A DNA stretch of 64,000 nt, taken from positions 12,707-76,706 of the forward strand of contig CAIUPO010000107.1 in NCBI GenBank assembly GCA_903901055.1. The letters are read 5' to 3'. Origin of the DNA: an uncultured Bacteroidota bacterium. GTDB lineage: Bacteria > Bacteroidota > Bacteroidia > JABEUT01. The number at the start of each line of letters is the position of its first letter. Positions within the stretch are counted from its first letter, which is position 1. Positions 1 to 64,000 of this stretch are shown piece after piece. A program made the position numbers and the translations under genes. A model generated the notes under the pieces. That model saw only the letters and a program-made list of their open reading frames with translations, had not been told where the DNA came from and made no database searches.

Positions 1-908
1 ATAATACAGGGGGCTTTTTCTTTTGCCTGGCGGAATAAATCACGAACACGAGATGCACCAACTCCTACAAACATTTCCACAAAATCGGAACCTGAAAGCG
101 AGAAGAACGGAACTTTAGCTTCACCAGCAACGGCCTTTGCCAGCAAGGTTTTTCCGGTTCCGGGAGGGCCTACAAGCAACGCACCTTTCGGAATTTTTGC
201 ACCAAGTGCAACATATTTCTGAGGGGTTTTTAGGAATTCTACAATCTCTTTTATTTCAACTTTGGCTTCTTCCAAACCCGCCACATCGTTGAAGGTAATA
301 TTTACATTGGTGTCTTTATCAAAGAGGGTGGCTTTTGATTTGCCAATGCTAAAAATCTGGTTGCCGCCACCGCCGCCAACACGCCGCATAAAGAACATGA
401 CGAGGAGCAGGAGCAAGCCCAAAGGCAATAAATATTGTACCCAGTTTGTCCAATCGTTACGATTTTCGGTCTCCATGGAAATATCGTTATCCGGATAGGT
501 TATTTTCGCATCCTTCAACTGAGTTAAAAAAGTCTGTTCACTCTGATTTTTGATAACGTATTGAGGACCTTGGGGGGGCAAGCCTTTAAATTCCGCTCTC
601 TTTAAAGCGGAGTCTTTGAGATAAATCTCAGCCATTTCATTGTTTACAATTACAATTTTGCTGGCGCTGTGCGTTTTTAATATCTTTCTAGAAAATTCAT
701 CAAAGCTGATCTGTTTAACAGGACTATTGAGGTTACCAATTACTCCACTCAGAATAATACCGACAAGGATTACGCCCCATACCCAGTAAAAATTGAATTT
801 GGGTTTAAATGGTTTGCCCGGAAGAGGTTTTTTTAACTTCTTCAGCGGGTTGTTGCTATTGTCAGCTGGTGGTGGTGTAGGCTGAGGTTTTTGTTCGTTT
901 TCGCTCAT
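1..908 (-). CDS. ftsH: ATP-dependent zinc metalloprotease FtsH (N-terminal part; C-terminus lies beyond the window start)
   Basis: Reverse-strand translation from ATG at 908 reads [14 protein letters not shown]... with TM segments, then the AAA+ Walker A motif [19 protein letters not shown] and [17 protein letters not shown]. The frame is open to position 1. Confidence 0.85.
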
Positions 909-911
909 TGT

Positions 912-1304
912 TTACATTCGTTTGTATTCCTGTTCAATCATAACTTCTTCCAGTTCGGCATCGCCCCAAAGCCCTTCGAGATTATAAAAAATCCTCACAT
1001 CGGGCTGAAAAATGTGTACTACCACATCCACATAGTCCTGCAGAATCCATTCTGCATTTTTATGTCCTTCGCTATGGTAAGCATAGTTGCCCGTTAACTT
1101 ATAAACCGCCTCTTCCACTGCTTTCGCTATCGCATTTACCTGTACAGATGAAGTGCCGTCGCAAATAACAAAAAAATCACAAATACTGTTAGAAACCTTT
1201 TCCATGTTCAGGCATACAATGTTAGTACCTTTTGTATCTGCCATGCCGCGTATAACAGCATCTTTCAATTGAACAGGGGTTATTTTTTTACCCTTTTTGC
1301 GCAT
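912..1304 (-). CDS. rsfS: ribosomal silencing factor RsfS (Iojap family)
   Basis: 130-aa ORF. The translation ...VVVHIFQPDVRIFYNLEGLWGDAE... is typical of RsfS. It sits immediately upstream of ftsH on the same strand. Confidence 0.8.
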   Translation of the reverse strand: MRKKGKKITPVQLKDAVIRGMADTKGTNIVCLNMEKVSNSICDFFVICDGTSSVQVNAIAKAVEEAVYKLTGNYAYHSEGHKNAEWILQDYVDVVVHIFQPDVRIFYNLEGLWGDAELEEVMIEQEYKRM

Positions 1305-1396
1305 TCGTTCTCTCCGGTTCCGTTTGTGATTTTACCTTTGTTTTTTTATGACTATAGTATGATTCAACTGCAAAGTTATTAATTTTATCCTTCAAA

Positions 1397-2173
1397 ATGA
1401 GGCTACATACTTTATTCATAGGGCATCCAATCAAAATATTAGAACGGGTAAATTCTACCAGCAGTTTTGCTTTTGAGGTCATTAAAGAGTCTGCTCCGGC
1501 CGAAGGGTATGTGGTTTGGGCTAAGGAGCAGTTTGCCGGGCGCGGTCAACGGGGTACTGTGTGGAGCAGTGAACCTGCTGCCAATCTTACCTTTTCCGTA
1601 ATTCTGCGCCCACATTTCCTCCAAATAAGTGATCAGTTTCAGCTTACTAAAGCTATTGCGTTGGGTATTGCCGGGTTTGTTTCTCATTGTATTGATAATT
1701 ATGCTGACGTTAAAATTAAATGGCCAAATGATATTTATGTTAAAAATTGCAAAATCGCGGGTATCCTCATTGAAAACATACTGGAGCAATCTACCATCAA
1801 ATATTCGGTAGTGGGCATAGGGTTGAATGTTAGCCAATTGGTTTTCGATCCTTCTGTACCTAATCCCATATCCTTAAAAGCCATTACGGGCAAGGATTTT
1901 ACTCCGGAGGATTGTTTATTGCAACTTTGTTCTTTCATTGAGAAGAATTACCTGGAATTACGTTCAGGCAACCATGTGCAATTAGACGCAGCATACCATA
2001 ATTTACTTTACAGGCGTGGGGTTGAAGGCAACTATAGGTTGAACGGCGAACAGATTAATGGCGAAATAGAAGGTGTTAATGCTTCCGGGCATTTGATTTT
2101 GAAAAGGAAGGCAATTAACAATTCGTATGATATAATACAGGTTTCCGATATCAAGCAATTGGTATTTTTGTGA
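1397..2173 (+). CDS. birA: biotin--[acetyl-CoA-carboxylase] ligase (group I, no N-terminal HTH)
   Basis: 258 aa. GRGQRGTVWSS and KWPNDIY motifs of the BPL/LPL catalytic domain. No DNA-binding domain. Confidence 0.75.
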   Translation: MRLHTLFIGHPIKILERVNSTSSFAFEVIKESAPAEGYVVWAKEQFAGRGQRGTVWSSEPAANLTFSVILRPHFLQISDQFQLTKAIALGIAGFVSHCIDNYADVKIKWPNDIYVKNCKIAGILIENILEQSTIKYSVVGIGLNVSQLVFDPSVPNPISLKAITGKDFTPEDCLLQLCSFIEKNYLELRSGNHVQLDAAYHNLLYRRGVEGNYRLNGEQINGEIEGVNASGHLILKRKAINNSYDIIQVSDIKQLVFL

Positions 2174-2239
2174 CAAATTATACGGATATTTGCCCACTCT
2201 AAAAAAGTGTAGTATATTGCACGCTAATTACAGGCTCAA

Positions 2240-2590
2240 ATGACATTTAATTACAGCACATCACAGCAAGAAGGAATCACCATTTTTACTTTGGAAGGTG
2301 AGATTATTGATAAGAATCAGGCTACCGCACTTATGGAGCAAATTTCAAATTTGATTGCGAAGGGCAAGAATCATATTGTTTTAGAACTTTCGGGATTAAG
2401 ATATATGAACAGCAGCGGGCTGAACGTATTGGTGAACATACTTACCAAAGCACGCAATGCGGGCGGCGATGTAACGGTTTGCAGCCTTTCTAAAAAAGTG
2501 GAGGAGTTATTGGTGGTTACCAAACTTGATACCATTTTTAAAATTCTTCCTTCCGTAAAAGAAGCTGTTGAGAAGCTTAAAGTGAAATAA
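2240..2590 (+). CDS. STAS-domain anti-sigma-factor antagonist
   Basis: 116 aa. ELSGLRYMNSSGLNVLVN pattern of SpoIIAA-like STAS proteins. Confidence 0.7.
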   Translation: MTFNYSTSQQEGITIFTLEGEIIDKNQATALMEQISNLIAKGKNHIVLELSGLRYMNSSGLNVLVNILTKARNAGGDVTVCSLSKKVEELLVVTKLDTIFKILPSVKEAVEKLKVK

Positions 2591-2628
2591 GCATTTTTTA
2601 TTAAATCTGAGCAATATTTTTTTCAATT

Positions 2629-3903
2629 ATGAAAGTTGACATTTTATTGGGTTTGCAATGGGGCGATGAGGGCAAAGGCAAAGTAGTGGACGTGCTTGCA
2701 CCCAAATACGATATTGTTGCCCGTTTTCAGGGCGGACCCAATGCTGGGCATACGCTTGAAATAGGCACGGTTAAATACGTTCTTCATACAATACCTTCAG
2801 GGGTTTTTAATGAAAACATTCTGAATGTAATTGGCAATGGTGTGGTGATAGACCCTATTAGTTTCCTGGAAGAAGTAAGAGGGATTGAAGCACTTGGAAT
2901 TGAAATTTGCAAAAGGCTTGTAATCTCTACCCGCGCACATTTAATATTGCCTACCCACCGTTTACTTGATGCTTCATCCGAAGCTTCGAAGGGCAAGGAG
3001 AAAATCGGTTCTACGTTAAAAGGAATTGGCCCGGCATATATGGATAAAACAGGAAGAAACGGTTTACGCATCGGCGATATACTTGAACCCGACTTCAATA
3101 AACGATATGGATTTTTGGTGGAGAAACATAAACAGATTCTTGCTGCTGCAACAGGCTTTACTTATGACCATGCCAAACTTGCAGAAGATGAAAAGAAGTG
3201 GATGAACTGTATTGATTTTATCCGATCGCTTAAATGTACCGATACAGAATATTTACTCAATGATGCACTAAAAGCAGGCAAAAAAATTCTTGCTGAGGGT
3301 GCACAAGGCTCCTTGTTAGATATTGATTTCGGTTCTTATCCTTTTGTTACTTCTTCATCCACAACTTGTGCCGGAGCATGCATCGGGCTTGGTATAGCAC
3401 CTTCTACAATTGGTAGTGTAGTGGGAGTATTTAAAGCATACTGCACCCGGGTTGGTTCAGGCCCATTCCCAACAGAACAATTGAATGAGTTTGGAGATAA
3501 AATGTGTACCATTGGGCGCGAATTTGGCTCTACAACCGGAAGAAGAAGAAGATGCGGATGGCTGGATATTCCTACACTGAAGCGTGCAATTATATTAAAT
3601 GGGGTTACTTGCCTTAATATGATGAAAACCGATGTGCTGAATGATTTTGATGAGATACAAGTCTGCACACATTATGTAATTGGAGACAAGCAAACTGACC
3701 AGGTACCTTATGATTTGGGCTCAGCAAATATTAAGCCTATATACCGAACTTTTAAAGGCTGGGGCCAGATAAACGACATCAGTTCATGCGACAAATTACC
3801 TGAGGAACTTAAAACATATATTGCATTTATTGAAGAATCTGTAGGGGTGCCCATAAAACTTATTTCTATGGGTCCTGAGCGAAACCAGACGCTCACCAGG
3901 TGA
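2629..3903 (+). CDS. purA: adenylosuccinate synthetase
   Basis: 424 aa. N-terminal GDEGKGK P-loop, GGPNAGHT and GIGPAY motifs. Confidence 0.9.
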   Translation: MKVDILLGLQWGDEGKGKVVDVLAPKYDIVARFQGGPNAGHTLEIGTVKYVLHTIPSGVFNENILNVIGNGVVIDPISFLEEVRGIEALGIEICKRLVISTRAHLILPTHRLLDASSEASKGKEKIGSTLKGIGPAYMDKTGRNGLRIGDILEPDFNKRYGFLVEKHKQILAAATGFTYDHAKLAEDEKKWMNCIDFIRSLKCTDTEYLLNDALKAGKKILAEGAQGSLLDIDFGSYPFVTSSSTTCAGACIGLGIAPSTIGSVVGVFKAYCTRVGSGPFPTEQLNEFGDKMCTIGREFGSTTGRRRRCGWLDIPTLKRAIILNGVTCLNMMKTDVLNDFDEIQVCTHYVIGDKQTDQVPYDLGSANIKPIYRTFKGWGQINDISSCDKLPEELKTYIAFIEESVGVPIKLISMGPERNQTLTR

Positions 3904-3913
3904 TCTGCACCAG

Positions 3914-5650
3914 ATGAAAGCTGAAAATAAATCTATTGTTTTTAAAAGGAAGTGGGGATTTATCTCTTTGTTATTTTTATTCGCATGCCAAGTATTTGCA
4001 CAAAACAAAGTCGTTAAGGGAACTCAGGACAATCATTCGCAAGTTACCGTAGGTAAACACACTATTCAAATTGTTCATGCAAACAGTGGCGAGTATGATA
4101 AACGACTTGGAGAAGGTGCACAACGACTGATTGGCAATGTAGAGCTTGCAGACGACAGTACTTCATTATTTTCCGACAGTGCATATTCTTATCCCGATAA
4201 TTCATTCAGAGCATTCGGCCATGTACACATGAGCCGCAAAGACACAATGGATCTTTATGGGGATTCATTACACTATAATGGAGTCACACGCATTGCAGAA
4301 ATTTATGGCAAAGAAATTCGTTGCCTAAGGAAGAGAATGACATTAACAACTAAACACCTTAGATACGACATTGGCGTTCACATGGTAAACTATTGGGATG
4401 GCGGAACAATTGTTGACAGCAACAATACGCTTACAAGCATGCTGGGTATTTACAATACAAAACTGAAAATGTGTTTTTTTAAGGAGCATGTTGTTCTTGT
4501 CAATCCGAAGTATGTTATCCGCTGCGATACCATGATGTATGCGCCCGACAAGCGTACTGCTTTTTTTATTGGACCTACACGCATTACAAGCAAAGACAAT
4601 TTTATGTATTGTGAAAAAGGATATTACAATACAGCTAAGAATTATTGCCAGTTCTGGCAAAATCCGTATATCAAAAATAAGAAGGGCGACAGCCTGAGAG
4701 GGGAGCAGATATATTACAACAGGAACCTGGATTACGGGCAAATACTTGATAATGTTGCACTGGTGGATACTACTGATAATATTATCCTGAAGGGTGATTA
4801 TGCTGAATACGACGGTAAGTCTGAAACTATGCTTGCAACCTGTAAAGCTTTGTTGTTGCAGGTTTACAACAAAGATACCCTGCATCTGCATGGAGATACT
4901 TTATATGGGAAAAATATTTCGATGACTGACACCAATAAGAAAGGGAAGCCGAAACTCATGCTGGCTTTTCATCATGTAAAGTTTTTCAAAAAGGATTTGC
5001 AGGGTAAATGTGATTCACTAACATACGATGAACAAGATTCTATAATGCGGATGTTTTACAATCCTATTATTTGGTCGGATGTGAACCAGCTTACGGCAGA
5101 TACAATGCGCCTGCACATGCGGAACAAAAAGATGGATGTACTCGATATGCGTAACCATTCATTTATTGCATCAAAAGATACACTGGCAGGGAAAATTGTT
5201 GAAGAGGATTCGGCAATTACTGCTTCAACTAAAAAGGATTCACTGGCAAAGGACAGTTCTAAAACCCATCATGACTCTTTGTTGGTTCATAAAAATATTC
5301 ATGGTAGCGATACTATGCAATTCAACCAAATTAAGGGCCGCAATATGAAAGGATATTTTAAAGACAATAAGATTTACAAAGTACATGTGATGGGTAATGC
5401 TCAGACTATTTACTATGTTTATTCAGATAATAACACTAGTATAATTGGCGCTAACAGAGCCGATTGCAGCAACATGATTATTTACATAGTTGACAATAAA
5501 GTTAAAAGCCTTACATTTTTAGATAAGCCCGATGCTACTTTGTTCCCTATGAAAGAGGTGAAGCAGGCGGAATTTCTGCTTGGCGGATTTCAATGGCATG
5601 GTAAGGAAAGGCCGACAACCATTGCCGATATTTTCAGAATAGACAATTAA
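3914..5650 (+). CDS. OstA-like (LptA-fold) N-terminal domain protein, secreted
   Basis: 578 aa with a signal peptide and repeated G-D-x-hydrophobic beta-strand pattern, like Bacteroidota OstA-like_N proteins. Confidence 0.45.
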   Translation: MKAENKSIVFKRKWGFISLLFLFACQVFAQNKVVKGTQDNHSQVTVGKHTIQIVHANSGEYDKRLGEGAQRLIGNVELADDSTSLFSDSAYSYPDNSFRAFGHVHMSRKDTMDLYGDSLHYNGVTRIAEIYGKEIRCLRKRMTLTTKHLRYDIGVHMVNYWDGGTIVDSNNTLTSMLGIYNTKLKMCFFKEHVVLVNPKYVIRCDTMMYAPDKRTAFFIGPTRITSKDNFMYCEKGYYNTAKNYCQFWQNPYIKNKKGDSLRGEQIYYNRNLDYGQILDNVALVDTTDNIILKGDYAEYDGKSETMLATCKALLLQVYNKDTLHLHGDTLYGKNISMTDTNKKGKPKLMLAFHHVKFFKKDLQGKCDSLTYDEQDSIMRMFYNPIIWSDVNQLTADTMRLHMRNKKMDVLDMRNHSFIASKDTLAGKIVEEDSAITASTKKDSLAKDSSKTHHDSLLVHKNIHGSDTMQFNQIKGRNMKGYFKDNKIYKVHVMGNAQTIYYVYSDNNTSIIGANRADCSNMIIYIVDNKVKSLTFLDKPDATLFPMKEVKQAEFLLGGFQWHGKERPTTIADIFRIDN

Positions 5651-5857
5651 TTATTTCCGGCTCATTACAATGGAAAAGAGTACGGCAAATACAATTATTA
5701 TCCCGACAAATATTTTCCAGGTGCCTTTAAAATAAGCAGAATCACGCTTAAAATCCTGTTTGTAAAGGAATATCATTACAACTCCAAAAACGGCTGCGAA
5801 TATCAGGAAAAACAAAGCCTGTCCTTTTGTAATTAATTCCCCTTCCAGAAGTATCAT
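5651..5857 (-). CDS. small two-TM membrane protein (hypothetical)
   Basis: 68 aa with two hydrophobic helices. It abuts the stop of the upstream gene. Confidence 0.3.
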   Translation of the reverse strand: MILLEGELITKGQALFFLIFAAVFGVVMIFLYKQDFKRDSAYFKGTWKIFVGIIIVFAVLFSIVMSRK

Positions 5858-5930
5858 AATGTAGTTTTGAACTTCAAAGTTATATCTAAATAGATTAGGT
5901 CATACCCTTGCAGGTGAAAATTAATTTATC

Positions 5931-6485
5931 TTGTATCTTCGTAAAAAAATCCCAATGAAAATAAGGAAATACCAACCGCAACATTCAGCAATACAGGGTG
6001 AAGAAATTATTCTTGCTGGTTTTTGGCCAAGAGTGGGAGCTATAATGATAGATCTCGGAATTATAGGTATTCTACTTGATTGGGCAGTGCATTTGGTTAC
6101 CTATTTAGGGTTGAACCTTACACATGCATCCATGCACAATTTCCATGTGGTAGTTAAGGCGGAGGGAATGGACGAAAGCCTTCTAGACTTGATTGAATTG
6201 GGGTTCACACTAATTCCCATCTTATATTTTGCATTGTTCATGTATTTCACAAATGGCAAAACAATCGGGAAATATATTACACGCATCAGGGTTGTAGCAA
6301 TCTATCATCACCGGATTGGCCTCTGGCATTGTATCGAACGGGCACTGGGGTATGCCGCATCAACGCTCGAAGCCGGACTGGGCTTTCTTCAAATATTCTG
6401 GAACCCAAACCGCATGTGCCTGCACGACAGGATTGCGGAGACTATTGTGGTAAAGGAAAAAAAGAAGGAGAAAAAGAAAAATTAA
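5931..6485 (+). CDS. RDD-family membrane protein
   Basis: WPRVGAIMIDLGIIG ... LHDRIAETIVV matches the R...D...D pattern and topology of the RDD family. C-terminal Lys/Glu tail. Confidence 0.5.
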   Translation: MYLRKKIPMKIRKYQPQHSAIQGEEIILAGFWPRVGAIMIDLGIIGILLDWAVHLVTYLGLNLTHASMHNFHVVVKAEGMDESLLDLIELGFTLIPILYFALFMYFTNGKTIGKYITRIRVVAIYHHRIGLWHCIERALGYAASTLEAGLGFLQIFWNPNRMCLHDRIAETIVVKEKKKEKKKN

Positions 6486-6567
6486 CCCTCCTGTAACTTT
6501 TTGTAACCTTCCCCCGTCTTATGCAAAAGACCTAACTTAGATTTGATTCAGGACTATAAGAAACGGC

Positions 6568-7053
6568 ATGACTATTGAGGAATTTAATACTTGTGTAGAT
6601 ATGTATGCGGACAACCTTTATCGGTTCATCCTTAAAAACGTGAAGGATGTCGATAAGGCTAAGGATATTGTGCAGGATACGTATGAAAAGTTGTGGTTAA
6701 AAGTGAGCGATGTGCAAAGTACCAATGCAAAAAGCTACATGTTCACAACGGCCTACCGTACAATGATAGATAAATTCAGAAGTGAAAGCAAACAGGAAAG
6801 ATTGGAAGATTCGCATTTATATTCTCATAGCCATACAAGGCAGTATAGCGACCTGAAGGAAATATTGAATGAAGCGGTGAGTAAGTTGCCAGAGATACAA
6901 CGTTCTGTTATTATGTTGCGGGACTATGAAGGATATGATTACAGAGAGATTGGAGAAATAACCGGATTGCACGAATCGCAAGTGAAGGTATATATTTTCA
7001 GGGCAAGGAAATTTTTGAAAACGTACATAGGCTCAATGGAGGCTGTGGTATAA
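6568..7053 (+). CDS. ECF (sigma-70 family) RNA polymerase sigma factor
   Basis: 161 aa. Region 2 (DIVQDTYEKLW) and region 4 (YEGYDYREIGEITGLHESQVKVYIFRARKFLK) signatures. Confidence 0.8.
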   Translation: MTIEEFNTCVDMYADNLYRFILKNVKDVDKAKDIVQDTYEKLWLKVSDVQSTNAKSYMFTTAYRTMIDKFRSESKQERLEDSHLYSHSHTRQYSDLKEILNEAVSKLPEIQRSVIMLRDYEGYDYREIGEITGLHESQVKVYIFRARKFLKTYIGSMEAVV

Positions 7054-7061
7054 AAAGAAAC

Positions 7062-8141
7062 ATGAACATCAACTTAAATAACTACGAGGCATATTTTTTA
7101 GACTACCATGAAGGTAGCCTCTCTCCTGCTTTGGTAAAGGAGTTGATGGAGTTTGTAGCCCAGCATCCTGAATTGAAAGAAGAGTTGGAAAGCTTTGAAC
7201 CGATTATACTTAAAGACGCGGAAGGGATTGAATTTAATGGAAAAGAAGATCTGAAAAAAGATTTAAAAGGAATCAACGCAACCAATTTCGAGGAATCTGC
7301 AATAGATTACGTGGAAGGAAATTTAACCCCTGAACTGCAAAAAGAATTAAATACTTTCATCCTTCAAAACCCGCATTACAAAAGTGAACTGGAGTTATTT
7401 ACCAAAACGAAATTAATTGCTGATACCAATATTATTTTTGAAGATAAATTCCTTCTTAAGAAAGGCAGAAGGAAGCCTGAAGCATATTTTTATTGGTCGG
7501 CTGCGGCTTCCATTGCAATAATTATTGTTTCCTATTTTCTGCTTCATAAAAATCCAACTCCGGATGGAAATATCATTACAAAACAGAATCAGCAAAAAGA
7601 TAGTAATGTAGTTGTGAAGCATACGAATAAATTGATTGATACTGGAAATTCTACCCCGAAGGTATTACCAAATCACACTACTGATAATTCCGTGAAAGAT
7701 AATCAGGTGGCGGCCTCTAAGAATTCAGACAAGCATAAACATAGAAGTAACCCACTAAATAAAAATGGAAATTCAAGTTCGGTGGCTAGTAGAAATAGAA
7801 AGGCAAACAAACTACATAGTTTACCAGCCCCAACTCAAAAAGATATTCCTGCTGAACCGGAAAACGAACTTGTTGCTTTTAATGGAAATTTATATGACAC
7901 ATCTATGTTCATTACCAATACTCCCTCTGCAAAGGAATATATGATTATTGAGCCTGAACAAAAGGAAAAGAAGAAAAATAAATTCCTTGTAATGCTTGCC
8001 ACCATTACATGTAAAGGGCTACATACAATTACGGGGCAACATATTGAATTCGAGAAAAAATATGATTCCGACACTACCAATATTGTAGCCTACCAGCTTG
8101 ACCTTGGAAATAAAAAATATGAATTTCCGGTAAAAGAATAA
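7062..8141 (+). CDS. putative anti-sigma factor (single-pass membrane protein with internally duplicated N-terminal motif)
   Basis: The start is 9 nt after the sigma gene. The cytoplasmic N-terminus carries two copies of Y..(H/V)EG.L(S/T)P.L.KEL..F..Q.P....EL. One TM helix follows, then a low-complexity extracytoplasmic region. Confidence 0.5.
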   Translation: MNINLNNYEAYFLDYHEGSLSPALVKELMEFVAQHPELKEELESFEPIILKDAEGIEFNGKEDLKKDLKGINATNFEESAIDYVEGNLTPELQKELNTFILQNPHYKSELELFTKTKLIADTNIIFEDKFLLKKGRRKPEAYFYWSAAASIAIIIVSYFLLHKNPTPDGNIITKQNQQKDSNVVVKHTNKLIDTGNSTPKVLPNHTTDNSVKDNQVAASKNSDKHKHRSNPLNKNGNSSSVASRNRKANKLHSLPAPTQKDIPAEPENELVAFNGNLYDTSMFITNTPSAKEYMIIEPEQKEKKKNKFLVMLATITCKGLHTITGQHIEFEKKYDSDTTNIVAYQLDLGNKKYEFPVKE

Positions 8142-8207
8142 CAGGTACTGTAACATTTTAAAAAGGCAATGCGTCTTACTTCAAATTAAACAAAACTAAT
8201 TATCATC

Positions 8208-9533
8208 ATGAAAAGAATAATCTGTCTTGCCGCATCAGTAGCATTCATTGTGAATGTTGAAGCACAATATAAAATCAAAAAAAGCCAGCCCGATTTTACG
8301 GAAATAGAACTCAGTGGTGCTTCCAGGGTAACCATTATTCAGTCAGACAGTAATTATATTGTAACCCATTCAAAAGACTCTGCAGTTAAAAATTTTCATG
8401 CAAATGTTAAAGCCGGAGTGCTTTATATTACCTCGGGTTTCAATGGAGAGGTGCATGCCAGAAATCTTACTGCAATCAGCGTATCGGACGCTTCACGAGT
8501 AACATCAAAAGATACTTTGATATATGAAAAGTTGACTTTAAAAGCTTCAGATGCGGGAAGGATAGAAATTCTTGTCAGGAATAATACCCTGGTGGCACAT
8601 GCTTCCGATGCAGGCTGTATTATCGTTTCAGGTAGAACAGATTTGCTGGCCGCCAAAATTTCTGACGCGTCACGTTTAAAGGCGTTCGGGTTGAAAGCTT
8701 CAACCGTAAAGGCAATTGCCGCTGATGGTTCTTCTGCGGATGTGTGGGCTGTTAGCGCCATTGATGCAAATGCTTCGGATGGAAGCAATATTCACATAAA
8801 GGGAAATCCGTCTCAAAAGAATACCTCTGCTACTGACGGAAGCTCGATAACCATGGATGACTCGGGAGAAGAAACGACGCGTGAAAGCGGTAGGCATTCG
8901 ATGGGATCAACCATTGATATTGATACAATTTTTGGAAGGAGCAGTTATAACCCTTATATGGGTGATGCATTTATAGGATTCGGGTTTGTAACCGGAGGAA
9001 ATAAAGGAGCAGCTATAAATTATGGTGCCTCCCGCGAGTTTATTGTGGGCTTTGGTGGTGGACATAAATTCTGCCCATGGAATGGCCTGGGCTTTGATGT
9101 ATATTATAAATCCACCGGATTTTATCTTGCACAAAATGCTGGAAAAGTATTTCCTGATACGTTAAAACACGATGCTCAAAAAGTGAGTTTGCAAAATTTT
9201 GGCGGTTTACTTTATGACCGCTTCATCTTTAGTAATGGCTACCATGGCCAAATTGCATTGGATCTGGGTATATACGGCGATTGGACTTTTAATACACGTG
9301 AAGTTTCATGGGATAATAACAATGATATTAAAACTATAAATAGGAATCTTTCATTTTTTAATCATTATAATTATGGTGTAACAGCCAGATTCATTTTCTT
9401 ACGTCAGCTTTCAGTTTATTGTAACTACCGTCTTTCCAATGTTTTTAAATCAAGTGTAACTTCTGCTCAATATGGCCCAACTCTTCCCGCTTTAGTATTC
9501 GGAATCACCTTTGGGTTGGATGTAAATAAATAG
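8208..9533 (+). CDS. secreted protein: DUF2807/GIN-head-like repeat domain fused to a C-terminal outer-membrane beta-barrel-like domain
   Basis: Signal peptide. Repeated (A/I)SDAS/ASDAG strand motifs (DUF2807/DUF4097-type). The C-terminal half is rich in aromatics and Gly with alternating hydrophobic residues, ending ...FGITFGLDVNK. Confidence 0.45.
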   Translation: MKRIICLAASVAFIVNVEAQYKIKKSQPDFTEIELSGASRVTIIQSDSNYIVTHSKDSAVKNFHANVKAGVLYITSGFNGEVHARNLTAISVSDASRVTSKDTLIYEKLTLKASDAGRIEILVRNNTLVAHASDAGCIIVSGRTDLLAAKISDASRLKAFGLKASTVKAIAADGSSADVWAVSAIDANASDGSNIHIKGNPSQKNTSATDGSSITMDDSGEETTRESGRHSMGSTIDIDTIFGRSSYNPYMGDAFIGFGFVTGGNKGAAINYGASREFIVGFGGGHKFCPWNGLGFDVYYKSTGFYLAQNAGKVFPDTLKHDAQKVSLQNFGGLLYDRFIFSNGYHGQIALDLGIYGDWTFNTREVSWDNNNDIKTINRNLSFFNHYNYGVTARFIFLRQLSVYCNYRLSNVFKSSVTSAQYGPTLPALVFGITFGLDVNK

Positions 9534-9572
9534 ATACTCGTTGGAGGATAGTGTTTCCTGGTACACTGAATC

Positions 9573-9608
9573 GGCCTGCTTACAGCAATGTTGGCAGGCT
9601 TTTTAATT
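9573..9608. terminator. putative bidirectional terminator hairpin between convergent genes
   Basis: GGCCTGC ...14 nt... GCAGGC followed by TTTTTAATT. Confidence 0.35.
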
Positions 9609-10299
9609 AAGGTTTCTTTGCAATAATACCATCACCTTCAACAGTATAATATTCTGTGTGGAGGCTGTTACGCAGTGAAATATACTCGCGGTAAAGAGCG
9701 TTATAAGCAATACGCGCGTCCAATGTTTCATCATATCGTCCGGTAAGGCCAATGAGCATTTCCATTATTTCCCTCAGTGCATGATTGCTGCTATCGCAAG
9801 CCGTGAGATAATCCATTAATTGACGGTCTTCTGCATACTTTATCACCAATGGATTTGCAGGCCGTGAAATCATCATCCTCACTCCAACTTTTGCCGCAAC
9901 ATCTAAATCTAAAATATCGTCAAAAACAAAAAGTACTTCATCGGGTTGAAGGCTGTATTTCTTACATACATGCTCAAGAGCAGTGCTTTTATGTTTGATT
10001 TTATAATATACAAAATCCATGTGTTCCCTGTCGGAAAACGAGTGTGATGCGGAATTCCTTTCTCCGGTAATAATTCCGAAAATAGGCATCGAGCCCTTAC
10101 GCTGGTAGTGATTGAAGCGGAGCATATTTATGCCCATGGCATCAATCTCATTAAAGAGGCTGGTGTTGCGTTCGTCTTTTTGGCCGTTATTAAAAACTCC
10201 ATCCCAGTCGAAAATATAGGCTTTTACTTTGTCGAGTTTAGCCAGTATCTTCGCGGGCGGGATAAGGAATTTTCCTTTAAATAATTTTTCTATTTCCAT
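9607..10299 (-). CDS. HAD-superfamily phosphatase, KdsC (Kdo-8-phosphate phosphatase)-like
   Basis: DWDGV motif I and FDDILD motif of YrbI/KdsC-type HAD enzymes, with extra terminal extensions. It overlaps the upstream KdsD-like gene by one codon. Confidence 0.55.
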   Translation of the reverse strand: MEIEKLFKGKFLIPPAKILAKLDKVKAYIFDWDGVFNNGQKDERNTSLFNEIDAMGINMLRFNHYQRKGSMPIFGIITGERNSASHSFSDREHMDFVYYKIKHKSTALEHVCKKYSLQPDEVLFVFDDILDLDVAAKVGVRMMISRPANPLVIKYAEDRQLMDYLTACDSSNHALREIMEMLIGLTGRYDETLDARIAYNALYREYISLRNSLHTEYYTVEGDGIIAKKP

Positions 10300-11312
10300 T
10301 AGTCGTTTTTCAGGTCTTGTATATCCAACATACCAATAGGCTTGCCTCCATCAGTAACCATAATAGTATCTACATTTGATTTTTTGAATAAAGCAGCAGC
10401 CTCATTCAAAATAACGTTGGCATCAATACTTATAGGTGCTTTATATTCCAGTTCTTTCAGCTTTTTATTGAGGATGCTTTCTCCATCTTTTTGCAAATGC
10501 CTGCGTAAATCACCATCGGTAAATACTCCCATTACGCTGCCATCACCTTTGGTTACAATAACCGTACCGAAACCATATTCGGTCATTTTAACAATGGCAT
10601 CTTTAACGGTTGTTTCGCTGCTGACAATGGGATTGCCGGGGCGGATTGCTTCTTTCACCTTCACCATCATCATGCGTGTATCGCGGAAAAACTGCTCGGT
10701 TCCAACTTGAGTAAAATTATTTTCGGTGAGTGATTTCAATACTTTTAACGGAACTGTTATGGTATGCACTCCAATATTAATAGCATTGCGCACGTGTTCA
10801 TTATGGCGTACAGAGCTGAACATAATTTTGGTATCGTAATTGTAATAGTTAACCGCATCTACGCATTGTTCAATCAACGTGAGTGCATCATGCCCCTGGT
10901 CCTGCAAACGGCCAACCAACGGACAAACATAAGTTGCACCTGCATGCATTGCCATATAAGCTTGTTGCAGGGTGTATACCAAATGGACATTAACTAACAA
11001 GCCATCGTTGCGCAAAATCTTACATGCACGAACTCCTTCAAGTGATACCGGTATTTTGAAAACCGTTTTCTTTGGGTCCAGTCCTAACTCAAGCTGGCGG
11101 TAGGCTTCCCGTTTAATTTCATCGGCATTGGAACCAAGGGCTTCAATTTGAAGGACCGGCACTATTTTGCTAAGTTTTACAATAGTTCCGTCAATATCAG
11201 TAATACCTTCCTTTTGCATAAAGGTAGGCGTTGTAGTAAGGCCATCGAGGAATCCAAGTTTGAATCCTTCTTCAATTTCCTTCATGTTTGCAGAATCGAG
11301 ATATAGCTCCAT
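10299..11312 (-). CDS. fusion protein: fructose-6-phosphate aldolase/transaldolase (TalC/FSA) domain plus KdsD-type tandem CBS domains
   Basis: N-terminal MELYLDSANMKEIEE...GLTTTPTF, FKIPVS (catalytic Lys region) and YVCPLVGRLQDQG match FSA/TalC. C-terminal GVFTDGDLRR...IGMLDIQDL closely matches the CBS pair of E. coli KdsD (GIFTDGDLRR). Confidence 0.7.
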   Translation of the reverse strand: MELYLDSANMKEIEEGFKLGFLDGLTTTPTFMQKEGITDIDGTIVKLSKIVPVLQIEALGSNADEIKREAYRQLELGLDPKKTVFKIPVSLEGVRACKILRNDGLLVNVHLVYTLQQAYMAMHAGATYVCPLVGRLQDQGHDALTLIEQCVDAVNYYNYDTKIMFSSVRHNEHVRNAINIGVHTITVPLKVLKSLTENNFTQVGTEQFFRDTRMMMVKVKEAIRPGNPIVSSETTVKDAIVKMTEYGFGTVIVTKGDGSVMGVFTDGDLRRHLQKDGESILNKKLKELEYKAPISIDANVILNEAAALFKKSNVDTIMVTDGGKPIGMLDIQDLKND

Positions 11313-11533
11313 AGTGTTAGTTATTTGAGGTGGTAAAGGTAAGAAACCCTATGAAATGTAAAGCTGGTCTCAACTGGAAATAATGTTAAGCGTGAATGGT
11401 GTAAGTTTTCCATAAAGATATGTAACACTTAACGCGCCAAACGGGCTCACCTTTGTGCTATCTAAATCTAATCACAAGTAGTAAAAACAAAGGGAGAAGG
11501 AGTAAGACAAACCCTCTCTATAAACTAACTAAT

Positions 11534-11839
11534 ATGAACGAAAATCAAAAAAGCGAAGATGTTACAAAAACACCGAGCGAAAAAAATAACCCGGGAAATT
11601 CACAACCGAGCAGTTCAACTTCTCAAACTACATCTGTACCCGTTGAAGATGACGAAAAGCGGGAAGGGGATGAATTTATAAGGGAAGGCCACGGGCATGA
11701 TTATGGCACTCCGGTAGCCGGAGAAGATGGTGGAACTGAAGACCAGTCTTCAAATGAACCTAAAAATGAAAGTGAGGAAACAAATAGCAGCAAACCAACA
11801 GAACAAGGAAAAACGCAGGGTGAAAGTTCAACTATCTAA
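11534..11839 (+). CDS. small highly hydrophilic intrinsically disordered protein (copy 1), EGHGHDYGTPVA motif
   Basis: 101 aa rich in S/T/N/Q/E/K with no hydrophobic segment. It ends in STI. Likely start is 11534, parallel to copy 2, rather than the ORF-track start at 11453. Confidence 0.5.
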   Translation: MNENQKSEDVTKTPSEKNNPGNSQPSSSTSQTTSVPVEDDEKREGDEFIREGHGHDYGTPVAGEDGGTEDQSSNEPKNESEETNSSKPTEQGKTQGESSTI

Positions 11840-11865
11840 TATGGTATGTTGACTTCATTCTAATA

Positions 11866-11900
11866 AAAAGTGAGGGGCAGAACTCCTCACTTTATTTTAA
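11866..11900 (+). terminator. rho-independent terminator hairpin
   Basis: AAAAAGTGAGGGGcagaaCTCCTCACTTTATTTT: GC stem plus a T-tract. Confidence 0.55.
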
Positions 11901-11925
11901 TCATAAACAAATAAAAACAGACATT

Positions 11926-12081
11926 ATGGGTAATCTACTTTATTTAATCGCAATAATTTTAATCATAGGCTGGGCATTAGGATTTTTCTTTTTCAGCCTC
12001 GGGGCTTTTGTACACATACTTCTTGTTTTTGCTATAATAGCCATTCTTTTCAGGCTTATCAGGGGAGAGAAGGTTTTATAG
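11926..12081 (+). CDS. lmo0937-family-like 51-aa membrane protein (copy 1)
   Basis: MGNLLYLIAIILIIGWALGFFFFSLGAFVHILLVFAIIAILFRLIRGEKVL: two short hydrophobic helices, typical of this small-protein family. Not in the ORF track because it is under 60 aa. Confidence 0.5.
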   Translation: MGNLLYLIAIILIIGWALGFFFFSLGAFVHILLVFAIIAILFRLIRGEKVL

Positions 12082-12107
12082 GAATCAACGCCTTACTGGT
12101 GACGTAA

Positions 12108-12135
12108 CCACGAAATGAAATTTCGTGGGTTTCGT
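12108..12135 (+). terminator. terminator hairpin after small membrane protein gene
   Basis: CCACGAAAT-gaa-ATTTCGTGG perfect 9-bp stem followed by a T-rich run. Confidence 0.5.
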
Positions 12136-12337
12136 TGTGTATATAAACAACCATATAGAAGTTTAATGCAAAAACTAATTGAAAAAATAGTAAGTGTGAA
12201 GAATACAACATTAAACAAAGGATGTGTAATGGATTCCGGGATAAATGACCCCATTTTTGCAATGTTAGATTTTAGTAGAAATATATAAAAACAACCGGTG
12301 GGGGAGGATTATTCCACATCATAAAAACAACCAAAAA

Positions 12338-12640
12338 ATGAAAGAAAATCAAAAGAACGAACAGGTTTCAAATAACCCAAGTAACTCAAAAAGCCAAACC
12401 AGCCAAAATGGTCAGAGCAATTCTCAAAAGAACAGTTCCGGTTCATCTTCTGAAAAGAAAAATATGCCCCTAACTGCCGAAAAGGAAATTAAAGAAAAGG
12501 GTCATGAGCATGATTACAAAACACCAGTAGCAAGTTCGAACGGCAAAGTTGGAACCCAAACTGAAAAATCAAAAATGCCGGCGGAAAAAAGCCAAGGTTC
12601 AAGCCAGGGAAATACCAAGAATGAAAAATCAACTATCTAA
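12338..12640 (+). CDS. small hydrophilic intrinsically disordered protein (copy 2), KGHEHDYKTPVA motif
   Basis: 100 aa. Paralog of 11534..11839: same composition, the GH.HDY.TPVA motif and a C-terminal KSTI. Confidence 0.5.
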   Translation: MKENQKNEQVSNNPSNSKSQTSQNGQSNSQKNSSGSSSEKKNMPLTAEKEIKEKGHEHDYKTPVASSNGKVGTQTEKSKMPAEKSQGSSQGNTKNEKSTI

Positions 12641-12670
12641 TATGGTATGTTAGTTTCATTCTAATAAAAA

Positions 12671-12700
12671 GTGAGGGGTCATACCCTCACTTTATCTTAA
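12671..12700 (+). terminator. rho-independent terminator hairpin (copy 2)
   Basis: GTGAGGGGtcatACCCTCACTTTATCTT. Near-identical context to 11866..11900. Confidence 0.5.
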
Positions 12701-12725
12701 TCATAAACAAATAAAAACAAACATC

Positions 12726-12881
12726 ATGGGAAACTTACTTTATTTAATCGCCGTTATTTTAGTCATCAGTTGGGCTATAGGATTCTTCGCATATAGCGCT
12801 GGAGGCTTAATACACATACTGCTTATTGTTGCAATAATTGCCGTATTGTTCAGAGTTATTTCCGGAAGGAAAGCAGTTTAA
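12726..12881 (+). CDS. lmo0937-family-like 51-aa membrane protein (copy 2)
   Basis: MGNLLYLIAVILVISWAIGFFAYSAGGLIHILLIVAIIAVLFRVISGRKAV. Paralog of 11926..12081. Confidence 0.5.
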   Translation: MGNLLYLIAVILVISWAIGFFAYSAGGLIHILLIVAIIAVLFRVISGRKAV

Positions 12882-12946
12882 TTAGCAAAGGTTAAAAGGT
12901 TATTTGCGTGTGAGGTGCAACTTCGGGTAAAAGAGTTATTCTCAAG

Positions 12947-13309
12947 TTAAGCTATTATTGCCAATAGAATTGATAATAATACATAAAAGATTACGCAAAT
13001 AATCCCAATAATCTTATGTGTTTTAGTTTCGTTAATATATTTCAATTCAATAGTCTTGAATCTCTTTTTATATAAAAAATAGAACAAATTGAACCCAACA
13101 GCAGTGGAAAATGTACTAATCATAACTGTTAGTGATTTCCTGTAATCTGGAACAACAAAAATTCCAGTAAAAATCCAATAAACATTAGAAGCATTAAACA
13201 TTAAAGGAGTTCCATATAAGATACATGCATACCAAGCACTTTCATCTTCTTCATAAGACAGGTGCATTTGTTTGTACAACCGATAAAATGTATATTCGTA
13301 AGGATTCAT
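12947..13309 (-). CDS. hypothetical membrane protein
   Basis: 120 aa with several hydrophobic helices. No recognisable motif. Confidence 0.3.
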   Translation of the reverse strand: MNPYEYTFYRLYKQMHLSYEEDESAWYACILYGTPLMFNASNVYWIFTGIFVVPDYRKSLTVMISTFSTAVGFNLFYFLYKKRFKTIELKYINETKTHKIIGIICVIFYVLLSILLAIIA

Positions 13310-13324
13310 TAATTTGGTAAGCGC

Positions 13325-14161
13325 TTACCTCCCCCTATACTTCACCTCCGTATTATGTATCTCAATCAAGGGTTCTAAAAAAGCTTTCAGGTCATAAACA
13401 GATAGCTGGCTCGATGCATCGCACAAAGCTTTGGAGGGTTCGGGATGGGTTTCAATAAAAATGCCATCTACTCCTGAGGCCACGCCGGCGCGGCTTATAA
13501 CGGGCAGGAATTCTCTTGCTCCGCCTTTTGCATCGGCGCTGGGTATGCCATATTTGCGAATGGAGTGGGTAATATCAAACACTACCGGGTAGCCAATTTG
13601 GTTCAAATGGTAAAGGCTTCGAGGGTCAACTACTAAATCATTATATCCAAAAGTGTATCCTCTTTCTGTTAGGATGATGTTATCATTTCCGCTATCCACA
13701 CATTTTTTAACGGGGTGCTTCATATTTTCAGGTGCAAGGAATTGTCCGTGTTTAATATTAATAACACGCCCTGTTTTTGCCGCGGCAACCATCAAGCTGC
13801 TTTGCATGCATAGGTATGCAGGTATTTGCAATACATCACAAACTTCGGCTGCAGGTGCCGCCTGGTCAGGGTAATGAATATCCGTTAGAATTGAGAAACC
13901 GAATTCCTTTTTTACTTTAGCAAGCATTGCCAAGCCTTTTTCAAGTCCCGGTCCATCGTAATATTTCAGATCGCTGCGGTTATCTTTCAAAAACGAGGAC
14001 TTATATATGATAGGGATATTTAATTGTTCGCTTACTTCTTTCAGTTTTTCAGCGGTCCTGAACATGATGGATTCTTCTTCAATAACACAAGGGCCCGATA
14101 TTAGGAATAACTGGTCTGCGCCACATTCAATATTTCCGACTTTTATTTTCTTTTTGCTCAT
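13325..14161 (-). CDS. kdsA: 3-deoxy-8-phosphooctulonate (Kdo-8-P) synthase
   Basis: 278 aa. DAHC/KDO8P synthase family hallmarks (...GPCVIEEE..., KSSFLKDNRSDL, HSIRKYG). Confidence 0.85.
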   Translation of the reverse strand: MSKKKIKVGNIECGADQLFLISGPCVIEEESIMFRTAEKLKEVSEQLNIPIIYKSSFLKDNRSDLKYYDGPGLEKGLAMLAKVKKEFGFSILTDIHYPDQAAPAAEVCDVLQIPAYLCMQSSLMVAAAKTGRVINIKHGQFLAPENMKHPVKKCVDSGNDNIILTERGYTFGYNDLVVDPRSLYHLNQIGYPVVFDITHSIRKYGIPSADAKGGAREFLPVISRAGVASGVDGIFIETHPEPSKALCDASSQLSVYDLKAFLEPLIEIHNTEVKYRGR

Positions 14162-14203
14162 AGTATATTTTTTGCAAATTTACGAATAATGTTAGTCATA
14201 ATT

Positions 14204-14267
14204 GGCTCCAAACCCCTAAAGGAGCTTTGAATTGCGCTACTCAAAGCCCCTTTAAGGGTTTGGGGCT
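14204..14267. promoter_or_regulatory. 27-bp imperfect inverted repeat (23/27 complementary) with a 10-bp spacer in the kdsA / ECF-sigma divergent intergenic region
   Basis: GGCTCCAAACCCCTAAAGGAGCTTTGA ... TCAAAGCCCCTTTAAGGGTTTGGGGCT. Confidence 0.4.
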
Positions 14268-14356
14268 AAACAATAATAATGGAATTATCTTTATTGTATT
14301 ATCTTGGCAAAGGTTTTCCAATATAAAATCGTCAATACGCCTATACAATCAGCCAG

Positions 14357-14929
14357 TTGGAAGTAGACATACAGGAATTAAAAGCCGGAAATGAGCAGGC
14401 CTTTCGTTTGCTTATTGACGCGTACGGAAAGGCTATTTTCAATCTTTGCCTGGGCATGATTCCTAACAGGGATGATGCCGAGGAACTAACGCAGGACGTA
14501 TTTATTGAAGCTTATAAGCACATTGCTTCTTTCCGAGAGGGTTCCCATATAAAGACCTGGCTCTTCCGCATTGCCTTAAACAAATGCTACGACCACATAA
14601 AATTTAGTAAGCGGAAAAAGAGGTATGGTATTATGCAACCCTTATTAGATAAGGACGATAACCCGATAGAATTACCTTCCAATTTTCAGCATCCGGGCAT
14701 AACCCTTGAAAACAAAGACCATGCCAAAGCACTATATGGTGCCCTGAACGCTTTGCCCGAAAACCAGCACACGGCTTTTACTATGTATGAAATGCAGGGA
14801 ATGGATTATAAACAAATTGCAGATACTATGTCTGTAAGTGTTTCTGCTGTTGAGTCTTTACTATCCCGTGCAAGGGCAGGTTTACGTAAAAAGCTACAGG
14901 ATTACTATACACATAACGCAAGTTCTTAA
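14357..14929 (+). CDS. ECF sigma factor
   Basis: 190 aa. Sigma-70 r2 (ELTQDVFIEAYK) and r4 (MQGMDYKQIADTMSVSVSAVESLLSRAR). Confidence 0.8.
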   Translation: MEVDIQELKAGNEQAFRLLIDAYGKAIFNLCLGMIPNRDDAEELTQDVFIEAYKHIASFREGSHIKTWLFRIALNKCYDHIKFSKRKKRYGIMQPLLDKDDNPIELPSNFQHPGITLENKDHAKALYGALNALPENQHTAFTMYEMQGMDYKQIADTMSVSVSAVESLLSRARAGLRKKLQDYYTHNASS

Positions 14930-14955
14930 ATAATCAATCGTCTAAATAATCGAAT

Positions 14956-15312
14956 ATGGACAGGAAACAGGATATAGAAGACAATATAAATGCGGCTTTG
15001 CAGGCTGCAGGCAAAATTCAACCTTCGGAATTGCCTAATGGTTTTTCTGAGCGGGTTGCAAACAAGTTACATGCTCAAAATAAGGTAAGGATGCTATATA
15101 ACATAGCGCCCCTTTTGCGTGTGGCTGCGGTATTTGTTCTAATCATTATTAATGTTTTCACCTTGCGCCTTTTTACCGAAGGGCAACCAAAACAAGCAAC
15201 AGCCCAATACGTTACTATAAAAGATTTTGTGAATGAATACCAGATTAATGATGGCAGTGAAGATTTGTTAACTACTAATACATCACCTTATGAACAGCCC
15301 AAAACTCACTAA
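14956..15312 (+). CDS. putative anti-sigma factor / membrane protein
   Basis: 118 aa with one TM helix. It lies directly downstream of the ECF sigma gene. Confidence 0.4.
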   Translation: MDRKQDIEDNINAALQAAGKIQPSELPNGFSERVANKLHAQNKVRMLYNIAPLLRVAAVFVLIIINVFTLRLFTEGQPKQATAQYVTIKDFVNEYQINDGSEDLLTTNTSPYEQPKTH

Positions 15313-15550
15313 TGTTCTATTAATAGCATTAATTGCAATTAATGGCCTTTTCATTGCCGGATGGGCATTTTCGTCCATGCACCACAGGCACGAGCGGGCA
15401 TTTGCCATGCATTACAGATTTCATGGAAGGTTTCATGACAGCAGATCCTTCCATCATTGTTTCGGAGCGTGCTGTGGTAACCATGGCGGATACCGCAGCG
15501 GCTTCCGGAATTATCATCATTCAGGGATGAACCAAAGTAATATCAATTAA
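15290..15550 (+). CDS. small membrane-anchored histidine/cysteine-rich protein
   Basis: 86 aa. N-terminal TM helix, then HHRHERAFAMHYRFHGRFHDSRSFHHCFGACCGNHGGYRSGFRNYHH. The N-terminus resembles that of the next gene. Confidence 0.4.
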   Translation: MNSPKLTNVLLIALIAINGLFIAGWAFSSMHHRHERAFAMHYRFHGRFHDSRSFHHCFGACCGNHGGYRSGFRNYHHSGMNQSNIN

Positions 15551-15631
15551 TATTCCATTTATAAGACATTCTTAATTTTGCCTGAATTTTAGATAGGCTA
15601 CACCTAAAAAAATGTTTTCTGACCATTAATT

Positions 15632-16153
15632 ATGAATACTAAGATAACAAACATTTTGCTCATTATTTTGCTCGTTTTCAACGTGGCATTTATTGGCAAA
15701 TGGTGGATGGGCCACCGAAATGTCCATCATCCTAAAACAGAAGCGCCTGCCGAAACCACTACTATTTTGCACGACAAGGACAAGGGAGAAATGTACCTTG
15801 TTAAAACACTTGGGTTTGATACCGCCCAGCAAAAAAAACTGGACAAAATATTGCAGACACATTTTACGTTTCTGGATAAAACAATGAATGTATATATACG
15901 GAACCAGAATAATCTTTTTAATGCCGTTAAAGAAGGTAAAGACAGTACTTATGCGTCACAGTGTTCAGATTCACTGGGTGTATTAAAGGTTGCTATGGAG
16001 AAGGAATTATATATGCACTTCAATAGTATTAAGGGCATTTGCAATAGTTCGCAATTAAAGCAATTTGACGAACTGATTGATAACATGGAAAAGGAGTTTG
16101 TGCTACATCATAATTTCCACCATAGTGCAAACGCGAATAAAGATTCTATTTAA
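15632..16153 (+). CDS. periplasmic Spy/CpxP-like (LTxxQ-type) helical protein
   Basis: 173 aa. N-terminal TM/signal, then DTAQQKKLDKILQTHF-type helical repeats. Confidence 0.4.
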   Translation: MNTKITNILLIILLVFNVAFIGKWWMGHRNVHHPKTEAPAETTTILHDKDKGEMYLVKTLGFDTAQQKKLDKILQTHFTFLDKTMNVYIRNQNNLFNAVKEGKDSTYASQCSDSLGVLKVAMEKELYMHFNSIKGICNSSQLKQFDELIDNMEKEFVLHHNFHHSANANKDSI

Positions 16154-16169
16154 ATAAAGATAATTTAAG

Positions 16170-18878
16170 ATGTTAAAGAAATTTTCCCCAATCATTATTT
16201 TATTGTGTATAGTACAAACCACTTTTGCCCAAATGTGGGGCGGAGGTGGAATGGGTGGTGGCATGAAAGGCGCCAAAGCAAAAGTAGGGCATTTTTATGG
16301 CAAGGTGGTTGATAGTTTAACCGGCAAATCAGTACCGTTTGCACCTGTTCAGTTGTCGGGCCAGCAATGGGATTCTGTTTCAAAAGCCATGAAAACAGTG
16401 GTTATTCAAGGATTGCTTACCGGAGATAACGGCGAATTCAGTTTTGAAAAACTGGCGGTGATGGGTACCTATACCATTGAAATTAACGCAATGGGATATA
16501 AACCTAAATCAGTTGTGACTTTTTTTGATATGAGTAAACTGATGAAAGCCGGACAAAAAATGCAATCGCAAAGCAGTGGTGATATGCCTAACATGTCGAA
16601 TGTGGAAAGTTTGCTGAACGCAATTGATAAGGATTTGGGAAATATTAAAGTGTCGTCCATAGCAAACCAGTTAAAGGATGTTACCGTGAATGGCAGTTCC
16701 CCGCCAATGGAACTTAAACTTGACAAACGTGTTTTTGATGTAAGTAAAAGCCTTACCACAGAGGGCGGTACAGCCGAAGATGTATTGAAAACGATCCCTT
16801 CGGTAAATGTGGATATTGATGGGAATGTTAAAATGCGCAATGCTTCGCCGACTATATATGTTGATGGGATGCCGACAACTTTAACCATTGACCAGATTCC
16901 GGCAGGGCAGATAGATAAGATAGAAGTGATTACTAATCCTTCAGCAAAGTATGATGCGTCTGCGGGCACGGGAGGTATCATCAATATTATTCTGAAACAT
17001 AAAAACACATTGGGTTATAATGGCTCACTGCGTTTGGGTGCCGATGAATATGGAAAAGTAAATGGCGGTTTTGATTTTAACGTTAGGCAAGGAAAAATAA
17101 ATGTGTTTCTCGATTTGCATGTACACCAGATAAAGCATAAAATGTATGGAAGTGAATATAAAGACACTGTTGCAAATCAGTCAAGCACTTCTCCTAAAAT
17201 TATCGACTACCAGAACGATACCAATACCATGGAGGGCTATTTTGCTTTTGCCAGATTGGGTTTCGACTACTTTATAGATAACCGCAATACATTAACTGTT
17301 TCCGGAATGCTAGTACGCGGAGATTTTAACTCAACCGATTTATTGCACACAAATAATGTTTATACTGATACACTTTCTTTGCCCAAGTTTATAAATGAGA
17401 ACTCTGCCTCCAGCAGGGTTTTTACGAGCCCCGGAGTTTCATTACTATACAAACACCTATTCCCGAAGGAAGATGAAAATATTACTGCAAGTGTAACCGC
17501 TAACCAAGGCTCTTCATCGGGAACCGGAAATTTTGACTTCCTGAATTACGACTTTAATAATGTGCTTTTATCATCGATAAACCAGATGCAGCAAAGCGGT
17601 GGCACAAACAAGTACTATGTGGGGAAACTGGATTATACCGACCCTTTATCTAAAAAAATAAAACTGGAAGCTGGTGTACAGTATACCTACAGCCAGGTAA
17701 ATTCGTACAGCAATTTCTATCTGAACGATATTTTCTTTAACGATGAAAGCAATACATACCTGTTCAATCAGTATGTGTATGCGGGTTATTTTACCTTCAG
17801 CGAAGACCTGAACAGCCGCTTAAGTTATCAGATAGCACTGCGTATGGAGCAATCAGTATATAACGGTACTGAAACCTCCGGTAGCACTTCAACGCCTTTG
17901 AACAATCAAAATTTGTTGAAACCTTTTCCGGGTGCATTTGTTACCTATCACCTTACCGAGAAAAGCGATTTGCAATTCAGTTACACTACCCATATTACAC
18001 GCCCTTCGTTCGCACAGTTGGTTGTGAAAAATAATTCGAACCCTGAGAATATTCAGGTGCCCAACCCTAACCTGAAACCCGCGTATCAGAACTCTTTCGA
18101 GTTTAATTATATGAATACGTTTAACAAACGTAATTCATTATTGCTGTCAGCATATTACAAAATCACGTACGATATTATTTCTACCCAAACAATCTCTTCG
18201 CAATACGATCCGATTTTAAAATTGCAGATTGACAGCACCACGTATGCTAATGCTAACTATGGCTACCAGGAAGGTGCAGAGGCAACCCTGCAAAACTCTA
18301 TTGGTAACTGGCTCGACATTACAACCAACTTTAATCTCTTTGAATCGGGTGTAAATGCTACCAACCTGAATATTCCAGATACTGCAAAAAAGTTCCTGAG
18401 CTATTTTGCCAAACTGAATCTAACTTTCAAACTACCTAAGAATTTCACTATACAGTTGAACGGAAGTTATCTTTCCAAGTCAAAAATTTCACCTGAAAGT
18501 GGCGGCGGTGGTGGCGGACGATGGGGTGGTGGCGGAGGCTATGGTGGAGGAATTTCTCCTTCTACCAGCGGATATATAGACCCAAATTATTCGTTGGATG
18601 TAGCTATTAAAAAAGAATTTTTCAAAAACAAAGCTTCAGTTACCTTGAATTGCAGGGATATTTTTGCAACTGCAAAAAATGGCTCTGAAGTTGTTGCAAC
18701 CTCGCTCGAAGGAGCTCCACTCTATTTCCAAACTACCAGCCGCACAAGGGATGTAAGGTTCTTCTCAATCAATCTTAGCTACCGCTTCGGACAAATGGAT
18801 GTTTCTATTTTCAAACATAAAAATAATAATATAGACGCCGGACCTGATATGGGTGGCGGTGGCGATAGCGGCAACTAG
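16170..18878 (+). CDS. outer-membrane beta-barrel family protein with N-terminal carboxypeptidase-regulatory-like domain (TonB-dependent-receptor-like)
   Basis: 902 aa. Signal peptide, GKVVDSLTGKSVPFAPVQL (CarbopepD_reg-like), and a long C-terminal region with beta-barrel character ending ...LSYRF. Unusual poly-Gly inserts (GGGGMGGGM; GGGGGGRWGGGGGYGGG; GGGGDSGN). Confidence 0.6.
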   Translation: MLKKFSPIIILLCIVQTTFAQMWGGGGMGGGMKGAKAKVGHFYGKVVDSLTGKSVPFAPVQLSGQQWDSVSKAMKTVVIQGLLTGDNGEFSFEKLAVMGTYTIEINAMGYKPKSVVTFFDMSKLMKAGQKMQSQSSGDMPNMSNVESLLNAIDKDLGNIKVSSIANQLKDVTVNGSSPPMELKLDKRVFDVSKSLTTEGGTAEDVLKTIPSVNVDIDGNVKMRNASPTIYVDGMPTTLTIDQIPAGQIDKIEVITNPSAKYDASAGTGGIINIILKHKNTLGYNGSLRLGADEYGKVNGGFDFNVRQGKINVFLDLHVHQIKHKMYGSEYKDTVANQSSTSPKIIDYQNDTNTMEGYFAFARLGFDYFIDNRNTLTVSGMLVRGDFNSTDLLHTNNVYTDTLSLPKFINENSASSRVFTSPGVSLLYKHLFPKEDENITASVTANQGSSSGTGNFDFLNYDFNNVLLSSINQMQQSGGTNKYYVGKLDYTDPLSKKIKLEAGVQYTYSQVNSYSNFYLNDIFFNDESNTYLFNQYVYAGYFTFSEDLNSRLSYQIALRMEQSVYNGTETSGSTSTPLNNQNLLKPFPGAFVTYHLTEKSDLQFSYTTHITRPSFAQLVVKNNSNPENIQVPNPNLKPAYQNSFEFNYMNTFNKRNSLLLSAYYKITYDIISTQTISSQYDPILKLQIDSTTYANANYGYQEGAEATLQNSIGNWLDITTNFNLFESGVNATNLNIPDTAKKFLSYFAKLNLTFKLPKNFTIQLNGSYLSKSKISPESGGGGGGRWGGGGGYGGGISPSTSGYIDPNYSLDVAIKKEFFKNKASVTLNCRDIFATAKNGSEVVATSLEGAPLYFQTTSRTRDVRFFSINLSYRFGQMDVSIFKHKNNNIDAGPDMGGGGDSGN

Positions 18879-18911
18879 TCGGGGCCCGACCGGCAGTCCG
18901 AGCCGGACGGG
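18873..18911. repeat. GC-rich palindromic element, family AACTAGTCGG...CCCGAC, copy A
   Basis: AACTAGTCGGGGCCCGACCGGCAGTCCGAGCCGGACGGG. The TAG inside it is the stop codon of the preceding gene. Confidence 0.5.
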
Positions 18912-18969
18912 CACTTCCGTCATTGCGAGGCTTTGCGAAGCAATCTTACTCAATTGCTAAAAACTTTTA

Positions 18970-19086
18970 CCACTAAGTCCACTAAGATTTCACTAAGCCT
19001 CACTAAGTTTTCTGAGTGTATCTTAGTGTGAATTTTCTTAGTGCACTTAGTGGTGAGAAATAATCAACCATTAAGTTTCACTAAGG
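18970..19086. repeat. block of four direct CACTAAG repeats followed by three inverted CTTAGTG repeats (long imperfect palindrome), copy A
   Basis: CCACTAAGTCCACTAAGATTTCACTAAGCCTCACTAAGTTTTCTGAGTG...CTTAGTGTG...CTTAGTGCACTTAGTGG. A homologous block lies at 54975..55057. Confidence 0.55.
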
Positions 19087-19120
19087 TTCAACCGCTTTTT
19101 ATACTTAAAAACCGCCTAAA

Positions 19121-19260
19121 ATAACAGGAACGTATCAGGAGCCATAACAGGAGCATAACAGGGAAAGAACAGGAACCATAACAGGAAAGTGTGTTTTTAA
19201 TGCTACTTGAATATGAATGAGTTACAAAATCTCCATCTGTTAATAACAGGCCGGAACAGG
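19121..19260. promoter_or_regulatory. array of six A/TAACAGG direct repeats at about 11-12 bp phasing, plus the conserved core TAATAACAGGCCGGAACAGG
   Basis: AACAGG/TCAGG starts at 19123, 19135, 19146, 19157, 19168 and 19180, with two more at 19245 and 19255. A homologous array lies at 54639..54773. Confidence 0.5.
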
Positions 19261-19517
19261 AAATGTGTTTCCAGATTTTTTCTAAAAAAGTCAGCAGGAT
19301 TATAGTTATTTTTGTTTTCATAACACAAAGGTAATTCATCAAATATGCTTTTTGAAAAAGTCATTGACCGGGTGTCCAATTATTTTTGAACAGTGCTTTT
19401 CAAAATAAAATTCCTTTTGTTAGGAATTAAATTAACAGAGATAAAAGAGAGCAAAAAGACACGTATTAGTGGCATTTTGAAAAAGAAGATGTTTAATAAC
19501 TTTTGTTATCTTTGTTT

Positions 19518-21168
19518 AATGAAAAGATTTGTTCTTCTTATATTCATTTTTAGTTTTTCACTTTGTGAGGGGCAGAGTTGGGTGTGGGGGAGGGATTGTT
19601 CTGCAGGATATGATCCGATTTCATGCAACATTGCGGGAGATACGAAAGGAAATGGATTTTTATTTGGATCATTTGATTCAGTAGTATCATTCGGAACCTA
19701 CAAATTGACAGGACCTCCTACAAGAAGGAACGATTATTTAGTAAAATATGATACCCTTGGTAGTATACTTTGGATTAAGCAAATCTATGGTAACCCGGGT
19801 TATATTATTGGCAATACAGATTATTCTGATAACATGTATATTTCGGGCGGATACATTGATTCTGTGCGATTTGATAGTCTTACTTTTGCAAGTATGGCTT
19901 CTCCAGCCTATTTAGTGAAATATTCTCCAAGCGGGAAACTTAATTGGGGCATTCAGTTCACAGGGAACTATATTGCCGCCTCTTCAATTGCATTTGATGA
20001 TTCATCGAATGTCTTCCTGTCAGGATTCACCAAAGGCAGTATGCAATTTGGAACTCTGAATTATACGGGGCCTACCACGAATGAATTCTTTATTGTGAAA
20101 TATAATTCAGCGGGTGTTCCACAATGGGCGCGCTATCCTACTAGTATTGCTTCCGGTAACTCAAATAGTTCTTCTATATTTTGTGATAGACAGGGGAATG
20201 CCTATGTAACTGGCGTATTTCATGACTCCATTATTGTTGGGAGTACCACGTTAAAGAGTAAAGGATCTTCTGATATCTTTCTTGTAAAATTTGATGGAAA
20301 CGGAAATGTGTTATGGGCAAAACAATCGTTTGCACAAACCCGATTTGATGCTATATTATCGAATGGAATGATAACTGATGATGCGAATAATATCTATTTA
20401 GCCGGGCAAATAGAAGGCGTAGTCACTATTGGCAGCACAAACTTGAATATTCCAGGGTTTCCCCCTTCTGTTTACTTGGCTAAATTTGATGAAAATGGGA
20501 ATTCTCTTTGGGTTAAAGTTTCGCAGCCTAGCTTAGCAAATGCCTATAGCCTCACCAGGGATATTTGTGATAACATTTATATGGCTGTAGGTGAAAGCGA
20601 TTCCAGCGAATTTATTATTTCTACAGATACGGTAATAACAAACCCCGGTAATGGTTTATATATAGCGTTTGATACTTCGGGTCATGTTATTTCTTCCGCC
20701 AATCTTTATTCAGTAGGTGACGATTATGATTGTATCGCCTCTAACCCGCGAGGTAATTCTGTTTTTGCAGGAGGTGATATATTAAGCACAATTGTTGTCG
20801 GTAGTGATACATTAACTCCAGTTGGAGAACTCCCTTTTATTGCCCGTTGGAATAATCCAGGGTGCAAAGATGTTAGCAATATTTCATCTGTTTCTTCACT
20901 GCACCAATCTATAATGCTTTTCCCCAACCCCAATACCGGCAAATTCACAATTCAGTTGTCGGGGGTTAGTGGTAATCCCGATGGCTATCAGGAGTCAGTT
21001 GAAATTTATAATGTGCTTGGAGAGAAAGTCACTATTGCGACCCTGAAACAAGTTCAGGGTGACTACAAAATTGACTTAACCAATCAACCCAATGGAATTT
21101 ATCTTTACCGCGTTATTTCGGAAGAAGGAAATTTGGTGGGAGAAGGGAAGTTTGTGATTACTCACTAA
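19518..21168 (+). CDS. T9SS C-terminal-sorting-domain cargo protein with beta-propeller (SBBP-like) repeats, paralog 1
   Basis: Signal peptide MKRFVLLIFIFSFSLCEGQSW. Repeated ...YD..GN..W.KQ... blades. C-terminal FPNPNTGKFTIQLSG...IYLYRVISEEGNLVGEGKFVITH is a Por_Secre_tail-type T9SS CTD. Start taken at the ATG at 19518; the ORF-track start at 19393 lies in the conserved upstream regulatory region. Confidence 0.7.
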
Positions 21169-21173
21169 TACGG

Positions 21174-21296
21174 TTAACCGCAAAGAGCGCAAAGATTTAC
21201 GCCCGCCTGAACGGAACGGGCAGGCAAAGGTCGCTACGCTTTTACACTTGGCGAACTTTGCGGGCTGTTTCTTTGCGGACTTTGCGTGAAATTGTT
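21174..21296. repeat. palindromic GCAAAGTCCGCAAAG / CTTTGCGGACTTTGC element immediately 3' of T9SS paralog 1
   Basis: TTAACCGCAAAGAGCGCAAAG ... CGCAAAGGTCGCTACGCTTTTACACTTGGCGAACTTTGCGGGC ... CTTTGCGGACTTTGCG. Confidence 0.45.
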
Positions 21297-21340
21297 CTTG
21301 ACTAAAATTTCTCTTATCTTTACTTTCTCTAAATCAGGTT

Positions 21341-23074
21341 ATGAAAAAAATAATTTTACTTTTTTTACTATTCATTTTTAGTTTTTCATTTTGTGAAGGA
21401 CAAAAGTGGTTATGGGGAACCCAAGGGACTGTTGCAAGTGGCAACTCATCGGGAGAAGGTTGCGATATAACAACAGATAGATATGGCAACGTTTTTGTGG
21501 GTGGGAATGTATATGGCAATGTGCATGTTGGAATTTATTCTTTAAGTAGTTCCATTAATTATACATCTGCATATTTAATAAAATATAAATCAGATGGAAC
21601 CGTTTTATGGGCAAAACAGTCAATGAATTTTAGCCCAAATGGACAAGGTTTTGAACATAGTATAAGTGCTGATATCTCCGGAAATATATACGCGGCAGGG
21701 GCGGCTTCAAATATTATAACTTTTGGAGTGGATACGGTACATGGAAATTCAAACTTGGGTTATACCAATAGCTTTTTGACTAAATACGATTCTAATGGAA
21801 ATGTTATCTGGGTTCAGCAGTCAAAAGGGAACGCCAGTAATTGTTCGGCTACAGGCTATGGTGCTTGCATTGATAATAATAAAAATATATATTTGACTGG
21901 TGGGTTCGATCAGATAGAATATTTCGACACTCAATTGCTTTCTAATCCCGTTCCAACGGCATTTCTTGTAAAGTATGATTCTTCCGGAAATGTAATTTGG
22001 GCCAAACAATCAAAAAGTTCTCCGGGTACGTCTACAGGAGTAGGTAGCAAAGTGGTTACAGATTCAAGGGGTAATATTTATGTTGCTGGTGGATTTTCAG
22101 ATAGTATACGCTTTGAAAATGATTCACTTTCAACCGTATGTGGTATATCAGGAGGAGATATTTTTTTGGCAAAATATAATTCTACTGGAAATGTTTTGTG
22201 GGTAACACAAGCTAACGTATATACCCCTTCTGCATTTGCGTCAATATACGGCTTTGCGATTGACAAAAATTCGAATACTTATATCACAGGACAATTTATG
22301 GATAGCGTTAGCTTCGGGCCAATTAAATTAATTTCTACAAGCGCTTCTCCTTATGATATTTTTATTGTTAAATATGATTCCAATGGAAATCCAATATGGG
22401 CCAAAACAGCCCAAACGTATTATGGCGCATTCTGGAGTTGTTACTCTATTGCTCCGGATACCAATGGGAATATTTATGTTTCTCTTGGCGGTGGCGGTGC
22501 AGGACCTAACTATGCAATTAAATATGGAACAAGAGTCTTTAGTGTGCCCGGAGTAGTATACGATGGTGCTTCTGTAATAATGAAACTCGATACATCAGGT
22601 AAATTATTATGCGGAAACATAGTTGGAGGTGGAGGTGATGATTGGAATGGCGTAGCGTGCAATCTAGCAGGGAATTGCGTTTATTTTGGTGGTGATTTTT
22701 GGGCTAATGCGGTATTTGGAAAAGATACTCTCAGCCTGCTAGCAAGTGAGGTTCCTTTTTTAGCTAAATGGTTGCCCTGTGGTGAAGTAATTACATCAGA
22801 TAATACCAATCAAAATGTAGATTTACCTTCCCTCTCCATTTTCCCCAACCCATCCTCCGGCAAATTCACAATTCAGTTATCGGGGGTTAGTGGTAAGTCT
22901 TCAGTTGAAATTTATAATGTAATGGGGCAGAGAGTCACTATTGCGACCCTGAAACAAGTTCAGGGTGACTACAAAATTGACTTAACAAGTCAACCCAACG
23001 GAATTTATCTGTACCGCGTTATTTCTGAAGAAGGAAATTTGTTGGGAGACGGGAAGTTTGTGATTACGCACTAA
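21341..23074 (+). CDS. T9SS C-terminal-sorting-domain cargo protein with beta-propeller repeats, paralog 2
   Basis: MKKIILLFLLFIFSFSFCEGQKWLWG signal peptide. The last ~70 codons are nearly identical at the nucleotide level to paralog 1. Confidence 0.7.
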   Translation: MKKIILLFLLFIFSFSFCEGQKWLWGTQGTVASGNSSGEGCDITTDRYGNVFVGGNVYGNVHVGIYSLSSSINYTSAYLIKYKSDGTVLWAKQSMNFSPNGQGFEHSISADISGNIYAAGAASNIITFGVDTVHGNSNLGYTNSFLTKYDSNGNVIWVQQSKGNASNCSATGYGACIDNNKNIYLTGGFDQIEYFDTQLLSNPVPTAFLVKYDSSGNVIWAKQSKSSPGTSTGVGSKVVTDSRGNIYVAGGFSDSIRFENDSLSTVCGISGGDIFLAKYNSTGNVLWVTQANVYTPSAFASIYGFAIDKNSNTYITGQFMDSVSFGPIKLISTSASPYDIFIVKYDSNGNPIWAKTAQTYYGAFWSCYSIAPDTNGNIYVSLGGGGAGPNYAIKYGTRVFSVPGVVYDGASVIMKLDTSGKLLCGNIVGGGGDDWNGVACNLAGNCVYFGGDFWANAVFGKDTLSLLASEVPFLAKWLPCGEVITSDNTNQNVDLPSLSIFPNPSSGKFTIQLSGVSGKSSVEIYNVMGQRVTIATLKQVQGDYKIDLTSQPNGIYLYRVISEEGNLLGDGKFVITH

Positions 23075-23079
23075 TACTC

Positions 23080-23163
23080 TTAACTGCAAAGTCCGCAAAG
23101 GTCGCTACGCTTTTACACTTGGCGAACTTTGCGGGCTGTTTCTTTGGGGACTTTGCGGTTAAC
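23080..23163. repeat. shorter copy of the GCAAAGTCCGCAAAG palindromic element 3' of T9SS paralog 2
   Basis: TTAACTGCAAAGTCCGCAAAGGTCGCTACGCTTTTACACTTGGCGAACTTTGCGGGCTGTTTCTTTGGGGACTTTGCGGTTAA. Confidence 0.45.
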
Positions 23164-23177
23164 GTATTTAAAGGAAA

Positions 23178-24915
23178 TTAATTCGCGGTCTTTGGCGGCC
23201 AGGTTTTCATAGCTGGATTGTGGAAGGGGCGTGTGGCAGGCGCAATGGTTTTAATAATGGAATCGTAGCGTATGGCATCATTCAGGATTGCAATGCCTTT
23301 TTCAGTTTCCTTATCGTTTTTCAAACCCACTTGTATGCGGCCTTGATCGTAAAAGAAACGGGATGCAATCTCTTCTTCCAGAAATACTTTTATCTCGTCC
23401 TTATTTTTAATCAGGTCGTTCTTTTTAGCCTCGTCCACATCATCTGCAATTTTTGCATAGGCATCTTTCAGGTCGTCGTAATAATTTTCAGTCTGGGTGC
23501 TTTCTTTCAATTGTTTCAACAACTGGTCGGTTTTCGTTATGTATTTAAAATTGCGGCTTCTTACGTATTGAACAAAATCGTTGTACTCGGCATCGGTAAG
23601 CGAAAAGGCAGAAGCTTCTGTTAAAGCAGGATGTTTCTGCACATAAATTGTTGCATAGTTAAAAATTAAATACTGTGTTTGCAGGTTGATAGCAATGGCG
23701 CTGTATTTATGCGGGTCCATTTTAATATCGGGTTCAACACCGCCGCCATCATATACCACCCTGCCGTGTTTGGTGCGGAATGCAGACTTTAATGAATCGG
23801 GCACTTTGCTAACGCTTCCATCGGCATTACGGTGGGTATAATCGAGCACCTGTATGCATCGTCCGCTGGGGATATAATATTTTGCAATGGTAAATTTAAG
23901 TTGGGCATCGTAACTCAATGGTCTTGTAAGCTGCACCAATCCTTTACCGTAGGTGCGTGTACCAATAACAATACCTCTGTCTAAATCCTGGATAGTTCCG
24001 CACACAATCTCGGAAGCCGAAGCAGAGCCGCTGTTTACAAGCACTACCACATGTATGCTGATATCAACAGGATCCAGGGTTGTTAAATCCATGTGATTCC
24101 ATTCTTTCATTCTGCCGCGTGTGTTCACCACCAATTGGTTTTTTGGTTCAAATACATTCACCACATCAATAGCCTCATTCAGTAGGCCACCGGGGTTTCC
24201 GCGCAAATCTAAAATCACTCCTTTCAGGTTCTCATTTTTTTTCAATTCCACCAACGCATTGCGAACATTTTTTCCGGCATCTTCTGTAAATTCCGACAGG
24301 CGTATATATCCGATATTATCAGCCACCTTGCCATAATAGGGCACATTACTAACTCTAATTGCTTCCCGTGTTAACACCTTTTCTACTGGAGCAGTGCTAC
24401 CCGGAGATAGAACCATCATTTTGAGTTGTGTGCCGGGTTGTCCTTTTAAAAGTTTACCTACATCATCAGTTGATTTTCCGGCCAATGCAATACCATCCAC
24501 ACTGATGATTTGGTCGCCGGCTTTAAGTCCCGCTTTCGCAGCAGGTGAACCTTCATAAGGCTCGGCAACTTCAATCTTGGTACTGTCTTTCTGGATGAGC
24601 GCTCCAATGCCACCATATTCACCGGTAGTCATAAAACGGAAGTCTTCAATCTCAGATTCCGGGATATAATCGGTGTATGGGTCAAGTGATTCGAGCATGG
24701 CATCAATTCCGGTTTTCATAAGTTCTCCTGGCTTAATGGTATCTACATAATGCAGGTCGAGTTCCCTCAACATAGTAGTCATGATGTCGAGGTTTTTGGA
24801 TATTTCAAAATAGTTGTCTGTGAAACTATAAGACAGGAAAGCATAGCCACCTATGGCAAGCATAGCTATTACTGCGCGTAGTTTTTTTAATTTTTGAAAA
24901 AGGCTTTTCATCATG
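23178..24915 (-). CDS. C-terminal processing (tail-specific) peptidase, family S41, with PDZ domain
   Basis: PDZ (GLKAGDQIISVDG) and S41 core (VLVNSGSASASEIV, DLRGNPGGLL). The probable start MMKSLFQKLKK... at 24915 gives a signal/TM; the ORF-track start at 25040 is likely too far upstream. Confidence 0.75.
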
Positions 24916-25129
24916 GTTGTAGAGTTATGGAACAGGATCGTAACCCGTGTGCTTATTAAATGGGTTGCAGGACAGAATTCTTTTTGCTGCAAGCCACGAA
25001 CCTTTAAATGGCCCGTGTTTTTGAATGGCTTGTTTGCCATATTCCGAGCAAGTAGGGGTGAAGCGGCAAGTAGGGGGCAGCCACGGTGAGATCATCTTTT
25101 GGTAGATCTTTATTAACCCAATAAGAAAT

Positions 25130-25519
25130 TTACTTAACAGCGGTCGCAGTTTTAAAGTGTTGTAAAGTTAGCACAATTTTAGATTCTATTTCCTGATAAG
25201 TGTTAATTTTATGAGCATTATACAGGAATATCAGCGAACAGGTTACATCCAATCCCGTTTCGTGAATCTTATTCTTGCGGTAAGCCTCGCGCATCCTTCT
25301 TTTTAAAAGGTTGCGGGTAACAGCTTTTTTAAACAATCTTTTAGGAACACTGAACGCAACTTTAACGGCTACATCACTTTTGGTATTTTCTTTTAACCAC
25401 AACAGTTTTACCGGAGGCTTGTAAATACTGTTTCCCTTCTGAAAAACGGCCTCCATAGCCATCTTTTCATACAAACGTTCCTGTTTTCGCAAGGTTTGTC
25501 TGCGGGGTATTTCAGTCAT
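25130..25519 (-). CDS. rnpA: ribonuclease P protein component
   Basis: 129 aa, basic, with [15 protein letters not shown] typical of RnpA. Confidence 0.75.
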
Positions 25520-25540
25520 GGCAAAATAAAAAATGGAAAC

Positions 25541-26683
25541 TTACTTTTTACCTTTCCCGGCTTTTTTAACAACCTTTTTAGGTGCTGGTTTCTTTTTAGC
25601 CGGAGCAGGCTTGCTCTTTTTAACAACAGGTTTCTTTTTTACAGGAACCGGTTTGCTTTTTTTGGCAGCAGGCTTACTTTTTTTGGCAGCAGGTTTCTTT
25701 TTAGCCGGAACTGGTATAGGTTTTTTAACAACCGGTTGTACTTTCTTTGCCACAGGCTTAGGTGCCGATGCAACTGGCTTTACTTCCGGTTTTTTAGGAG
25801 CAGGTTTAGCTACAGCAATAGGTTTAGCTACAGGTTTTTCCTCTGCTTTAGGTGCTACAATTACTTTTGGAGCAGCCGGTTTCGGAGCTTTTTTAGGTTT
25901 TGGGGCCTTACCAATATCTGCAAATGGATTATCTGAAAGTATGTACTCGCCACGTAAATAAAGGTCCATAGCCGATGCCATAGATGGTGAGTTAGGTTGA
26001 GGGGCAACTACATGAAGTTTTAACCCTGCGCCTGTAACCGCTTTGGCAGTCTGTTCGCCAAAAGCAGCAATTACAGTTTCGTTTTGCTTGTATTCAGGAA
26101 AGCTATTGTAAATGGAGTTAATACCTGCAGAACTAAATAGAACAAGCATATCGTACTCACCGAAATTAATGTCCTTGATATCGGAAAAAACAGCCCTGTA
26201 AAGAGGTGCTTTTACATATTTTATTCCATCCCTGTCAAGAAGGCTGGTATACTCTTCATTCGGAGCATCAGACATTGGCAGAATGTACTTGTCGTCTTTG
26301 TGCTTTTTGCGGATGATATCTACCAAATCAGCATAAGAGTGGTTGCTGAAAAATATTTTACGCTTGCGAAACTGGATATACTTCTGAAGGTAATAGGCAG
26401 TAGTTTCTGAAATGCAGAAATACTTCATTGTTTCAGGAACAATAATGCGCATTTCATTGCATACCCTGAAAAAGTGGTCGACCGCATTTTTGCTGGTCAT
26501 GATAACTGCCGTGTACGACAGGATATCAACGCGGTGCTTGCGGAATTCTTTTGCCGGGATTCCTTCCACTTGTACAAAGGGTCGGAATTCAATTTCTACT
26601 CCAAAATTTTTGGCGATTTCAAAATAGGGAGACCGTTCGAGTTCCGGTTTTGGCTGTGAAATCAGTATTTTTTTAATCTTCAT
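25541..26683 (-). CDS. uroporphyrinogen-III synthase (HemD)-like domain protein with a C-terminal ~150-aa Lys/Pro/Ala-rich histone-H1-like tail
   Basis: N-terminal ILISQPKPE...VEGIPAKEFRK...ILSYTAVIMTSKNAVDHFFRV resembles Bacteroidota HemD-like proteins. The C-terminus is made of KKPAPKK / AKKSKP repeats. Confidence 0.6.
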   Translation of the reverse strand: MKIKKILISQPKPELERSPYFEIAKNFGVEIEFRPFVQVEGIPAKEFRKHRVDILSYTAVIMTSKNAVDHFFRVCNEMRIIVPETMKYFCISETTAYYLQKYIQFRKRKIFFSNHSYADLVDIIRKKHKDDKYILPMSDAPNEEYTSLLDRDGIKYVKAPLYRAVFSDIKDINFGEYDMLVLFSSAGINSIYNSFPEYKQNETVIAAFGEQTAKAVTGAGLKLHVVAPQPNSPSMASAMDLYLRGEYILSDNPFADIGKAPKPKKAPKPAAPKVIVAPKAEEKPVAKPIAVAKPAPKKPEVKPVASAPKPVAKKVQPVVKKPIPVPAKKKPAAKKSKPAAKKSKPVPVKKKPVVKKSKPAPAKKKPAPKKVVKKAGKGKK

Positions 26684-26722
26684 TAACTGTGAACTTCCTT
26701 ACCAGTGATTGTTTGTAACAGA

Positions 26723-27379
26723 CTAGAAATTAAAACCCTTACTACATTCATACAAAAGCACAAGGGGAATAATTTCAAGGGCACAAAGATACAAAAATAA
26801 ATACATCACACTTAAACCCCTGTTCATCATAAGAATAAACATTTTTATCGTTCTGTAAGCCATGAATAAGGCTACAAGGGCCAAAATAATCTTTTCGAAC
26901 AGGGCTTCATTGATGTTTCCGGCGTAGGAAGCAACAATTAAAGCCGGAAACAGGCCTAACGCAGCCAGATGGGAAGTGGCGTAAATTTCATTTATATAGT
27001 CACGTGCCTCAACCTGCACCTGAAAAACGGCTCCGCAAATCAAAAGTGCAATGGTTTTCAGGAGGTAGTAAACGAGTAAGGCAAGGCTAAAAAGTAAAAA
27101 TTCTTCAATATGGTTAAAGCGTGATTGAAGCCCATGAAAATGAAAAGCCCTGAGTCCTAGCAGAGAAGTGGAACAGATAAAAATGAAAAACAGCGCTATC
27201 GAATCCAGTGTAATAGTTTTTTCCTCGGTTGTGCCTCCTGTGAAAAAACCTGTAACTAAAGAAGGTAATTTTTTGGGGTTGCTGATACGTACCCAGGCAA
27301 AAAGCAATAGACAGAATGCTAATAATAGTGTTACCCAAACTTCATGACTGGAGACCCGCAAAGTTGGAACAATGGACAT
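26723..27379 (-). CDS. DUF4271-like polytopic membrane protein
   Basis: 218 aa with about 6 TM helices. The pairing of HemD-like with this membrane protein is conserved in Bacteroidota. Confidence 0.45.
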   Translation of the reverse strand: MSIVPTLRVSSHEVWVTLLLAFCLLLFAWVRISNPKKLPSLVTGFFTGGTTEEKTITLDSIALFFIFICSTSLLGLRAFHFHGLQSRFNHIEEFLLFSLALLVYYLLKTIALLICGAVFQVQVEARDYINEIYATSHLAALGLFPALIVASYAGNINEALFEKIILALVALFMAYRTIKMFILMMNRGLSVMYLFLYLCALEIIPLVLLYECSKGFNF

Positions 27380-27467
27380 GAAATTGATTTAGAATGCAAA
27401 ATTAGGAATAAAATAATCGCCACAGATTCACAGATTAAGATAATCAGTGAATCTATGGCTCATTCCA

Positions 27468-28709
27468 TTAAAAAGTCACTTGCAATGTAACCTCCTTGCC
27501 ATCACGAATTACAATAACGTTCGTGGTTTCGTCCTTTTTGAATTTCCCTAAGGCATTCATATAATCCATCATGGTGCCGATTTTGTTGTCGCCAAGTTGA
27601 ATTACTATGTCACCCTTTTGCACCCCTGCTTTAAATGCGGGTTTGCCTTCGGTAACACCATCAACGCGCATACCTTTTCCTTCAAAAGTATAGTCGGGCA
27701 TAACGCCCATTGTGATCTTTCTTCCGCCATGCCTGCCCATTTCAGGGTTTTTGGTGGTTAGGAATTTCAATTTAGGTTTTCCGTCAATTACGTTTAGTAC
27801 CTTGATAATATATTCCAACACCATTTTTTCACCGTCGTAATTTATTTTGCTTGCAACATCGGTTGGCTTGTGGTAGTCGGCATGCTGACCAGTGAAGAAG
27901 AAAATAACCGGAACATTTTTAAGGTAAAAAGATGTTTGGTCGGACGGGCCAATTCCTGCTGAGTCCTTTTTAATAGAGAATTTAGTAGGAATAGAATCAA
28001 TTATATGAACAAGGTCCGGTGCGGTGCCAACACCATATACAATAAGTTTTTTAGTAGAATCATTCAACCTTCCAATCATATCCATATTAAGCATGATGTC
28101 CACTTTCGATAAATCAATGGTCGGGTTTTCGCAATATTTTTTAGAACCGAATAACCCTAATTCTTCACCGGAAAAACAGATGAACAAATAATTGTAATGA
28201 AGTTTTTGTTTGGTGGTTGTGTAATACCGGGCAAGCTCCAACACGCCTGCCACACCGGATGCATTATCATCTGCACCGGGATGTATTTTTCCTTCCGGGT
28301 TTGCATCCAATGAATTTTTATCGTAACCCAATCCAAGATGGTCGAGGTGAGCGCCAATTACAATGGTATTTTCAGCACCGTTATCAAGGTAACCTACTAC
28401 ATCTAATCCTGTCCTGTCGGTTCCATGCCCGGGAATAGTATCCGTTTTATCTGAATTATATTTATTATGAAAATGATAATAATATGAACCGGAGGTATCT
28501 CCTTTTGGAGCAAGTTTATATTCCTTAAATTTTTTTGCAATGTAATCGGCAGCCATCTTTTCACCGGGTGAAGAAGTGCCTCTGCCCTGCAATTTTTCAT
28601 CGGCGAGATAATAGATGGTGGCTTTGATATTAGCGGTACTGATTACTTGTCCTTTTACCAAAAAGGATATGAAAAGGAAAGAAGCAAAGAAAAGATAGTT
28701 GCGTTTCAT
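27468..28709 (-). CDS. M28-family zinc peptidase with C-terminal PDZ domain
   Basis: Signal peptide. M28 metal ligands (GAHLDHLG, GADDNASGVAGVLELAR, EELGLFGS, NMDMIGR). C-terminal GVQKGDIVIQLGDNKI PDZ. Confidence 0.7.
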   Translation of the reverse strand: MKRNYLFFASFLFISFLVKGQVISTANIKATIYYLADEKLQGRGTSSPGEKMAADYIAKKFKEYKLAPKGDTSGSYYYHFHNKYNSDKTDTIPGHGTDRTGLDVVGYLDNGAENTIVIGAHLDHLGLGYDKNSLDANPEGKIHPGADDNASGVAGVLELARYYTTTKQKLHYNYLFICFSGEELGLFGSKKYCENPTIDLSKVDIMLNMDMIGRLNDSTKKLIVYGVGTAPDLVHIIDSIPTKFSIKKDSAGIGPSDQTSFYLKNVPVIFFFTGQHADYHKPTDVASKINYDGEKMVLEYIIKVLNVIDGKPKLKFLTTKNPEMGRHGGRKITMGVMPDYTFEGKGMRVDGVTEGKPAFKAGVQKGDIVIQLGDNKIGTMMDYMNALGKFKKDETTNVIVIRDGKEVTLQVTF

Positions 28710-28818
28710 ACTAAGGGGAATTATTTGGTCGCAAAGATAGATTTATGAAAACACTTCAGATATGATTTTTCTCATTCAATGAATAAATGATAATTGTTCT
28801 TCTGAAAAAAAAGTATCC

Positions 28819-29364
28819 TCAAAATGGTATTTTGGAAAAGGAGCCCCAAAAAGGACCGGGAACCATATGGATACCCGTAAAATGTCCCGATATTTTTGAA
28901 GCAGCAGAATCATAAGAAGTAATATATAATGTAGCAGTATCAAAAGAAGTCGATATCGAACTCCATGGGACTGTAGATTTAAATGCGGTAAAATTTACAA
29001 GTAAATAATTCCCTGTCGAATAATCACCTAGTAGATATTTCCCCGCCTTTTTATGCGTTGTACTTATTATAACATTATAATATCCTGAACTACCATAAAT
29101 TTGCAATATAGAATCAGTTAAGTATCCATATCCTGGAAAATATCCAGCATAATTAAAGTACATTGAATCATGATAAATTGTTTTAACTGGGGTAGGCGGT
29201 ATGTTACGAAGTTGCATATTGATAGATAGATTTGGTGGTGCAATAGGTGATTTTTGCTCTGGTTGAATTTGCTTCTTTTCACAGCCACCTAATAAAACAA
29301 GACAAATTACGTATATGCCCTTGAATAAACTCCCAAATAAAAGAGTAATAGTCCCCTTTTTCAC
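28819..29364 (-). CDS. hypothetical lipoprotein
   Basis: Lipobox LLGGC. 181 aa with no recognisable domain. Confidence 0.35.
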   Translation of the reverse strand: MKKGTITLLFGSLFKGIYVICLVLLGGCEKKQIQPEQKSPIAPPNLSINMQLRNIPPTPVKTIYHDSMYFNYAGYFPGYGYLTDSILQIYGSSGYYNVIISTTHKKAGKYLLGDYSTGNYLLVNFTAFKSTVPWSSISTSFDTATLYITSYDSAASKISGHFTGIHMVPGPFWGSFSKIPF

Positions 29365-29426
29365 TTTCTAAATATTAGTACAAATATAGTAAAATAAAAA
29401 TGTTGAGTGTGTATATATGGGCTTAC

Positions 29427-32400
29427 TCAAAATTCAAACTTCGGTTCTTTTAAATCTATTTCAGGGAGTCCATCTGTCTTCAATCTTTTATTCAACGTTT
29501 TTAATTCAGCTATTAATACTCTCCAGCTTTTCCAAATTTTTTCAAACCTGTCATTAGCTGAAATGGCCTGTTCAATACATTGTGTTGTGGGCTCCATATC
29601 TGTAGTTTGTAACAAACCGAGGCATGTTTTTAATTGGTCATTAAGGGAGGCTCGGCCTTCCGGTATTCCATCCGTCAGCAAATGTTTTATCCACCCCAAT
29701 TTAAAGTAGCAAGTGTCGATATTGTTACGGAGGCTGTCCGGATTTTTTCCATTTAATTTATCGGGAAGTCCCTTTAACTGGGCTTGCCAGGTGTTTGCAT
29801 TTTGCAATATTTCAATAATTTTTTGTGCATCGTGATAACAGAGGACAGAATAATCATGTTGTTTTTCTAGTCCTGAAAAAGATGTTTTTACTCTTGGGTC
29901 CATTTTTACCGTGAGTGTTTGCATATATACTTTTCCATTCACCGTTAGTCGGACAGAATAATTGCCCGGCATTACCCAAGGGGAATTGGGTGCTGGTGCG
30001 GTTTCTCCAACCATGGCTGAAATAGGGTAGGAGGGTGGTAAATTCAATGGTGTATAATGCATGTCCCACAAAAAACGGTGCGAGCCTGAATCAGTGGAAA
30101 GTATTTGTTGAGGACGAACCCAATACAATGGAATATTTACATCAGGAATTTTATAAAGGCTATCGGTGCTGCTGTATTTCCGCATCATAACTCCGTTGGA
30201 ATCCATTATCGCCAAAGTAACTTCACCTGTGCTTTTCCCATGGATATAATAATCTATAATGGCACCATCCGGAGGATTTTTTCCGGCGGGTTCATCAGCA
30301 GGGAGAGGAGTGTCCGACCACATATCCCAACGTACTCTATAAGCATCTTCCGGTTTATAGAGAGTGGCTTTTTCTTTATAAATAGTTTTATCAATTTGCC
30401 TTAAAGATGTAATATCATCCAAAATCCAAAATGAACGGCCATGTGTTGCAACCACAAGGTCATTATCTTTAATTGTCAAATCACGAATAGATGTTGCAGG
30501 CATATTCAACCGCAATGATTGCCAATGGTCTCCATCATCAAATGAAACATATACGGCCCGTTCAGTTCCGGCAAACAACAAGCCTTTGCGGATAGGGTCT
30601 TCTTTCACAGAATTGATTGGTGCATCAGGTAAGCCGTTTACAATTTCCTTCCATGTTTTGCCTCCATCTTTTGTTCTGTAAATATGTGGGTGCTCATCAT
30701 TCAAGCGAATACAATTAACCGCGGCATATGCTTCATAAAGGTCTGTATGGCTTGCTTCGAGCATAGAAATTTTATTCCAGCTTTTTATTTCCGGGGGAGT
30801 AACATTATCCCATGAAGCGCCACCATTATATGTTCTATGAATTAAACCATCATCGGTCCCTGCCCAAATCCAATTTGAGTTGCCCGGACAAATGGCCAGT
30901 GAATAGATTACTCCCCGCCTTTTCATCGTTTTCATGGAATCATTAGTGTATATTCCTACCGAAGCAGGTATAACATATTCTTCTCGGGTGAGGTCAGGAG
31001 AAATAACATCCCAGGAACTACCCCCATCCTCAGATTTAAAAACTACATTTCCCGCGAAGTAAAGCGTATTAATATATTGCGTGGAAAATACAATTGGCGC
31101 AGTTCGAAGAAATCTATATTTTCCATTATGACAATCCGGAGTAATGTCTTGTGACTGTCCTGTGCGCTTGTCATACTTAGAAATTTTTCCACCGTAAATA
31201 ATATTAGGGTCTGATGGGTCGGCAACTACATATCCCCATTCTTCAGCAGCAACAGGATGCCAGTCGTGAAATGTTATTTGCCCGTCATTACTTCGTGATG
31301 CAACACCTGCGGAGCCGCTTTCTTGTTGAGCTCCCAACACATTATACGGAAAAGCATTATCAGTACTTACATGGTAAAACTGCGCTGTTGGCTGATTGTA
31401 CCACGAACTCCAAGTCCTGCCACCATTCACAGTAACTGCTGCACCCTGATCTCCGGCTAATAAAATTACGTCGGAATTTTCCGGATTAATCCACAAACGA
31501 TGATAATCATCCCCACCCGGCGCACCTTTCCAGCCATTCCATGTTTTACCACCATCCAAAGATTTCCATGTAACAACGTTTACGTCATACACAATATCAG
31601 CATTTTTCGGGTCCGCTTTTATTTCCGCAAAATCATCACCACGGTCCCAATAACGAATATCATTACTCATCAAGGTCCAAGATTCACCTGCATCATCGCT
31701 GCGATAAATCCCCCCTTGTTTTTGGGAACTTACAACAGAGTACATACGGTTGGTGTTTGATGGCGCAATGCAAAAACCAATTCTGCCCAGACCTTCATTT
31801 TTTCCCGGTAATCCTTTTTCCAATTTCTTCCATGTTGAGCCACCATCAATGGATTTGAAGAGTCCGCTATTCGGGCCTGTAAACTCGCCATTCTCCCAAG
31901 GCCCCTGACGTGCTTCAAAAATATCAGCATAAATAATATCTGAATTTTTCGGGTCAATGGTAACTTGAATTGCTCCGGAATTTTCGTCTATATAAAAAAC
32001 CTTTGTCCAAGTTATACCTCCATCAATACTGCGGTAAACGCCGCGCTCTGTGTTAGGTCCGTACGGATGCCCTAATACAGCAGCAAAAACCCGATTTTCA
32101 TTTTTCGGATCAATGGCAAGGCCGCCAATCTGGTATCCATCTGCAAGTCCGAGGTGCTTCCATGTTTTGCCTCCATCAATGGATTTGTACATACCATCGC
32201 CAACGGATAAATCAGGACGCTGAACACCTTCGCCGCTGCCTACATAAATTACATTCGGGTTAGATTGTGAGACTGCTACATCACCAATTGACCCTGTAGG
32301 CATACTGTCAAAAATGGGTTGCCATGTTCTGCCATAATCATCACTTTTCCAAACACCACCATCATTAACGCCCATGTAAAACATATTCGGATGACCGATT

Positions 32401-32567
32401 ACACCGGTTGCACCAATGGTCCGCCCACCGCGGAAAGGGCCGATGCAACGCCACTTCATACAATTGAAAAGGGAAGGATTGTATGGCTGCGCCGAAAGAG
32501 TAGAAAGGGAAAAGTAGAAAGTAGAAAGGAAAGGCAGAACAAAATATTTTTTTAATCGCGAATGCAT
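29427..32567 (-). CDS. BNR/Asp-box repeat (sortilin/VPS10-like, GH74-like fold) secreted protein
   Basis: 1046 aa with a signal peptide and at least 10 S.DGG.TW Asp-box motifs (SIDGGKTWKHL, SIDGGITWTKV, SLDGGKTWNG, TKDGGKTWKE ...). Confidence 0.6.
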   Translation of the reverse strand: MHSRLKKYFVLPFLSTFYFSLSTLSAQPYNPSLFNCMKWRCIGPFRGGRTIGATGVIGHPNMFYMGVNDGGVWKSDDYGRTWQPIFDSMPTGSIGDVAVSQSNPNVIYVGSGEGVQRPDLSVGDGMYKSIDGGKTWKHLGLADGYQIGGLAIDPKNENRVFAAVLGHPYGPNTERGVYRSIDGGITWTKVFYIDENSGAIQVTIDPKNSDIIYADIFEARQGPWENGEFTGPNSGLFKSIDGGSTWKKLEKGLPGKNEGLGRIGFCIAPSNTNRMYSVVSSQKQGGIYRSDDAGESWTLMSNDIRYWDRGDDFAEIKADPKNADIVYDVNVVTWKSLDGGKTWNGWKGAPGGDDYHRLWINPENSDVILLAGDQGAAVTVNGGRTWSSWYNQPTAQFYHVSTDNAFPYNVLGAQQESGSAGVASRSNDGQITFHDWHPVAAEEWGYVVADPSDPNIIYGGKISKYDKRTGQSQDITPDCHNGKYRFLRTAPIVFSTQYINTLYFAGNVVFKSEDGGSSWDVISPDLTREEYVIPASVGIYTNDSMKTMKRRGVIYSLAICPGNSNWIWAGTDDGLIHRTYNGGASWDNVTPPEIKSWNKISMLEASHTDLYEAYAAVNCIRLNDEHPHIYRTKDGGKTWKEIVNGLPDAPINSVKEDPIRKGLLFAGTERAVYVSFDDGDHWQSLRLNMPATSIRDLTIKDNDLVVATHGRSFWILDDITSLRQIDKTIYKEKATLYKPEDAYRVRWDMWSDTPLPADEPAGKNPPDGAIIDYYIHGKSTGEVTLAIMDSNGVMMRKYSSTDSLYKIPDVNIPLYWVRPQQILSTDSGSHRFLWDMHYTPLNLPPSYPISAMVGETAPAPNSPWVMPGNYSVRLTVNGKVYMQTLTVKMDPRVKTSFSGLEKQHDYSVLCYHDAQKIIEILQNANTWQAQLKGLPDKLNGKNPDSLRNNIDTCYFKLGWIKHLLTDGIPEGRASLNDQLKTCLGLLQTTDMEPTTQCIEQAISANDRFEKIWKSWRVLIAELKTLNKRLKTDGLPEIDLKEPKFEF

Positions 32568-32654
32568 AAGGTAGATTTTAAATTCAAAGGTATTATTTTC
32601 TCTTTTGAATATGTATAAAGAGTAGCTTTGTCGAATAACCCCAAATCATAATCT

Positions 32655-33185
32655 ATGAAAACCTCAATCAGATTTTTGCAATTATTGGCCATTATTTGTG
32701 TAGCAATCTCATGTACACACTTGTCCAACGATGATATGTTGGGCAGCTATAAAGGATTGTCGAAAGGTATGTTATTTTGGTCTAAAACAAATGTTGGCAT
32801 ACCTGATGCTTCCATTGATTCTAAAGAGGAACGGGTGCTGAATTTCAAAAAAAATGAAAAGGGAGAATTCTATTTTGAAAATAAAAACGGAGTCGTTATC
32901 AAGGTGACAAATGCTACTTCTATTGCTGATGGGATAACATTTAATATTCCGAAGCAAATGGTGAGGGGTACTGGAGAGGATTCGACCACCAGAAGTGAAT
33001 TAGCCGGTTTGATGGAATATACACTTGGAGGAACAAAATGCGATGGCTATTTCGACCGCAAGAATAATACTGTATCACTATCGTTTGCAGGTACATTAAT
33101 TGTAAAAGTAGACACTGCCATTTTAAGTGTGCCTTTTAATACCTCGTATCCCGCATTTCCAAGGGTGAAAGAGGGAGGCAAATAA
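32655..33185 (+). CDS. hypothetical lipoprotein
   Basis: Signal peptide with Cys (AISCTH). 176 aa. Confidence 0.35.
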   Translation: MKTSIRFLQLLAIICVAISCTHLSNDDMLGSYKGLSKGMLFWSKTNVGIPDASIDSKEERVLNFKKNEKGEFYFENKNGVVIKVTNATSIADGITFNIPKQMVRGTGEDSTTRSELAGLMEYTLGGTKCDGYFDRKNNTVSLSFAGTLIVKVDTAILSVPFNTSYPAFPRVKEGGK

Positions 33186-33208
33186 TTCGCTTTTGCAAAG
33201 CAAAGCGA

Positions 33209-33910
33209 CTATTTCCTGACAGATAGTCTAAATCCAACACTATGAATGTTTTCAATCTGAACCGTTGCGTCTTTCTGCAAAAATTTCCGCAACCTTGAAA
33301 TGAATACATCCAGGCTTCTTCCCATAAAGTAATCGTCATCACCCCACACAGACCGCAGTATTTCTTCCCGTTTAAGTATTTTGTCTTTGTTCATGCAGAA
33401 ATACCTGAGTAATTCTGCTTCTTTCATAGTTAAAATAGTTTTTTGTTTTCCAGAAATCAAAGATAAATTGTTAAAGCTAAACGTATAACTGCCTATTTCA
33501 AAAATAGTTTCAGTTTTTCCGGTTGATTCTGCTTTTCTGCTTCGTTTCAGGAAAACTTCAATGCGCAAAATCAATTCTTCAATGCTGAAAGGTTTGGTGA
33601 TGTAATCATCTGCTCCGGTTTGAAAACCTGTAATCTTATCTTCCTTCATAGTCTTTGCTGTGAGAAAGATAATGGGGATGTCATTATTTATTTTCCGAAT
33701 CTCTTTTGCAAGGGTGAATCCATCCATTTCAGGCATCATAATATCAAGTATACACAAATCAAATTTTCCTTTTTTGAAATTTTCCAAACCCTTTTTACCA
33801 TCTTCGCAAAAAGTGGTGGAATACCCATTCAAATTAAGATTGTCGGTTGTGACGAATCCAAGATTCACATCGTCCTCTACATAAAGTATACTAGCTTTTG
33901 AATCTTTCAT
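33209..33910 (-). CDS. OmpR/PhoB-family DNA-binding response regulator
   Basis: Receiver (ILYVEDD...LDIMMPEMDG) plus winged-helix C-terminus (LSVRK). Confidence 0.8.
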   Translation of the reverse strand: MKDSKASILYVEDDVNLGFVTTDNLNLNGYSTTFCEDGKKGLENFKKGKFDLCILDIMMPEMDGFTLAKEIRKINNDIPIIFLTAKTMKEDKITGFQTGADDYITKPFSIEELILRIEVFLKRSRKAESTGKTETIFEIGSYTFSFNNLSLISGKQKTILTMKEAELLRYFCMNKDKILKREEILRSVWGDDDYFMGRSLDVFISRLRKFLQKDATVQIENIHSVGFRLSVRK

Positions 33911-33911
33911 G

Positions 33912-35174
33912 CTATACAGGTATTACCAGTGTAAAGGTACTCCCTTTGCCGAATTCACTATCCACTTTTATTTTCCAGTGATGAAGTTTTGCAATACTCT
34001 TTACATAACTCAAACCAAGTCCAAATCCTTTTACGTTATGGATATTTCCGGAGGGCACACGGAAAAATTTGTCAAATATTTTCTTAAGATATTCCTTCTT
34101 TATACCAATACCGTTATCGGCAACTGACAATAAAAGTTTGTTCCCTTCATTAATTGTCGATACAGTCACTGCAGGTGATTGAGTTGAATATTTAACCGCA
34201 TTATCCAGCAGATTGAAAATTACATTCGTGAGGTGGTGTTTGTCTGCAAGGATGTGAAAGTTGGACGCCGAAAGGTTTAATTCTATTTCACCCTTATTGT
34301 TTTTTGCATTCACATTAAAACTATCCGCGATGGATTTTATAAGGTCATGAAGATCTATGTTTTCTTTGTTCAACTGGAATTCCCTTCTTTCAGCTTTAAC
34401 CGTCTGTAGTACCCGTTCCACCTGCATATTCAGGCGTGCAGCTTCGTCATGAATTATTCCGGAATAGGTGAAAAGTCGTTCAGGGGTATTGATTATATCG
34501 GGATGGGAAATTGTTTCAGATGCAATAGCAATTGTAGAAATGGGCGTTTTAAATTCGTGTGTCATATTATTAATAAAATCACGCTGGACCTCGGAAAGCC
34601 TTCGCTGGCGAAGGATAATGAATAATGCATAGGAGAGAAAAATAATTACAAAAAGTAAAATTAGGGAGGTAAAAATCCAGTTATCCATTTTACTTGTAAT
34701 GTAGGAAGAACGCTCAGGGAAATAAATAACAAAATAGTAAGTAAGTTTATCCATCTTGGGTAAAGCCTTAATGGGCTTATTCTCCACCACACCTTTTGAA
34801 CTCACATAATTTCCATACACCATTTTATCGCTGCTGCAATCATAAATCCCATATTCGAAATCGGTGTTGATTCCCATTTTTTGAAACTCGCTGATAAGGT
34901 AATATTGTAGCGTTTTAGCATCAATGGTGTTATTCAGATTTACGGCGTAATAGTCCGTAGAGATTTGATTGATGAGGTCCGTTGATGGCAATGAAAATTG
35001 TCCGTAATCAGCCATCTTTTCCGCTACGTTTCGTAATGCAATCTGAATGGTTTGATTGAATTGCTTTTCTTTCAAGTCAAATGCTTTGCGCACCCAATAA
35101 ATCTGAATAAGAATAATACCGGCTATGGAAATAGCGCCAAGAAGTACAATATATCGGATTGTATTTTTTCTCAC
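33912..35174 (-). CDS. sensor histidine kinase
   Basis: Two TM helices, H-box NMTHEFKTPIS, and HATPase_c motifs (DNGIGI, GFGLGLSYV). Confidence 0.8.
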   Translation of the reverse strand: MRKNTIRYIVLLGAISIAGIILIQIYWVRKAFDLKEKQFNQTIQIALRNVAEKMADYGQFSLPSTDLINQISTDYYAVNLNNTIDAKTLQYYLISEFQKMGINTDFEYGIYDCSSDKMVYGNYVSSKGVVENKPIKALPKMDKLTYYFVIYFPERSSYITSKMDNWIFTSLILLFVIIFLSYALFIILRQRRLSEVQRDFINNMTHEFKTPISTIAIASETISHPDIINTPERLFTYSGIIHDEAARLNMQVERVLQTVKAERREFQLNKENIDLHDLIKSIADSFNVNAKNNKGEIELNLSASNFHILADKHHLTNVIFNLLDNAVKYSTQSPAVTVSTINEGNKLLLSVADNGIGIKKEYLKKIFDKFFRVPSGNIHNVKGFGLGLSYVKSIAKLHHWKIKVDSEFGKGSTFTLVIPV

Positions 35175-35210
35175 AGTGCTAATTTAGCCTGATTTCCGCA
35201 TCTACGTGTT

Positions 35211-35256
35211 TTCATTAACAGTTCATTAACAAATATTGGCAACTCATTAACAGGGG
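35211..35256. promoter_or_regulatory. three TTCATTAACA direct repeats (starts 35211, 35222, 35244) plus TAACAGGGG in the divergent HK / DUF1573 promoter region
   Basis: TTCATTAACAgTTCATTAACAaatattggcaacTCATTAACAGGGG. A partial copy (ACATTAACA..TTCATTAATA..CTAACAGGGG) lies upstream of the second DUF1573 gene at 35843..35880. Confidence 0.45.
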
Positions 35257-35307
35257 ATGCTTGTATGGTGAACTAAGTTTGCCTCAACAAATTAAAAACA
35301 AAACGTT

Positions 35308-35772
35308 ATGAAAAAATTAATCTTACCAATCGCGATGTTCCTAAGCATAGCATTTGCCGGAAACATGAAAGCGCAAGAAATTGCAGCTGACCCTAATGCA
35401 CCTATAATTACCTTTCAAGTGGATACCATTGATTATGGTACTATTCCGCACAATGCTGATGGATACCGCTCATTTAAATTTACCAATACAGGTAAAGAGC
35501 CGTTGATGATTAAAGAGACCCATGGTTCATGCGGATGCACTGTGCCTACTGCACCCAAAGAGCCAATTCAACCGGGACAAAGTGGAGAAATTAAAGTTCA
35601 CTACGCTACCGACAGAATAGGTCAATTCTTCAAGAATGTAACAGTAACAAGTAATGCATCAAATTTTTCAAAAATTGTTTATATAAAAGGGAATGTATTG
35701 CCAGATCCTGCAACTGCGCAGGGCACTCCAAATACTCCTCCAAAGCCGACAGTTCCAGCGGCAGGCCACTAA
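35308..35772 (+). CDS. DUF1573-domain secreted protein, paralog 1
   Basis: Signal peptide. DYGTIPHNADGYRSFKFTNTGKEPLMIKETHGSCGCTVP...GQSGEIKVHY matches the DUF1573 signature (..SCGCT..). Confidence 0.6.
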   Translation: MKKLILPIAMFLSIAFAGNMKAQEIAADPNAPIITFQVDTIDYGTIPHNADGYRSFKFTNTGKEPLMIKETHGSCGCTVPTAPKEPIQPGQSGEIKVHYATDRIGQFFKNVTVTSNASNFSKIVYIKGNVLPDPATAQGTPNTPPKPTVPAAGH

Positions 35773-35943
35773 ATTTGCTTTTCATGACAGGCGGGGGCAG
35801 CTATTAAATTAGCTACTCCCGTTTTTTATTTTATAACGTTTTACATTAACATTTCATTAATAAATATTGGCTAACAGGGGAAACTTGTATTGAACAGTAT
35901 GTTTGCCTCATCAACTAATTATTAATCTTTAAATTTTAACGTT

Positions 35944-36399
35944 ATGAAAAAATTAATCTTACTCACCGCTGTTAGCTTTCAGCTATTGACTATCAGCTTT
36001 CAAAGCAAAGCACAAGATGTTGCGACAGACCCGAATGCACCTGTTATTAAATTTGTACAGGACACTATTGACTATGGAACCATTCCGCACAATGCAGATG
36101 GAAACCGCACTTTTAAATTTACAAATGCAGGGAAAGAGCCACTACTGATTAAGGATGTTAAGACTGTATGCGGTTGTACAGTTCCAAAATCATGGCCGAA
36201 AGAGCCAATTCAGCCAGGAGGTTCGGGTGAGATAGTGGTTCACTATGCTACCGACAGGATTGGTGCACTTCTGAAAAACATTACTGTTCTGAGCAATTCT
36301 TCCAATGCAAATAAAGTTCTAACGATAAAAGGAAATGTGCTGCCCGATGCAACTGCGAAAGCTTTTCCGCCTGATTCTCCTGCTCCGGCTGCCAAGTAA
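35944..36399 (+). CDS. DUF1573-domain secreted protein, paralog 2
   Basis: Same motif set (VCGCTVPKSWPKEPIQPGGSGEIVVHY) and a near-identical 5' UTR and start region. Confidence 0.6.
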   Translation: MKKLILLTAVSFQLLTISFQSKAQDVATDPNAPVIKFVQDTIDYGTIPHNADGNRTFKFTNAGKEPLLIKDVKTVCGCTVPKSWPKEPIQPGGSGEIVVHYATDRIGALLKNITVLSNSSNANKVLTIKGNVLPDATAKAFPPDSPAPAAK

Positions 36400-36419
36400 A
36401 TTAGATTACAACATAAAGA

Positions 36420-36455
36420 GGGGTAGCTAATTAATTAGCTGCCCTTCCTTATTTT
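36420..36455. terminator. palindromic terminator GGGGTAGCTAATTAATTAGCTGCCC plus T-tract
   Basis: Perfect 12-bp arms around AATT, then TTCCTTATTTT. A weaker homolog lies at 35793..35828. Confidence 0.45.
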
Positions 36456-37747
36456 CAATATATCGAATAGTAATAAATATCGTCATCAATAATAACTGCC
36501 AATTTTGTTGATGAAAATGGAATAACGTTAGTGGAGGTGATACTTTTGTTTTTTCGCAATTTTGTTTTCAGCGTTTTCTTTCCGTTGGAAACAAGCAAAT
36601 AATAGGCTGATTTGCTTTGGTCGCTCGGAGAATAGCAATTGATAATTGAAGTTTCCCACTTTCCACCAGGTAATATTGTTGCCCGCATTGGGAGATAAAC
36701 CGGCCATGTTGTAGTAGCAGCAAACTCAGGAATTTCATCTTTCATATTAATACCATTTTCATACTCGCCATCTGAAAGAGAATAAAATTTTGTTTTACTT
36801 ACCCCCTGAACATTGTAAAAACTACAAACATATTTATGCAAGCTATTCATAATGCTTACATCATCGGTGTAATCAGGTAACTCATGCTTCCAGTAATTTT
36901 TGCCGCTATAATTCATGGCATAAATCCAGGTAGCACGTTCACTATACATTTGCGCATAAACCAGAAACATAGTATCATTCACGTTTGCTGTTCCAATACC
37001 CCATGAGCTTGTTTCAGCAGGCATATCTACTATGGTTTCGAATAGTTTGCCCTTACTTAGTGAATATTTTTGGACAGTCAGAATAGATGATTGCTTAGTC
37101 CAGTTTACAATAAATACCTTGTCATCATCAATAAATGAAATATCCGATTCACTGTGTGGTTCACGGATTGTGGCAATTTTCTTCAACGTGCTGTCATAAA
37201 AATTAATGTACAGGCTATCTCCTTTTTTCAACGTTTGAGTAAGATGGAATATTCCTTTTTCCGATGTATGGCAAGATGTAGATGAGCCCATTTTACGGGA
37301 AGGAAAAATAATTGAATCGGTGCAGTGCAAACCTTTTGTTGTAACAGAATAAATTCTGAAAATACTATCACCTTCATCTTCCGTAATAATTTTTTTCCGG
37401 CTCAAAAATTCGCAAAACTCACCGGGCCCAAGATTGAAAGAATTTTTCATTCCCAGAATTTGAAGTGCATACTTCACTTCAGCTGGTGGTGGCGGAGGAG
37501 GAACGTATTTAGTTGTATCCCTCGGTTCATCATTTCCTGCTGCAATTTCATATACTATATTTTCTTTCGGCTGAAGTTTATAAATGTAAACAGAAGGCAC
37601 ATAAGGAGTTTTTTTAGAGAACTCTATGTCGGTAATATGTTTGCCGTAATTAAGTGTTTGGGTAAGATGCAGAGCTTGGGAATTACAAATAAAGGGCCCA
37701 ATTAGAGCAACTAATATAATTAGTTTTTTTCCGATTTCCGATTTCAT
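36455..37747 (-). CDS. hypothetical secreted protein
   Basis: 430 aa with a signal peptide and a PPPPPPAE run. No motif recognised. Confidence 0.35.
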   Translation of the reverse strand: MKSEIGKKLIILVALIGPFICNSQALHLTQTLNYGKHITDIEFSKKTPYVPSVYIYKLQPKENIVYEIAAGNDEPRDTTKYVPPPPPPAEVKYALQILGMKNSFNLGPGEFCEFLSRKKIITEDEGDSIFRIYSVTTKGLHCTDSIIFPSRKMGSSTSCHTSEKGIFHLTQTLKKGDSLYINFYDSTLKKIATIREPHSESDISFIDDDKVFIVNWTKQSSILTVQKYSLSKGKLFETIVDMPAETSSWGIGTANVNDTMFLVYAQMYSERATWIYAMNYSGKNYWKHELPDYTDDVSIMNSLHKYVCSFYNVQGVSKTKFYSLSDGEYENGINMKDEIPEFAATTTWPVYLPMRATILPGGKWETSIINCYSPSDQSKSAYYLLVSNGKKTLKTKLRKNKSITSTNVIPFSSTKLAVIIDDDIYYYSIY

Positions 37748-37768
37748 GTTCTGTATAAAGGCTTATGC

Positions 37769-38578
37769 TTAGTAATATACTATTGTCCGCTCGGTCAGGG
37801 TATTTTCCACCAAAGGCATATTAATCATAGTGGTATATTTTTTAATCCAATTGCCATGCGTGTCGAATTCATATTTAAATGTCCAGTGGGTATGAGTATT
37901 ATCAACCGGGCTACTCTCATCAGCCTCAATGGGGTTGCCATTTTCGTCATATTTAAAAATCTTTTTTCCCAGCAGATTGTCCCCTTTATCACTTCGGGTT
38001 TCATCTTCCAGAATATTTCCTTTTCCATCGGTTTTAATATTCTGTTTGTAACTAAGGTCTTTGAACCCATATACGTCAATACTAATCAAGTTTCCTTTTT
38101 CATCGTAATTGGAAATTTCTTTACCGGTCATGGTAAGCTTTGATTCCTTTTCAGGCCGTAGAATGTCCTTTTCTATTATCACGCCATTATCAAGGCATAG
38201 ATAAATATTTCTTTCTGTAGTTGTGCTTTGGTCACCTGTATAAAAATTATCTTCCTTATTACCTTGTTCATTTATATTGGCTTCGGAACGTGAACTGGCA
38301 ATATCATCCGGTGTATACACAGCTCCTTTTAATTTCCGCCCGGCGGTATCGAATTCAAAGTATTCATTCCCTGTTACATCTTTTGACAATTTTCGCAATT
38401 GCCCAAAAAGTGAATCTACCTTATACGTATTGTCGCGTATAGATTTCACGTTGCCTTTAAGGTTCATTTCTGAGCGTGTTAACAGCTTTTTATAAGCGGC
38501 ACTCCATTCTGATTTTTTGCCTTTGCAGGAAATCAATAAAATAAAAAGTGCGAGAGGTAGTAATAATTTATATTTCAT
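37769..38578 (-). CDS. hypothetical lipoprotein with YD-like (Y/F-D-x-x-G-N) short repeats
   Basis: LLISCKGK lipobox. Repeats YDEKGNLISID, DGKGNILEDE, YDENGNPIEAD, FDTHGNWIKKY. Confidence 0.35.
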   Translation of the reverse strand: MKYKLLLPLALFILLISCKGKKSEWSAAYKKLLTRSEMNLKGNVKSIRDNTYKVDSLFGQLRKLSKDVTGNEYFEFDTAGRKLKGAVYTPDDIASSRSEANINEQGNKEDNFYTGDQSTTTERNIYLCLDNGVIIEKDILRPEKESKLTMTGKEISNYDEKGNLISIDVYGFKDLSYKQNIKTDGKGNILEDETRSDKGDNLLGKKIFKYDENGNPIEADESSPVDNTHTHWTFKYEFDTHGNWIKKYTTMINMPLVENTLTERTIVYY

Positions 38579-38665
38579 CGGCTTTAGAATTACTCATTGT
38601 ATAAAACAGCGTAAAGGTAATAACTATAGCGGATTCTCATTAATACCGATAACCAAGATAATCTC

Positions 38666-39214
38666 TCACTTAGAACTCACAAAATCAATCCACAAATAAT
38701 CATTCACTGTCGGGTCGACAAAATATTTTTCTCCTGTTTTTTTATTTTCAATCACATTAAAATCGTGGTCTTTGAAGAATGCAGAATGCAAATGTTTGTT
38801 GATGTTCGCCCCAAATAATTGCTGCTGTCCAACTAATGACAAGCTATTCCAATCATATTCATATTCTGTGAGGAGATAATTACATGTTGAATTAAAAAAT
38901 GCAGAGTACCCAATGCAGTTTGTTTTTTGTGAATGAATAAGGCTATTTGGATTGTATTCACATTTTGAGGTGGTGAAACTCAACTCATCGGAAGTTATTT
39001 TCAAGGAGAGTTTAATAATATCTTCAACGGAATTAATTTTTGTATCCTTTTTTTTGCTGTCAACAAAATCCCTGAATGCCTTGTCCGGCGTATAAGATTG
39101 ACGATAGTCAAGAATAGTGTAATTAACACAATGTCTGTAGAGCCATCCCCTGAAAATGACAATAATTGCAAGGGAACAGACGAGTACTAGAAAAATACGT
39201 TTTACGTTTTTCAA
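38666..39214 (-). CDS. membrane-anchored transglutaminase-like (Cys-His-Asp) superfamily protein
   Basis: N-terminal TM. NCIGYSAFFNSTCNYL (Cys core), HLHSAFFKDHD and GEKYFVDPT resemble the TGase-like motifs C..[FY][AS]..F / H.W / DPT. Confidence 0.45.
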   Translation of the reverse strand: MKNVKRIFLVLVCSLAIIVIFRGWLYRHCVNYTILDYRQSYTPDKAFRDFVDSKKKDTKINSVEDIIKLSLKITSDELSFTTSKCEYNPNSLIHSQKTNCIGYSAFFNSTCNYLLTEYEYDWNSLSLVGQQQLFGANINKHLHSAFFKDHDFNVIENKKTGEKYFVDPTVNDYLWIDFVSSK

Positions 39215-39810
39215 CTTTTTGAAAGAGTAGTGCGATTAAAAAGAAAGTAAGATATAAGGTCAACTATAAACTTTGCCCCGACCAGAATAAAAGCATAAAA
39301 ATCCTCGACAGGCATCATTTTTTTCTTAAAGCAGACAGTAGAAAATACCAGAGCAGCAAGAATCATAATTCTCCCGTAAGGAGCGAAAAAGAAATCATCG
39401 GGTTTTGTTGTATGGTAAATTCCAGTCATAATATAGCTGGAGTAAAAGTTTGCAAGGCAGGCAATCATAAGCGAAATGAATGCAAGTTTGAAATCAAAAT
39501 TCCAGAAATCGAGTTTATGAATATCTATCACAAAACTTAAGGTTACGATGCTGAGAATAAAGATAAACGCAAAATAATGCAGGCAGAAAAAGAGAATGAT
39601 TTTTGTTTTAGTGGTTGAGGTAGGAACGCCGATGCTGTCTGATTTTTTCTCTGCCAGTGCCATTTTCAGCACATTAAAAAAACCAACCATGAAACATTCC
39701 ATTAAAAAGACCAGGATTATCTGGTAGATGTTCCATCCTAAAAAGCATACACCAATAATGGTTATGGAATTAATAAGAAACAACGTTAAAATTGGAGCAA
39801 GTTTCTTCAT
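39211..39810 (-). CDS. polytopic membrane protein (hypothetical)
   Basis: 199 aa with about 6 TM helices. 4-nt overlap (ATGA) with the downstream gene, so likely an operon. Confidence 0.4.
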   Translation of the reverse strand: MKKLAPILTLFLINSITIIGVCFLGWNIYQIILVFLMECFMVGFFNVLKMALAEKKSDSIGVPTSTTKTKIILFFCLHYFAFIFILSIVTLSFVIDIHKLDFWNFDFKLAFISLMIACLANFYSSYIMTGIYHTTKPDDFFFAPYGRIMILAALVFSTVCFKKKMMPVEDFYAFILVGAKFIVDLISYFLFNRTTLSKS

Positions 39811-39814
39811 TTAT

Positions 39815-40972
39815 TTATTCCTTTTTAAACGTCCATGTGTAAATATCAAAAAGCTTTGCGTCCGGATTTTCATCTACAGCTTTTTGAAATATTGCATCGC
39901 AGTCATCTGTTGTGCAATCGAAAAACAAGGGTTGATCTTGCCAAAAGTCACTACCTCTGTCACCTTTTAATACCGGGTTCCATATCTTACTATATGCCCG
40001 CTCCTGCACTTGGTCCATAGTCATATCCGGGTCCGCTATAATAATCCAACGATGCAATTCTAAAGTTGGCATGGATGTAGTGTCCTGGTCAACAATTTGC
40101 CCTTTTGAAACTCTTCTCACTAAATAAATATATTTCTTATGGTCAGGTGCACGAGCAAATTCTTTTGTAGCAACATCGCCTGTTCCACATAAATTCAGGT
40201 CGGTTTTAAATTCTGTATGACGATCATCAAGTACGCCATAAACCTCTAATAAATCATTCTTGTTTGGAATACATTTAATGGTATTATCATTAAAATACAA
40301 TATACGCAAGGAGGATGGTATATGTGGAATCGCAGTTAGATTATTGCCTAATACATTCAGTGAAGAAAGCCCTTCAGGCAAATCGGGCAGGGAAGTCAAA
40401 TTACACCAGTTGGCATTGATACTTATGATTGATGAAGGGAGCGCCGGAAGTGATGCAAGCGGGTTGGAACTGCAATTTAATATCTGCAAGCCGGAAGGGA
40501 GAGAAGGCAAAGTCTTTAATTCGTCATCGTTGCACCAAAGCTCCGTAAGCCCTGAAGGCAATTCCGGCAACTCCTCGATATTACAATGGGTGCAATAAAG
40601 CTTAATAAGAGAAGATGGCAATGGCGGTAATTTAGGTCCCCAGTTATATTCAATGGTCAGATATTGCAAGGATGTAAACCCTTCAATACCTTCCAGGTTA
40701 TGGTTCTCAATTAAATTTCCCCCAACAACCAAAGTGCTGAGTTTAGCTGCAGGAGGCAAAAGGTTTCCCGCAGTATCAATACATTCCGGACATTGTTGCA
40801 CGATTGCTTTATAAAAATACGGATCCTTGACGGGTATGGGTTTTGCAGGGGGAGCTGGCGGTTGTGCCTTATGAAGGCTGCTAACAGATTTTTTTGAACG
40901 TTGCTGTGCGCATAGTGTAAGAGAAATGAAGAATGAGAAAAAAAGAATGAATGGGGATTTCATAAAACTCAT
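39815..40972 (-). CDS. secreted leucine-rich-repeat protein (bacterial LPxLPxxL-type LRR) with unknown C-terminal domain
   Basis: Signal peptide. At least 6 repeats of about 20 aa, LP.LPSGL..L.C..N.L(T/A)SLP, as in IpaH/YopM/SspH-type LRRs. The C-terminal ~170 aa are unassigned. Confidence 0.6.
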   Translation of the reverse strand: MSFMKSPFILFFSFFISLTLCAQQRSKKSVSSLHKAQPPAPPAKPIPVKDPYFYKAIVQQCPECIDTAGNLLPPAAKLSTLVVGGNLIENHNLEGIEGFTSLQYLTIEYNWGPKLPPLPSSLIKLYCTHCNIEELPELPSGLTELWCNDDELKTLPSLPSGLQILNCSSNPLASLPALPSSIISINANWCNLTSLPDLPEGLSSLNVLGNNLTAIPHIPSSLRILYFNDNTIKCIPNKNDLLEVYGVLDDRHTEFKTDLNLCGTGDVATKEFARAPDHKKYIYLVRRVSKGQIVDQDTTSMPTLELHRWIIIADPDMTMDQVQERAYSKIWNPVLKGDRGSDFWQDQPLFFDCTTDDCDAIFQKAVDENPDAKLFDIYTWTFKKE

Positions 40973-41157
40973 GGCGATTTTTGAATCAAAAATAATAAAT
41001 TAAATGCTTTGATTTTAGAATTGAACATATTGCATTGTAATGTTAAAGATAGTTAAAACGTGTCAGTACTCGCATAAAAGGCAACCATACACAATTTACA
41101 GCCTATAATTTCCGTTAATATTGCATTATAGAAGTTATCATATTTCCGTACCACAAA

Positions 41158-44100
41158 ATGAAAAAACTATTCCTCCTTATCGCATTTCTGCTTTCAATTT
41201 TCAACTTTCAATTTTCAACATCTCTTTCAGCGCAAGATGATCCTTTCTATAAAGAAGATTGGAAGAAAGTGGAAGCATATACTAAGAAAAACCTGATGCG
41301 CTCTGCCATTGCCAAAACCGATAGTATTTACCGGAAAGCAAGAAAAGCAAATAACACAGCAGAGGTTGTGAAATCTATCATTTTCCGGATGAATTATGAG
41401 TATGGTGTAGATGATTCTGCTACCGAAAAATGGATTTATAAATTGAAAGGAGACATAAAAGCAGCACACTGTCCCGAGAAGCAATTACTCTCCTCGCTGC
41501 TCGCCGAAATGTATTGGAGCTATTATGAAAAAAACCGTTACCGTTTTTATTACCGCACGGAAACAATCAACTTTAAGGATGACGATATAAGTACATGGGA
41601 TATTACAAAAATTGTAAAAGAAGCTTTGGCCTGTTATAAGGCTTCGCTTGAAAATTCTGATAGTTTGAAAATGATTGACATTGATAAATTTGATGTGATA
41701 TTAAATAAAGGAAACGCCACAGAACTGCGCCCTAAACTGTATGATTTTCTTGCCCATCGCGCCCTAACATTTTATGAAAGCAGCGAACCGGAAATAAGCA
41801 GACCTGCTGTTCAATTTAGTTTGAATGATGCAATATATTTAACGGATTATACTAAATTAACTAAATTAACAATAACAACAGATGACTCACTCTCGCTGAA
41901 ATTTTATGCTTTGCAAACCTTGCAACAATTATTAGCTTTCCATTCTACAAATAATGCTAAGGATATTGCCCCGCTTATTGATGTGGATCTGGAACGCCTT
42001 CATTTCGTCCTGCAGCAGGCTGCCAATATGGAAAACAAAGACAGCTCATTCGTAAGTGCCTTACGAAACCTGAGAGATAGATTTAAGTCAGACCCGGCAT
42101 CTACCGAAGTAGATTATCAACTGGCTATGTTTTATTATTCGAATGCTACTTATAAGCCGGCAACGCCTGACAATACAAGGTGGTTCAGGAAAAAAGCTTT
42201 AATAATTTGTGAAGCCTCCGTAAAGCGTTTTCCTGAATCGTATGGTGCTGAAATGTGTAAGGATCTTGAAGTCTCTATAAAGCAAAAATCTACTTCTTTT
42301 TCTCTTCCTCAAGTTAATATTCCAGGGAAACCATTTCCTCTTGTGCTCCAGTTTCAGAATATGGACAAGGCTTACATCCGGATAATAAAAGTAAGTCCGG
42401 AAAAGTATGAGGAGGAATATGGTTATGAATACTATAACAAGCTTCCTAAGGAGTGGTCAACTATTGTTCCTGTCAAGGAATGGACAGTTGATTTACCAAA
42501 GGAAACCGATTACCAAACGCATTCAACAGAAGTGGAGATGCCAGCACTTGCACCGGGGTTTTATATGGTGCTCGTTTCACCGAACAATAAGTTTACATGT
42601 AACAAAAACCTGGTGGCTTACAAAGGTTGCTGGTCAAGTAATTTAAGTTATGTTGTGCGTACACAAAATGACGGCACAAAAGAATTTACTGTGCTTGACA
42701 GAACTACCGGAGTGTCTTTGAAGGGAGTACATGCACAGGTTTTGTATAATAGCGAATATGATTATTCTACACGTCATTACAAATCAACAAAAGGGCCTTT
42801 GCTTATTACAGATGCAGACGGACATTGCATATTGCATCCGCGCAAAGACCACTATGACAATATGAAACTTGACGTTACCAATGGCAAAGACCGCTTTCTG
42901 GATTTTGAGTCGACATACATGTATGATTATAGCTATAACGCCAAGAAAGAATGGCGTCCTGTTTCCTGTTTCTTTACTGACAGGGCTATTTACCGCCCCG
43001 GGCAGACGGTTTATTTCAAAGGTATTTTATTAAAAACAGATGGAGATAAAAGTTATCTTGACTCAAATACGGCTACCGAAGTTGTCTTATATGATGTGAA
43101 TTATCAGAAGGTGACAAGCCTAAATTTGGTTTCAGATGCGTATGGTTCGGTTAGCGGAACATTCGTGCTTCCTATGGGATTGTTGAATGGTACCATGCGA
43201 ATTTATGACGGGCGGGGAACAAAATATATACAGGTGGAAGATTACAAACGCCCGAAATTTTATGTGAGTTTAGATACGGTGAAAGGCAATTTCAGGTTAG
43301 GTGAAACGGTTAACATTACTGGCACTGCAAAGGGATACAATGGTGCAAGTATTGATGGTGCAACTGTAAAATACCGTGTTGAACGGAGAGAAAATATTCC
43401 ATGGTGGTACAGTTTTTACTGGGGACGATATAATTCCTCGGGCTCAACTCCAACAGAAATTACAAATGGAACAATTACCTCCAACGACACAGGTGGAATA
43501 GCATTTAATTTTAAGGCGCTGCCTGATATAAATGAATCGAAAATATATAACCCATCATTTGTATTTACAATTTATGTTGATGTAACCGATGCTAATGGCG
43601 AAACACACAGCACACAAACCGATGTACAGGTTGGATATACTGCCATTTCGCTGGATGTTCAGCTTCCGCAAAGGCTTGATAAAACCGGAACTGATACTTT
43701 CAAAATTGAAACAACAAATATGCAGGGGAGTAAAGTTTTTGCTTCTGGAAATATTGTAATCTATAGGTTACAGGAGCCCAAAACCATTTATCGTAGCCGT
43801 CTTTGGAGTATGCCTGATACATTTATTTACAATAAGCAGCAATGGGATACAGCTTTTCCCGGCGACGCTTACCGGAATGAAGATGAAGTTATAAATTATC
43901 CCAAAGGAGAAAAAGTGCTGGAGCAAAGTTTCAATACCGGAGATAAGAGGATGTTTATTATTCCTTCTGTTTCGGGCTGGCAGCAAGGAACCTATGTAAT
44001 GGAAGCTCATACAAAAGATGCCTACGGACAGGATGTAAGAGACTTGAAATATTTTACAGTTTATTCTCCTGTAGATAAAAATATCCCTACAAATACACCG

Positions 44101-47100
44101 GACGATTTCAGTGTAATTAAGAACTATTGCGAGCCCGGAGAAAAGGCAAAATTCCTGATTGGTTCAGCGTATGATAATGTGACCGTGATGTATGAAATAG
44201 AAAAGAAAAATAAGATTGTTCATCACGAATGGCTTACCTTAAACCATGAACAACGTATGATTGAAATACCTGTCGAAGACAGCGACCGGGGCGGATTCGG
44301 AGTGCATTTTGTATTTGTGAAAAACAATCGCGTATATACCCACGATGGTAATGTGAATGTAAGCTGGGCCAATAAAAACCTGACATTGAAATTTGAATCA
44401 TTCCGCAATAAATTATTGCCAGGGCAAAAAGAAGAATGGAAAATAAAAGTGAAAGACTACAAAGGGCAAAAAGCGAATGCACAAATGATGGCGACCTTGT
44501 ATGACGCTTCATTGGATGAGTTTGCAACAAATGGCTGGTCGTTGGATATATATCCCTATTATGGGGCAAGTTTATACTGGTCGGACCCCCGTATTTTCGG
44601 TTCATTTGATGCATGGGCATGTGCTGACGATTGGTACAGCTATAGTAAGCGAACATTTTATCGTTCTTATGATCAATTAATTTCCGCCGGATATTATTAT
44701 ACAGCATACACCAATGCTTATACCTGGTCATGGGATTACGGCGGGAGCGCAGGATACAGGGAAAGGATGGTTACAAGAGGGGGCTCATACAAGTCATTAG
44801 AATTGCAAGATGAAGTTGTAAACGCAAAAATGGACAATAAGATTGCAGCAGGCAATATTACTACGATTGCTACCGGAAGTACAACTGCAGCAGCTACCCC
44901 TGCAGCGCAGAGTCAACCTGATGAAGCCCGATATTTAATAGTTAAAGGAGAGAAAAAATCAGGAGGTAAGCATGAGGATTTCAGGGGGGGCGATGGTGAA
45001 GATGATAAAGATGTTGAAGGAGGAAAAGAAGGCAAGGATCTTTCTAATGTTGCAGCCCGTGCGAATTTTAATGAGACTGCATTTTTCTATCCAACATTGA
45101 ATACCGATGACAGTGGAAATGTGGTGATTCAATTTACTGTGCCGGAGGCTACAACCAAATGGAAAATGATGGGTATGGCACATTCAAAAGATTTGAAAAT
45201 CGGGTATATTCAAAATCAACTTATTACGCAAAAAGATTTAATGGTTACTCCAAATGCTCCACGTTTTTTACGGGAAAGTGATACTATTAACTTTACATCC
45301 AAAATAACAGATTTAGCTGATAAAGATTTAACAGGAGCTGTGCAATTATATCTGTATGATGCACTTGATATGTCCCAAATGGATCCCTCGGGAAAAGATA
45401 TCACAACTCAATTTTTATCAAAGCAGACGCAGCAAACGTTCTCTGTAAAGAAAGGCCAGAGCACTGTTGTTACATGGCAATTGATTATTCCAAAAGGCGT
45501 TGATGCTGTCACATATAAAGTAGTTGCACAAGCCGGAAATTATAGTGACGGAGAACAAAATACTTTGCCAATACTCACCAACAGTATGCTCGTTACTGAA
45601 TCCATTCCGCTATCAGTAAGAGGAAAACAAAAACGCACTTTCACATTTAATAAATTGCTCAATCAGAACAATCATTCCACTACGTTGAGAAATCAGAAAG
45701 TGACGTTGGAATTTACGGCTAATCCGGCATGGTATGCTATACAGGCATTGCCTTATATTATGGAGTATCCATATGAATGTGCCGAGCAAACTTTCGACCG
45801 TTTTTATGCTAACAGTATTGCTTCGAACATTGCAAATTCATCACCGAAAATAAAAGCAGTTTTCGAAAGTTGGAAGAACCGTTCACCTGATGCATTTTTA
45901 TCGAACCTTGAAAAAAATCAGGAGTTGAAATCGCTTATGCTGGAAGAAACTCCTTGGGTGCTTGAAGCAAAAGATGAATCGGAAAGGAAGAAAAGAGTGG
46001 GCTTGTTATTCGACCTGAATAAAATGAGCAATGAATTAGCCGCTGCACTTAATAAGTTAGAAAAGAAACAACTCTATAACGGAGGCTGGTCGTGGTTTCC
46101 GGGTATGCCTGCTGACAGATATATGACGCAATATACCATCACAGGTTTTGGTCATTTGGATCATCTTGGAATAAAAAATGTACGGGGTGATAACCGGGTT
46201 TGGAACATGGTTTATAAAGGAGTTCAATTTATGGATGAGCGGATTAAAGATGATTACAACTGGATATTAAAATACGATCCGAAAAATGTTGATAAGAACC
46301 ATCTGGATTATGAAGCGATACAGTATCTCTACACCAGAAGCTATTTCAAAGACATTCCTGTAAGTTCCTCTAACCAGGCAGCATTTGATTATTATAAAGG
46401 ACAGGCACAAAAGTACTGGGCCAAGGAAAATAGTAATTACATGGAAGGCATGATTGCACTTGCGTTATGCCGTTATGGGGATAAGAAAACAGCATCAGAT
46501 ATTATGGCTTCATTAAAAGAAAATGCTACTAACCGCGAAGAGATGGGAATGTATTGGGCAGGCGACGAAGAAGGATATAACTGGTACAACTCAAACATAG
46601 AAGAACACGCTTTAATGATTGAAGCATTCGATGAAGTTAGTAACGACCAAAAATCAGTTGAGGCATTGAAAGTATGGTTGCTGCGTAGCAAGCAAACACA
46701 GGATTGGGGAACTACTAAAGCTACCGCTGAGGCTTGCTATTCCTTGCTGTTGAAGGGTAGTGATATTTTGGCAAGGGAGCCACGCATCGATATTAACGTT
46801 GGAGATAAAAAAATAAAACTGGCTCCTTCGGGAGATTCTGTTGAGCATGGAGAAGCAGGCACAGGCTACTTCAAAACATCATGGACAGGCAGCGACATAA
46901 AACCTGAAATGGGAAATATTACAGTCTCGAAAAGTGATTCAGGATTGAGTTATGGGGCAGTGTACTGGCAGTATTTTGAGCAGTTGGATAAAATTACTCC
47001 GCATAAAACTCCGTTGAGTATTGATAAGAAATTGTTTGTGGAAAGAGTAACTCCATCAGGATTAGTAATGGAACCAATCACATCATCCACACATTTGAAA

Positions 47101-47430
47101 GTGGGTGATAAAGTGAAAGTGCGGATAGAATTGCGTGTTGACCGCGACATGGATTATGTGCAGATGAAAGACATGCGGGGCTCGTGCATGGAGCCAATTG
47201 ATGTAATCTCCGATTACAGATACCAGGATGGATTAGGCTATTACCAAAGCACCCGCGATGCCGCGACTAACTTCTTCTTCGACCATGTACATAAAGGCAC
47301 TTATGTTTTTGAATATGCTATGTTTGTTACCAATAAAGGCAATTTCTCCAACGGAATTACAACCATACAATGTATGTATGCACCGGAATACAATAGCCAT
47401 TCGGAGGGAGTGAGGGTTAAAGTCGAGTAA
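41158..47430 (+). CDS. alpha-2-macroglobulin family protein (bacterial A2M-like, large)
   Basis: 2090 aa with a signal peptide and a long array of beta-sandwich-like segments. EYPYECAEQTFDRF resembles the thioester motif C-x-E-Q followed by the A2M receptor-binding-type C-terminus. Confidence 0.7.
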   Translation: MKKLFLLIAFLLSIFNFQFSTSLSAQDDPFYKEDWKKVEAYTKKNLMRSAIAKTDSIYRKARKANNTAEVVKSIIFRMNYEYGVDDSATEKWIYKLKGDIKAAHCPEKQLLSSLLAEMYWSYYEKNRYRFYYRTETINFKDDDISTWDITKIVKEALACYKASLENSDSLKMIDIDKFDVILNKGNATELRPKLYDFLAHRALTFYESSEPEISRPAVQFSLNDAIYLTDYTKLTKLTITTDDSLSLKFYALQTLQQLLAFHSTNNAKDIAPLIDVDLERLHFVLQQAANMENKDSSFVSALRNLRDRFKSDPASTEVDYQLAMFYYSNATYKPATPDNTRWFRKKALIICEASVKRFPESYGAEMCKDLEVSIKQKSTSFSLPQVNIPGKPFPLVLQFQNMDKAYIRIIKVSPEKYEEEYGYEYYNKLPKEWSTIVPVKEWTVDLPKETDYQTHSTEVEMPALAPGFYMVLVSPNNKFTCNKNLVAYKGCWSSNLSYVVRTQNDGTKEFTVLDRTTGVSLKGVHAQVLYNSEYDYSTRHYKSTKGPLLITDADGHCILHPRKDHYDNMKLDVTNGKDRFLDFESTYMYDYSYNAKKEWRPVSCFFTDRAIYRPGQTVYFKGILLKTDGDKSYLDSNTATEVVLYDVNYQKVTSLNLVSDAYGSVSGTFVLPMGLLNGTMRIYDGRGTKYIQVEDYKRPKFYVSLDTVKGNFRLGETVNITGTAKGYNGASIDGATVKYRVERRENIPWWYSFYWGRYNSSGSTPTEITNGTITSNDTGGIAFNFKALPDINESKIYNPSFVFTIYVDVTDANGETHSTQTDVQVGYTAISLDVQLPQRLDKTGTDTFKIETTNMQGSKVFASGNIVIYRLQEPKTIYRSRLWSMPDTFIYNKQQWDTAFPGDAYRNEDEVINYPKGEKVLEQSFNTGDKRMFIIPSVSGWQQGTYVMEAHTKDAYGQDVRDLKYFTVYSPVDKNIPTNTPDDFSVIKNYCEPGEKAKFLIGSAYDNVTVMYEIEKKNKIVHHEWLTLNHEQRMIEIPVEDSDRGGFGVHFVFVKNNRVYTHDGNVNVSWANKNLTLKFESFRNKLLPGQKEEWKIKVKDYKGQKANAQMMATLYDASLDEFATNGWSLDIYPYYGASLYWSDPRIFGSFDAWACADDWYSYSKRTFYRSYDQLISAGYYYTAYTNAYTWSWDYGGSAGYRERMVTRGGSYKSLELQDEVVNAKMDNKIAAGNITTIATGSTTAAATPAAQSQPDEARYLIVKGEKKSGGKHEDFRGGDGEDDKDVEGGKEGKDLSNVAARANFNETAFFYPTLNTDDSGNVVIQFTVPEATTKWKMMGMAHSKDLKIGYIQNQLITQKDLMVTPNAPRFLRESDTINFTSKITDLADKDLTGAVQLYLYDALDMSQMDPSGKDITTQFLSKQTQQTFSVKKGQSTVVTWQLIIPKGVDAVTYKVVAQAGNYSDGEQNTLPILTNSMLVTESIPLSVRGKQKRTFTFNKLLNQNNHSTTLRNQKVTLEFTANPAWYAIQALPYIMEYPYECAEQTFDRFYANSIASNIANSSPKIKAVFESWKNRSPDAFLSNLEKNQELKSLMLEETPWVLEAKDESERKKRVGLLFDLNKMSNELAAALNKLEKKQLYNGGWSWFPGMPADRYMTQYTITGFGHLDHLGIKNVRGDNRVWNMVYKGVQFMDERIKDDYNWILKYDPKNVDKNHLDYEAIQYLYTRSYFKDIPVSSSNQAAFDYYKGQAQKYWAKENSNYMEGMIALALCRYGDKKTASDIMASLKENATNREEMGMYWAGDEEGYNWYNSNIEEHALMIEAFDEVSNDQKSVEALKVWLLRSKQTQDWGTTKATAEACYSLLLKGSDILAREPRIDINVGDKKIKLAPSGDSVEHGEAGTGYFKTSWTGSDIKPEMGNITVSKSDSGLSYGAVYWQYFEQLDKITPHKTPLSIDKKLFVERVTPSGLVMEPITSSTHLKVGDKVKVRIELRVDRDMDYVQMKDMRGSCMEPIDVISDYRYQDGLGYYQSTRDAATNFFFDHVHKGTYVFEYAMFVTNKGNFSNGITTIQCMYAPEYNSHSEGVRVKVE

Positions 47431-47481
47431 CGATGGAACGCAGATGACGCGGATTGCTTATGATTAATTAAGATAAAATAA

Positions 47482-48003
47482 ATGAAAAAGTTTTTAAAAA
47501 TAATAGCGGCTGTTATTTTTATTGGTTCGGTAACCGCATTTGTAAGAATTGGAGGAAAAGAAAAATCTGTTTTGGATGTTAAGGCGGAACTAGAATGGAT
47601 ACAAACTAAAGACAGTGTTTATTATTTATCTGCGAAAGTATCTCTGATAAATAATTCACCCGACACAATTTATTATGAAAGTATGAGCTGTTCCTGGCGG
47701 GATAGATATACAATTAATACAGACACAATGAGCATATTTGGAAGTTTCTGCAAAAAAAATGGGCCGCGTAATGTTGCAATTCTCCCATATGGTACTGATG
47801 CCAGAGGTATTACTTTAGATAATGCCAAACGCAATTTTGTCGGCCTAAAATTTAAGATGGGGTTTCATTTTATCAGGCTAAAGGATGAAAAGGGGAATCC
47901 ATACGGTAGTTTATACAAGGATACCTTGATTTGGAGCAATGAAGTTGAAATAACCAAGGATATCCCAGTAAAGTATGATGCTAAATTTAATCCTTGGTGG
48001 TAA
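47482..48003 (+). CDS. hypothetical secreted protein, tandem paralog A
   Basis: 173 aa. Signal peptide KIIAAVIFIGSVTAFVRIGG. Motifs SLINNSPDTIYY, FVGLKFKMGFHFIRL, DTLIWSNEVEITKDIPV. Confidence 0.45.
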   Translation: MKKFLKIIAAVIFIGSVTAFVRIGGKEKSVLDVKAELEWIQTKDSVYYLSAKVSLINNSPDTIYYESMSCSWRDRYTINTDTMSIFGSFCKKNGPRNVAILPYGTDARGITLDNAKRNFVGLKFKMGFHFIRLKDEKGNPYGSLYKDTLIWSNEVEITKDIPVKYDAKFNPWW

Positions 48004-48008
48004 ATAAA

Positions 48009-48578
48009 ATGAAAACGGTTTTAAAAATAATAGCGGCTGTTATTTTTATTGGTTCGGTAACCGCATTTGTAAGAATTGGAGGAAATGAAAAGCCTGTGCC
48101 GACAGTTAAAGCGGAACTTATAGGATGGGTAAAAATTAATAATTCATATCATTTAAAAACTAAAATAAGTCTTATCAATAATTCCCCGGATACAATTTAT
48201 TGCGGCTTCTTTCTTCATTCGGGTGAATACAAAACAAATACTGTTAAACTATATTTACCTGATATGGGAGGAGATACTGATGGGTTTTATATTAAAACTA
48301 TTCCTCCGATGAATAGGATAGTAGATTCAATTAATCTTTGGGCATCTATAGTTTCAGATAACCCTGAAGCAAGTAAAATTGAAAAAGAAAAATTCATTGG
48401 ATTGAAATTTAGGGTTGGACTTGTTTTTATTAGAGCTAGTCGAATTTTGCCATTCAATCCTGCTTATCATCCAATAGATAATCCTACGTATTATCCGGTA
48501 AATTATAGAAAAGATACCATACTTTGGAGCAATGAACTTGAGATAGCAAAAGACCTGCCTATCACTTTAGCCAAATAA
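48009..48578 (+). CDS. hypothetical secreted protein, tandem paralog B
   Basis: Same motif set (SLINNSPDTIYC, FIGLKFRVGLVFIRA, DTILWSNELEIAKDLPI). The first ~75 nt of coding sequence are nearly identical to paralog A. Start taken at MKTVLK. Confidence 0.45.
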   Translation: MKTVLKIIAAVIFIGSVTAFVRIGGNEKPVPTVKAELIGWVKINNSYHLKTKISLINNSPDTIYCGFFLHSGEYKTNTVKLYLPDMGGDTDGFYIKTIPPMNRIVDSINLWASIVSDNPEASKIEKEKFIGLKFRVGLVFIRASRILPFNPAYHPIDNPTYYPVNYRKDTILWSNELEIAKDLPITLAK

Positions 48579-48591
48579 ATAAGGACTAATT

Positions 48592-49029
48592 ATGAATTTT
48601 CTTTTCCGTACACTTTTCAGAATTATTCCCAGTGATTACTTCGCTAAGAAATATCCTGTTTCGGTTAAAGGGATTATTTATATCAACGATAAAATTCTGC
48701 TCCTGAAAAATGAGCGAAATGAGTGGGAACTTCCTGGCGGGAAATTGGAAGCCAATGAATCACCAGAGCAATGCGTGGTGCGGGAAATAAAAGAAGAACT
48801 TAATGTAGATAGTGAAATTATTTCACTGGTAGATTCATGGATATACAAAGTAGGAGGCAAAGTGAATGTGCTTATTCTTACCTATTCATGCAAACTTTTA
48901 CCCGAGCAGGAAAGCAAGTTGAAACTGAATTTCGAGCACGAAGAATATGGGTTGTTCATACCTGATGAGGTGCAGGCATTAAATATGCCCCAGGGGTATA
49001 AGAATTCTATACGAAAATCAATTTGCTAG
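48592..49029 (+). CDS. NUDIX hydrolase
   Basis: Nudix box GGKLEANESPEQCVVREIKEELNV. Confidence 0.75.
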   Translation: MNFLFRTLFRIIPSDYFAKKYPVSVKGIIYINDKILLLKNERNEWELPGGKLEANESPEQCVVREIKEELNVDSEIISLVDSWIYKVGGKVNVLILTYSCKLLPEQESKLKLNFEHEEYGLFIPDEVQALNMPQGYKNSIRKSIC

Positions 49030-49031
49030 TT

Positions 49032-49086
49032 GTTTCAGCATCCCAAACAATAAGTTGTTCTTACCGAATTATTGGGATGCTGAAAC
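49032..49086. terminator. perfect 15-bp inverted repeat (GTTTCAGCATCCCAA / TTGGGATGCTGAAAC) with 25-nt loop between convergent NUDIX and hpf genes
   Basis: The loop itself contains AACAA-taag-TTGTT. Likely a bidirectional terminator or RNA structure. Confidence 0.4.
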
Positions 49087-49120
49087 AAGTTCAGCATGAC
49101 CATGAGTTACTAATAATTGC

Positions 49121-49146
49121 CAGTCGGGCTCCGACCGACTAGTTCC
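49121..49146. repeat. GC-rich palindromic element, family AACTAGTCGG...GCCCGACTGG, copy C (reverse orientation), overlapping hpf stop codon
   Basis: The reverse complement reads GGAACTAGTCGGTCGGAGCCCGACTGG. The TAG within it is the hpf stop (..RGN*). Confidence 0.5.
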
Positions 49147-49438
49147 CTCTTACTTTTTCTTTGTGTTTTTTAACCTGCATCGAAAGTGCTAAGGCGCTTT
49201 CGCTAACAGCTTCTTCAAATGTTTTGCATTGGCGTTTGGCGAATAATTCCCCGGTACGGGTTTGAAGTTTTATTTCGGCTATTTTATTTTGAGTGTCGTG
49301 TGCTTTTTCAAGGCGGAGAAACACTTCACCTCCCATGATACCATCATAAAATTGTCCCAGTTTATCTATTTTCTTTTGAATAAATTCGAGCAGGTTTTTG
49401 TCTGCGTCGAAATGAATGGACTGAATTTTGATTTGCAT
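49139..49438 (-). CDS. hpf: ribosome hibernation promoting factor / RaiA family
   Basis: 99 aa. MQIKIQSIHFDADKNLLEFIQKKIDKLGQFYDGIMGGEVFLRLEK is typical HPF. Confidence 0.8.
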   Translation of the reverse strand: MQIKIQSIHFDADKNLLEFIQKKIDKLGQFYDGIMGGEVFLRLEKAHDTQNKIAEIKLQTRTGELFAKRQCKTFEEAVSESALALSMQVKKHKEKVRGN

Positions 49439-49474
49439 ATATTCTGGTTTAAATTAGTATTAGTTTCTGATTTT

Positions 49475-50350
49475 TTATCCTCTTGGATGCGCCTGCTTGT
49501 AAACGTTCTTTAATTTTTCCAACGAGTTGTGCGTGTACACCTGAGTTGCTGAAAGATTTGCATGGCCAAGAAGTTCTTTTACTGAATTAATGTCGGCACC
49601 GTTATCAAGAAGATGAGTGGCAAATGTGTGCCGGAGTACATGGGGACTTTTTTTATGGACCGTTGTTACCATCCCTAAATAGTTATGTACTATCAAATAT
49701 ACCTTTTTTTCATATAACTCACCACCTTTTTCATCTACAAAAAAATATTCTCCTTTCAATCCCAGGGAGTCCCTTTCATTACGGTAAAGGGTAATATATT
49801 CCTTAATAATACCGGGAATAGGGATAATCCGTTCCTTTGCTCTTTTGCCAAATACCTTGATTGTGAGGTTAAAAATGTTCACATTGGCATCTTTCATGGT
49901 TATCAGTTCAGATAGACGAATGCCGGTAGCATAAAACATTTCCATAATTAGTCGGTCACGAATGCCGACAAAAGTTTTTGGAAACTCTATCTCTCTGAAT
50001 AACACACCAATATCACCTTGGGTAACAAAAACGGGTAGCCTTGACGGCATCTTAGGCGCTGATATTTTAACCATTGGATCCAACGTGATAACTCCCACTT
50101 TTAAAAGGAAATGATAAAAGGTTCTTAAGGCTGATGCCTTGCGAATTACACTACGTGCCGATATTTTCTCCTGCATCATTTCCGCCATCCAGGAACGTAT
50201 CATGGATGTGGTTGCTTCTTCCTGTTTTTCAATCTCGTAGGTCCTTTTCAGGAAGGCCGTAAACTGCTCCAAATCATTTCTATATGATATAATGGTGTGT
50301 TTTGAAAAATTTCTTTCAAAACGTAGATAATCAAGAAATTTTTCCAGCAT
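49475..50350 (-). CDS. tyrosine site-specific recombinase (XerC/XerD-like)
   Basis: 291 aa. C-terminal [38 protein letters not shown] (R-H-R-Y catalytic signature). Confidence 0.75.
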
Positions 50351-50653
50351 AATCTTCCTTACTTATATATTCTAACGGAAACCAAACCAAAAGGTTTTAT
50401 TAGAATCAGCAGAAATAAAAAGTTATCATGCAAGTACAGAATAATTTTATCGGTCCGGTTGGATGTATAAAAAATATTTTTAAGTTTGTAAAGGGAGCAC
50501 ATAAGCGGGAGGAGGCAATTCCGTGCTATAGGTTGGTGATTTTGGTTTAATGTATCAGAGGTAATATATTTATAGCAGCATTGAATTAATTAGCTGAATG
50601 TATTCTTAAATAAAAGTATAGATAGATAACAGGAAAATAAAGACTACACGGAT

Positions 50654-51472
50654 ATGGAAACAAAAACATCAAGAGTTAGGATAGTACCAATGTTCAAGCC
50701 CGATGAAGAACTTGTACAGTCCGATATAGAAAAAGCCGCTGAAAACCCTGATATATATTCGGGCTCATCACATGCCCCGCCAAAGAACGCGCACCTAATT
50801 TACGGAGGCGGACCATTAATTGAGAATGTAGAAGTGTATGCAGTTTTCTGGGGTGAAAACTGGACTGAGATGACGGAAATGAAAACGTTATTGAGTGAAA
50901 TAACTAAATTTTTTAAAGACATTTTAGTAAGCCCTTTAATGGATCAGTTGGGTGAATATAGTGTGCCCGGAAAATATACAATAGGCCGTGGAGAATTCAC
51001 CGGACATAAAGTTATAACTGCTTCAGCCCCGATAACAGGCAGTGCAATAGATGATGCTGTAATCCGAACTAATCTGTTGGAATGGATTAAAGCAGGTAAA
51101 GTTCCGGCCAGGAACCCGAATATCTTGTACTTTATTTACCTCGATAAAGGCGTAGTTGTTACTGCCGAAGGCGATAGCTCCTGTGCTAAATTCTGCGGAT
51201 ATCACGATGCTATAGACAAATCAATTTTTTATGCGGTAATGCCTTATCCTAATTGTTACGGGTGTTTGGGTGGCAGAACAGTTAAAGATGCTGTAACCGC
51301 CACAAGTTCGCACGAACTATGTGAAGCAATTACTGACCCTGTTTCTCCTAGCGGCTGGTATGATACGCCAAACGATATGGAGATAGGAGATTTATGTGCG
51401 TGGCATTTTAAAAAAGTGAATGTATACAATGTTCAGGTGGAATGGAGTAATGAAAAAAATAAATGTGTTTAG
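50654..51472 (+). CDS. hypothetical protein (Cys-rich, possible secreted/enzymatic, no match recognised)
   Basis: 272 aa. CAKFCGYHD and NCYGCLGG...SSHELCEAITDP motifs. It is preceded by a 300-bp non-coding region. Confidence 0.3.
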   Translation: METKTSRVRIVPMFKPDEELVQSDIEKAAENPDIYSGSSHAPPKNAHLIYGGGPLIENVEVYAVFWGENWTEMTEMKTLLSEITKFFKDILVSPLMDQLGEYSVPGKYTIGRGEFTGHKVITASAPITGSAIDDAVIRTNLLEWIKAGKVPARNPNILYFIYLDKGVVVTAEGDSSCAKFCGYHDAIDKSIFYAVMPYPNCYGCLGGRTVKDAVTATSSHELCEAITDPVSPSGWYDTPNDMEIGDLCAWHFKKVNVYNVQVEWSNEKNKCV

Positions 51473-51565
51473 TTGAAAAGGGAAGCCGAAAACCAATAAA
51501 GTAATAAGAATTCAAGGTTATAGTTGAGTCCCCTTCACCCGCTCTTCATCTAAATAATCTTATTT

Positions 51566-51597
51566 AACCCTCTTCAATTTTTGGAGAGGGTTTTTTA
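51566..51597 (+). terminator. rho-independent terminator
   Basis: AACCCTCT-tcaatttttgg-AGAGGGTT followed by TTTTTT. Confidence 0.55.
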
Positions 51598-51625
51598 ATT
51601 TAGCAATGCTAAGGGCTTTTGTTAT

Positions 51626-52174
51626 ATGGCGGATGAGATAAGTGATAGTGATTTATTGGAAATGTTCCGGATTGAATCCTCACGGAACCATGCCTTTCAT
51701 ATCCTTGTTACCAAGTATCAAAAACGGGTTTACTGGCAGGTGCGCCGTATAATAATCGACCATGATGATGCTAATGACGTGGTTCAGAATGTATTTATAA
51801 AGGTCTGGAAAAACCTTGGCACTTTCAAGGAAGCCTCCAGCCTGTATACATGGATGTACCGCATTGCAACTAACGAGTCCCTTACTTTCCTTAAGCAAAA
51901 GAGGGCAAATATGTATGTGCCTTTCGATAGTGTTTCCAGGTCCCTTTCTCACAAATTGGACGACAACTACTTCAGTGGAGATGCTATACAGAAGAAACTG
52001 CAAATGGCTATCCTAACATTACCCGATAAACAACGTATAGTGTTCAATATGAAGTATTATGATAATATTAAATATGAACAGATGTCGGAGATGCTGGATA
52101 CCTCGGTGGGGGCGTTGAAAGCGTCTTATCACCATGCAGTAAAGAAAATAGAAGCATTTTTGAAGAATAATTAA
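51626..52174 (+). CDS. ECF sigma factor
   Basis: 182 aa. r2 (ANDVVQNVFIKVWK) and r4 (YDNIKYEQMSEMLDTSVGALKASYHHAVKKI). Confidence 0.8.
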   Translation: MADEISDSDLLEMFRIESSRNHAFHILVTKYQKRVYWQVRRIIIDHDDANDVVQNVFIKVWKNLGTFKEASSLYTWMYRIATNESLTFLKQKRANMYVPFDSVSRSLSHKLDDNYFSGDAIQKKLQMAILTLPDKQRIVFNMKYYDNIKYEQMSEMLDTSVGALKASYHHAVKKIEAFLKNN

Positions 52175-52207
52175 ACTTACCTACTTTAGAGGCGTCAAAA
52201 GACCGAT

Positions 52208-52726
52208 ATGAGCAACAAAACAGACATATTTGATGAAGAAGAATCCTTAAAAAGGGATTTTCCATTGTTGCATTCCATTCCGAAGGATAATCCATTTTCT
52301 GTGCCCGAAAGTTATTTTGACAGTCTTCCTTCTGAAATAATGGAAAAATGCAGGACTGAAAACAAATCTACAAAATGGGGAGAGGAAGTATTGCTCACTT
52401 TATTCGCCTATAAATGGCGAATTTTATCCATCACGGGTTGCCTTATCATAATTTGTTTTTTTGCACTTAGGATAAATAATCGCCCTGTTTCTTATGAAGC
52501 TATGGCTAAAACTATTCCCGATAGTTTAATAGTTGCACACCTTGATAAAAATATCTATTCCATTAGTGAATCGAGCTTAGAGGAACTAACCGAGGGACTT
52601 CCTTTGGACCAGGAAAATGGTTCGCCATCGGTTAAAATGAAGTCCGATTCCGCTAATGCTGACCAGGAAATTATCACCTATTTAGTAGATAACAACGTTA
52701 GTATTTCAGATATTGAAAATGAATAA
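52208..52726 (+). CDS. putative anti-sigma factor (single TM)
   Basis: 172 aa with one TM helix (ILSITGCLIIICFFAL). It follows the sigma gene. Confidence 0.4.
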   Translation: MSNKTDIFDEEESLKRDFPLLHSIPKDNPFSVPESYFDSLPSEIMEKCRTENKSTKWGEEVLLTLFAYKWRILSITGCLIIICFFALRINNRPVSYEAMAKTIPDSLIVAHLDKNIYSISESSLEELTEGLPLDQENGSPSVKMKSDSANADQEIITYLVDNNVSISDIENE

Positions 52727-53255
52727 TATAACCATGTTTCAAAAGAATGCCTTCGGAAAATCAAAGAGTTTATTCCGGTTTTTAATGCCATGTCTTTTAA
52801 TGTTTCCAGTTGCTTTGTTTGCGCAGGATAAACAACAGGATAAAAAAGACAAAGTTGAAACAATGCATATTGCCTATATCTCACAGAAGCTGGATTTAAC
52901 CACAGACGAAGCCGAAAAATTCTGGCCCGTTTATAATCAGTATAAAGCAGACATAGATGTGCTAAGGAAACAGCGTATGGACAATGTTGAAACAGTTAAA
53001 AAGGCCGGTGGAATTGATAATATGAGTGAAGCGGATGTTCAAAAACTGATTATAGCTGAAACCGATATTGAAAGCCGCCAGTTGGAGTTGCGTAAGCAGT
53101 ATGTGACAAAATTTCAGGCGGTAATCCCAATCCGTAAGGTGGCAAAATTCTTTGTGGCCGAAGACGGATTCAAGCGCTACCTTCTCAACCAGCTAAGCAA
53201 ACGCAGGGAGCGTGGCGGAAGAGAACGGGATGATGACGGACCCGGTCCGCAATAA
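52713..53255 (+). CDS. periplasmic Spy/CpxP-like helical protein
   Basis: Signal peptide. LTTDEAEKFWPVYNQY ... helical repeats, Arg/Glu-rich C-terminus. Analogous to 15632..16153. Confidence 0.4.
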   Translation: MKMNNITMFQKNAFGKSKSLFRFLMPCLLMFPVALFAQDKQQDKKDKVETMHIAYISQKLDLTTDEAEKFWPVYNQYKADIDVLRKQRMDNVETVKKAGGIDNMSEADVQKLIIAETDIESRQLELRKQYVTKFQAVIPIRKVAKFFVAEDGFKRYLLNQLSKRRERGGRERDDDGPGPQ

Positions 53256-53280
53256 TTGCAGTGTCTAAAAGACATTATAT

Positions 53281-54558
53281 TTGCAGGGAACAAATCGCTG
53301 CATAATGCCCGGGCTATTTAGAGTTAGTATTGGAATTGCACTTTCCTCCATCAGGGGGCAGTTGCTTCGTACTATCCTTACCATTATGATTATTGCCATC
53401 GGCATTACAGCATTAGTTGGTATCCTTACACTTATTGATGCTATGAAGTCGGCTATTAACAGCAACTTTACCCAAATGGGTGCTAACACGTTTGCCATAC
53501 GCAATCAGGATGCGAACATACGCATAGGAAGAAAAGGCAAAAAACCTAAGATTTATAGAAATATAACCTTCGATGAAGCTGAGGCATTTGCCCAGCAATA
53601 TACTTTCCCGGCTGAAGTTTCTGTAACCAATGATGCTTCGGACATTGCCACCGTGAAATTTGAAAAGGAAAAAACCGACCCGAATGTTGAAGTAGATGGA
53701 ACGGACCAGAATTTTATCGTCACTTCAGGATATACATTAAGTCAGGGTAGAAATTTTTCTCCGGAAGAAATTAAAGACGGCCGGCGCGTAATCATCATCG
53801 GGCAGGATATTGCCAAAAGCCTTTTTAAAAAGCACGAAGACCCTATTAATAAAGTGGTAAGTATTGGAGTAGGGGGCGAGTATAAAATAATTGGCGTTCT
53901 CAAATCGAAAGGTAACAGTTTTGGTTTTGGAGGTGATCGTATTGCTTTACTGCCAATTCCTGTGGTCCGTTCATTCTCGCATTTAATGGATGTCGGCGAC
54001 CTGACCTTCACCATAAGCGTGTTGGTGCATAACCCTGCCCTTATGGATGCAGCTATCAGCGAGGCGAAAGGCACCTTTCGAACCATACGGCGAGATAAGA
54101 TTGGTGAAGAAGAAGATTTCGGAATTATTAAAAGTGATGACCTTTCGAATGTATTGATTAGCCAACTATCAAAAATGTCGATAGGTGCTATTGTTATTGG
54201 CATCATTACGCTCTTTGGCGCGGCTATCGGGTTAATGAACATTATGCTGGTTTCGGTTACCGAACGCACTACGGAAATAGGCATTCGCAAATCACTTGGC
54301 GCCACCCGCCGGATTATACGAAACCAGTTTTTAATAGAAGCAATTGTCATTTCTCAATTGGGTGGTTTGCTTGGAATAATTCTGGGATTAATAGCCGGCG
54401 TATTAATTTCTTTCCTGTTCATGATTGATTTTGTTGTCCCCTGGACATGGATTGGCCTGGCAATAACTATATGCTTTATTGTAGGTGTAATTTCGGGCAT
54501 ATATCCTGCCATAAAAGCCGCCAAGCTTGACCCAATTGAGGCGTTGCGATACGAATAA
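53281..54558 (+). CDS. ABC-transporter permease, FtsX/MacB-like, with periplasmic MacB_PCD-like domain
   Basis: 425 aa with 4 TM helices and a large loop between TM1 and TM2. Conserved C-terminal GIRKSLGATRR..I..QFLIEA motif. Confidence 0.7.
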   Translation: MQGTNRCIMPGLFRVSIGIALSSIRGQLLRTILTIMIIAIGITALVGILTLIDAMKSAINSNFTQMGANTFAIRNQDANIRIGRKGKKPKIYRNITFDEAEAFAQQYTFPAEVSVTNDASDIATVKFEKEKTDPNVEVDGTDQNFIVTSGYTLSQGRNFSPEEIKDGRRVIIIGQDIAKSLFKKHEDPINKVVSIGVGGEYKIIGVLKSKGNSFGFGGDRIALLPIPVVRSFSHLMDVGDLTFTISVLVHNPALMDAAISEAKGTFRTIRRDKIGEEEDFGIIKSDDLSNVLISQLSKMSIGAIVIGIITLFGAAIGLMNIMLVSVTERTTEIGIRKSLGATRRIIRNQFLIEAIVISQLGGLLGIILGLIAGVLISFLFMIDFVVPWTWIGLAITICFIVGVISGIYPAIKAAKLDPIEALRYE

Positions 54559-54638
54559 TAATAGTTCGTTATTGCCGGCTGACTGAAATATTTTAAAGCG
54601 AAACATTTTATTTTCGTTATAGAATGAAATTTACAATT

Positions 54639-54773
54639 AACAGGGATGTAACAGGAAGGGGAACAGAAAACATCTGGAAAAATAACAGGAGTTAAACTGA
54701 GAAAGGGAAAACTTAATTCATTGAAAATCATGTTTGTGATTTTTCGTTTTCCTGTTATTAACAGGCCGGAACA
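54639..54773. promoter_or_regulatory. A/TAACAGG repeat array plus palindrome CCTGTTATTAACAGG plus conserved core TTATTAACAGGCCGGAACAG (copy B)
   Basis: AACAGG at 54639 and 54650, AACAGA at 54662, AACAGG at 54684. The palindrome is at 54751..54765. Homologous to 19121..19260. Confidence 0.45.
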
Positions 54774-54974
54774 GAAAATTATTTTATATATAAGAACGCA
54801 CATTATAATATTCGATATAAGTATTATTGGGCATTTTTGTGATATGTGGTTCATCATTTCCATTTATCTTGAAGGGTACTTGTTCTCCTTAAAAACAAAT
54901 ATACTGCATGGAAAAGTGTTTTTTGAAAAAGTCATTGACTTTTGAAAAGTAAAACATTTTACCGCTAAATTTAC

Positions 54975-55057
54975 CACTAAGTTCACAAAGAAAAGGCACA
55001 CTAAGTTTCACTAAGTTTTCTGAGTGAGGCTTAGTGAAATCTTAGTGCACTTAGTGG
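54975..55057. repeat. CACTAAG xN / CTTAGTG xN palindromic block, copy B
   Basis: CCACTAAGTTCAC...CACACTAAGTTTCACTAAGTTTTCTGAGTGAGGCTTAGTGAAATCTTAGTGCACTTAGTGG. Shares the centre CACTAAGTTTTCTGAGTG with copy A. TTTTGAAAAAGTCATTGAC is at 54925..54943. Confidence 0.5.
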
Positions 55058-55101
55058 TAAAAAAATCAAATTAACAGGGATAAGAGTGAACAAAAGACAC
55101 T

Positions 55102-55139
55102 AACTAGTGGGACCGAATTAGGTCGGAAGCCCGACTGGC
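55102..55139. repeat. GC-rich palindromic element family, copy B
   Basis: AACTAGTGGGACCGAATTAGGTCGGAAGCCCGACTGG. Confidence 0.45.
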
Positions 55140-55231
55140 AATTATCTGAAAATATTTTCACACTACTCTTCCATATCAAGCTCTTGCGTATCAGTAAGAA
55201 ATAATTGTATATTTACTTTATCATAAGGAAC

Positions 55232-56992
55232 ATGAAAAAAATAATTCTCCTTATTTCATTATTCATTTTTAGTTTTTCACTTTGTGAGGGGCAGAGTTGG
55301 TTGTGGGAAAGGTCTACTCTGGGGATTGCCTGTAATGTTTCTGTAGCAAGCGATGATAATGGAAATTGCTTTCAGGCTGGTTTCATGATTAGAGATACAG
55401 TATCATTTGGAACGGATACATTGAGAGATAATTCGAATAACTACGATGCTTTCATCGTGAAATACTCACCGGCCGGAAATGTGATATGGGCGAAACAATC
55501 AGAACAAAAAGGCAATCGTATTTATTCTAATGGATATACCATAACTACCGACAAGGATGGTAATGCTTACTTAATGGCAAATTTAATGGATACACTTATT
55601 TTTGATTCAGATACCTTAAAAACACAGGGAAGCGGATTCCCAGATACATACCTTGTAAAATTTGATGCAAATGGAACTGAGAAATGGGCAAGGGAATCAT
55701 CAGTGCCTTCTCCCACTTCTTTTCCTGCTGGCAATTATTCCTCTACTGATGCAAACGGTAATACTTACATCACTGGCTTTTTTATGGACACTGTGAGTTT
55801 TGGCAACGATACTTTGAAGTGTTTAATAGATTCTGCCGGTGATACTTTTTTAACCAAGTATGATGTAAATGGAAATGAAAAGTGGGCTAGGCAATCTGCT
55901 GGGTTTAGCCCATATGGTTCTGAAGCGCGCTTTGTAGCGGCAAATAATAGCGGTAAAGTTTTTATTGCGGGCGTATTTTCGGATAGCGTAACATTCGGTA
56001 ATTATAAACTCACTACTGTAGATGCATATAATTATGATATGTTCGTAGTAAGTTATGATACCAACGGTAAGGTTTTGTGGGGCAGACAAGCGGTTATTCC
56101 TTCTTCGGCAAGTGGAGTATGGTGTTATGGAATAACTGTAGATAATGCAGGAAATGTTTATGTTAGTGGTTCATTTATAGATACTGTGGTTTTTGGTACT
56201 GACACACTTATCAATAATGCCTCCAATTATGCATGGTATGCTTTACCTTATATGGAGACTGAGTGTCCATTTATCGTAAAGTACAATGCTTTGGGTGAAG
56301 TGGTATGGACCTTTCAACCTAAAATCCTTGACCATAATCGATGGTTTTCCACTTCATTGTCTTCCGATTGTCATGGTAATATTTATTATATAGGTGATGG
56401 AGGATTGCCAGACAGTTTATGCAAAATAGCTTTTCAATCCGATATTTTATCTCTAATCGATACATCATATTTCGATGTTCCTCTTTATATGATTAAAATG
56501 GATACATCAGGGAACGTGAACTGCGCAACGATTATAAGATGTGGCGGAACTAGCTACAGCAATATGGTCTCGTCAGATACATCAGGCAATTATGTTTATT
56601 TAGGTGCAAATGGAGGGACAGTTCAAATTTTTGGCTCGGACACACTAAACCCATTCAAAAAAAACTCAATGGATGCTTCTTTTGTAGCGAGATGGAACGG
56701 GTGTGATAACCCACTTTACGTTAATAACATTATATTAGATGAAATCAAAATAATTGCCTTCCCCAACCCCTCCAACGGCACGTTCACACTCCAAACTTCC
56801 GGCGCACAAAATTTTTCATCCGCAACTATTGAAATTTATAATGTGCTTGGGGAGAGAGTTAAGAGCGAAGAACTAAGAGCTAAGAGTGAAGAAATAGATT
56901 TAACAGGCCAACCCAACGGAATTTATCTCTATAGGGTTTTAAACGAAGATGGTACTTTATTAGGTCAGGGGAAAATAGTTGTAGAAAAATAA
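55232..56992 (+). CDS. T9SS C-terminal-sorting-domain cargo protein with beta-propeller repeats, paralog 3
   Basis: MKKIILLISLFIFSFSLCEGQSWLWE signal. C-terminal FPNPSNGTFTLQTSG...IYLYRVLNEDGTLLGQGKIVVEK is a T9SS CTD. Confidence 0.7.
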   Translation: MKKIILLISLFIFSFSLCEGQSWLWERSTLGIACNVSVASDDNGNCFQAGFMIRDTVSFGTDTLRDNSNNYDAFIVKYSPAGNVIWAKQSEQKGNRIYSNGYTITTDKDGNAYLMANLMDTLIFDSDTLKTQGSGFPDTYLVKFDANGTEKWARESSVPSPTSFPAGNYSSTDANGNTYITGFFMDTVSFGNDTLKCLIDSAGDTFLTKYDVNGNEKWARQSAGFSPYGSEARFVAANNSGKVFIAGVFSDSVTFGNYKLTTVDAYNYDMFVVSYDTNGKVLWGRQAVIPSSASGVWCYGITVDNAGNVYVSGSFIDTVVFGTDTLINNASNYAWYALPYMETECPFIVKYNALGEVVWTFQPKILDHNRWFSTSLSSDCHGNIYYIGDGGLPDSLCKIAFQSDILSLIDTSYFDVPLYMIKMDTSGNVNCATIIRCGGTSYSNMVSSDTSGNYVYLGANGGTVQIFGSDTLNPFKKNSMDASFVARWNGCDNPLYVNNIILDEIKIIAFPNPSNGTFTLQTSGAQNFSSATIEIYNVLGERVKSEELRAKSEEIDLTGQPNGIYLYRVLNEDGTLLGQGKIVVEK

Positions 56993-57014
56993 GACTTCAC
57001 CCTACCCTCTCCTG

Positions 57015-57093
57015 CGAGGAGAGGGAAAGTTCAGTAATAGGAAAAAGATACGCTCTCCCCTCTTGGGGAGGGGACGGAGAGAGGTAAGTTATA
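57015..57093. terminator. two adjacent GC-rich hairpins after T9SS paralog 3
   Basis: CCCTCTCCtgcgAGGAGAGGG and CTCTCCCCTCttggGGAGGGGAcgGAGAGAG. Confidence 0.4.
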
Positions 57094-57142
57094 AGATGCA
57101 TTTTGTTTAAAATATTTTTTTTCTGTATCTTTTAGCTACCTA

Positions 57143-58924
57143 TTGCATTATAACTTTGTGCTAATGTTATCTTCCACAATTATGCTCAAACGATTTTTGT
57201 TTTTTTGTTTTATACTATTAAGCCTCTCTTCCTTCTCCCAGCCTGTTATAGAGTATTGGGACAGTGCTGCCGGAATCAAAAAAAGCGAGATGAATTTTCG
57301 CGATGGTATGCAACATGGTTCGTTCAAACTATGGTATAAAAACGGACAACTCGACCAATGGGGGTTTTTCCATAAAGGAGATAAAGACAGCATCTGGAAA
57401 AACTATTACGAAAACGGAACTCTGCGCTCTATAAGGCATTATCACAGGGGAAGGGCTAACGGTACATTTGTATTTTTCTTTTCGAATGGAGATACTGATA
57501 TGGTGAACTCCTTTTCTGAAAATTTACGGGATGGCACATGGAAATCATGGGATACGAATGGGGCATTAACAAGTGTTACGCACTATATAAAAGATAAAAA
57601 AGAAGGTACATGGACCTATTATTATCTGAATGGGAAAATGAAAAACCAGGGGACCTTTGTAAAGAATAAAAAGGAAGGACATTTCACATCTTGGTATGAT
57701 AATGGAAACAAAGAAAGCGAAGGAGATTTTCAGAATGACAAAGAAACCGGTGAATGGCAGGAGTGGTATGAGAATGGCAAACCAAAAGATATTGTGAACC
57801 ATGCCGACAGCCTTATCTATATGAAGGAGTACTATGATGTAAAAGGCAAAAAAATTGTTTCGAATGGAAACGGCACTATTACGTTGTATTATCCCGGAGG
57901 AGTTACGCAGGCGACAGGCAAATATGTGAATGGGCTAAAGGAAGGTGTATGGAAATATTATTATTCCGATGGGGGCGAAGACAATGAAGCAACATATTCA
58001 GGAGGCAGGCAGAATGGCCCTTATACTTCATGGTTCAGGGGAAGTGCATTGAAAACAAAGGGAAGTTTTACCAATGGGGAAAAGGAAGGCCACTGGAACT
58101 GGTATTATGAAACAGGCAAAATAAAAATAAGCGGTGATTTACATAATAAAAAAAGAAACGGATTTTGGATATATTTCGAAACCACCGGCGACACCACTGA
58201 AAAAGGTTTTTTTAAAGACAATGAACGCGACAGTGTTTGGACATTTTACTACGACAGCAGCAGTGTAAAACTTAAAGAATGCCGCTATAAAAATGATATG
58301 CGCAATGGACTTTGCACTATTTGGTATAAAAATGGACAGATGAACGAACAAGGAAATTATCTGGATGATAAGGAAGAAGGCCTTTGGAAATCGTGGTACA
58401 GTAATGGGCAGGAAGAAGATGAAGGTTCTTACAAAGCGGCAAGCATGGAAGGCAATTGGCAGGGTTGGTATGAAAACGGAAAATTGAAATATGAAGGCAC
58501 ACGCACCAATAATTTAAAAGAGGGCCACTGGAAATATTATTACGAAAAAGGTGCTTTGCAGCGGGAAGGCAACTTCCATAAGGATTTACAAGACGGGCAT
58601 TGGGTGTTTTTGCAACCTACAGGCATAAAAATTCAGGAAGGCGATTATAAAGATGACAAACTGAGCGGACACTGGAAATTTTATTACGAAACAGGCGTAC
58701 TTATGCAGGAACAGACTATTAATGATGGGCTTCCTGCAGGCAAATGCACATCCTATTTCCCCGATGGAAAAGTTTCCAATACATCAGATTATTCCCTTGT
58801 GAAAGAAAAGAAAGGAACCCTACGCAGTGTTCCTGTGGGCGAATGGTTGTTCTATGATAAAAATGGAAACGTACAACGGAAAGTTAAGTACGTGAACGGT
58901 GTTCCGATTACGGAGCACAGATAA
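57143..58924 (+). CDS. MORN-repeat-variant (YwqK-like) repeat protein, secreted
   Basis: More than 15 tandem copies of G.W..(W/Y)YENGK.K.EG.(Y/F) (MORN_2 type). The likely signal-peptide start is near 57182. Confidence 0.65.
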   Translation: MHYNFVLMLSSTIMLKRFLFFCFILLSLSSFSQPVIEYWDSAAGIKKSEMNFRDGMQHGSFKLWYKNGQLDQWGFFHKGDKDSIWKNYYENGTLRSIRHYHRGRANGTFVFFFSNGDTDMVNSFSENLRDGTWKSWDTNGALTSVTHYIKDKKEGTWTYYYLNGKMKNQGTFVKNKKEGHFTSWYDNGNKESEGDFQNDKETGEWQEWYENGKPKDIVNHADSLIYMKEYYDVKGKKIVSNGNGTITLYYPGGVTQATGKYVNGLKEGVWKYYYSDGGEDNEATYSGGRQNGPYTSWFRGSALKTKGSFTNGEKEGHWNWYYETGKIKISGDLHNKKRNGFWIYFETTGDTTEKGFFKDNERDSVWTFYYDSSSVKLKECRYKNDMRNGLCTIWYKNGQMNEQGNYLDDKEEGLWKSWYSNGQEEDEGSYKAASMEGNWQGWYENGKLKYEGTRTNNLKEGHWKYYYEKGALQREGNFHKDLQDGHWVFLQPTGIKIQEGDYKDDKLSGHWKFYYETGVLMQEQTINDGLPAGKCTSYFPDGKVSNTSDYSLVKEKKGTLRSVPVGEWLFYDKNGNVQRKVKYVNGVPITEHR

Positions 58925-58927
58925 TTT

Positions 58928-60064
58928 CTACTGGTTAGTATGCTTAGCAGCTTCCTGCAAGGTGGTTCTTTTTCCTTTGTAGTAAGGAACAATAAATCCG
59001 CCTGTTAAACCCTTAGCCCTTAAAGCATCCATGCGGGTTTTAGCTGAACTTAAATTGGGGTAATTGCCAATCATTACTCTCGTAGCATTTCCAGCGGCTT
59101 CCAAAATAGGTTCCTCGGTAATGCCATAAGGTTTTAATACTTCGCTTGCTTTTGATTTATCACCAACTGCAGCAATTTGAATGTGGTAAACCAGGTCTCC
59201 GGTTGATTGGGTAGTGGATGGTGCAGGAGTAGCTACCGGGGCAGGTGCTGTTTTTGCCGGTGGAGTTGCTACAACAGCAGGCGCGGTAGTTTGAGGTGTG
59301 GAAGTTGTTGCTACAGGAGCCGGGGCCATTTTTGGTTCTTCTTTCACAACCGGTTGTTGCTGAACCACTGCAGGAGCAGCTTCAGCCTTTTTAGGGGCTG
59401 GAGCTACACTTGCTGTTGTAGTTGTAGAAGTTGTTTTTACTGATGATGTTTTAACAGGAGGAGCGGGAGTGTAAGACTCATCTGAACCTCCGCCCGGATA
59501 TTCACCCATGATTATATAATACAAATCTTCCAGGGTGTTTTTTGGTCCGCTATCGCCGGATGATTGGCTTGTCTGGGTTGGTTTGTAGGTGCCCTGAGCA
59601 GTTACTTTACCTGAGAATTTAATACTAAATGAGGATGACTCAATTGTGTAAGGATGGTTACTGTAGGTAAATGATCCTGTAATGGTCTGGCTTTCGGCAG
59701 TAGCTTTTGTAGGCCTTAGTGAATAGGAAACAACTATTTCCCTGTCTTCGCTCATGTTAGCCCAGGTGAAGGTAGCTTTGCCGTCTTTACTGCTGAATGA
59801 AGCACCGCTTGTTTTCATAGAAGAAGCCATTAAATCGCTTGAAAAGGTTTCCTCAACTTTGCCGGGGCCTTTAAATGCGTCTTTATTTATGGTTATGGTT
59901 ACAACCACAAATTCATTTCCATCCGAAGCAGTCTGCACTGCAGAAACACTTCGTGTGGCACTTGTGTTGGATTTTGCTTTTTTAGCTTGTGCATAGGCCG
60001 AAGTGAATACACTGCAAAAAAGCAAACCCAATGCAATTGGAAGGAGTGTAATTTTCTTTTTCAT
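58928..60064 (-). CDS. secreted protein with Pro/Ala/Thr-rich linker and C-terminal SPOR (peptidoglycan-binding) domain
   Basis: Signal peptide, PAPVATP/TAPA low-complexity linker, and C-terminal YHIQIAAVGDKSKASEVLKP...RVMIGNYPNLSSAKTRMDALRAKGL matching the SPOR fold pattern. Confidence 0.6.
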   Translation of the reverse strand: MKKKITLLPIALGLLFCSVFTSAYAQAKKAKSNTSATRSVSAVQTASDGNEFVVVTITINKDAFKGPGKVEETFSSDLMASSMKTSGASFSSKDGKATFTWANMSEDREIVVSYSLRPTKATAESQTITGSFTYSNHPYTIESSSFSIKFSGKVTAQGTYKPTQTSQSSGDSGPKNTLEDLYYIIMGEYPGGGSDESYTPAPPVKTSSVKTTSTTTTASVAPAPKKAEAAPAVVQQQPVVKEEPKMAPAPVATTSTPQTTAPAVVATPPAKTAPAPVATPAPSTTQSTGDLVYHIQIAAVGDKSKASEVLKPYGITEEPILEAAGNATRVMIGNYPNLSSAKTRMDALRAKGLTGGFIVPYYKGKRTTLQEAAKHTNQ

Positions 60065-60458
60065 TGGTTTTATGTTATTTGGAGGGCAAAAATAGGATTT
60101 TTTTCGAAAAAATGATAAATTCTTTTTGGGAGCGTAGGGGCTGATGTAATAGCTTTTGGTAAGCGATGATATGAGTTAAATCATGCTCAAACCTAACAGT
60201 TCTCACAAAATTACCCTTGCTTCGACCCTAGTTTTGTATTGTATAAAACCTACATTTTATGAAAGAAAACATGGGATTAGCAGACAAAATTATCAGGATA
60301 CTGGTTGCAGTTATTATTGCAACACTTTATTCAATGCACTTATCCCTACCTCAAACAGGTCAAATTTCTCCGCAGGAAAAAGGTATGGAATAACGGTTAC
60401 ATCAGGCACTAAAGGGCATTATATGAGCATAAATTTTGGAGTTATGCCCATATAGTTT

Positions 60459-61196
60459 TCATGCTGCGTTTGCCAAAGTTTTTTTTCTCATTGATTCCCC
60501 TTTAAGCTCCATTCGGTGCGACTGATGGATTAACCTATCCATTATGGCATCCGCCACTGTTTGCTCCCCGATAATATCATACCACTTACTCACAGGAACC
60601 TGAGATGTTATAAGGGTCGAGCCTTTCCCATGCCTGTCCTCAATTATTTCCATTAATATGGAACGGCTTTGCGCATCAAATGGTTGCAATCCGAAATCAT
60701 CAAGTATCAAAAGGTTCTGTCTCTCTATTTTAGCTATCTCCCTCGCATAAGAACTCTCACCCTTAATCATTTTAAGCTTCCCCATAAGTTTGGCTGTATT
60801 ATGGTAGATAACTTTATGTCCGAGGCTGCAAGCTTGATGACCGATAGCCGAAGCAACATAACTTTTACCTATGCCAGTGCTACCTGTAATGAGGATATTT
60901 TCATGTTTATCAATGAAATTGCAATCACCAAAACGCATGAGTTGGTTCTTATCAAGATTCCGGTCATTGCTGTAATTAAGTTCTTCCAATGAAGCCTTGT
61001 AGCGAAACTTGGCGTTTTTAATTAGCCTATCTATGCTGCGATTGTGCCTGTCGTCCCACTCTGATTCGATAAGGGTGGACACCATTTCATCAGTGGTGTA
61101 ATCTTCCATTTTACCGGATTCTATGCTCGTTTTAAAAGCTCTGTGCATACCGATGAGCTTCATTTTTTTCATTTTTTCTAACGTTTTTTCATTCAT
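60459..61196 (-). CDS. istB: IS21-family transposition helper ATPase IstB
   Basis: Walker A GSTGIGKS, LILDDFGL, and IstB-type C-terminus. Confidence 0.8.
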   Translation of the reverse strand: MNEKTLEKMKKMKLIGMHRAFKTSIESGKMEDYTTDEMVSTLIESEWDDRHNRSIDRLIKNAKFRYKASLEELNYSNDRNLDKNQLMRFGDCNFIDKHENILITGSTGIGKSYVASAIGHQACSLGHKVIYHNTAKLMGKLKMIKGESSYAREIAKIERQNLLILDDFGLQPFDAQSRSILMEIIEDRHGKGSTLITSQVPVSKWYDIIGEQTVADAIMDRLIHQSHRMELKGESMRKKTLANAA

Positions 61197-61227
61197 GATT
61201 TATTGATTTTTAAGAACATTGATACTT

Positions 61228-61650
61228 TCATTTATAATAGTCTTTGCCACGTATATTGGGATGTTCAGGCATCTTGGGATGCTCGCTTTCATCGTCAAGC
61301 ATATCTAATCCTTGCTCCAATATCTTTTTTATAATTCTATAACTATGGATGCTGCAACTTGCAGCAAGCTGACACGCTTTGGTGAGGCGTTCATTACCTA
61401 CCTTTTTAGCGAACCCAAGAACCCCTGCACATATTCTGTACGCTTGGTCAGGGTGGCGTTGGCTCTTAAGTATTTCACCGATGTACGCATTTACATCCGG
61501 GTGAATCTCTTCAGCGAGCGACAAAAAGCGGTCTGAAGCCAACTCAATAGTATAGCGATGGGCGGGAAATAAATGCTCAGTAACTGTTGTATATGTAAAT
61601 TGAACTCTGTCTCGCTTATGAAAAGCAATGCATTCGTAATGATAAAACAT
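61228..61650 (-). pseudogene. istA: C-terminal fragment (about 140 aa) of IS21-family transposase IstA; N-terminal HTH/DDE portion missing
   Basis: Matches the region of IstA just upstream of istB (typical 30-nt spacing to istB) but lacks the catalytic N-terminal two-thirds. Confidence 0.6.
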
Positions 61651-62394
61651 TTCAATTCACTTTGCTTAGGTGCTTTTTTTGGGGTGCTTCGTAGTAAAAT
61701 ATTTGCTACAAGAACTAAAACAGGTCTTCATTATTTCTTTTATGGATTTTCAATAATAGTTTTTCTTGCATCAATAACCTCTGGCTTTATCTATTGGAGC
61801 GATTTCAGCTTATTTGGCATTATTGGCTCAGTACTTGCCATTTTTTCAAGCATTGCGTTGTTCATCTTTACAAAGAGATATTTGCTTGTAAAAGATGTTT
61901 ATCATACTTCAGAGTTAGACCACATCGTAAATAGTTTTACTGCCAATGGTGATAAAAACGAAATAAAAATGTTTGGCGGGGATTTGAATTTTTTTGGGAA
62001 TACTCCTTCAGATATGGATAATAATGCTCAGTATCATTATTTACGTTCCCTTGAATTCAATAAGATTTCGATATTATGCGAAGAACCCAATGATAATACC
62101 AAGAAAATTAGATATGGGAAAATCTTACATGATATGCCTGAAACTGAGTTGCGGTTTTACAATCCGAAAGAAGCCGATTTGAAGGTAAGGGGAAGAATGA
62201 TAAAAGTTCAAGGTTCGGATAAATTATTAATGTATACAAGAGTAAAATCAAAACATTATCAGGCATTAGAAACTGATACAGGGAATTCAGGCGGTGCATT
62301 ATATAATAATATCTGGAATTTAGTATGGTCGTTGGCAGTTAAGCCAACTCCTCCACAACTTCAAGATTATAAAAACCTATTCTCAAATAGATAA
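61573..62394 (+). CDS. hypothetical membrane-anchored protein with HtrA-like GNSGGAL serine-protease-type motif near C-terminus
   Basis: The true start is probably downstream of 61650 (GTG near 61684), since the first ~26 codons overlap the IS remnant. Two TM helices, then a soluble domain containing TDTGNSGGALYNN. Confidence 0.35.
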   Translation: MLSNCCICKLNSVSLMKSNAFVMIKHFNSLCLGAFFGVLRSKIFATRTKTGLHYFFYGFSIIVFLASITSGFIYWSDFSLFGIIGSVLAIFSSIALFIFTKRYLLVKDVYHTSELDHIVNSFTANGDKNEIKMFGGDLNFFGNTPSDMDNNAQYHYLRSLEFNKISILCEEPNDNTKKIRYGKILHDMPETELRFYNPKEADLKVRGRMIKVQGSDKLLMYTRVKSKHYQALETDTGNSGGALYNNIWNLVWSLAVKPTPPQLQDYKNLFSNR

Positions 62395-62399
62395 TACGT

Positions 62400-62759
62400 A
62401 TGAAAACATTGGTCATAAATTCACCGCTCTTCCGGTATAAGAATCCTCTCTACGATGAAGATTCACTCACTCCCATTGGTTTGGGGCTGATTGCCACAGC
62501 TTTAAAGGCTAATAATATTAACGTTTCACTTTTAGATGCAGTTGCTTGTAATACTCCGTTACAGGAGCTCATCTCTATGGTCTGTGCAGAAATGCCTGAC
62601 TTTATCTGCATAAATGTTTTTACTACAAACCTTGAATTGGTAAAAGAATTTGTTGAGTCTATAAATTATAGTACTCATTTTATAGTTATTACAAGCCATA
62701 TAACAACTTGGGCTCATTTGCACCCAAATCCCAGTAATACTATCGTTTGCATATCCTAA
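62400..62759 (+). pseudogene. N-terminal fragment of a B12-binding-domain (class B) radical-SAM-type enzyme, truncated after about 110 codons
   Basis: MKTLVINSPLF...DSLTPIGLGLIATALKANNINVSLLDA resembles the MK.LLINPP...PPLGLAYLAA.L...G.EV..D start of B12-binding radical SAM proteins. The frame ends where the convergent gene 62740.. begins. Confidence 0.35.
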
Positions 62760-64000
62760 AGATGTGCTGTGGCTCGTCATGATAACAGTATTTTTCACAC
62801 AAATCTGTTGCTTTTCTTCTATCTTTCTTGATACTATTAATTGCAAAGTCAATCCAATTGTTAAGTCGAACAATTAGTCCATTGATGTTTTCTAGAAGTA
62901 GAAACGGATTCTTTGCAACTTTTTTTTCCTCAATGAATTTTTGCTTATTAATTTCCGATTCAATTAATACTTTTAATTTGCGTGAATAGGAATCAAGAAA
63001 ATAGCCTATATCCTTCAATTCATGGGTAAATGTTGAAATAGTCATCCCTAAACTTGCCAAAACCCTTAACATTCTTATTTCATCTTCCTTTTGCTCTATT
63101 TCATCGATAAATCCTTTAGTTGCTTTGGCATAAGTAGTTTTCCTTTTGCTGGCTTTTGATTTTGATTTCTTTTTAGATTGCTTTTTTAGGTCTTCCTCCG
63201 CTTGCTTCTCTGCTTCCTCTTTTGCTAAAGCAATGTCATATTCCCTATCATACACTACTTTCATAGGGCTTGATATATAGTGCCTATCTTTTTCAATTAA
63301 ATTAATCAGAAGCAGGAGTAATTCCTTAAATGCACGAAATGTTCTATTATCTACAAGGCCTTCACGGTTGGTCGTGTCTTTTAATTCGGGATTATCAAGC
63401 CTTGAAATCGTTACATATCCATATATCTGATTCGGGCCAACTCTCCAACCTAAACCCTCAGGTTGTCCAGAACCAAAAGTACTTGCCGACGCTCTTGAAC
63501 CTAAATCTAACCAATCCCATGTTGTGCTATTAAATTCTCCATAAGGTCTAACCCTAAAATCGTCCCTAAAGATTTTGACGCCTCCAAAGCGATCAAGCCA
63601 TTCCCTTCTTTTACTTGAATCGAACGCCCTGTAAGAGTAAGTTTTTGAATCGGTTTCTTTTACACTTCGTTTTAAGAAATAAAAATTAAAACTAAAAGCT
63701 CCAATACTATCAATCACTTCTTTTGTTAATTGATCTTTAATTCCTGGCCATATTTCTTCAATGGAAGTTCTTAAAATAAAATCTCCCTTTTTTAATGTTG
63801 CCAAATCATACGGTGCTTTAGACATATCTTTAGGCTTTCGCTCCTTAAAAACGTCCGGATTAATGGATTTCCAGTTAAACTCCCTACGGTCAATTTTTAT
63901 TTCTACAGCACCATTATGTTCAATATTTGCTTGTAGTTTATAATCATAATCATCCCAGAATAAAGACTGTATTTTACCAAATCGTTGTTCGTATGAAGTA
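62740..64000 (-). CDS. hypothetical protein, C-terminal part (ORF continues past the window end)
   Basis: The frame upstream of the listed ATG (63825) stays open to position 64000 (...QRFGKIQSLFWDDYDYKLQANIEHNGAVEIKIDRREFNWK...). It contains GGVKIFRDDFRVRPYGE and an H-box-like ISTFTHELKD. Confidence 0.4.
   Translation of the reverse strand, partial: TSYEQRFGKIQSLFWDDYDYKLQANIEHNGAVEIKIDRREFNWKSINPDVFKERKPKDMSKAPYDLATLKKGDFILRTSIEEIWPGIKDQLTKEVIDSIGAFSFNFYFLKRSVKETDSKTYSYRAFDSSKRREWLDRFGGVKIFRDDFRVRPYGEFNSTTWDWLDLGSRASASTFGSGQPEGLGWRVGPNQIYGYVTISRLDNPELKDTTNREGLVDNRTFRAFKELLLLLINLIEKDRHYISSPMKVVYDREYDIALAKEEAEKQAEEDLKKQSKKKSKSKASKRKTTYAKATKGFIDEIEQKEDEIRMLRVLASLGMTISTFTHELKDIGYFLDSYSRKLKVLIESEINKQKFIEEKKVAKNPFLLLENINGLIVRLNNWIDFAINSIKKDRRKATDLCEKYCYHDEPQHIFRICKR

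What the first reader, a model, noticed from the sequence alone, without database searches (positions are those of the whole stretch)
9607..11312. KdsD-like gene in which the SIS isomerase domains are replaced by an FSA/transaldolase-type aldolase domain, next to a KdsC-like phosphatase
The 337-aa protein at 10299..11312 has an N-terminal half that reads as an FSA/TalC-type aldolase (MELYLDSANMKEIEE, GLTTTPTF, FKIPVS, YVCPLVGRLQDQG). Its C-terminal CBS pair is almost identical in its key segment to the CBS pair of arabinose-5-phosphate isomerase KdsD (GVFTDGDLRR versus E. coli GIFTDGDLRR). It overlaps a KdsC-like HAD phosphatase by one codon, in the classic kdsD-kdsC order, and kdsA lies 2 kb away. 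That points to a Kdo-pathway role in which arabinose-5-phosphate would be made by an aldolase (for example glycolaldehyde plus glyceraldehyde-3-P, a reaction class FSA enzymes are known to perform) rather than by SIS-type isomerisation of ribulose-5-P.
Basis: partly seen in the sequence, partly recalled or inferred. Interest (0 to 1): 0.75.

Follow-up and report, generated by a model that had tools for sequence, protein, structure and literature searches.

The report
Transaldolase-like enzyme in KdsD's slot
In this Bacteroidota genome the gene that normally makes arabinose-5-phosphate for the essential LPS sugar Kdo has had its catalytic domain swapped for an unusual transaldolase-like aldolase barrel that is found next to Kdo-8-phosphate synthase in many bacteria, which points to an undescribed way of feeding the Kdo pathway.

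Summary
ORF 10299..11312(-) is a complete Tal/FSA barrel fused to a KdsD-type CBS pair. It is translationally coupled to a divergent KdsC-family phosphatase, and a true kdsA lies 2 kb upstream.

The barrel is neither a canonical transaldolase nor an FSA. It keeps Asp6, Glu57, Lys86 and the phosphate site, but has His110, Cys130 and Leu132 where transaldolases have Thr, Ser and Phe.

This "HCL" subfamily is tied to KDO8P synthase. kdsA lies directly upstream in 25 of 28 genome loci. In an independent metagenome sample, 33 of 34 loci with adequate flanks contain kdsA, whether the barrel is fused to CBS or not. Canonical SIS-CBS kdsD occupies the same kdsA-X-kdsC slot in other phyla. No SIS domain occurs in any HCL locus.

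The best reading is a non-orthologous replacement of arabinose-5-phosphate isomerase by a class-I aldolase that builds A5P's C2-C3 bond. The exact reaction is inferred, not shown. Absence of a canonical kdsD elsewhere in these genomes could not be tested. I found no published description.

The parts
10677..11312 (-). N-terminal Tal/FSA-fold TIM barrel (residues 1-212) of the fusion protein. Active-site signature: Asp6, Thr28, Glu57, Lys86, Asn108, His110, Cys130, Leu132, Gly134, Arg135, Ser166, Arg169.
   Evidence: Pfam PF00923 E 6e-33 and TIGR00875 E 2e-49, below the equivalog cutoff. PDB 1vpx E 8.6e-39. AF2 barrel pLDDT about 90, and Foldseek to TacTal 3s0c gives rmsd 1.7 A over 198 aa. Signature.
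10302..10676 (-). C-terminal KdsD-type CBS pair (residues 213-337) of the fusion protein, containing GVFTDGDLRR. The stop codon is at 10299-10301.
   Evidence: Two Pfam CBS domains. The best NCBIfam family is KpsF/GutQ TIGR00393 (63 bits), ahead of all other CBS families. PDB 4o9k (API CBS domain) E 3e-14. 25% identity to E. coli KdsD residues 200-322.
9607..10299 (-). Divergent YrbI/KdsC-family HAD phosphatase (230 aa). Its start overlaps the fusion's stop codon by 1 nt (TAATG).
   Evidence: KdsC PRK09484 E 3e-14, below cutoff. Best PDB hits are all KdsC (2p9j, 2r8e). The HAD motifs DxDGV, TG, K and DD align with E. coli KdsC. The same subtype follows the fusion in 17 of 28 genome loci. Junction sequence.
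13325..14161 (-). kdsA, 3-deoxy-8-phosphooctulonate (KDO8P) synthase, on the same strand 2 kb upstream of the fusion.
   Evidence: NF003543 346.5 bits (cutoff 242) and TIGR01362 332.6 bits (cutoff 314). It lies directly upstream of the fusion (median gap about 16 nt) in 25 of 28 related genome loci.

Best explanation
The gene is a kdsD in which the SIS isomerase domain has been replaced in situ by a specialised class-I (Schiff-base) aldolase barrel of the transaldolase/FSA fold. The ancestral KdsD CBS pair was kept, probably as a regulatory module.

The barrel belongs to a previously undescribed "HCL" subfamily (His110/Cys130/Leu132 in place of Thr/Ser/Phe). Its job is to supply the aldose-phosphate substrate, D-arabinose-5-phosphate (A5P), to KDO8P synthase.

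Proposed chemistry: A5P is fructose-6-phosphate without its C1 hydroxymethyl group. Lys86 would form a Schiff base with a two-carbon glycolaldehyde unit, and the retained Asp6/Glu57 and phosphate site (Arg135, Ser166, Arg169) would join that unit to D-glyceraldehyde-3-phosphate, making the C2-C3 bond of A5P. The two-carbon unit could be free glycolaldehyde, as in the FsaA side reaction. Alternatively it could be taken transaldolase-style from another aldose phosphate such as ribose-5-P, giving a net R5P-to-A5P conversion.

KdsA then makes Kdo8P, the coupled KdsC-like phosphatase removes the phosphate, and KdsB and WaaA use the Kdo.

Shown here: the architecture, the active-site signature, and the gene linkage. 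Inferred: the role in A5P supply, the reaction, and the role of the CBS pair.
For: (1) Slot equivalence. In 25 of 28 genome loci from Bacteroidota, Gammaproteobacteria, Gemmatimonadota and others, the order is kdsA -> fusion -> KdsC-like HAD, with gaps of -4 to tens of nt. WaaA (9 loci) and kdsB (7 loci) are nearby. In 46 canonical loci the SIS-CBS kdsD sits in the same position, kdsB-kdsA-kdsD-kdsC-lptB.

(2) The linkage belongs to the barrel, not the CBS pair.
- Unfused HCL proteins P0136, P0173 and P0179 overlap kdsA.
- In an independent metagenome scan with an HCL-specific DNA pattern (80 loci: 36 fused, 44 unfused), 33 of 34 loci with at least 900 nt on both flanks contain kdsA, 25 of them within 300 nt. 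36 loci have a KdsB-like gene.
- The neighbouring synthases pass the KDO8P-synthase equivalog cutoff even in distant clusters (297-346 bits).

(3) Controls. Two canonical Thr/Ser/Phe transaldolases have no Kdo neighbours.

(4) No SIS domain occurs in the window, in any of the 28 genome loci (+/-10 kb), or in the 80 metagenome loci.

(5) The catalytic set D-[NT]-E-K-[NS]-H-C-L-G-R-[SA]-R is identical across all kdsA-linked members from 29 to 95% identity. This includes Asp6, Glu57 and Lys86, which my search pattern did not impose.

(6) The changed residues correspond to Ser130/Ser176, which binds the donor's C1-OH, and its neighbours. This rests on established knowledge of the TalB and TacTal structures, recalled rather than retrieved here. 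It fits a substrate that lacks C1.

(7) Chemical precedent. FsaA makes Ara5P from glycolaldehyde + GA3P, and TalB F178Y makes both Ara5P and ribose-5-P (PMC9947464).

(8) The barrel fold is intact.

(9) Apart from kdsA and kdsB, no partner is conserved in most loci, which suggests the substrates are ubiquitous metabolites.
Against: - No biochemical data exist for any member.
- Absence of a canonical SIS-type kdsD, including the SIS-only form (recalled, not retrieved here, from Bacteroides fragilis), elsewhere in the fusion-bearing genomes could not be tested.
- Free glycolaldehyde is not an abundant metabolite, and no glycolaldehyde source is linked to the gene.
- The barrel lacks FSA's catalytic Tyr and keeps the transaldolase Glu, so FSA-like lyase behaviour is not guaranteed.
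- A sub-clade of the fusion (P0125, P0126, P0134, P0150, L041) has lost Lys86, Asp6, His110 and Arg135 yet persists as an intact ORF. The scaffold can therefore be retained without this catalysis, although those genes have also lost their Kdo neighbours.
- Many unfused members lie in accessory glycan clusters whose product might be a Kdo variant rather than Kdo itself.
Confidence: 0.55

Rival explanations
1. It supplies A5P, but without making a C-C bond. The barrel would act as a pentose-phosphate isomerase or 2-epimerase (Ru5P -> A5P via an enediol, or R5P -> A5P via an aldimine/enamine at C1). The new His110 and Glu57 would serve as acid/base, so the overall reaction matches or parallels that of KdsD.
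For: An in-situ domain swap is easiest to survive if the new domain uses the same ubiquitous substrate pool. No extra partner gene is conserved. His and Glu are typical catalysts of aldose-ketose isomerases (established knowledge). His110 is the most striking subfamily-specific change.
Against: The full C-C cleavage set of transaldolases (Asp6, Glu57, Lys86, Asn108) is strictly conserved. No isomerase is known in this fold. A Lys Schiff base with a ketose would lead to a dead-end Heyns-type adduct rather than a free aldose (chemical reasoning).
Confidence: 0.15
2. It is a regulated but otherwise ordinary transaldolase or F6P aldolase of the pentose-phosphate pathway. It would be co-transcribed with Kdo genes only to balance pentose-phosphate supply, while a canonical SIS-type A5P isomerase elsewhere in the genome makes A5P.
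For: Databases name it "transaldolase family protein". Its closest solved relatives are genuine transaldolases at 35-37% identity. In Myxococcota a canonical short transaldolase sits beside a canonical kdsD, so transaldolase-Kdo gene proximity can occur without replacement. The rest of the genome could not be searched.
Against: Residues that matter for transaldolase activity are replaced throughout the subfamily: Thr110 by His, Ser130 by Cys, Phe132 by Leu, often Asn28 by Thr. The protein scores below every curated Tal/FSA cutoff. The kdsA linkage is near-universal and specific to the HCL type, not seen for Thr/Ser/Phe controls. The protein retains KdsD's own CBS pair in KdsD's own operon slot.
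Confidence: 0.12
3. The barrel makes a different aldose phosphate, or edits a pathway intermediate, so that the linked KdsA-like synthase produces a Kdo variant for a specialised glycan rather than standard Kdo.
For: Many divergent and unfused members lie in clusters with radical-SAM/SPASM enzymes, methyltransferases, epimerase/dehydratases, 2-hydroxyacid dehydrogenases, aminotransferases, Wzy and glycosyltransferases. The Chitinophagaceae-type loci carry a DegT aminotransferase plus an Fe-ADH that resemble the Kdo8N enzymes KdnA/KdnB.
Against: The partner synthases score as KDO8P-synthase equivalogs. In the window-type loci the neighbours are the housekeeping LPS genes waaA, kdsB and a KdsC-like gene, and this appears to be the locus's only kdsA. 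The tailoring enzymes would plausibly act after Kdo is made.
Confidence: 0.1
4. The barrel is a non-catalytic sugar-phosphate sensor, and the protein is a regulator or scaffold of the Kdo pathway.
For: A sub-clade with a destroyed active site persists as full-length ORFs. CBS pairs are typical ligand-sensing modules.
Against: All 12 active-site positions are conserved in every kdsA-linked member across 29-95% identity. The dead sub-clade has lost its Kdo neighbours. Unfused barrels without CBS show the same kdsA linkage.
Confidence: 0.03

Closest known systems
Short (about 215-aa, decameric) transaldolases: Thermotoga maritima TM0295 (1VPX), Bacillus subtilis Tal (3R8R), Thermoplasma acidophilum TacTal (3S0C)
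   Same: Same TIM-barrel fold (rmsd 1.7 A over 198 aa, 35-37% identity). Same Schiff-base Lys86, Asp6, Glu, Asn108 and phosphate site Arg135/Ser166/Arg169.
   Different: Thr110 is His, Ser130 is Cys, Phe132 is Leu, and Asn28 is often Thr. It carries a C-terminal KdsD-type CBS pair, is linked to kdsA rather than to pentose-phosphate-pathway genes, and scores below curated family cutoffs.
E. coli fructose-6-phosphate aldolase FsaA/FsaB (TalC/MipB)
   Same: Same fold and Schiff-base chemistry. FsaA is the only enzyme documented to make A5P from glycolaldehyde + G3P, and only as a side reaction used in synthetic pathways (PMC9947464).
   Different: FSA's defining Gln59, Leu107, Ala129, Tyr131 and Asn133 are Glu, Asn, Cys, Leu and Gly here. 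Identity is only about 24%. FSA has no CBS pair and no link to Kdo genes.
KdsD / KpsF / GutQ arabinose-5-phosphate isomerases (SIS + CBS pair)
   Same: Same C-terminal CBS pair type with the G[VI]FTDGDLRR motif. Same operon slot between kdsA and kdsC. The same fused/unfused dichotomy (a SIS-only isomerase exists in Bacteroides fragilis, recalled from memory). The occurrence of HCL barrels in capsule-like clusters parallels KpsF.
   Different: There is no SIS domain at all. The catalytic domain has an unrelated fold and an expected covalent Schiff-base mechanism instead of enediol isomerisation.
Sulfofructose transaldolase (SF-TAL, 8BC3/8C4I)
   Same: Another example of a short-transaldolase barrel recruited to a new substrate and pathway (PMC7491151). 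It appears among the structural and sequence hits.
   Different: It is a different subfamily (25-28% identity), used catabolically on a C6 sulfosugar, with no CBS pair and no Kdo context.
KdsC / YrbI Kdo8P phosphatase (comparison for the downstream gene)
   Same: All best family and PDB matches are KdsC. The HAD motifs I-IV align, and the gene sits directly after the kdsD-slot gene.
   Different: It is 230 aa rather than about 180 aa, with a C-terminal extension of about 40 aa. It scores 53 bits against a cutoff of 208. It forms its own subtype that travels with the fusion: E 1e-50 to 1e-70 among fusion loci, against 1e-5 to 1e-15 to canonical KdsC.

Membership tests
Transaldolase/FSA superfamily (PF00923, class-I aldolase TIM barrel) | Full-length match to the family HMM | tested here: met
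   PF00923 114.8 bits (cutoff 27). TIGR00875 aligned over 1-212 of 213 profile positions, E 2e-49.
Transaldolase/FSA superfamily (PF00923, class-I aldolase TIM barrel) | Schiff-base lysine on strand beta-4, plus the catalytic Asp near the N-terminus | tested here: met
   Lys86 (FKIP) and Asp6 align with TacTal Lys86/Asp6 and FsaA Lys85/Asp6.
Transaldolase/FSA superfamily (PF00923, class-I aldolase TIM barrel) | (beta/alpha)8 barrel fold | tested here: met
   AF2 model pLDDT about 90 over the barrel. Foldseek TMt 0.81-0.88 and rmsd 1.7 A to 3s0c.
Canonical transaldolase (EC 2.2.1.2, short subfamily) | Active-site Thr110, Ser130, Phe132, Asn28 (TacTal numbering) and the curated equivalog score | tested here: not met
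   The residues are His, Cys, Leu and Thr instead. All Tal models score far below cutoff, for example TIGR02134 62 vs 282 bits.
Fructose-6-phosphate aldolase (FSA; TIGR00875 equivalog) | Gln59, Tyr131 (catalytic acid/base), Ala129, Leu107, and the curated score | tested here: not met
   The residues are Glu57, Leu132, Cys130 and Asn108. Score 167.7 bits against a cutoff of 245.95.
Fructose-6-phosphate aldolase (FSA; TIGR00875 equivalog) | Aldol activity with glycolaldehyde or dihydroxyacetone donors | not testable with these tools
   Requires an enzyme assay.
KdsD/KpsF/GutQ arabinose-5-phosphate isomerase | SIS (sugar isomerase) catalytic domain | tested here: not met
   No match to E. coli KdsD residues 1-200 in the protein or anywhere in the window. 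The NCBIfam KdsD/KpsF hits cover only the CBS part.
KdsD/KpsF/GutQ arabinose-5-phosphate isomerase | C-terminal CBS pair of the KpsF/GutQ type | tested here: met
   TIGR00393 positions 151-267 match residues 213-329 (63 bits), ahead of every other CBS family. PDB 4o9k E 3e-14.
KdsD/KpsF/GutQ arabinose-5-phosphate isomerase | Genomic position between kdsA and kdsC in Kdo/LPS operons | tested here: met
   25 of 28 genome loci have kdsA -> fusion, and 14 have the HAD gene immediately downstream. The canonical loci show the same slot.
KdsD/KpsF/GutQ arabinose-5-phosphate isomerase | Produces A5P / complements a kdsD gutQ mutant | not testable with these tools
   Needs genetics or biochemistry.
KdsC (YrbI) Kdo8P phosphatase (for ORF 9607..10299) | HAD motifs I-IV and a capless C0 architecture similar to YrbI | tested here: met
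   DWDGV, ITGE, HK and FDDILD align with E. coli KdsC DVDGV, ITGR, NK and GDDLID. The best PDB hits are all KdsC.
KdsC (YrbI) Kdo8P phosphatase (for ORF 9607..10299) | Curated family score | tested here: not met
   PRK09484 53 vs 208 bits. TIGR01670 39.5 vs 106.95 bits.
KDO8P synthase KdsA (for ORF 13325..14161) | Curated equivalog score | tested here: met
   NF003543 346.5 vs 242 bits. TIGR01362 332.6 vs 314 bits.

The most novel reading that the evidence does not exclude
A widespread and so far unrecognised enzyme family, the His/Cys/Leu-type transaldolase-fold aldolases (with or without a KdsD-derived CBS pair), is the natural arabinose-5-phosphate-forming enzyme of the Kdo pathway in many Bacteroidota and some Gammaproteobacteria, Gemmatimonadota and others. 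It would replace the supposedly universal SIS isomerase KdsD. It would make A5P by forming a C-C bond between a two-carbon unit and glyceraldehyde-3-P, possibly as a ribose-5-P to A5P "retro-aldol epimerase", rather than by isomerising ribulose-5-P.
Probability: 0.45. Interest if true: 0.88.

Novelty: new variant of a known kind. Interest (0 to 1): 0.78.

Why it matters
Kdo is essential for LPS in almost all diderm bacteria, and its four-step pathway (KdsD, KdsA, KdsC, KdsB) is treated as universal and as an antibiotic target.

- **Pathway knowledge.** A non-orthologous replacement of the first step would revise that picture and explain apparent "missing kdsD" gaps in genome-scale models of Bacteroidota.
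- **Annotation.** It would correct thousands of "transaldolase" annotations.
- **Enzymology.** It would add a new natural reaction to the transaldolase/FSA fold, which is heavily used in biocatalysis and in synthetic glycolaldehyde-assimilation pathways that currently rely on a weak FsaA side activity.
- **Evolution.** It would be a clean example of in-situ catalytic-domain swapping with retention of the regulatory module.
- **Testability.** The hypothesis can be tested directly by complementing an E. coli kdsD gutQ mutant and by KdsA-coupled assays.

Tried and rejected
**Co-occurrence with canonical kdsD.** I wanted to search whole fusion-bearing genomes for a SIS-type kdsD. No tool returns more than +/-10 kb around a hit, and homologue searches list only the best 120, so absence cannot be shown. 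This is left as the key open test.

**Locus scans with diverse alignments.** I used a narrower alignment (A2) and a hand-built degenerate DNA pattern, validated first on held loci.

**AFDB fold search** for full-length look-alikes: the library was unavailable.

**Literature.** Searches on kdsD + transaldolase + Bacteroidetes, A5P isomerase + non-orthologous + Kdo, and Tal/CBS/Kdo found nothing describing this family. A search for an open-access source on the roles of TacTal residues found none, so those roles are cited from memory.

**A conserved glycolaldehyde source next to the gene.** The recurrent Fe-ADH is paired with a DegT aminotransferase and fits KdnB/KdnA better. The 2-hydroxyacid dehydrogenase occurs in only about 10 of 80 loci. 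I rejected these as universal partners.

**"Ordinary FSA" and "ordinary transaldolase" readings.** Both were rejected on active-site residues and curated score cutoffs.

**Multiple independent fusions.** An NJ tree of CBS pairs gives one clean split between KdsD and fusion sequences, consistent with a single origin. Deep branches are unresolved, so I make no strong claim.
Full report
**Observation.** The window is from a Bacteroidota genome: it carries T9SS sorting domains, and the protein cluster is named "Bacteroidia bacterium". ORF 10299..11312(-) encodes 337 aa starting MELYLDSAN, and ORF 9607..10299(-) encodes 230 aa. Pfam assigns TAL_FSA to residues 3-202 (E 6e-33), followed by two CBS domains. 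NCBIfam aligns the FSA/TalC model end to end on residues 1-212 (E 2e-49), but at 167.7 bits against a curated cutoff of 245.95. The best family for residues 213-329 is KpsF/GutQ, followed by KdsD and GutQ. The downstream ORF's best matches are KdsC models and KdsC crystal structures, again below the curated cutoffs. ORF 13325..14161(-) is a bona fide KDO8P synthase (346 vs 242 bits). The fusion's stop codon and the phosphatase's start codon share one nucleotide (TAATG). The CBS pair is 25% identical to E. coli KdsD overall, and only the G[VI]FTDGDLRR motif is nearly identical. No SIS domain, second transaldolase or kdsB is present in the 64-kb window. An AlphaFold model (pLDDT 84) shows an intact barrel that superposes on Thermoplasma transaldolase at 1.7 A over 198 residues. 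No solved structure covers both domains.

**The barrel is a distinct subfamily.** I aligned the protein with solved transaldolases, FsaA and representatives from a library of 1.8 billion proteins. The kdsA-linked proteins all carry Asp6, Thr/Asn28, Glu57, Lys86, Asn108, His110, Cys130, Leu132, Gly134, Arg135, Ser166 and Arg169. Canonical short transaldolases have Thr110, Ser130 and Phe132. FsaA has Gln59, Leu107, Ala129, Tyr131 and Asn133. So the Schiff-base lysine, the acid/base residues and the phosphate site are transaldolase-like. The residues that surround the donor's C1 hydroxymethyl group and the catalytic water are replaced; their roles come from the TalB and TacTal structural literature, recalled rather than retrieved here. 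Among the 150 best representatives there are 12 fused and about 21 unfused "HCL" clusters, against 60 Thr/Ser/Phe transaldolases.

**Genomic linkage, first sample.** A scan of one genome per species returned 28 full-length intact fusion loci. They come from several Bacteroidota orders, including the isolates Plebeiibacterium marinum, Marinilabiliaceae JC017 and Chryseolinea sp. T2. Others come from Gammaproteobacteria (Woeseiaceae, Rariloculaceae), a Gemmatimonadota MAG and a Desulfobacterales MAG.
- In 25 of the 28 loci kdsA lies immediately upstream on the same strand (median gap about 16 nt).
- In 17 the same long KdsC-like HAD follows, 14 of them within 76 nt.
- kdsB is nearby in 7 loci and the Kdo transferase WaaA in 9.

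The CBS-only hits of the same scan are canonical SIS-CBS kdsD genes from other phyla, arranged kdsB-kdsA-kdsD-kdsC-(lptC-lptA)-lptB. The fusion therefore occupies the kdsD slot. No SIS domain lies within 10 kb of any fusion. The KdsA and HAD proteins in fusion loci from different phyla resemble each other much more than they resemble those in canonical loci. That suggests kdsA, the fusion and the HAD gene move together as a module.

**Genomic linkage, second sample and controls.**
- Distant fused members (35-39% identity) sit next to equivalog-grade KDO8P synthases and KdsB-like cytidylyltransferases in glycan clusters.
- Unfused HCL barrels P0136, P0173 and P0179 overlap kdsA, and P0158 is followed by a KdsB-like gene.
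- I then wrote a degenerate DNA pattern for the HCL motifs that excludes the window's own abundant clade, checked it on held loci and scanned JGI metagenomes. Of the 80 loci returned (36 fused, 44 unfused), 63 contain kdsA. Among the 34 with at least 900 nt on both flanks, 33 contain kdsA, 25 of them within 300 nt on the same strand. None contains a SIS domain.
- Asp6, Glu57 and Lys86, which the pattern did not impose, are intact in every scorable sequence.
- Two canonical transaldolases used as controls have no Kdo neighbours.
- Only kdsA (about 60 loci) and kdsB-like genes (36 loci) recur in many of these loci. The remaining neighbours are varied glycan-tailoring enzymes.

**Interpretation.** The simplest account is that the SIS domain of a kdsD gene was replaced by an HCL barrel while the CBS pair was kept, and that HCL barrels in general provide KdsA's aldose-phosphate substrate. 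A5P is F6P without C1. An F6P-binding transaldolase site whose C1-side residues have been remodelled is what one would expect for an enzyme that makes or breaks the C2-C3 bond of A5P from a two-carbon glycolaldehyde unit on Lys86 plus G3P. FsaA performs this reaction as a side activity, and TalB F178Y gives both A5P and ribose-5-P (PMC9947464). Transaldolase folds can therefore handle both C2 epimers. That leaves open a transaldolase-like route (ribose-5-P to enzyme-bound C2 unit + G3P to A5P) that needs no free glycolaldehyde. This would fit the lack of any conserved glycolaldehyde-producing partner, and the retention of the transaldolase Glu rather than FSA's Tyr. These mechanistic steps are inference.

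**Caveats.**
- I could not test whether canonical kdsD is absent from the rest of these genomes.
- A sub-clade of the fusion (P0125, P0126, P0134, P0150 and locus L041) has lost Lys86, Asp6, His110 and Arg135. It has also lost its Kdo neighbours. This is compatible with decay or a new role once the function is no longer needed, but it shows the scaffold can persist without catalysis.
- In accessory glycan clusters the product may be a Kdo derivative rather than Kdo.

**Comparison and novelty.** The protein belongs to the Tal/FSA superfamily, but it fails the defining-residue and score tests for both transaldolase and FSA. It shares only the CBS pair and the operon slot with KdsD. Databases call it "transaldolase family protein", "TalC/MipB family fructose-6-phosphate aldolase" or "CBS domain-containing protein". 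Literature searches found no description of the fusion, the HCL subfamily, or a natural aldolase route to A5P. I rate it a new variant of a known kind: a known fold and a known pathway, with a new subfamily and a predicted new pathway step. Interest is high because the claim challenges a supposedly universal step of LPS biosynthesis and can be tested directly.

Noticed in passing
L041:10001-11008 (Bacteroidia chromosome OZ257142.1); L086:1434-2438 (P0125); also P0126, P0134, P0150: A sub-clade of the Tal-CBS fusion, nested next to the window's clade, has a destroyed active site (Asp6 to Glu, Lys86 to Arg or Ser, His110 and Arg135 lost). It still persists as full-length ORFs with an intact KdsD-type CBS pair. 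These genes are no longer next to any Kdo gene; one follows a Peptidase_M61 gene. They may be pseudoenzymes or regulators.
   Followed up: partly
L031-L034 (Myxococcota, e.g. Myxococcus qinghaiensis L033:8795-10789): A canonical short transaldolase (Thr/Ser/Phe type, 216 aa) lies divergently adjacent to a canonical SIS-CBS kdsD in four Myxococcota genomes. This could be the kind of neighbourhood from which a Tal-CBS fusion arose, or it could be coincidence.
   Followed up: partly
L003:7263-8354, L004:6723-7955 and about 10 other Chitinophagaceae-type loci, upstream of kdsA: A DegT-family aminotransferase and an iron-type alcohol dehydrogenase recur just upstream of kdsA. The pair resembles KdnA/KdnB, which convert Kdo to 8-amino-Kdo (Kdo8N) in Shewanella. 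This suggests Kdo8N-type LPS in these Bacteroidota. I did not compare them directly with the Shewanella proteins, and the pair is absent from the window itself.
   Followed up: partly
window 11453-11839 (+) and 12338-12640 (+); also 12947-13309 (-): Relatives have kdsA abutting the fusion, but this window has a 2-kb insert between them. It holds two opposite-strand ORFs encoding low-complexity Ser/Thr/Asn/Gln/Glu-rich proteins that share a GH(G/E)HDY(G/K)TPVA motif, plus a 120-aa predicted membrane protein just downstream of kdsA. None has a Pfam match.
   Followed up: partly
window 9607-10299 (-) and the HAD genes in L005-L030: The KdsC-like phosphatase next to the fusion is a distinct long subtype (about 225-245 aa, with a C-terminal extension of about 40 aa). 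It co-occurs with the fusion across phyla and matches canonical KdsC only weakly. Its substrate (Kdo8P or something else) is untested.
   Followed up: partly
L023-L028 (Gammaproteobacteria), L013 (Gemmatimonadota MAG), L014 (Desulfobacterales MAG): The waaA-kdsA-fusion-HAD block in non-Bacteroidota genomes is 49-64% identical to the Bacteroidota genes. Its KdsA is much closer to the window's KdsA than to KdsA from canonical-kdsD loci. This suggests horizontal transfer of the whole module, although MAG mis-binning cannot be excluded for some loci.
   Followed up: no
L085:1139-2134, L157:5761-6708 and about 10 metagenome loci: A D-2-hydroxyacid dehydrogenase (PGDH-like) recurs next to unfused His/Cys/Leu barrels in divergent glycan clusters, alongside radical-SAM/SPASM enzymes, SDRs and methyltransferases. 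Its role there is unknown.
   Followed up: no
window 3914-5650 (+), 6568-8141 (+), 14357-15312 (+), 41158-47430 (+): Other features of the window: an OstA/LptD_N-like 578-aa protein near the Kdo genes, two ECF sigma factor genes each followed by a possible anti-sigma ORF flanking the locus, and a 2090-aa bacterial alpha-2-macroglobulin.
   Followed up: no

What the first reader, a model, noticed from the sequence alone, without database searches (positions are those of the whole stretch)
11534..12881. Tandemly duplicated module: disordered hydrophilic protein, terminator hairpin, 51-aa lmo0937-like membrane protein
Two consecutive copies about 800 bp apart, of a gene for a hydrophilin-like protein of about 100 aa, a strong terminator hairpin, and a tiny 2-helix membrane protein gene. 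The hydrophilin-like protein is S/T/N/Q/E/K-rich, has no hydrophobic segment, and carries the conserved motifs GH(G/E)HDY.TPVA and C-terminal (S/K)STI. The region from the stop of the large gene through the hairpin (GTGAGGGG...CCCTCAC) to the small gene start is nearly identical in the two copies at the nucleotide level, while the disordered proteins have diverged. The small ORFs are under 60 aa and so are missing from the ORF track. The hairpin between the two genes could be a terminator or an attenuator controlling read-through into the small membrane protein gene. A stress/desiccation-type module is plausible but the function is unknown.
Basis: seen in the sequence. Interest (0 to 1): 0.6.

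Follow-up and report, generated by a model that had tools for sequence, protein, structure and literature searches.

The report
Duplicated disordered-protein plus tiny-membrane-protein stress operon
An uncultured soil or peat Bacteroidia bacterium carries two old tandem copies of a small two-gene unit (a new, fully disordered water-loving protein followed by a known-family 51-residue membrane protein), separated by a highly conserved pair of RNA hairpins and driven by a conserved promoter; it is probably a stress operon, real but of modest novelty.

Summary
Window 11391-12128 and 12195-12881 hold two copies (period 804 bp) of the same unit: promoter-like motif, 101/100-aa disordered hydrophilic ORF, two hairpins, 51-aa ORF.

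- **Small proteins:** both are clear lmo0937/DUF5670 members (59-63 bits against a cutoff of 30).
- **Large proteins:** they hit no Pfam, NCBIfam, PADLOC, PHROG or PDB entry. Their family is tiny: 37 clusters among 5.8 billion proteins, all environmental Bacteroidia.
- **Pairing:** the DUF5670 gene lies directly downstream in 16 of 17 evaluable loci.
- **Coding:** both ORFs are coding (dN/dS 0.16-0.50 and 0.04-0.27).
- **Age:** the duplication is old (dS about 1.5) and is seen on 15 contigs, so it is not an assembly artefact.
- **Intergenic element:** it stays 90% identical between the copies and 72-94% across species, so it is under selection. Hairpin A holds the stop codon in its loop and has three compensatory pairs. 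Hairpin B looks like an intrinsic terminator.
- **Promoter:** a fixed-spacing motif (TGTGAAT/TGTAA/TGTAA/TTTG) precedes every module. It also precedes DUF5670, CsbD, OMP, DUF4142 and WXXGXW genes in other Bacteroidota.

Best reading: a stress-type bicistronic operon with an internal leaky terminator or stability element. The function is inferred, not shown.

The parts
11391..11455 (+). Promoter-like motif, copy 1: (C)GTGAAT-nn-TGTAA-N16-TGTAA(C)-N23-cAccTTTG. The last box resembles the Bacteroidota -7 element. It lies 78 nt upstream of the large ORF's ATG.
   Evidence: Gapless 18-site alignment A7. Sequence-only model R1 scores 59 bits here. In the 64-kb window R1 hits only the two modules.
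11534..11839 (+). Large ORF 1: 101-aa acidic (net charge -14), intrinsically disordered hydrophilic protein with the invariant core HxH(D/N/E)YxxP.
   Evidence: dN/dS is 0.26-0.50 against orthologues L017 and L018. No family hit.
11818..11861 (+). Hairpin A, copy 1. The 5' arm is the last codons of the large ORF, the stop codon UAA sits in the apical loop, and the 3' arm is non-coding.
   Evidence: RNAfold gives -14.7 kcal/mol. In 12 sequences 91.7% of cells are paired and 3 pairs have compensatory changes.
11867..11893 (+). Hairpin B, copy 1: AAAGUGAGGGG-loop-CUCCUCACUUU followed by AUUUUAAU. It looks like an intrinsic terminator.
   Evidence: Terminator scan. Energy -15.2 kcal/mol. The pattern is unique to the modules.
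11926..12081 (+). Small ORF 1: 51-aa membrane protein of the lmo0937/DUF5670 family, with two hydrophobic helices.
   Evidence: NF033488 58.8 bits (cutoff 30) and PF18919 51.6 bits. dN/dS is 0.12-0.15 against orthologues.
12108..12128 (+). Terminator-like hairpin that closes unit 1 (CCACGAAAUGAAAUUUCGUGG followed by GUUUCGUUGU).
   Evidence: Terminator scan.
12195..12259 (+). Promoter-like motif, copy 2, with the same fixed spacing and again 78 nt upstream of the ATG.
   Evidence: R1 scores 51 bits. Alignment A7.
12338..12640 (+). Large ORF 2: 100-aa basic (net charge +5) disordered hydrophilic paralogue. Its closest relative is the single copy in MAG locus L003 (63% identity).
   Evidence: dN/dS is 0.41 against L003.
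12619..12662 (+). Hairpin A, copy 2, with the stop codon in the apical loop.
   Evidence: Energy -11.8 kcal/mol. Alignment A10.
12668..12693 (+). Hairpin B, copy 2: AAAGUGAGGGG-UCAUA-CCCUCACUUU followed by AUCUUAAU.
   Evidence: Energy -16.6 kcal/mol. Pattern match at 12671-12690.
12726..12881 (+). Small ORF 2: 51-aa lmo0937/DUF5670 membrane protein of the 'GFFAYSAGG' type that is common across Bacteroidota.
   Evidence: NF033488 62.6 bits and PF18919 56.1 bits. It is 75-90% identical to more than 100 homologous clusters.

Best explanation
Each copy is a two-gene, stress-type operon. An activator-dependent promoter drives transcription of a cytoplasmic, intrinsically disordered hydrophilin-like protein. 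That promoter has three TGTRAA boxes at fixed helical spacing upstream of a weak Bacteroidota -7 TTTG box.

The large ORF ends inside hairpin A, with its stop codon in the loop. About 5 nt further on comes hairpin B, a terminator-type stem with a U-rich tail. Most transcripts probably end, or are stabilised, at A+B. That would give much disordered protein. A fraction reads through into the lmo0937/DUF5670 gene, giving little membrane protein.

The two copies are ancient paralogues, one acidic and one basic, that have been kept side by side.

Shown here:
- the anatomy of the unit;
- family membership of the small protein;
- coding status of both ORFs;
- disorder of the large protein;
- conservation of the pairing;
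- purifying selection on the intergenic element and the promoter motif.

Inferred, not shown:
- induction by stress;
- co-transcription of the two genes;
- partial termination at hairpin B;
- any physical or functional link between the two proteins.
For: **Small protein.** Family membership is clear.

**Large protein.**
- GRAVY is -1.74 and -1.75, glycine 9.9% and 7.0%, and no 9-residue window is hydrophobic.
- AlphaFold2 gives pLDDT 57 and pTM 0.10 with no secondary structure.
- dN/dS is 0.16-0.50 with third-position excess, and indels are in-frame.

**Pairing.** The DUF5670 gene lies directly downstream in 16 of 17 evaluable loci of the family.

**Co-transcription.**
- Four loci have no hairpin and only a 15-42 nt spacer.
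- I saw no TTTG-type -7 box in the 30-43 nt after hairpin B.
- R1 does not hit the spacer.

**Selection on the intergenic element.** dS between the window copies is about 1.5 in both flanking genes, yet the intergenic region is 90% identical. It is 72-94% identical across species.

**Hairpin A.** Three pairs carry compensatory changes. One is a Thr-to-Ile codon change (ACT to ATT) matched by G to A in the non-coding arm in L027.

**Hairpin B.**
- Its energy is -15 to -17 kcal/mol and it has a U-rich tail.
- It is retained with a G-C to A-U swap in the distant locus L006.

**Stress link.**
- lmo0937 is 54-fold sigma-B dependent in Listeria (PMC2813243; also PMC7690807).
- DUF5670 genes in Flavobacterium, Saprospiraceae and other Bacteroidota loci sit beside YtxH, CsbD or OMP genes.
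- The same promoter motif precedes those genes.
Against: - There is no expression data for this uncultured lineage, so read-through, termination efficiency and stress induction are all untested.
- The stems of hairpin B are invariant rather than covarying within the close set. A DNA-level or sequence-specific constraint therefore cannot be separated from RNA structure.
- The near-invariance of the 23-nt core of hairpin A and of the GUGAGG/CCUCAC stem exceeds what a plain terminator needs. This suggests an additional, unidentified function.
- One locus (L023) has the large gene without a small gene.
- Elsewhere in Bacteroidota, DUF5670 genes stand without this partner, so the two proteins need not act together.
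- The AlphaFold model used only a 2-sequence alignment.
Confidence: 0.55

Rival explanations
1. The invariant two-hairpin element is more than a terminator. It could be a specific cis-regulatory RNA that a protein or the terminating ribosome recognises. Or it could be the body of a 3'-UTR-derived small RNA released from the large gene's transcript, with the 23-nt invariant core as binding site or seed.
For: - The 23-nt core UCAACUAUCUAAUAUGGUAUGUU is invariant in 11 of 12 sequences, apart from a synonymous A/G at the Ser codon (TCA/TCG). L027 carries one compensated change.
- The stem sequence GUGAGG/CCUCAC is kept even in L006, where the flanking proteins are only about 30-37% identical.
- Sequence identity far exceeds that of synonymous sites.
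- 3'-derived sRNAs are documented in Bacteroides (PMC7366714).
Against: - No Rfam family matches at gathering threshold, and only chance-level hits appear at E<=10.
- No target or binding partner was identified.
- Four family loci work without any hairpin.
Confidence: 0.2
2. These are two independent genes. Hairpin B is an efficient terminator of the large gene, and the small gene has its own unrecognised promoter. The adjacency would then reflect only shared regulation or chance synteny.
For: - Hairpin B is stable and has a U-rich tail.
- In other Bacteroidota, DUF5670 genes are first genes with their own R1-type promoter (L010 and L012).
Against: - No R1 hit and no TAnnTTTG-like box lies between hairpin B and the small gene's ATG (sequence).
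- The spacer is only 30-43 nt of A-rich sequence.
- In the hairpin-less loci the genes are 15-42 nt apart.
Confidence: 0.15
3. This is a translation-coupled attenuator. A ribosome finishing the large ORF melts hairpin A, which frees its 3' arm to pair with the 5' arm of hairpin B (an antiterminator). The small gene would then be transcribed only when the large ORF is translated.
For: The architecture fits on paper: the stop codon is in the loop of A, and A and B are 5 nt apart. The 3' arm of A (UUUCAUUCU) is partly complementary to AAAGUGAGG. A -4.6 kcal/mol alternative helix forms in copy 1.
Against: - The alternative helix is weak or absent: -1.5 kcal/mol in L003, and not formed in copy 2 or L020.
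- Hairpin B (-15 to -17 kcal/mol) still forms in every masked fold.
Confidence: 0.05
4. This is a toxin-type small hydrophobic peptide (type I toxin-antitoxin or defence-like module) with an upstream regulatory ORF.
For: The small protein is about 50 aa and very hydrophobic, as many type I toxins are.
Against: - There are no PADLOC or meaningful PHROG hits.
- The family is very large and evolves under strong purifying selection (dN/dS 0.04-0.27).
- It sits in chromosomal stress-gene clusters and in stable synteny next to kdsA.
- No antisense transcript was looked for, and none was seen.
Confidence: 0.03

Closest known systems
lmo0937 family membrane protein (NCBIfam NF033488; Pfam PF18919 / DUF5670)
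   Same: Both 51-aa ORFs match the full 43-position profile at about twice the curated cutoff. They have two hydrophobic helices and are 63-90% identical to thousands of Bacteroidota homologues. The type gene is a sigma-B general-stress regulon member in Listeria (PMC2813243, PMC7690807).
   Different: No biochemical function is known for the family. Here the gene lies downstream of a lineage-specific disordered-protein gene and a conserved two-hairpin element. Neither was seen in the other DUF5670 contexts sampled.
Bacterial hydrophilins and small general-stress proteins (E. coli YciG/KGG, YjbJ/CsbD, Bacillus YtxH and GsiB, LEA-like proteins)
   Same: Extreme hydrophilicity (GRAVY about -1.75), glycine above 6%, no hydrophobic segment, predicted disorder and about 100 aa. 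In other Bacteroidota, DUF5670 genes sit beside YtxH and CsbD genes.
   Different: There is no sequence relationship: no hit to KGG, CsbD, YtxH or any other Pfam or NCBIfam model at E<=1. The family has its own invariant core, HxH(D/N/E)YxxP. It has only 37 clusters, all in environmental Bacteroidia. Hydrophilin is a compositional class, not a homologous family.
Intra-operon (intercistronic) terminator or stabiliser hairpins that set unequal expression of neighbouring cistrons (for example the Rhodobacter puf and E. coli malEFG intercistronic stem-loops; from general knowledge)
   Same: A stable stem-loop with a U-rich tail lies between two co-oriented genes separated by about 86 nt, with no detectable internal promoter.
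   Different: The element has two hairpins, and the first embeds the stop codon in its loop. Its primary sequence is almost invariant across species, which goes beyond what those examples require. Its effect on transcript ends is untested.
Bacteroidota sigma-A promoters (-33 TTTG / -7 TAnnTTTG) and the stress-associated non-canonical motif PM2 of B. thetaiotaomicron (PMC7366714)
   Same: The motif ends in a conserved nAnnTTTG box at the expected distance from the gene, and it precedes stress-type genes.
   Different: The -33 position is occupied by TGTAA(Y). Two further boxes (TGTGAAT and TGTAA) lie 21 and about 31 nt further upstream at invariant spacing. I could not establish whether this equals PM2 or any other described motif, because the papers' text gives no sequence.

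Membership tests
lmo0937 family / DUF5670 | Score above the curated cutoff of NF033488 (30 bits) and PF18919 (23.5 bits) over the whole profile | tested here: met
   58.8 and 62.6 bits (NF033488, profile positions 1-43 of 43). 51.6 and 56.1 bits (PF18919).
lmo0937 family / DUF5670 | About 45-55 aa with two transmembrane helices | tested here: met
   51 aa. Hydrophobic stretches at about residues 4-23 and 27-45, separated by S(L/A)G, read from the sequence. GRAVY of sampled homologues is +1.7 to +2.1.
lmo0937 family / DUF5670 | Conserved as a real gene in related genomes | tested here: met
   More than 4,000 homologous clusters. dN/dS is 0.04-0.27.
lmo0937 family / DUF5670 | Stress (sigma-B-type) induced expression, as for the type gene | not testable with these tools
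   Only literature on Listeria is available (PMC2813243, PMC7690807). There is no expression data for this lineage.
Hydrophilins (compositional class; criteria recalled from Garay-Arroyo et al. 2000) | Glycine above 6% and mean hydrophilicity index above 1 | tested here: met
   Glycine 9.9% and 7.0%; GRAVY -1.74 and -1.75. Two homologues fall below 6% glycine (L003 at 5.7%, L006 at 3.0%).
Hydrophilins (compositional class) | Accumulation under water deficit | not testable with these tools
   No expression data.
CsbD (PF05532), KGG/YciG (PF10685), YtxH (PF12732) | Match to the family HMM | tested here: not met
   No Pfam or NCBIfam family at E<=1 for either large protein.
Intrinsic (Rho-independent) terminator | G+C-rich stem-loop directly followed by a U-rich tract | tested here: met
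   Copy 1 has 11 pairs with tail AUUUUAAU. For copy 2 the scan flagged the inner 5 pairs, and RNAfold gives 10 pairs at -16.6 kcal/mol. The U tract is interrupted (UUUAUCUU).
Intrinsic (Rho-independent) terminator | Transcript 3' ends at the U tract in vivo | not testable with these tools
   Needs Term-seq or 3' RACE.
Alternative-pairing transcription attenuator | A competing antiterminator helix of comparable stability | tested here: not met
   The alternative helix is -1.5 to -4.6 kcal/mol or absent, against -15 to -17 kcal/mol for hairpin B.
Known RNA families (Rfam 15) | Match at the gathering score | tested here: not met
   0 matches in the whole window. Only sub-threshold chance hits over 11300-13000.
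Type I toxin-antitoxin or defence systems | Match to known toxin or defence models; an overlapping antisense RNA | tested here: not met
   No PADLOC hits and no meaningful PHROG hits. An antisense RNA was not tested.

The most novel reading that the evidence does not exclude
Two linked readings remain open.

1. The near-invariant two-hairpin element (stop codon presented in the loop of hairpin A, then the GUGAGG/CCUCAC hairpin) is an undescribed cis-regulatory RNA or 3'-UTR-derived sRNA. It would couple termination of the disordered-protein ORF to expression of the DUF5670 membrane protein.

2. The module belongs to an undescribed Bacteroidota-wide general-stress-like regulon. Its signature is the fixed-spacing promoter TGTGAAT-nn-TGTAA-N16-TGTAA-N23-nAnnTTTG. 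Its members would include DUF5670, CsbD, YtxH-cluster, OMP, DUF4142, WXXGXW and SodCu-like genes, under a regulator still to be identified.
Probability: 0.25. Interest if true: 0.65.

Novelty: new variant of a known kind. Interest (0 to 1): 0.4.

Why it matters
- **A handle on an uncharacterised family.** lmo0937/DUF5670 is one of the commonest unannotated small membrane proteins in bacteria, and nothing is known about its function. A lineage in which it is fixed downstream of a dedicated disordered partner gives a concrete way in. The two-hairpin element and the shared promoter suggest a partner protein to test, a regulatory element to mutate, and co-regulated genes to compare.

- **A possible general stress regulon.** No general stress response comparable to sigma-B or RpoS came up in my literature searches for Bacteroidota. 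The promoter motif, if it is not already described, could help define such a regulon.

- **A new family of disordered proteins.** The large protein adds a small family of bacterial disordered proteins with a conserved His-x-His-Asp-Tyr core. It comes in acidic and basic paralogue forms.

- **A limit on the claim.** The practical importance is modest unless experiments show a phenotype.

Tried and rejected
- **Rfam.** The whole window at gathering threshold gave nothing. The region at E<=10 gave only chance-level hits.

- **Word-indexed homologue search with one large protein.** It found only the query itself, because the sequence is low-complexity. The exhaustive profile search found 8 representatives. 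A 16-sequence profile found 37 clusters.

- **Genome-collection scan.** It gave one related MAG.

- **First metagenome scan.** It was repeated with A5.

- **Conserved 3-codon mini-ORF (AUG GUA UGU stop) just after the large gene's stop.**
  - It ends in TGA, TAG or TAA in different loci but in TAC in L004.
  - The variable bases are the ones that pair, or fail to pair, with codon -4 in hairpin A.
  - The pattern is therefore explained by the hairpin, and I do not claim a mini-ORF.

- **Translation-coupled antiterminator.** Rejected on energetics.

- **Promoter for the small gene in the spacer.** No R1 match. I saw no TAnnTTTG-like box on reading the sequence.

- **ECF-type reading of the TGTAAC box.** Rejected because no conserved CGT-type -10 element lies 16-17 nt downstream, while the TTTG box at N25 is invariant.

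- **Defence, phage and solved-structure libraries.** No hits.

- **Literature on the promoter motif.** The searches did not settle whether it is known.

- **Recent gene conversion as the cause of intergenic identity.** Unlikely, because synonymous sites on both sides are saturated and the same conservation holds between species.
Full report
**1. What is there**

The window holds two head-to-tail copies of one unit, 804 bp apart, on the + strand.

| Part | Copy 1 | Copy 2 |
|---|---|---|
| Promoter-like motif | 11391-11455 | 12195-12259 |
| Large ORF | 11534-11839 (101 aa) | 12338-12640 (100 aa) |
| Hairpin A | 11818-11861 | 12619-12662 |
| Hairpin B | 11867-11893 | 12668-12693 |
| Small ORF | 11926-12081 (51 aa) | 12726-12881 (51 aa) |
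| Closing terminator-like hairpin | 12108-12128 | none found |

- The large proteins are 37% identical (E 5e-10). The small ones are 67% identical (E 5e-23).
- The stop-to-start spacer is 90% identical between the copies.
- The pattern GTGAGG..CCTCAC occurs only at these two places in 64 kb. None is expected by chance.
- Copy 2's large protein is carried by 15 contigs from several samples. Every place shown has the 101-aa copy-1 large gene upstream of it. The duplication is therefore not an assembly artefact.
- Gene callers usually miss the copy-1 small ORF. They call a 57-aa ORF (12115-12288) instead, which overlaps the copy-2 promoter and is probably spurious.

**2. The small protein**

- Both 51-aa ORFs are full-length members of the lmo0937 family. 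They score 58.8 and 62.6 bits against NF033488 (cutoff 30) and 51.6 and 56.1 bits against PF18919/DUF5670.
- The family is very large, with more than 4,000 clusters retrieved. Members are highly conserved: the listed best hits, where named, are Bacteroidota, at 73-90% identity.
- dN/dS among module orthologues is 0.04-0.27. These are real genes.

**3. The large protein**

- There is no Pfam, NCBIfam, PADLOC, PHROG or PDB match.
- Composition is extreme:
  - GRAVY is about -1.75.
  - S+T+N+Q make up 40-47% of residues.
  - Hydrophobic residues make up 9-10%.
  - No 9-residue window has positive hydropathy worth noting.
  - Glycine is 9.9% and 7.0%.
- These values meet the hydrophilin composition criteria. 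I recalled those criteria from the literature and did not re-derive them.
- AlphaFold2 gives pLDDT 57 and pTM 0.10 with no secondary structure. The caveat is a 2-sequence alignment.
- It is nevertheless a coding gene:
  - dN/dS is 0.16-0.50.
  - Differences are most frequent at third codon positions.
  - Length differences are in-frame.
  - The core is invariant: M1, H53, H55, Y57 and P60, that is HxH(D/N/E)YxxP.
- The family is tiny. The profile search found 8 representatives among 1.84 billion and 37 clusters among 5.8 billion. All are 'hypothetical'. The one named source is a Bacteroidia MAG, and all come from environmental metagenomes.
- Two subfamilies exist. Copy 1 belongs to the EGHGHDYxxPVAGEDGGTEDQS type (acidic, net charge -14) and is closest to L017 and L018. 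Copy 2 belongs to the KGHEHDYKTPVASSNGK type (basic, net charge +5) and is closest to the single copy in MAG locus L003.

**4. Age of the duplication**

- Synonymous divergence between the two window copies is about 1.5 in both genes.
- Each copy has closer relatives in other genomes than in its own.
- The duplication therefore predates several species splits. Single-copy relatives (L003, L004) sit at the same syntenic place next to kdsA.

**5. Is the pairing conserved?**

I collected 18 distinct loci of the large-protein family:
- the two window copies;
- L003-L006;
- L017-L024;
- L026, L027, L029 and L031.

A DUF5670 gene starts 15-97 nt downstream in 16 of the 17 loci that can be judged. 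L018 is cut by the contig end, and L023 lacks the small gene.

Most loci share synteny: a divergent WXXGXW-repeat gene, then the module, then kdsA, then an ECF sigma gene.

In contrast, DUF5670 genes elsewhere in Bacteroidota do not have this partner. This holds for Flavobacterium, Saprospiraceae, Bacteroidales MAGs and others. There they lie in clusters with some combination of OMP beta-barrel, coiled-coil lipoprotein, YtxH, a holin-like membrane protein and CsbD genes, and are sometimes tandemly duplicated themselves.

The partnership is thus lineage-specific. It is built on a widespread small gene that keeps company with classic general-stress proteins.

**6. The intergenic element**

Twelve loci carry two hairpins.

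*Hairpin A*
- Its 5' arm is the last five to seven codons of the large ORF, and its 3' arm is non-coding. The stop codon sits in the apical loop (CUAAUAU).
- The 23-nt core UCAACUAUCUAAUAUGGUAUGUU is invariant except for a synonymous A/G at the Ser codon and one compensated change in L027.
- On a gapless 12-sequence alignment, 91.7% of cells pair, against 22-52% when the partners are slid.
- Three pairs show changes on both sides. The covariation score is reached by 2 of 500 shuffles.
- The clearest case is L027. There the Thr codon ACT became ATT (Ile), and the partner G became A.
- Codon -4 (AGT, AAT, AAA or AGA) also tracks the opposite bases: G15-C42, A-U or G-U, with T16-A41 where the codon ends in T.
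- The conserved C-terminal 'STI' therefore co-occurs with hairpin A. It is absent where the hairpin is absent (L005 ends in PSI, L023 and L024 in TKS and TKN, L006 in QKA). It may be an RNA-level constraint as much as a protein-level one.

*Hairpin B*
- The sequence is AAAGUGAGGGG-loop-CCCUCACUUU plus a U-rich tail, at -15 to -17 kcal/mol.
- It has variable loops but invariant stems. It shows no covariation in the close set.
- The distant L006 keeps it, with a longer loop and one G-C to A-U exchange.

*Conservation of the whole spacer*
- The spacer is 72-94% identical between loci whose flanking synonymous sites are largely saturated. The element is therefore under purifying selection.
- Four loci have no hairpins and spacers of only 15-42 nt.
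- No known RNA family matches.

**7. How it probably works**

- I saw no Bacteroidota -7 box (TAnnTTTG-like) between hairpin B and the small gene. The promoter model described below does not match there either. Some loci lack the hairpins altogether. The two genes are therefore most likely co-transcribed.
- Hairpin B looks like an intrinsic terminator. Inside an operon it would act as a leaky terminator and/or a 3' stabiliser, giving a high ratio of large to small product.
- A classical alternative-pairing attenuator is not supported. With the ribosome-covered bases masked, hairpin B still forms. The only alternative helix is -1.5 to -4.6 kcal/mol, or absent.
- The degree of primary-sequence conservation suggests an additional sequence-specific role (a protein, the ribosome or an sRNA) that I cannot identify.

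**8. The promoter motif (new lead)**

- Where the large gene heads the unit, a fixed-spacing motif lies 38-84 nt upstream of it. In L021 and L022 it lies upstream of a DUF4142 gene that precedes the large gene.
- The motif is TGTGAAT-nn-TGTAA-N16-TGTAA(Y)-N23-nAnnTTTG. The 18 sites align without a single gap.
- The last box is a weak version of the Bacteroidota -7 element (CA instead of TA).
- The third TGTAA box occupies the -33 position. The boxes are 21 and about 10 nt apart, so they lie on one face of the helix.
- This looks like an activator-dependent sigma-A promoter. That reading is an inference.
- A sequence-only model (R1) hits only the two modules in the whole window, at 59 and 51 bits.
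- R1 finds four further module loci that were not used to build it, at 36-60 bits.
- R1 or the regex also finds the motif in front of:
  - divergent WXXGXW genes;
  - a SodCu-like gene and a 519-aa gene in L006;
  - the Flavobacterium OMP-DUF5670x2-YtxH cluster;
  - a Bacteroidales DUF5670 gene.
- It finds the motif more weakly in front of the Saprospiraceae OMP and CsbD genes and the L010 DUF5670 gene (E 0.001-0.005).
- I could not determine from the papers held whether this motif is already described, for example as PM2 of B. thetaiotaomicron.

**9. Link to stress**

- lmo0937 is one of the most sigma-B-dependent genes in L. monocytogenes. It is 54-fold dependent (PMC2813243), reduced in sigB mutants (PMC7690807), and bound by the sRNA Rli51 (PMC11394854).
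- Three further observations fit the stress reading:
  - DUF5670 genes neighbour YtxH and CsbD genes.
  - The promoter motif is shared among these genes.
  - The partner protein has hydrophilin-like composition.
- Together these make a stress, stationary-phase or desiccation role the best available reading. It remains inference.

**10. Verdict**

The finding is a genuine, conserved, anciently duplicated two-gene operon. It is made of a known-family small membrane protein and a new, narrowly distributed disordered protein. It also has two conserved non-coding features: the two-hairpin intercistronic element and the tripartite promoter. These are the most interesting parts.

It is a new variant of a known kind rather than something categorically new. 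I put interest at about 0.4.

Noticed in passing
window 11391-11455 and 12195-12259; also L003-L031 (for example L006:416-505, 2719-2808, 2898-2987; L007:1646-1735; L012:2349-2438; L015:1003-1090 and 4526-4609): A fixed-spacing promoter-like motif, TGTGAAT-nn-TGTAA-N16-TGTAA(Y)-N23-nAnnTTTG, aligns without gaps in 18 sites. Besides the modules it precedes DUF5670, CsbD, OMP beta-barrel, DUF4142, WXXGXW and SodCu-like genes in several Bacteroidota lineages. It may mark a stress regulon. I could not establish whether it is already described.
   Followed up: partly
window 11534-11839 versus 12338-12640: The two disordered paralogues have opposite net charge (-14 and +5). The difference is kept in their respective orthologues: L017 at -18 and L018 at -8, against L003 at +5. 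This suggests subfunctionalisation or an acidic/basic pair.
   Followed up: partly
window 12115-12288 (+): A 57-aa ORF lies between the two units, and public gene callers annotate it on several contigs. It overlaps the terminator of unit 1 and the promoter motif of unit 2, so it is probably spurious. On most of those contigs the real copy-1 small ORF is not called.
   Followed up: partly
window 11485-11533 and 12289-12337 (5' UTRs); L003, L004, L018: A weak hairpin (-5 to -9 kcal/mol) with a GGAG-rich 5' arm sits at the same place, about 20-45 nt before the ATG, in the roughly 75-nt leaders of five loci. Its sequence differs between loci. Loci with shorter leaders lack it.
   Followed up: partly
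window 10299-11312 (-): A 337-aa protein combines a transaldolase/FSA domain with a C-terminal CBS pair. It lies close to kdsA (13325-14161, -). Both genes also flank the module in MAG locus L003, and the window's own species shows the same order on other contigs. It is an unusual fusion near a KDO-pathway gene.
   Followed up: no
L003:2653-3681 (-); L004, L018, L021, L023-L031 upstream of the module: Secreted WXXGXW/YXWGXW-repeat proteins with long G/Q/N-rich tails are encoded divergently from the module in most relatives. In six loci (L018, L019, L021, L026, L027, L029) a mirror-image copy of the promoter motif lies on the opposite strand upstream of the module. The window itself lacks this gene at that position.
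   Followed up: partly
L005:1-306; L020:43-363; L021:846-1409; L022:881-1459: In four relatives a protein of about 190 aa heads the operon directly upstream of the large gene. By eye it resembles DUF4142, but no family scan was run on it. In L021 and L022 the promoter motif has moved in front of it.
   Followed up: partly
L007-L009:2501-2849: Flavobacterium genomes carry two tandem DUF5670 genes 39-44 nt apart, followed by a YtxH gene and a gene for a holin-like membrane protein. Tandem duplication of this small gene therefore recurs independently of the disordered partner.
   Followed up: no
window 14357-18878 (+): A cluster of an ECF sigma factor, two short ORFs (118 and 173 aa) and a 902-aa TonB-dependent receptor lies downstream of kdsA. 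It is syntenic in L001, L025/L026 and L029.
   Followed up: no

What the first reader, a model, noticed from the sequence alone, without database searches (positions are those of the whole stretch)
18970..19086. CACTAAG / CTTAGTG multi-repeat palindrome blocks (second copy 54975..55057)
Each block consists of three or four direct CACTAAG heptamers followed by three inverted CTTAGTG copies around a shared centre, CACTAAGTTTTCTGAGTG. That gives a palindrome of roughly 90 bp that could form a cruciform or long RNA hairpin, or bind a dimeric protein at multiple half-sites. The two copies sit in the same neighbourhoods as the AACAGG arrays but in different order and orientation relative to the downstream T9SS genes. 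That behaviour is more like a small mobile or miniature inverted-repeat element or a shuffled regulatory module than a simple promoter.
Basis: seen in the sequence. Interest (0 to 1): 0.55.

Follow-up and report, generated by a model that had tools for sequence, protein, structure and literature searches.

The report
Empty heptamer-palindrome of a nuclease-carrying repeat
The two CACTAAG/CTTAGTG blocks are gene-less copies of a widespread bacterial repeat whose full-length form carries a small nuclease gene of unknown function (GxxExxY) in the loop of the same palindrome, so they are mobile-element-like DNA and not switches for the neighbouring secretion genes.

Summary
Fourteen of the 16 CACTAAG heptamers in the window lie in two ~90-nt palindromes, 18965-19058 and 54970-55062. 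Each has four heptamers per arm around a TTTT loop, and each folds strongly (z -6 and -8).

The palindromes are not tied to T9SS genes. The same architecture, TTTTACC-(CAC-NN-AG)x3-5 ... (CT-NN-GTG)x3-5-GGTAAAA, occurs in at least 120 genome loci. Most are in Bacteroidota and some in other phyla. The copies sit in intergenic spacers beside unrelated housekeeping genes, usually just after a gene's 3' end.

The main new result concerns about 135-aa GxxExxY proteins (PF13366/TIGR04256), which have a Cas4/RecB-like PD-(D/E)XK fold. In 61 of 71 loci encoding one, the gene sits inside such a palindrome. The CAC-NN-AG array ends near the ATG and the CT-NN-GTG array starts just after the stop. The gene is co-oriented with the upstream host gene (61 of 63). 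The heptamer type co-diverges with the protein.

One orthologous hisS-hutH site holds the gene-carrying form in one organism and the empty hairpin in another. Both window sites lack the multi-heptamer palindrome in the related contigs that could be read.

The window copies are therefore the empty, MITE-like or target-like form. Mobility and the nuclease's role are inferred, not shown.

The parts
18965..19058 (.). Copy 1: complete gene-less heptamer-array palindrome (TTTTACC ... GGTGAGAAA)
   Evidence: Sequence read. Inverted repeat I1/I6. Single hairpin of -44.9 kcal/mol, z -6.2.
18971..19007 (+). Copy 1, 5' arm: four direct CACTAAG at 18971, 18980, 18991 and 19001 (periods 9, 11 and 10 nt)
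19008..19011 (.). Copy 1 apical loop TTTT. This is the position where full-length elements carry the GxxExxY gene.
   Evidence: Gene position in full-length elements.
19012..19054 (+). Copy 1, 3' arm: degenerate CTGAGTG (19012), CTTAGTG at 19022, 19037 and 19046, then terminal GT
19069..19085 (+). Stray half-arm fragment CATTAAGtttCACTAAG just outside copy 1
   Evidence: Direct-repeat family D5.
54970..55062 (.). Copy 2: complete gene-less heptamer-array palindrome (TTTACC ... GGTAAAA)
   Evidence: Sequence read. Inverted repeats I1/I2. Hairpin of -42.8 kcal/mol, z -8.0. 86% identical to copy 1.
54975..55015 (+). Copy 2, 5' arm: CACTAAG (54975), degenerate CACAAAG (54985), CACTAAG (54999, 55009)
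55016..55019 (.). Copy 2 apical loop TTTT
55020..55058 (+). Copy 2, 3' arm: CTGAGTG (55020), CTTAGTG at 55030, 55041 and 55050, then terminal GT
54957..54968 (+). Degenerate extra terminal fragment TTTTACCGCTAA directly upstream of copy 2
   Evidence: Inverted repeat I10.

Best explanation
Each block is a gene-less copy of a repeat-element family. The family is built from an array of 3-5 direct heptamers CAC-NN-AG with an 8-10 nt period, then a loop, then the same number of inverted heptamers CT-NN-GTG. The ends are capped by ACC...GGT and by T-rich and A-rich flanks. In the full-length form, the loop holds a gene of about 400 nt for a GxxExxY protein. This is a minimal PD-(D/E)XK nuclease with a Cas4/RecB/lambda-exonuclease-like fold. 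The gene reads in the same direction as the upstream host gene, so it is probably expressed by read-through.

What is shown: the family membership, the shared architecture, the nesting of the gene, its fixed orientation, the co-divergence of heptamer type with the protein, the dispersed intergenic location, and presence or absence at orthologous sites.

What is inferred: the heptamer arrays are the cis-acting sites of a selfish, nuclease-associated element. They are probably bound as repeated half-sites by the element's own protein or by a host factor. The empty palindromes in this window would then be either miniature non-autonomous derivatives (MITE-like) or unoccupied targets into whose apex the nuclease gene can be copied (homing-like).

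For the two window genes downstream, the palindromes are most likely incidental passengers. If transcribed, each folds into a hairpin of about 85 nt that has no U-tail. It could be a processing or stability site but is not an intrinsic terminator.
For: My own estimate of the chance expectation, assuming uniform base composition, is about 25. Almost all hits show extra heptamers and the ACC/GGT caps.

The copies are intergenic. Of the flanking gene pairs, 72 are tandem, 22 convergent and 7 divergent. The median distance is 36 nt from a gene's 3' end and 107 nt from a 5' end. The neighbours are unrelated housekeeping genes.

Three genome loci have a GxxExxY gene flanked by the arms. Starting from the protein side, 61 of 71 metagenomic GxxExxY loci have at least 2 correctly oriented heptamers on both sides. 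There are 177 forward against 45 reverse heptamers upstream, and 198 reverse against 35 forward downstream. The median gap is 7 nt from the last heptamer to the ATG and 5 nt from the stop to the first heptamer.

A k-mer test that did not assume the motif gave 20-27x enrichment of CACTA, ACTAA and CTAAG. CAC-to-CAC spacing is 8-10 nt. After each CAC, position 6 is A in 99% and position 7 is G in 96% of cases.

The majority heptamer core matches between the two arms in 32 of 45 loci. The protein's nearest neighbour has the same heptamer type in 59 of 66 cases, against 28.8 in shuffles (maximum 42).

The gene is co-oriented with the upstream gene in 61 of 63 loci.

At one site, hisS-[element]-hutH carries the gene in L193 and the empty hairpin in L118.

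Related contigs lack the window's multi-heptamer palindromes at the orthologous sites. L123/L124 are empty and L125 has a one-heptamer mini-hairpin. L219 and L220 have no CACTAAG element.

The architecture also holds in RefSeq isolates, Bacteroides finegoldii and Bernardetia, where no repeat or mobile-element feature is annotated.

The AlphaFold model has pLDDT 90.5. Its best PDB match is Cas4 SSO0001 (TM 0.53), followed by lambda exonuclease.
Against: No GxxExxY gene lies in this 64-kb window. I could not check the rest of the genome.

No target-site duplication could be defined, because the flanks are themselves palindromic T- and A-runs.

No identical copies were seen within one genome, so nothing shows recent transposition. 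The two window copies are 86% identical.

Nobody has shown that GxxExxY binds or cuts these arrays. It is not a known transposase family, and the PDB fold matches are weak (E = 2e-3).

The near-absolute co-orientation with the upstream gene would also fit an RNA-level role for the arms.

The genome loci were selected with an exact CACTAAG pattern, so taxon counts and copy numbers are lower bounds and are biased toward this heptamer type.
Confidence: 0.6

Rival explanations
1. RNA-level element. The arms exist to form a long stem in read-through transcripts. The stem would be an RNase III-type processing or stability structure that releases or controls the nested GxxExxY mRNA, as the stems of 23S rRNA intervening sequences do. 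Empty hairpins would be relics left after gene loss, or would serve as mRNA 3' stabilisers or processing sites between host genes.
For: Both window copies fold far better than shuffles. The nested gene is co-oriented with the upstream gene in 61 of 63 loci, and the arms abut the start and stop codons. The copies lie close to gene 3' ends.
Against: Position-specific complementarity does not exceed the family level. Mirrored heptamer cores match in 43% of cases against 37% for non-mirrored pairs (p = 0.41). Spacers are Watson-Crick complementary at 34% of positions, the same as in shuffles. The better-folding strand does not correlate with the direction of the flanking genes. All heptamers within an arm share one sequence, which a helix does not require. 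No Rfam family matches.
Confidence: 0.22
2. REP element mobilised by a RAYT (Y1 HUH transposase), as in classical REPtrons.
For: The element is extragenic, palindromic and multi-copy, and it lies near gene 3' ends. Bacteroidetes have their own RAYT subclass with 'atypical' REPs (PMC6006769). Relatives carry a Y1_Tnp gene at the site orthologous to copy 2.
Against: The REPs published for the Bacteroidetes subclass 2.6 are 24-nt GC-rich hairpins with a GCTAG foot. CACTAAG and CTTAGTG do not occur in that paper's supplementary tables. Y1_Tnp is not among the 25 most frequent families next to the hairpins. No GT[AG]G or CGTC foot is present. The partner found here is a PD-(D/E)XK protein, not a Y1 protein.
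Confidence: 0.05
3. Operator array for a dimeric transcription factor that controls the downstream T9SS cargo genes.
For: Both window copies lie upstream of paralogous SBBP/Por_Secre_tail genes. They share the neighbourhood with TAACAGG arrays and with two short conserved modules.
Against: In other genomes the same palindrome sits next to rpsB, gap, metK, grpE, lpxB, ligA, hisS and other housekeeping genes. Por_Secre_tail occurs in only 4 of 101 genes whose 3' end faces a hairpin. The distance to the downstream start is 465 nt for one copy and 175 nt for the other. The element occurs across phyla that lack T9SS.
Confidence: 0.04
4. Rho-independent transcription terminators of the upstream genes.
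For: They are strong hairpins shortly after stop codons.
Against: The consensus scan finds no terminator-like site in either intergenic region. The family consensus has the T-run before the stem and the A-run after it on both strands, which is the reverse of a terminator. Heptamer sequence conserved across phyla is not expected for terminators. Full-length copies hold a gene that must be read through.
Confidence: 0.04

Closest known systems
Miniature inverted-repeat transposable elements (MITEs such as Correia and Nezha; own knowledge)
   Same: They are short and non-coding and consist essentially of two inverted ends. They are multi-copy and intergenic, and they share their ends with a longer gene-carrying element. 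They show presence/absence differences between relatives.
   Different: Here the ends are arrays of a 7-nt unit rather than a single TIR. No target-site duplication was found. The gene-carrying partner encodes a PD-(D/E)XK nuclease of about 135 aa, not a known transposase. That gene has a fixed orientation relative to the host gene.
REP/BIME elements and their RAYT transposases (PMC6006769, PMC3733652)
   Same: They are extragenic imperfect palindromes near gene 3' ends, and the family is associated with one small nuclease-type gene flanked by the repeats.
   Different: There is no GT[AG]G, CGTC or GCTAG foot. The element is about 90 nt rather than 20-40 nt. It has an iterated heptamer structure. 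The partner is PD-(D/E)XK, not HUH/Y1. The partner gene is itself multi-copy and nested inside the palindrome.
23S rRNA intervening sequences carrying a small ORF inside a long stem (Leptospira and Coxiella S23p/four-helix-bundle genes; own knowledge)
   Same: A small gene of unknown function is nested in the loop of a long stem and transcribed as part of a host transcript.
   Different: These elements lie between protein-coding genes, not in rRNA. The arms are heptamer arrays. RNase III processing has not been tested.
Homing endonuclease genes (own knowledge)
   Same: They are a compact nuclease gene occupying a precise position within a conserved recognition sequence, with 'empty' and 'occupied' alleles. 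One such site pair was seen here (hisS-hutH).
   Different: The putative target here is a repeated palindrome present at many loci, not a unique conserved gene. No intron or intein context exists. Cleavage has not been shown.
Heptad iteron operators of the omega repressor of inc18 plasmids (WATCACW heptads in direct and inverted arrays; own knowledge)
   Same: They are arrays of 7-bp units in direct and inverted orientation, read as repeated half-sites by one small protein.
   Different: The sequence, context and protein family are unrelated. In omega operators the units are contiguous, whereas here they are spaced by 1-3 nt. The comparison is an analogy for how arrays can be read and makes no claim of relationship.

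Membership tests
   Window copies. Family consensus.
   The loops are TTTT. tblastn finds no GxxExxY gene anywhere in the window. The window copies are therefore the gene-less form. The same form occurs next to or instead of gene-carrying copies elsewhere.
   Copy 1 lies 93 nt after the TonB-dependent receptor gene. Copy 2 lies 417 nt after the FtsX-like permease gene. Both upstream genes are on the + strand.
MITE | Short non-coding element made of terminal inverted repeats, multi-copy | tested here: met
MITE | Shares its ends with a longer coding element | tested here: met
   The same arms flank GxxExxY genes.
MITE | Target-site duplication | tested here: inconclusive
   The flanks are palindromic T- and A-runs. 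No filled/empty pair close enough to define the element's boundaries was available.
MITE | Partner gene is a transposase that acts on the ends | not testable with these tools
   The partner has a Cas4/lambda-exonuclease-like PD-(D/E)XK fold. Its activity is unknown (PMC3424549).
MITE | Presence/absence polymorphism between relatives | tested here: met
   Site 1 is empty in L123/L124 and has a mini-hairpin in L125. Site 2 has no CACTAAG element in L219 or L220.
REP/RAYT (REPtron) | 20-40 nt palindrome with a conserved GT[AG]G, CGTC or (subclass 2.6) GCTAG foot | tested here: not met
   Sequence read. The published subclass 2.6 REPs differ, and CACTAAG is absent from that paper's supplements.
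REP/RAYT (REPtron) | Repeats flank a Y1/HUH transposase gene | tested here: not met
   Y1_Tnp is not among the 25 most frequent neighbour families. The associated gene is PDDEXK_3.
Intrinsic (Rho-independent) terminator | GC-rich stem-loop followed by a U-tract | tested here: not met
   No terminator-like site in 18800-19600 or 54500-55300. An A-run follows the stem on both strands.
Any Rfam RNA family | Covariance-model score at or above the gathering threshold | tested here: not met
   No hit in the whole window at gathering thresholds. The permissive scan gave only sub-threshold generic miRNA-precursor hairpin matches.
Integron attC site | R''/R' core sites (RYYYAAC ... GTTRRRY) in cassette arrays | tested here: not met
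   The ends are ACCAC...GTGGT. The neighbours are housekeeping genes, not cassette arrays. The core-site consensus is from my own knowledge.
Operator array of a T9SS-cargo regulon | Consistent association with T9SS cargo genes | tested here: not met
   Por_Secre_tail occurs in 4 of 101 genes whose 3' end faces a hairpin, and it is not among the top families on the side facing gene 5' ends.

The most novel reading that the evidence does not exclude
GxxExxY proteins form a family of about 28,000 clusters at 50% identity with no known function. They may be the nucleases of a previously undescribed class of selfish element. In this reading the nuclease gene lives in the apex of a palindrome built from arrays of its own heptamer recognition sites. 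It spreads either by moving together with the arms or by cutting empty palindromes and being copied into them, which would be homing into a repeated target. The empty palindromes, including the two in this window, would be its dispersed landing pads or miniature derivatives, found in Bacteroidota and several other phyla.
Probability: 0.35. Interest if true: 0.85.

Novelty: new variant of a known kind. Interest (0 to 1): 0.66.

Why it matters
The work gives three things.

First, it supplies a name and a search pattern for a repeat that clutters intergenic regions of many Bacteroidota and can be mistaken for regulatory sites, sRNAs or terminators.

Second, it supplies a concrete handle on a very large protein family of unknown function. 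GxxExxY (PF13366) has 28,226 clusters at 50% identity at E <= 1e-3. Steczkiewicz et al. 2012 list its function as 'Unknown' (PMC3424549). Its probable cis sites, its fixed orientation and its insertion context are now defined, so binding, cleavage and mobility assays can be designed directly.

Third, if the nuclease acts on its own flanking arrays, this would be a compact sequence-programmable nuclease/site pair. The heptamer cores vary between elements (TA, GG, AG, AT and others) and co-diverge with the protein.

I found no description of this association in the searchable literature or in RefSeq feature annotation. That library is incomplete, and curators of TIGR04256 may have noted it.

Tried and rejected
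- Rfam: the gathering-threshold scan of the whole window and the permissive E-value scan of 18850-19550 found nothing beyond generic miRNA-like hairpin matches.
- Strand-specific RNA signal: some Chitinophagaceae copies show TTT opposite RGG spacers (G-U pairs on one strand). However, the difference in folding energy between the two strands does not correlate with flanking gene direction (Mann-Whitney p = 0.80).
- Base-pair covariation: mirrored heptamer cores are not more complementary than controls in gene-carrying copies or in gene-less copies. The crude register assignment limits that test. Mirrored spacers are not more complementary than shuffles either.
- RAYT/REP link: I read Quentin et al. 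2018 and its supplements. The Bacteroidetes REPs listed there are different sequences.
- Neighbour-gene enrichment: no family dominates.
- Phage link: only 13 hits in IMG/VR.
- Local search for GxxExxY genes among the 120 genome loci: only 3 were found.
- PDB sequence searches with the single protein and with a profile found nothing. PHROGs gave nothing, and PADLOC gave only weak Cas4 hits.
I repeated it with database homologues.
- The closest relatives (P0002 at 78% identity and P0242 at 89%) had no retrievable DNA. The empty-site comparisons therefore rest on relatives at 67-80% protein identity.
- Literature searches for the heptamer, GxxExxY, PDDEXK_3 and Bacteroidetes MITE/REP terms found no description of the element.

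Full report
**1.

CACTAAG occurs 16 times in the window on both strands, against 5.7 +/- 2.2 expected. Fourteen of these lie in two blocks. Reading the sequence shows that each block is a 4+4 palindrome.
- Copy 1 reads TTTTACC-CACTAAG-tc-CACTAAG-attt-CACTAAG-cct-CACTAAG-TTTT-CTGAGTG-tat-CTTAGTG-tgaatttt-CTTAGTG-ca-CTTAGTG-GT.
- Copy 2 is its close relative, with one degenerate CACAAAG in the 5' arm.

The two copies are 86% identical over 90 nt. As single strands they fold into one long imperfect hairpin each, at -44.9 and -42.8 kcal/mol with z-scores of -6.2 and -8.0. No third CAC-NN-AG cluster exists in the window.

Both copies lie in unusually long intergenic regions, about 18879-19518 and 54559-55232. 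Upstream are a TonB-dependent receptor gene and an FtsX-like permease gene. Downstream are two SBBP/Por_Secre_tail (T9SS cargo) paralogues. Those paralogues are only 32% identical, so the palindromes are not leftovers of one duplicated segment.

**2. It is a widespread repeat family and not a local regulatory device**

One scan of 185,579 species-representative genomes used the pattern CACTAAG-N(2-4)-CACTAAG-N(4-34)-CTTAGTG. It stopped at its 120-locus limit. My own estimate of the chance expectation, assuming uniform base composition, is about 25 matches.

The hits share more than the pattern required:
- extra heptamers, up to 5+5;
- degenerate CAC-NN-AG units;
- ACC...GGT caps;
- a T-run before the element and an A-run after it.

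Most hits are from Bacteroidota: Saprospiraceae, Chitinophagaceae (including at least ten loci in Pinibacter aurantiacus), Flavobacteriales, Bacteroidales and Cytophagales. Others come from Ignavibacteria, Balneolaceae, Cloacimonadota, Lentisphaerae, Acidobacteriota, Micavibrio and other Alphaproteobacteria, Anaerolineales and Syntrophobacteraceae.

The copies are almost always intergenic. Flanking gene pairs are tandem in 72 cases, convergent in 22 and divergent in 7. The median distance is 36 nt from a gene's 3' end and 107 nt from a 5' end. The neighbouring genes are an arbitrary set of housekeeping genes. A T9SS sorting domain occurs in only 4 of 101 genes whose 3' end faces a hairpin.

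The palindromes are not Rfam families. They are not terminator-like, because no T-tail follows the stem. They are not the REPs described for the Bacteroidetes RAYT subclass.

**3. The full-length form carries a nuclease gene in the loop**

Three genome loci showed a gene of about 136 aa lying between or directly beside the arms: L069, L061 and L046. It is a GxxExxY protein (TIGR04256, E = 5e-42; PF13366 PDDEXK_3).

I then started from the protein side. A metagenome scan with an alignment of these three proteins gave 511 confirmed relatives, of which the best 80 were kept. Their flanks are strikingly uniform. A typical locus reads ...ACC-CACTAAG-a-CACTAAG-nn-CACTAAG-aaa-CACTAAG-a-ATG [gene] TAA-nn-CTTAGTG-nnn-CTTAGTG-nn-CTTAGTG-n-CTTAGTG-GTAAAA.

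The numbers are as follows.
- 61 of 71 loci with enough flank have at least 2 correctly oriented heptamers on both sides.
- Upstream there are 177 forward and 45 reverse heptamers. Downstream there are 198 reverse and 35 forward.
- The median gap is 7 nt from the last heptamer to the ATG (often 0-3 nt) and 5 nt from the stop to the first heptamer.
- A k-mer test that did not assume the motif gave 20-27x enrichment of CACTA, ACTAA and CTAAG on both sides. CAC-to-CAC spacing is 8, 9 or 10 nt. After each CAC, position 6 is A in 99% and position 7 is G in 96% of cases.

The two central bases of the heptamer differ between elements (TA, TT, TG, GG, AG, AT). The majority core is the same in both arms in 32 of 45 loci. 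The core also tracks the protein: the nearest protein neighbour has the same heptamer group in 59 of 66 cases, against 28.8 in shuffles with a maximum of 42.

The gene points the same way as the upstream host gene in 61 of 63 loci. This argues for expression by read-through.

The architecture recurs in RefSeq-annotated isolates.
- Bacteroides finegoldii has radA-GxxExxY-FAD protein, with ACCACAGAG-ga-CGCAGAG-ga-CACGGAG ... CTCTGTG-ac-CTCTGTG-tc-CTCTGTGGTG.
- Bernardetia sp. shows the same layout.

Neither record annotates a repeat or mobile-element feature there.

More distant family members are also embedded in repeats, of other kinds:
- Gemmatirosa has ACCGCAGAG/CTCTGCGGT arrays.
- Sphingomonas has ACGCGAAG arrays upstream only, between fabD and fabG.
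- Treponema has a simple inverted repeat.
- Fusobacteria and Prevotella have direct repeats.

**4. The empty and filled forms are linked**

Many gene-carrying loci have complete gene-less palindromes of the same heptamer type right next to them, for example L141, L163, L164, L186, L199 and L209.

One orthologous site shows both states. Between hisS (47% identical between the two organisms) and hutH (57% identical), L193 holds the gene-carrying element and L118 holds the empty palindrome.

For the window's own sites, I compared related contigs.
- L123/L124 (TonB-dependent receptor 70% identical) has the receptor followed after 56 nt by the S41 peptidase gene. It has no palindrome, no TAACAGG arrays and no T9SS genes.
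- L125 (67% identical) has only a one-heptamer mini-hairpin, GTACCCACTAAG-cataa-CTTAGTGGGTAC.
- Downstream of the permease gene, L219 has no spacer at all. L220 and the P0242 contig carry a Y1_Tnp gene instead, with no CACTAAG element.

**5. What the arms are**

Two tests for fine base-pair covariation were negative. The better-folding strand does not follow gene direction. What is conserved is the heptamer itself. It is iterated with a period of roughly 8-10 nt and is the same within an arm. Spacers and loops drift freely. That pattern suits repeated binding sites for one factor better than a tuned RNA helix. The inverted arrays will nonetheless pair if single-stranded or extruded as a cruciform.

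The encoded protein models confidently (pLDDT 90.5). Its best PDB matches are Cas4 SSO0001 (TM 0.53) and lambda/alkaline exonucleases, with weak E-values of 2e-3 and above. PADLOC gives faint Cas4 hits. It has the D...E-x-K motif. No solved structure matches by sequence. The published survey of the PD-(D/E)XK superfamily lists its function as unknown, with 'multiple transfers' between lineages (PMC3424549). The family has 28,226 clusters at 50% identity.

**6. Most likely mechanism**

The following is inferred, not shown. I read the whole as a small selfish element: a nuclease gene plus arrays of cis sites. It settles in spacers downstream of genes and relies on host transcription. The gene-less palindromes would be either its miniature non-autonomous derivatives or the unoccupied targets into whose apex the gene is copied. 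The tight fit of the ORF between the innermost heptamers and the TTTT-only loops of the window copies suit the second version.

The main rival is an RNA-processing stem, by analogy with 23S rRNA intervening sequences that carry a small ORF. It is favoured by the strict co-orientation of the gene and disfavoured by the lack of covariation.

For this window the practical conclusion is that the two palindromes are passengers. The features more likely to matter for the T9SS paralogues are the TAACAGG arrays and the 20- and 28-nt shared modules nearby. I did not pursue those.

**7. Limits**
- No target duplication or recent identical copies were seen.
- The genome loci were selected by an exact heptamer pattern, and the metagenome loci represent one GxxExxY subfamily (52-92% identity to the query).
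- The nearest relatives of the window organism had no retrievable DNA.
- The absence of prior description rests on an incomplete literature library.

Noticed in passing
window 19121-19186, 19244-19262, 54635-54690, 54751-54765, 55072-55078: TAACAGG occurs 26 times in the window against 6.9 expected. It forms direct arrays with start-to-start spacings of 11, 23 and 34 nt in both long intergenic regions upstream of the T9SS SBBP paralogues. This motif is separate from the palindrome and is a better candidate for a regulator-binding array.
   Followed up: no
window 19237-19264 vs 54752-54779, and 19349-19368 vs 54920-54939: A 28-nt module (TTAATAACAGGCCGGAACAGG...) is 93% identical between the two intergenic regions. 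A 20-nt module (TTTTTGAAAAAGTCATTGAC) is 100% identical. Their order relative to the palindrome differs between the two regions. They may be promoter or operator parts of the paralogous T9SS genes.
   Followed up: partly
window 18877-18900, 55118-55145, 49105-49140 (- strand); L125 8712-8735: A small GC-rich hairpin module, GTCGGnnGCCCGAC-YGGCAATTAT, is present three times in the window against 0.17 expected. It also follows the orthologous receptor gene in L125. It looks REP-like. Relatives carry a Y1_Tnp gene with a YxxxQxxHH signature at the site orthologous to copy 2.
   Followed up: partly
window 18879-23177 compared with L123 8649-8705 and the P0002 contigs: The spacer between the TonB-dependent receptor gene and the S41 peptidase gene is a variable hotspot. 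Relatives hold no, one or two different T9SS cargo genes there, including one Peptidase_S74 protein. This window holds two SBBP paralogues plus a repeat-rich leader of about 640 nt.
   Followed up: partly
window 19393-19518: The mechanically listed GTG start at 19393 (and the start used for the 583-aa gene called in the public assemblies) is probably too far upstream. The signal peptide MKRFVLLIFIFSFSLCEGQSW begins at 19519 and matches the paralogue's MKKIILLISLFIFSFSLCEGQSW at 55232.
   Followed up: partly
L069 1847-3061 (hsdS), 2383-2435 and 3010-3034: In a type I R-M operon, one palindrome lies in frame inside the hsdS ORF and one 5' arm overlaps its start. Both translate to LSALSALSG-like peptides. 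A GxxExxY gene sits between hsdS and hsdR. This recalls the in-frame REP and RPE insertions described in other bacteria.
   Followed up: no
L119 3900-5600; L085 5111-5199 and 7587-7754; L054 4724-5110; L061 7208-7535: Some genomes carry tandem arrays of whole palindromes or of 5' half-arms only. Some also carry other heptamer-type repeat families side by side, for example CTCTGCGGT and TAAGGTT units in L119.
   Followed up: no
protein representatives P0364-P0366, P0369, P0372 and others: Many GxxExxY family members are 260-295 aa long with two matched stretches, so they are tandem fusions of two nuclease domains.
   Followed up: no
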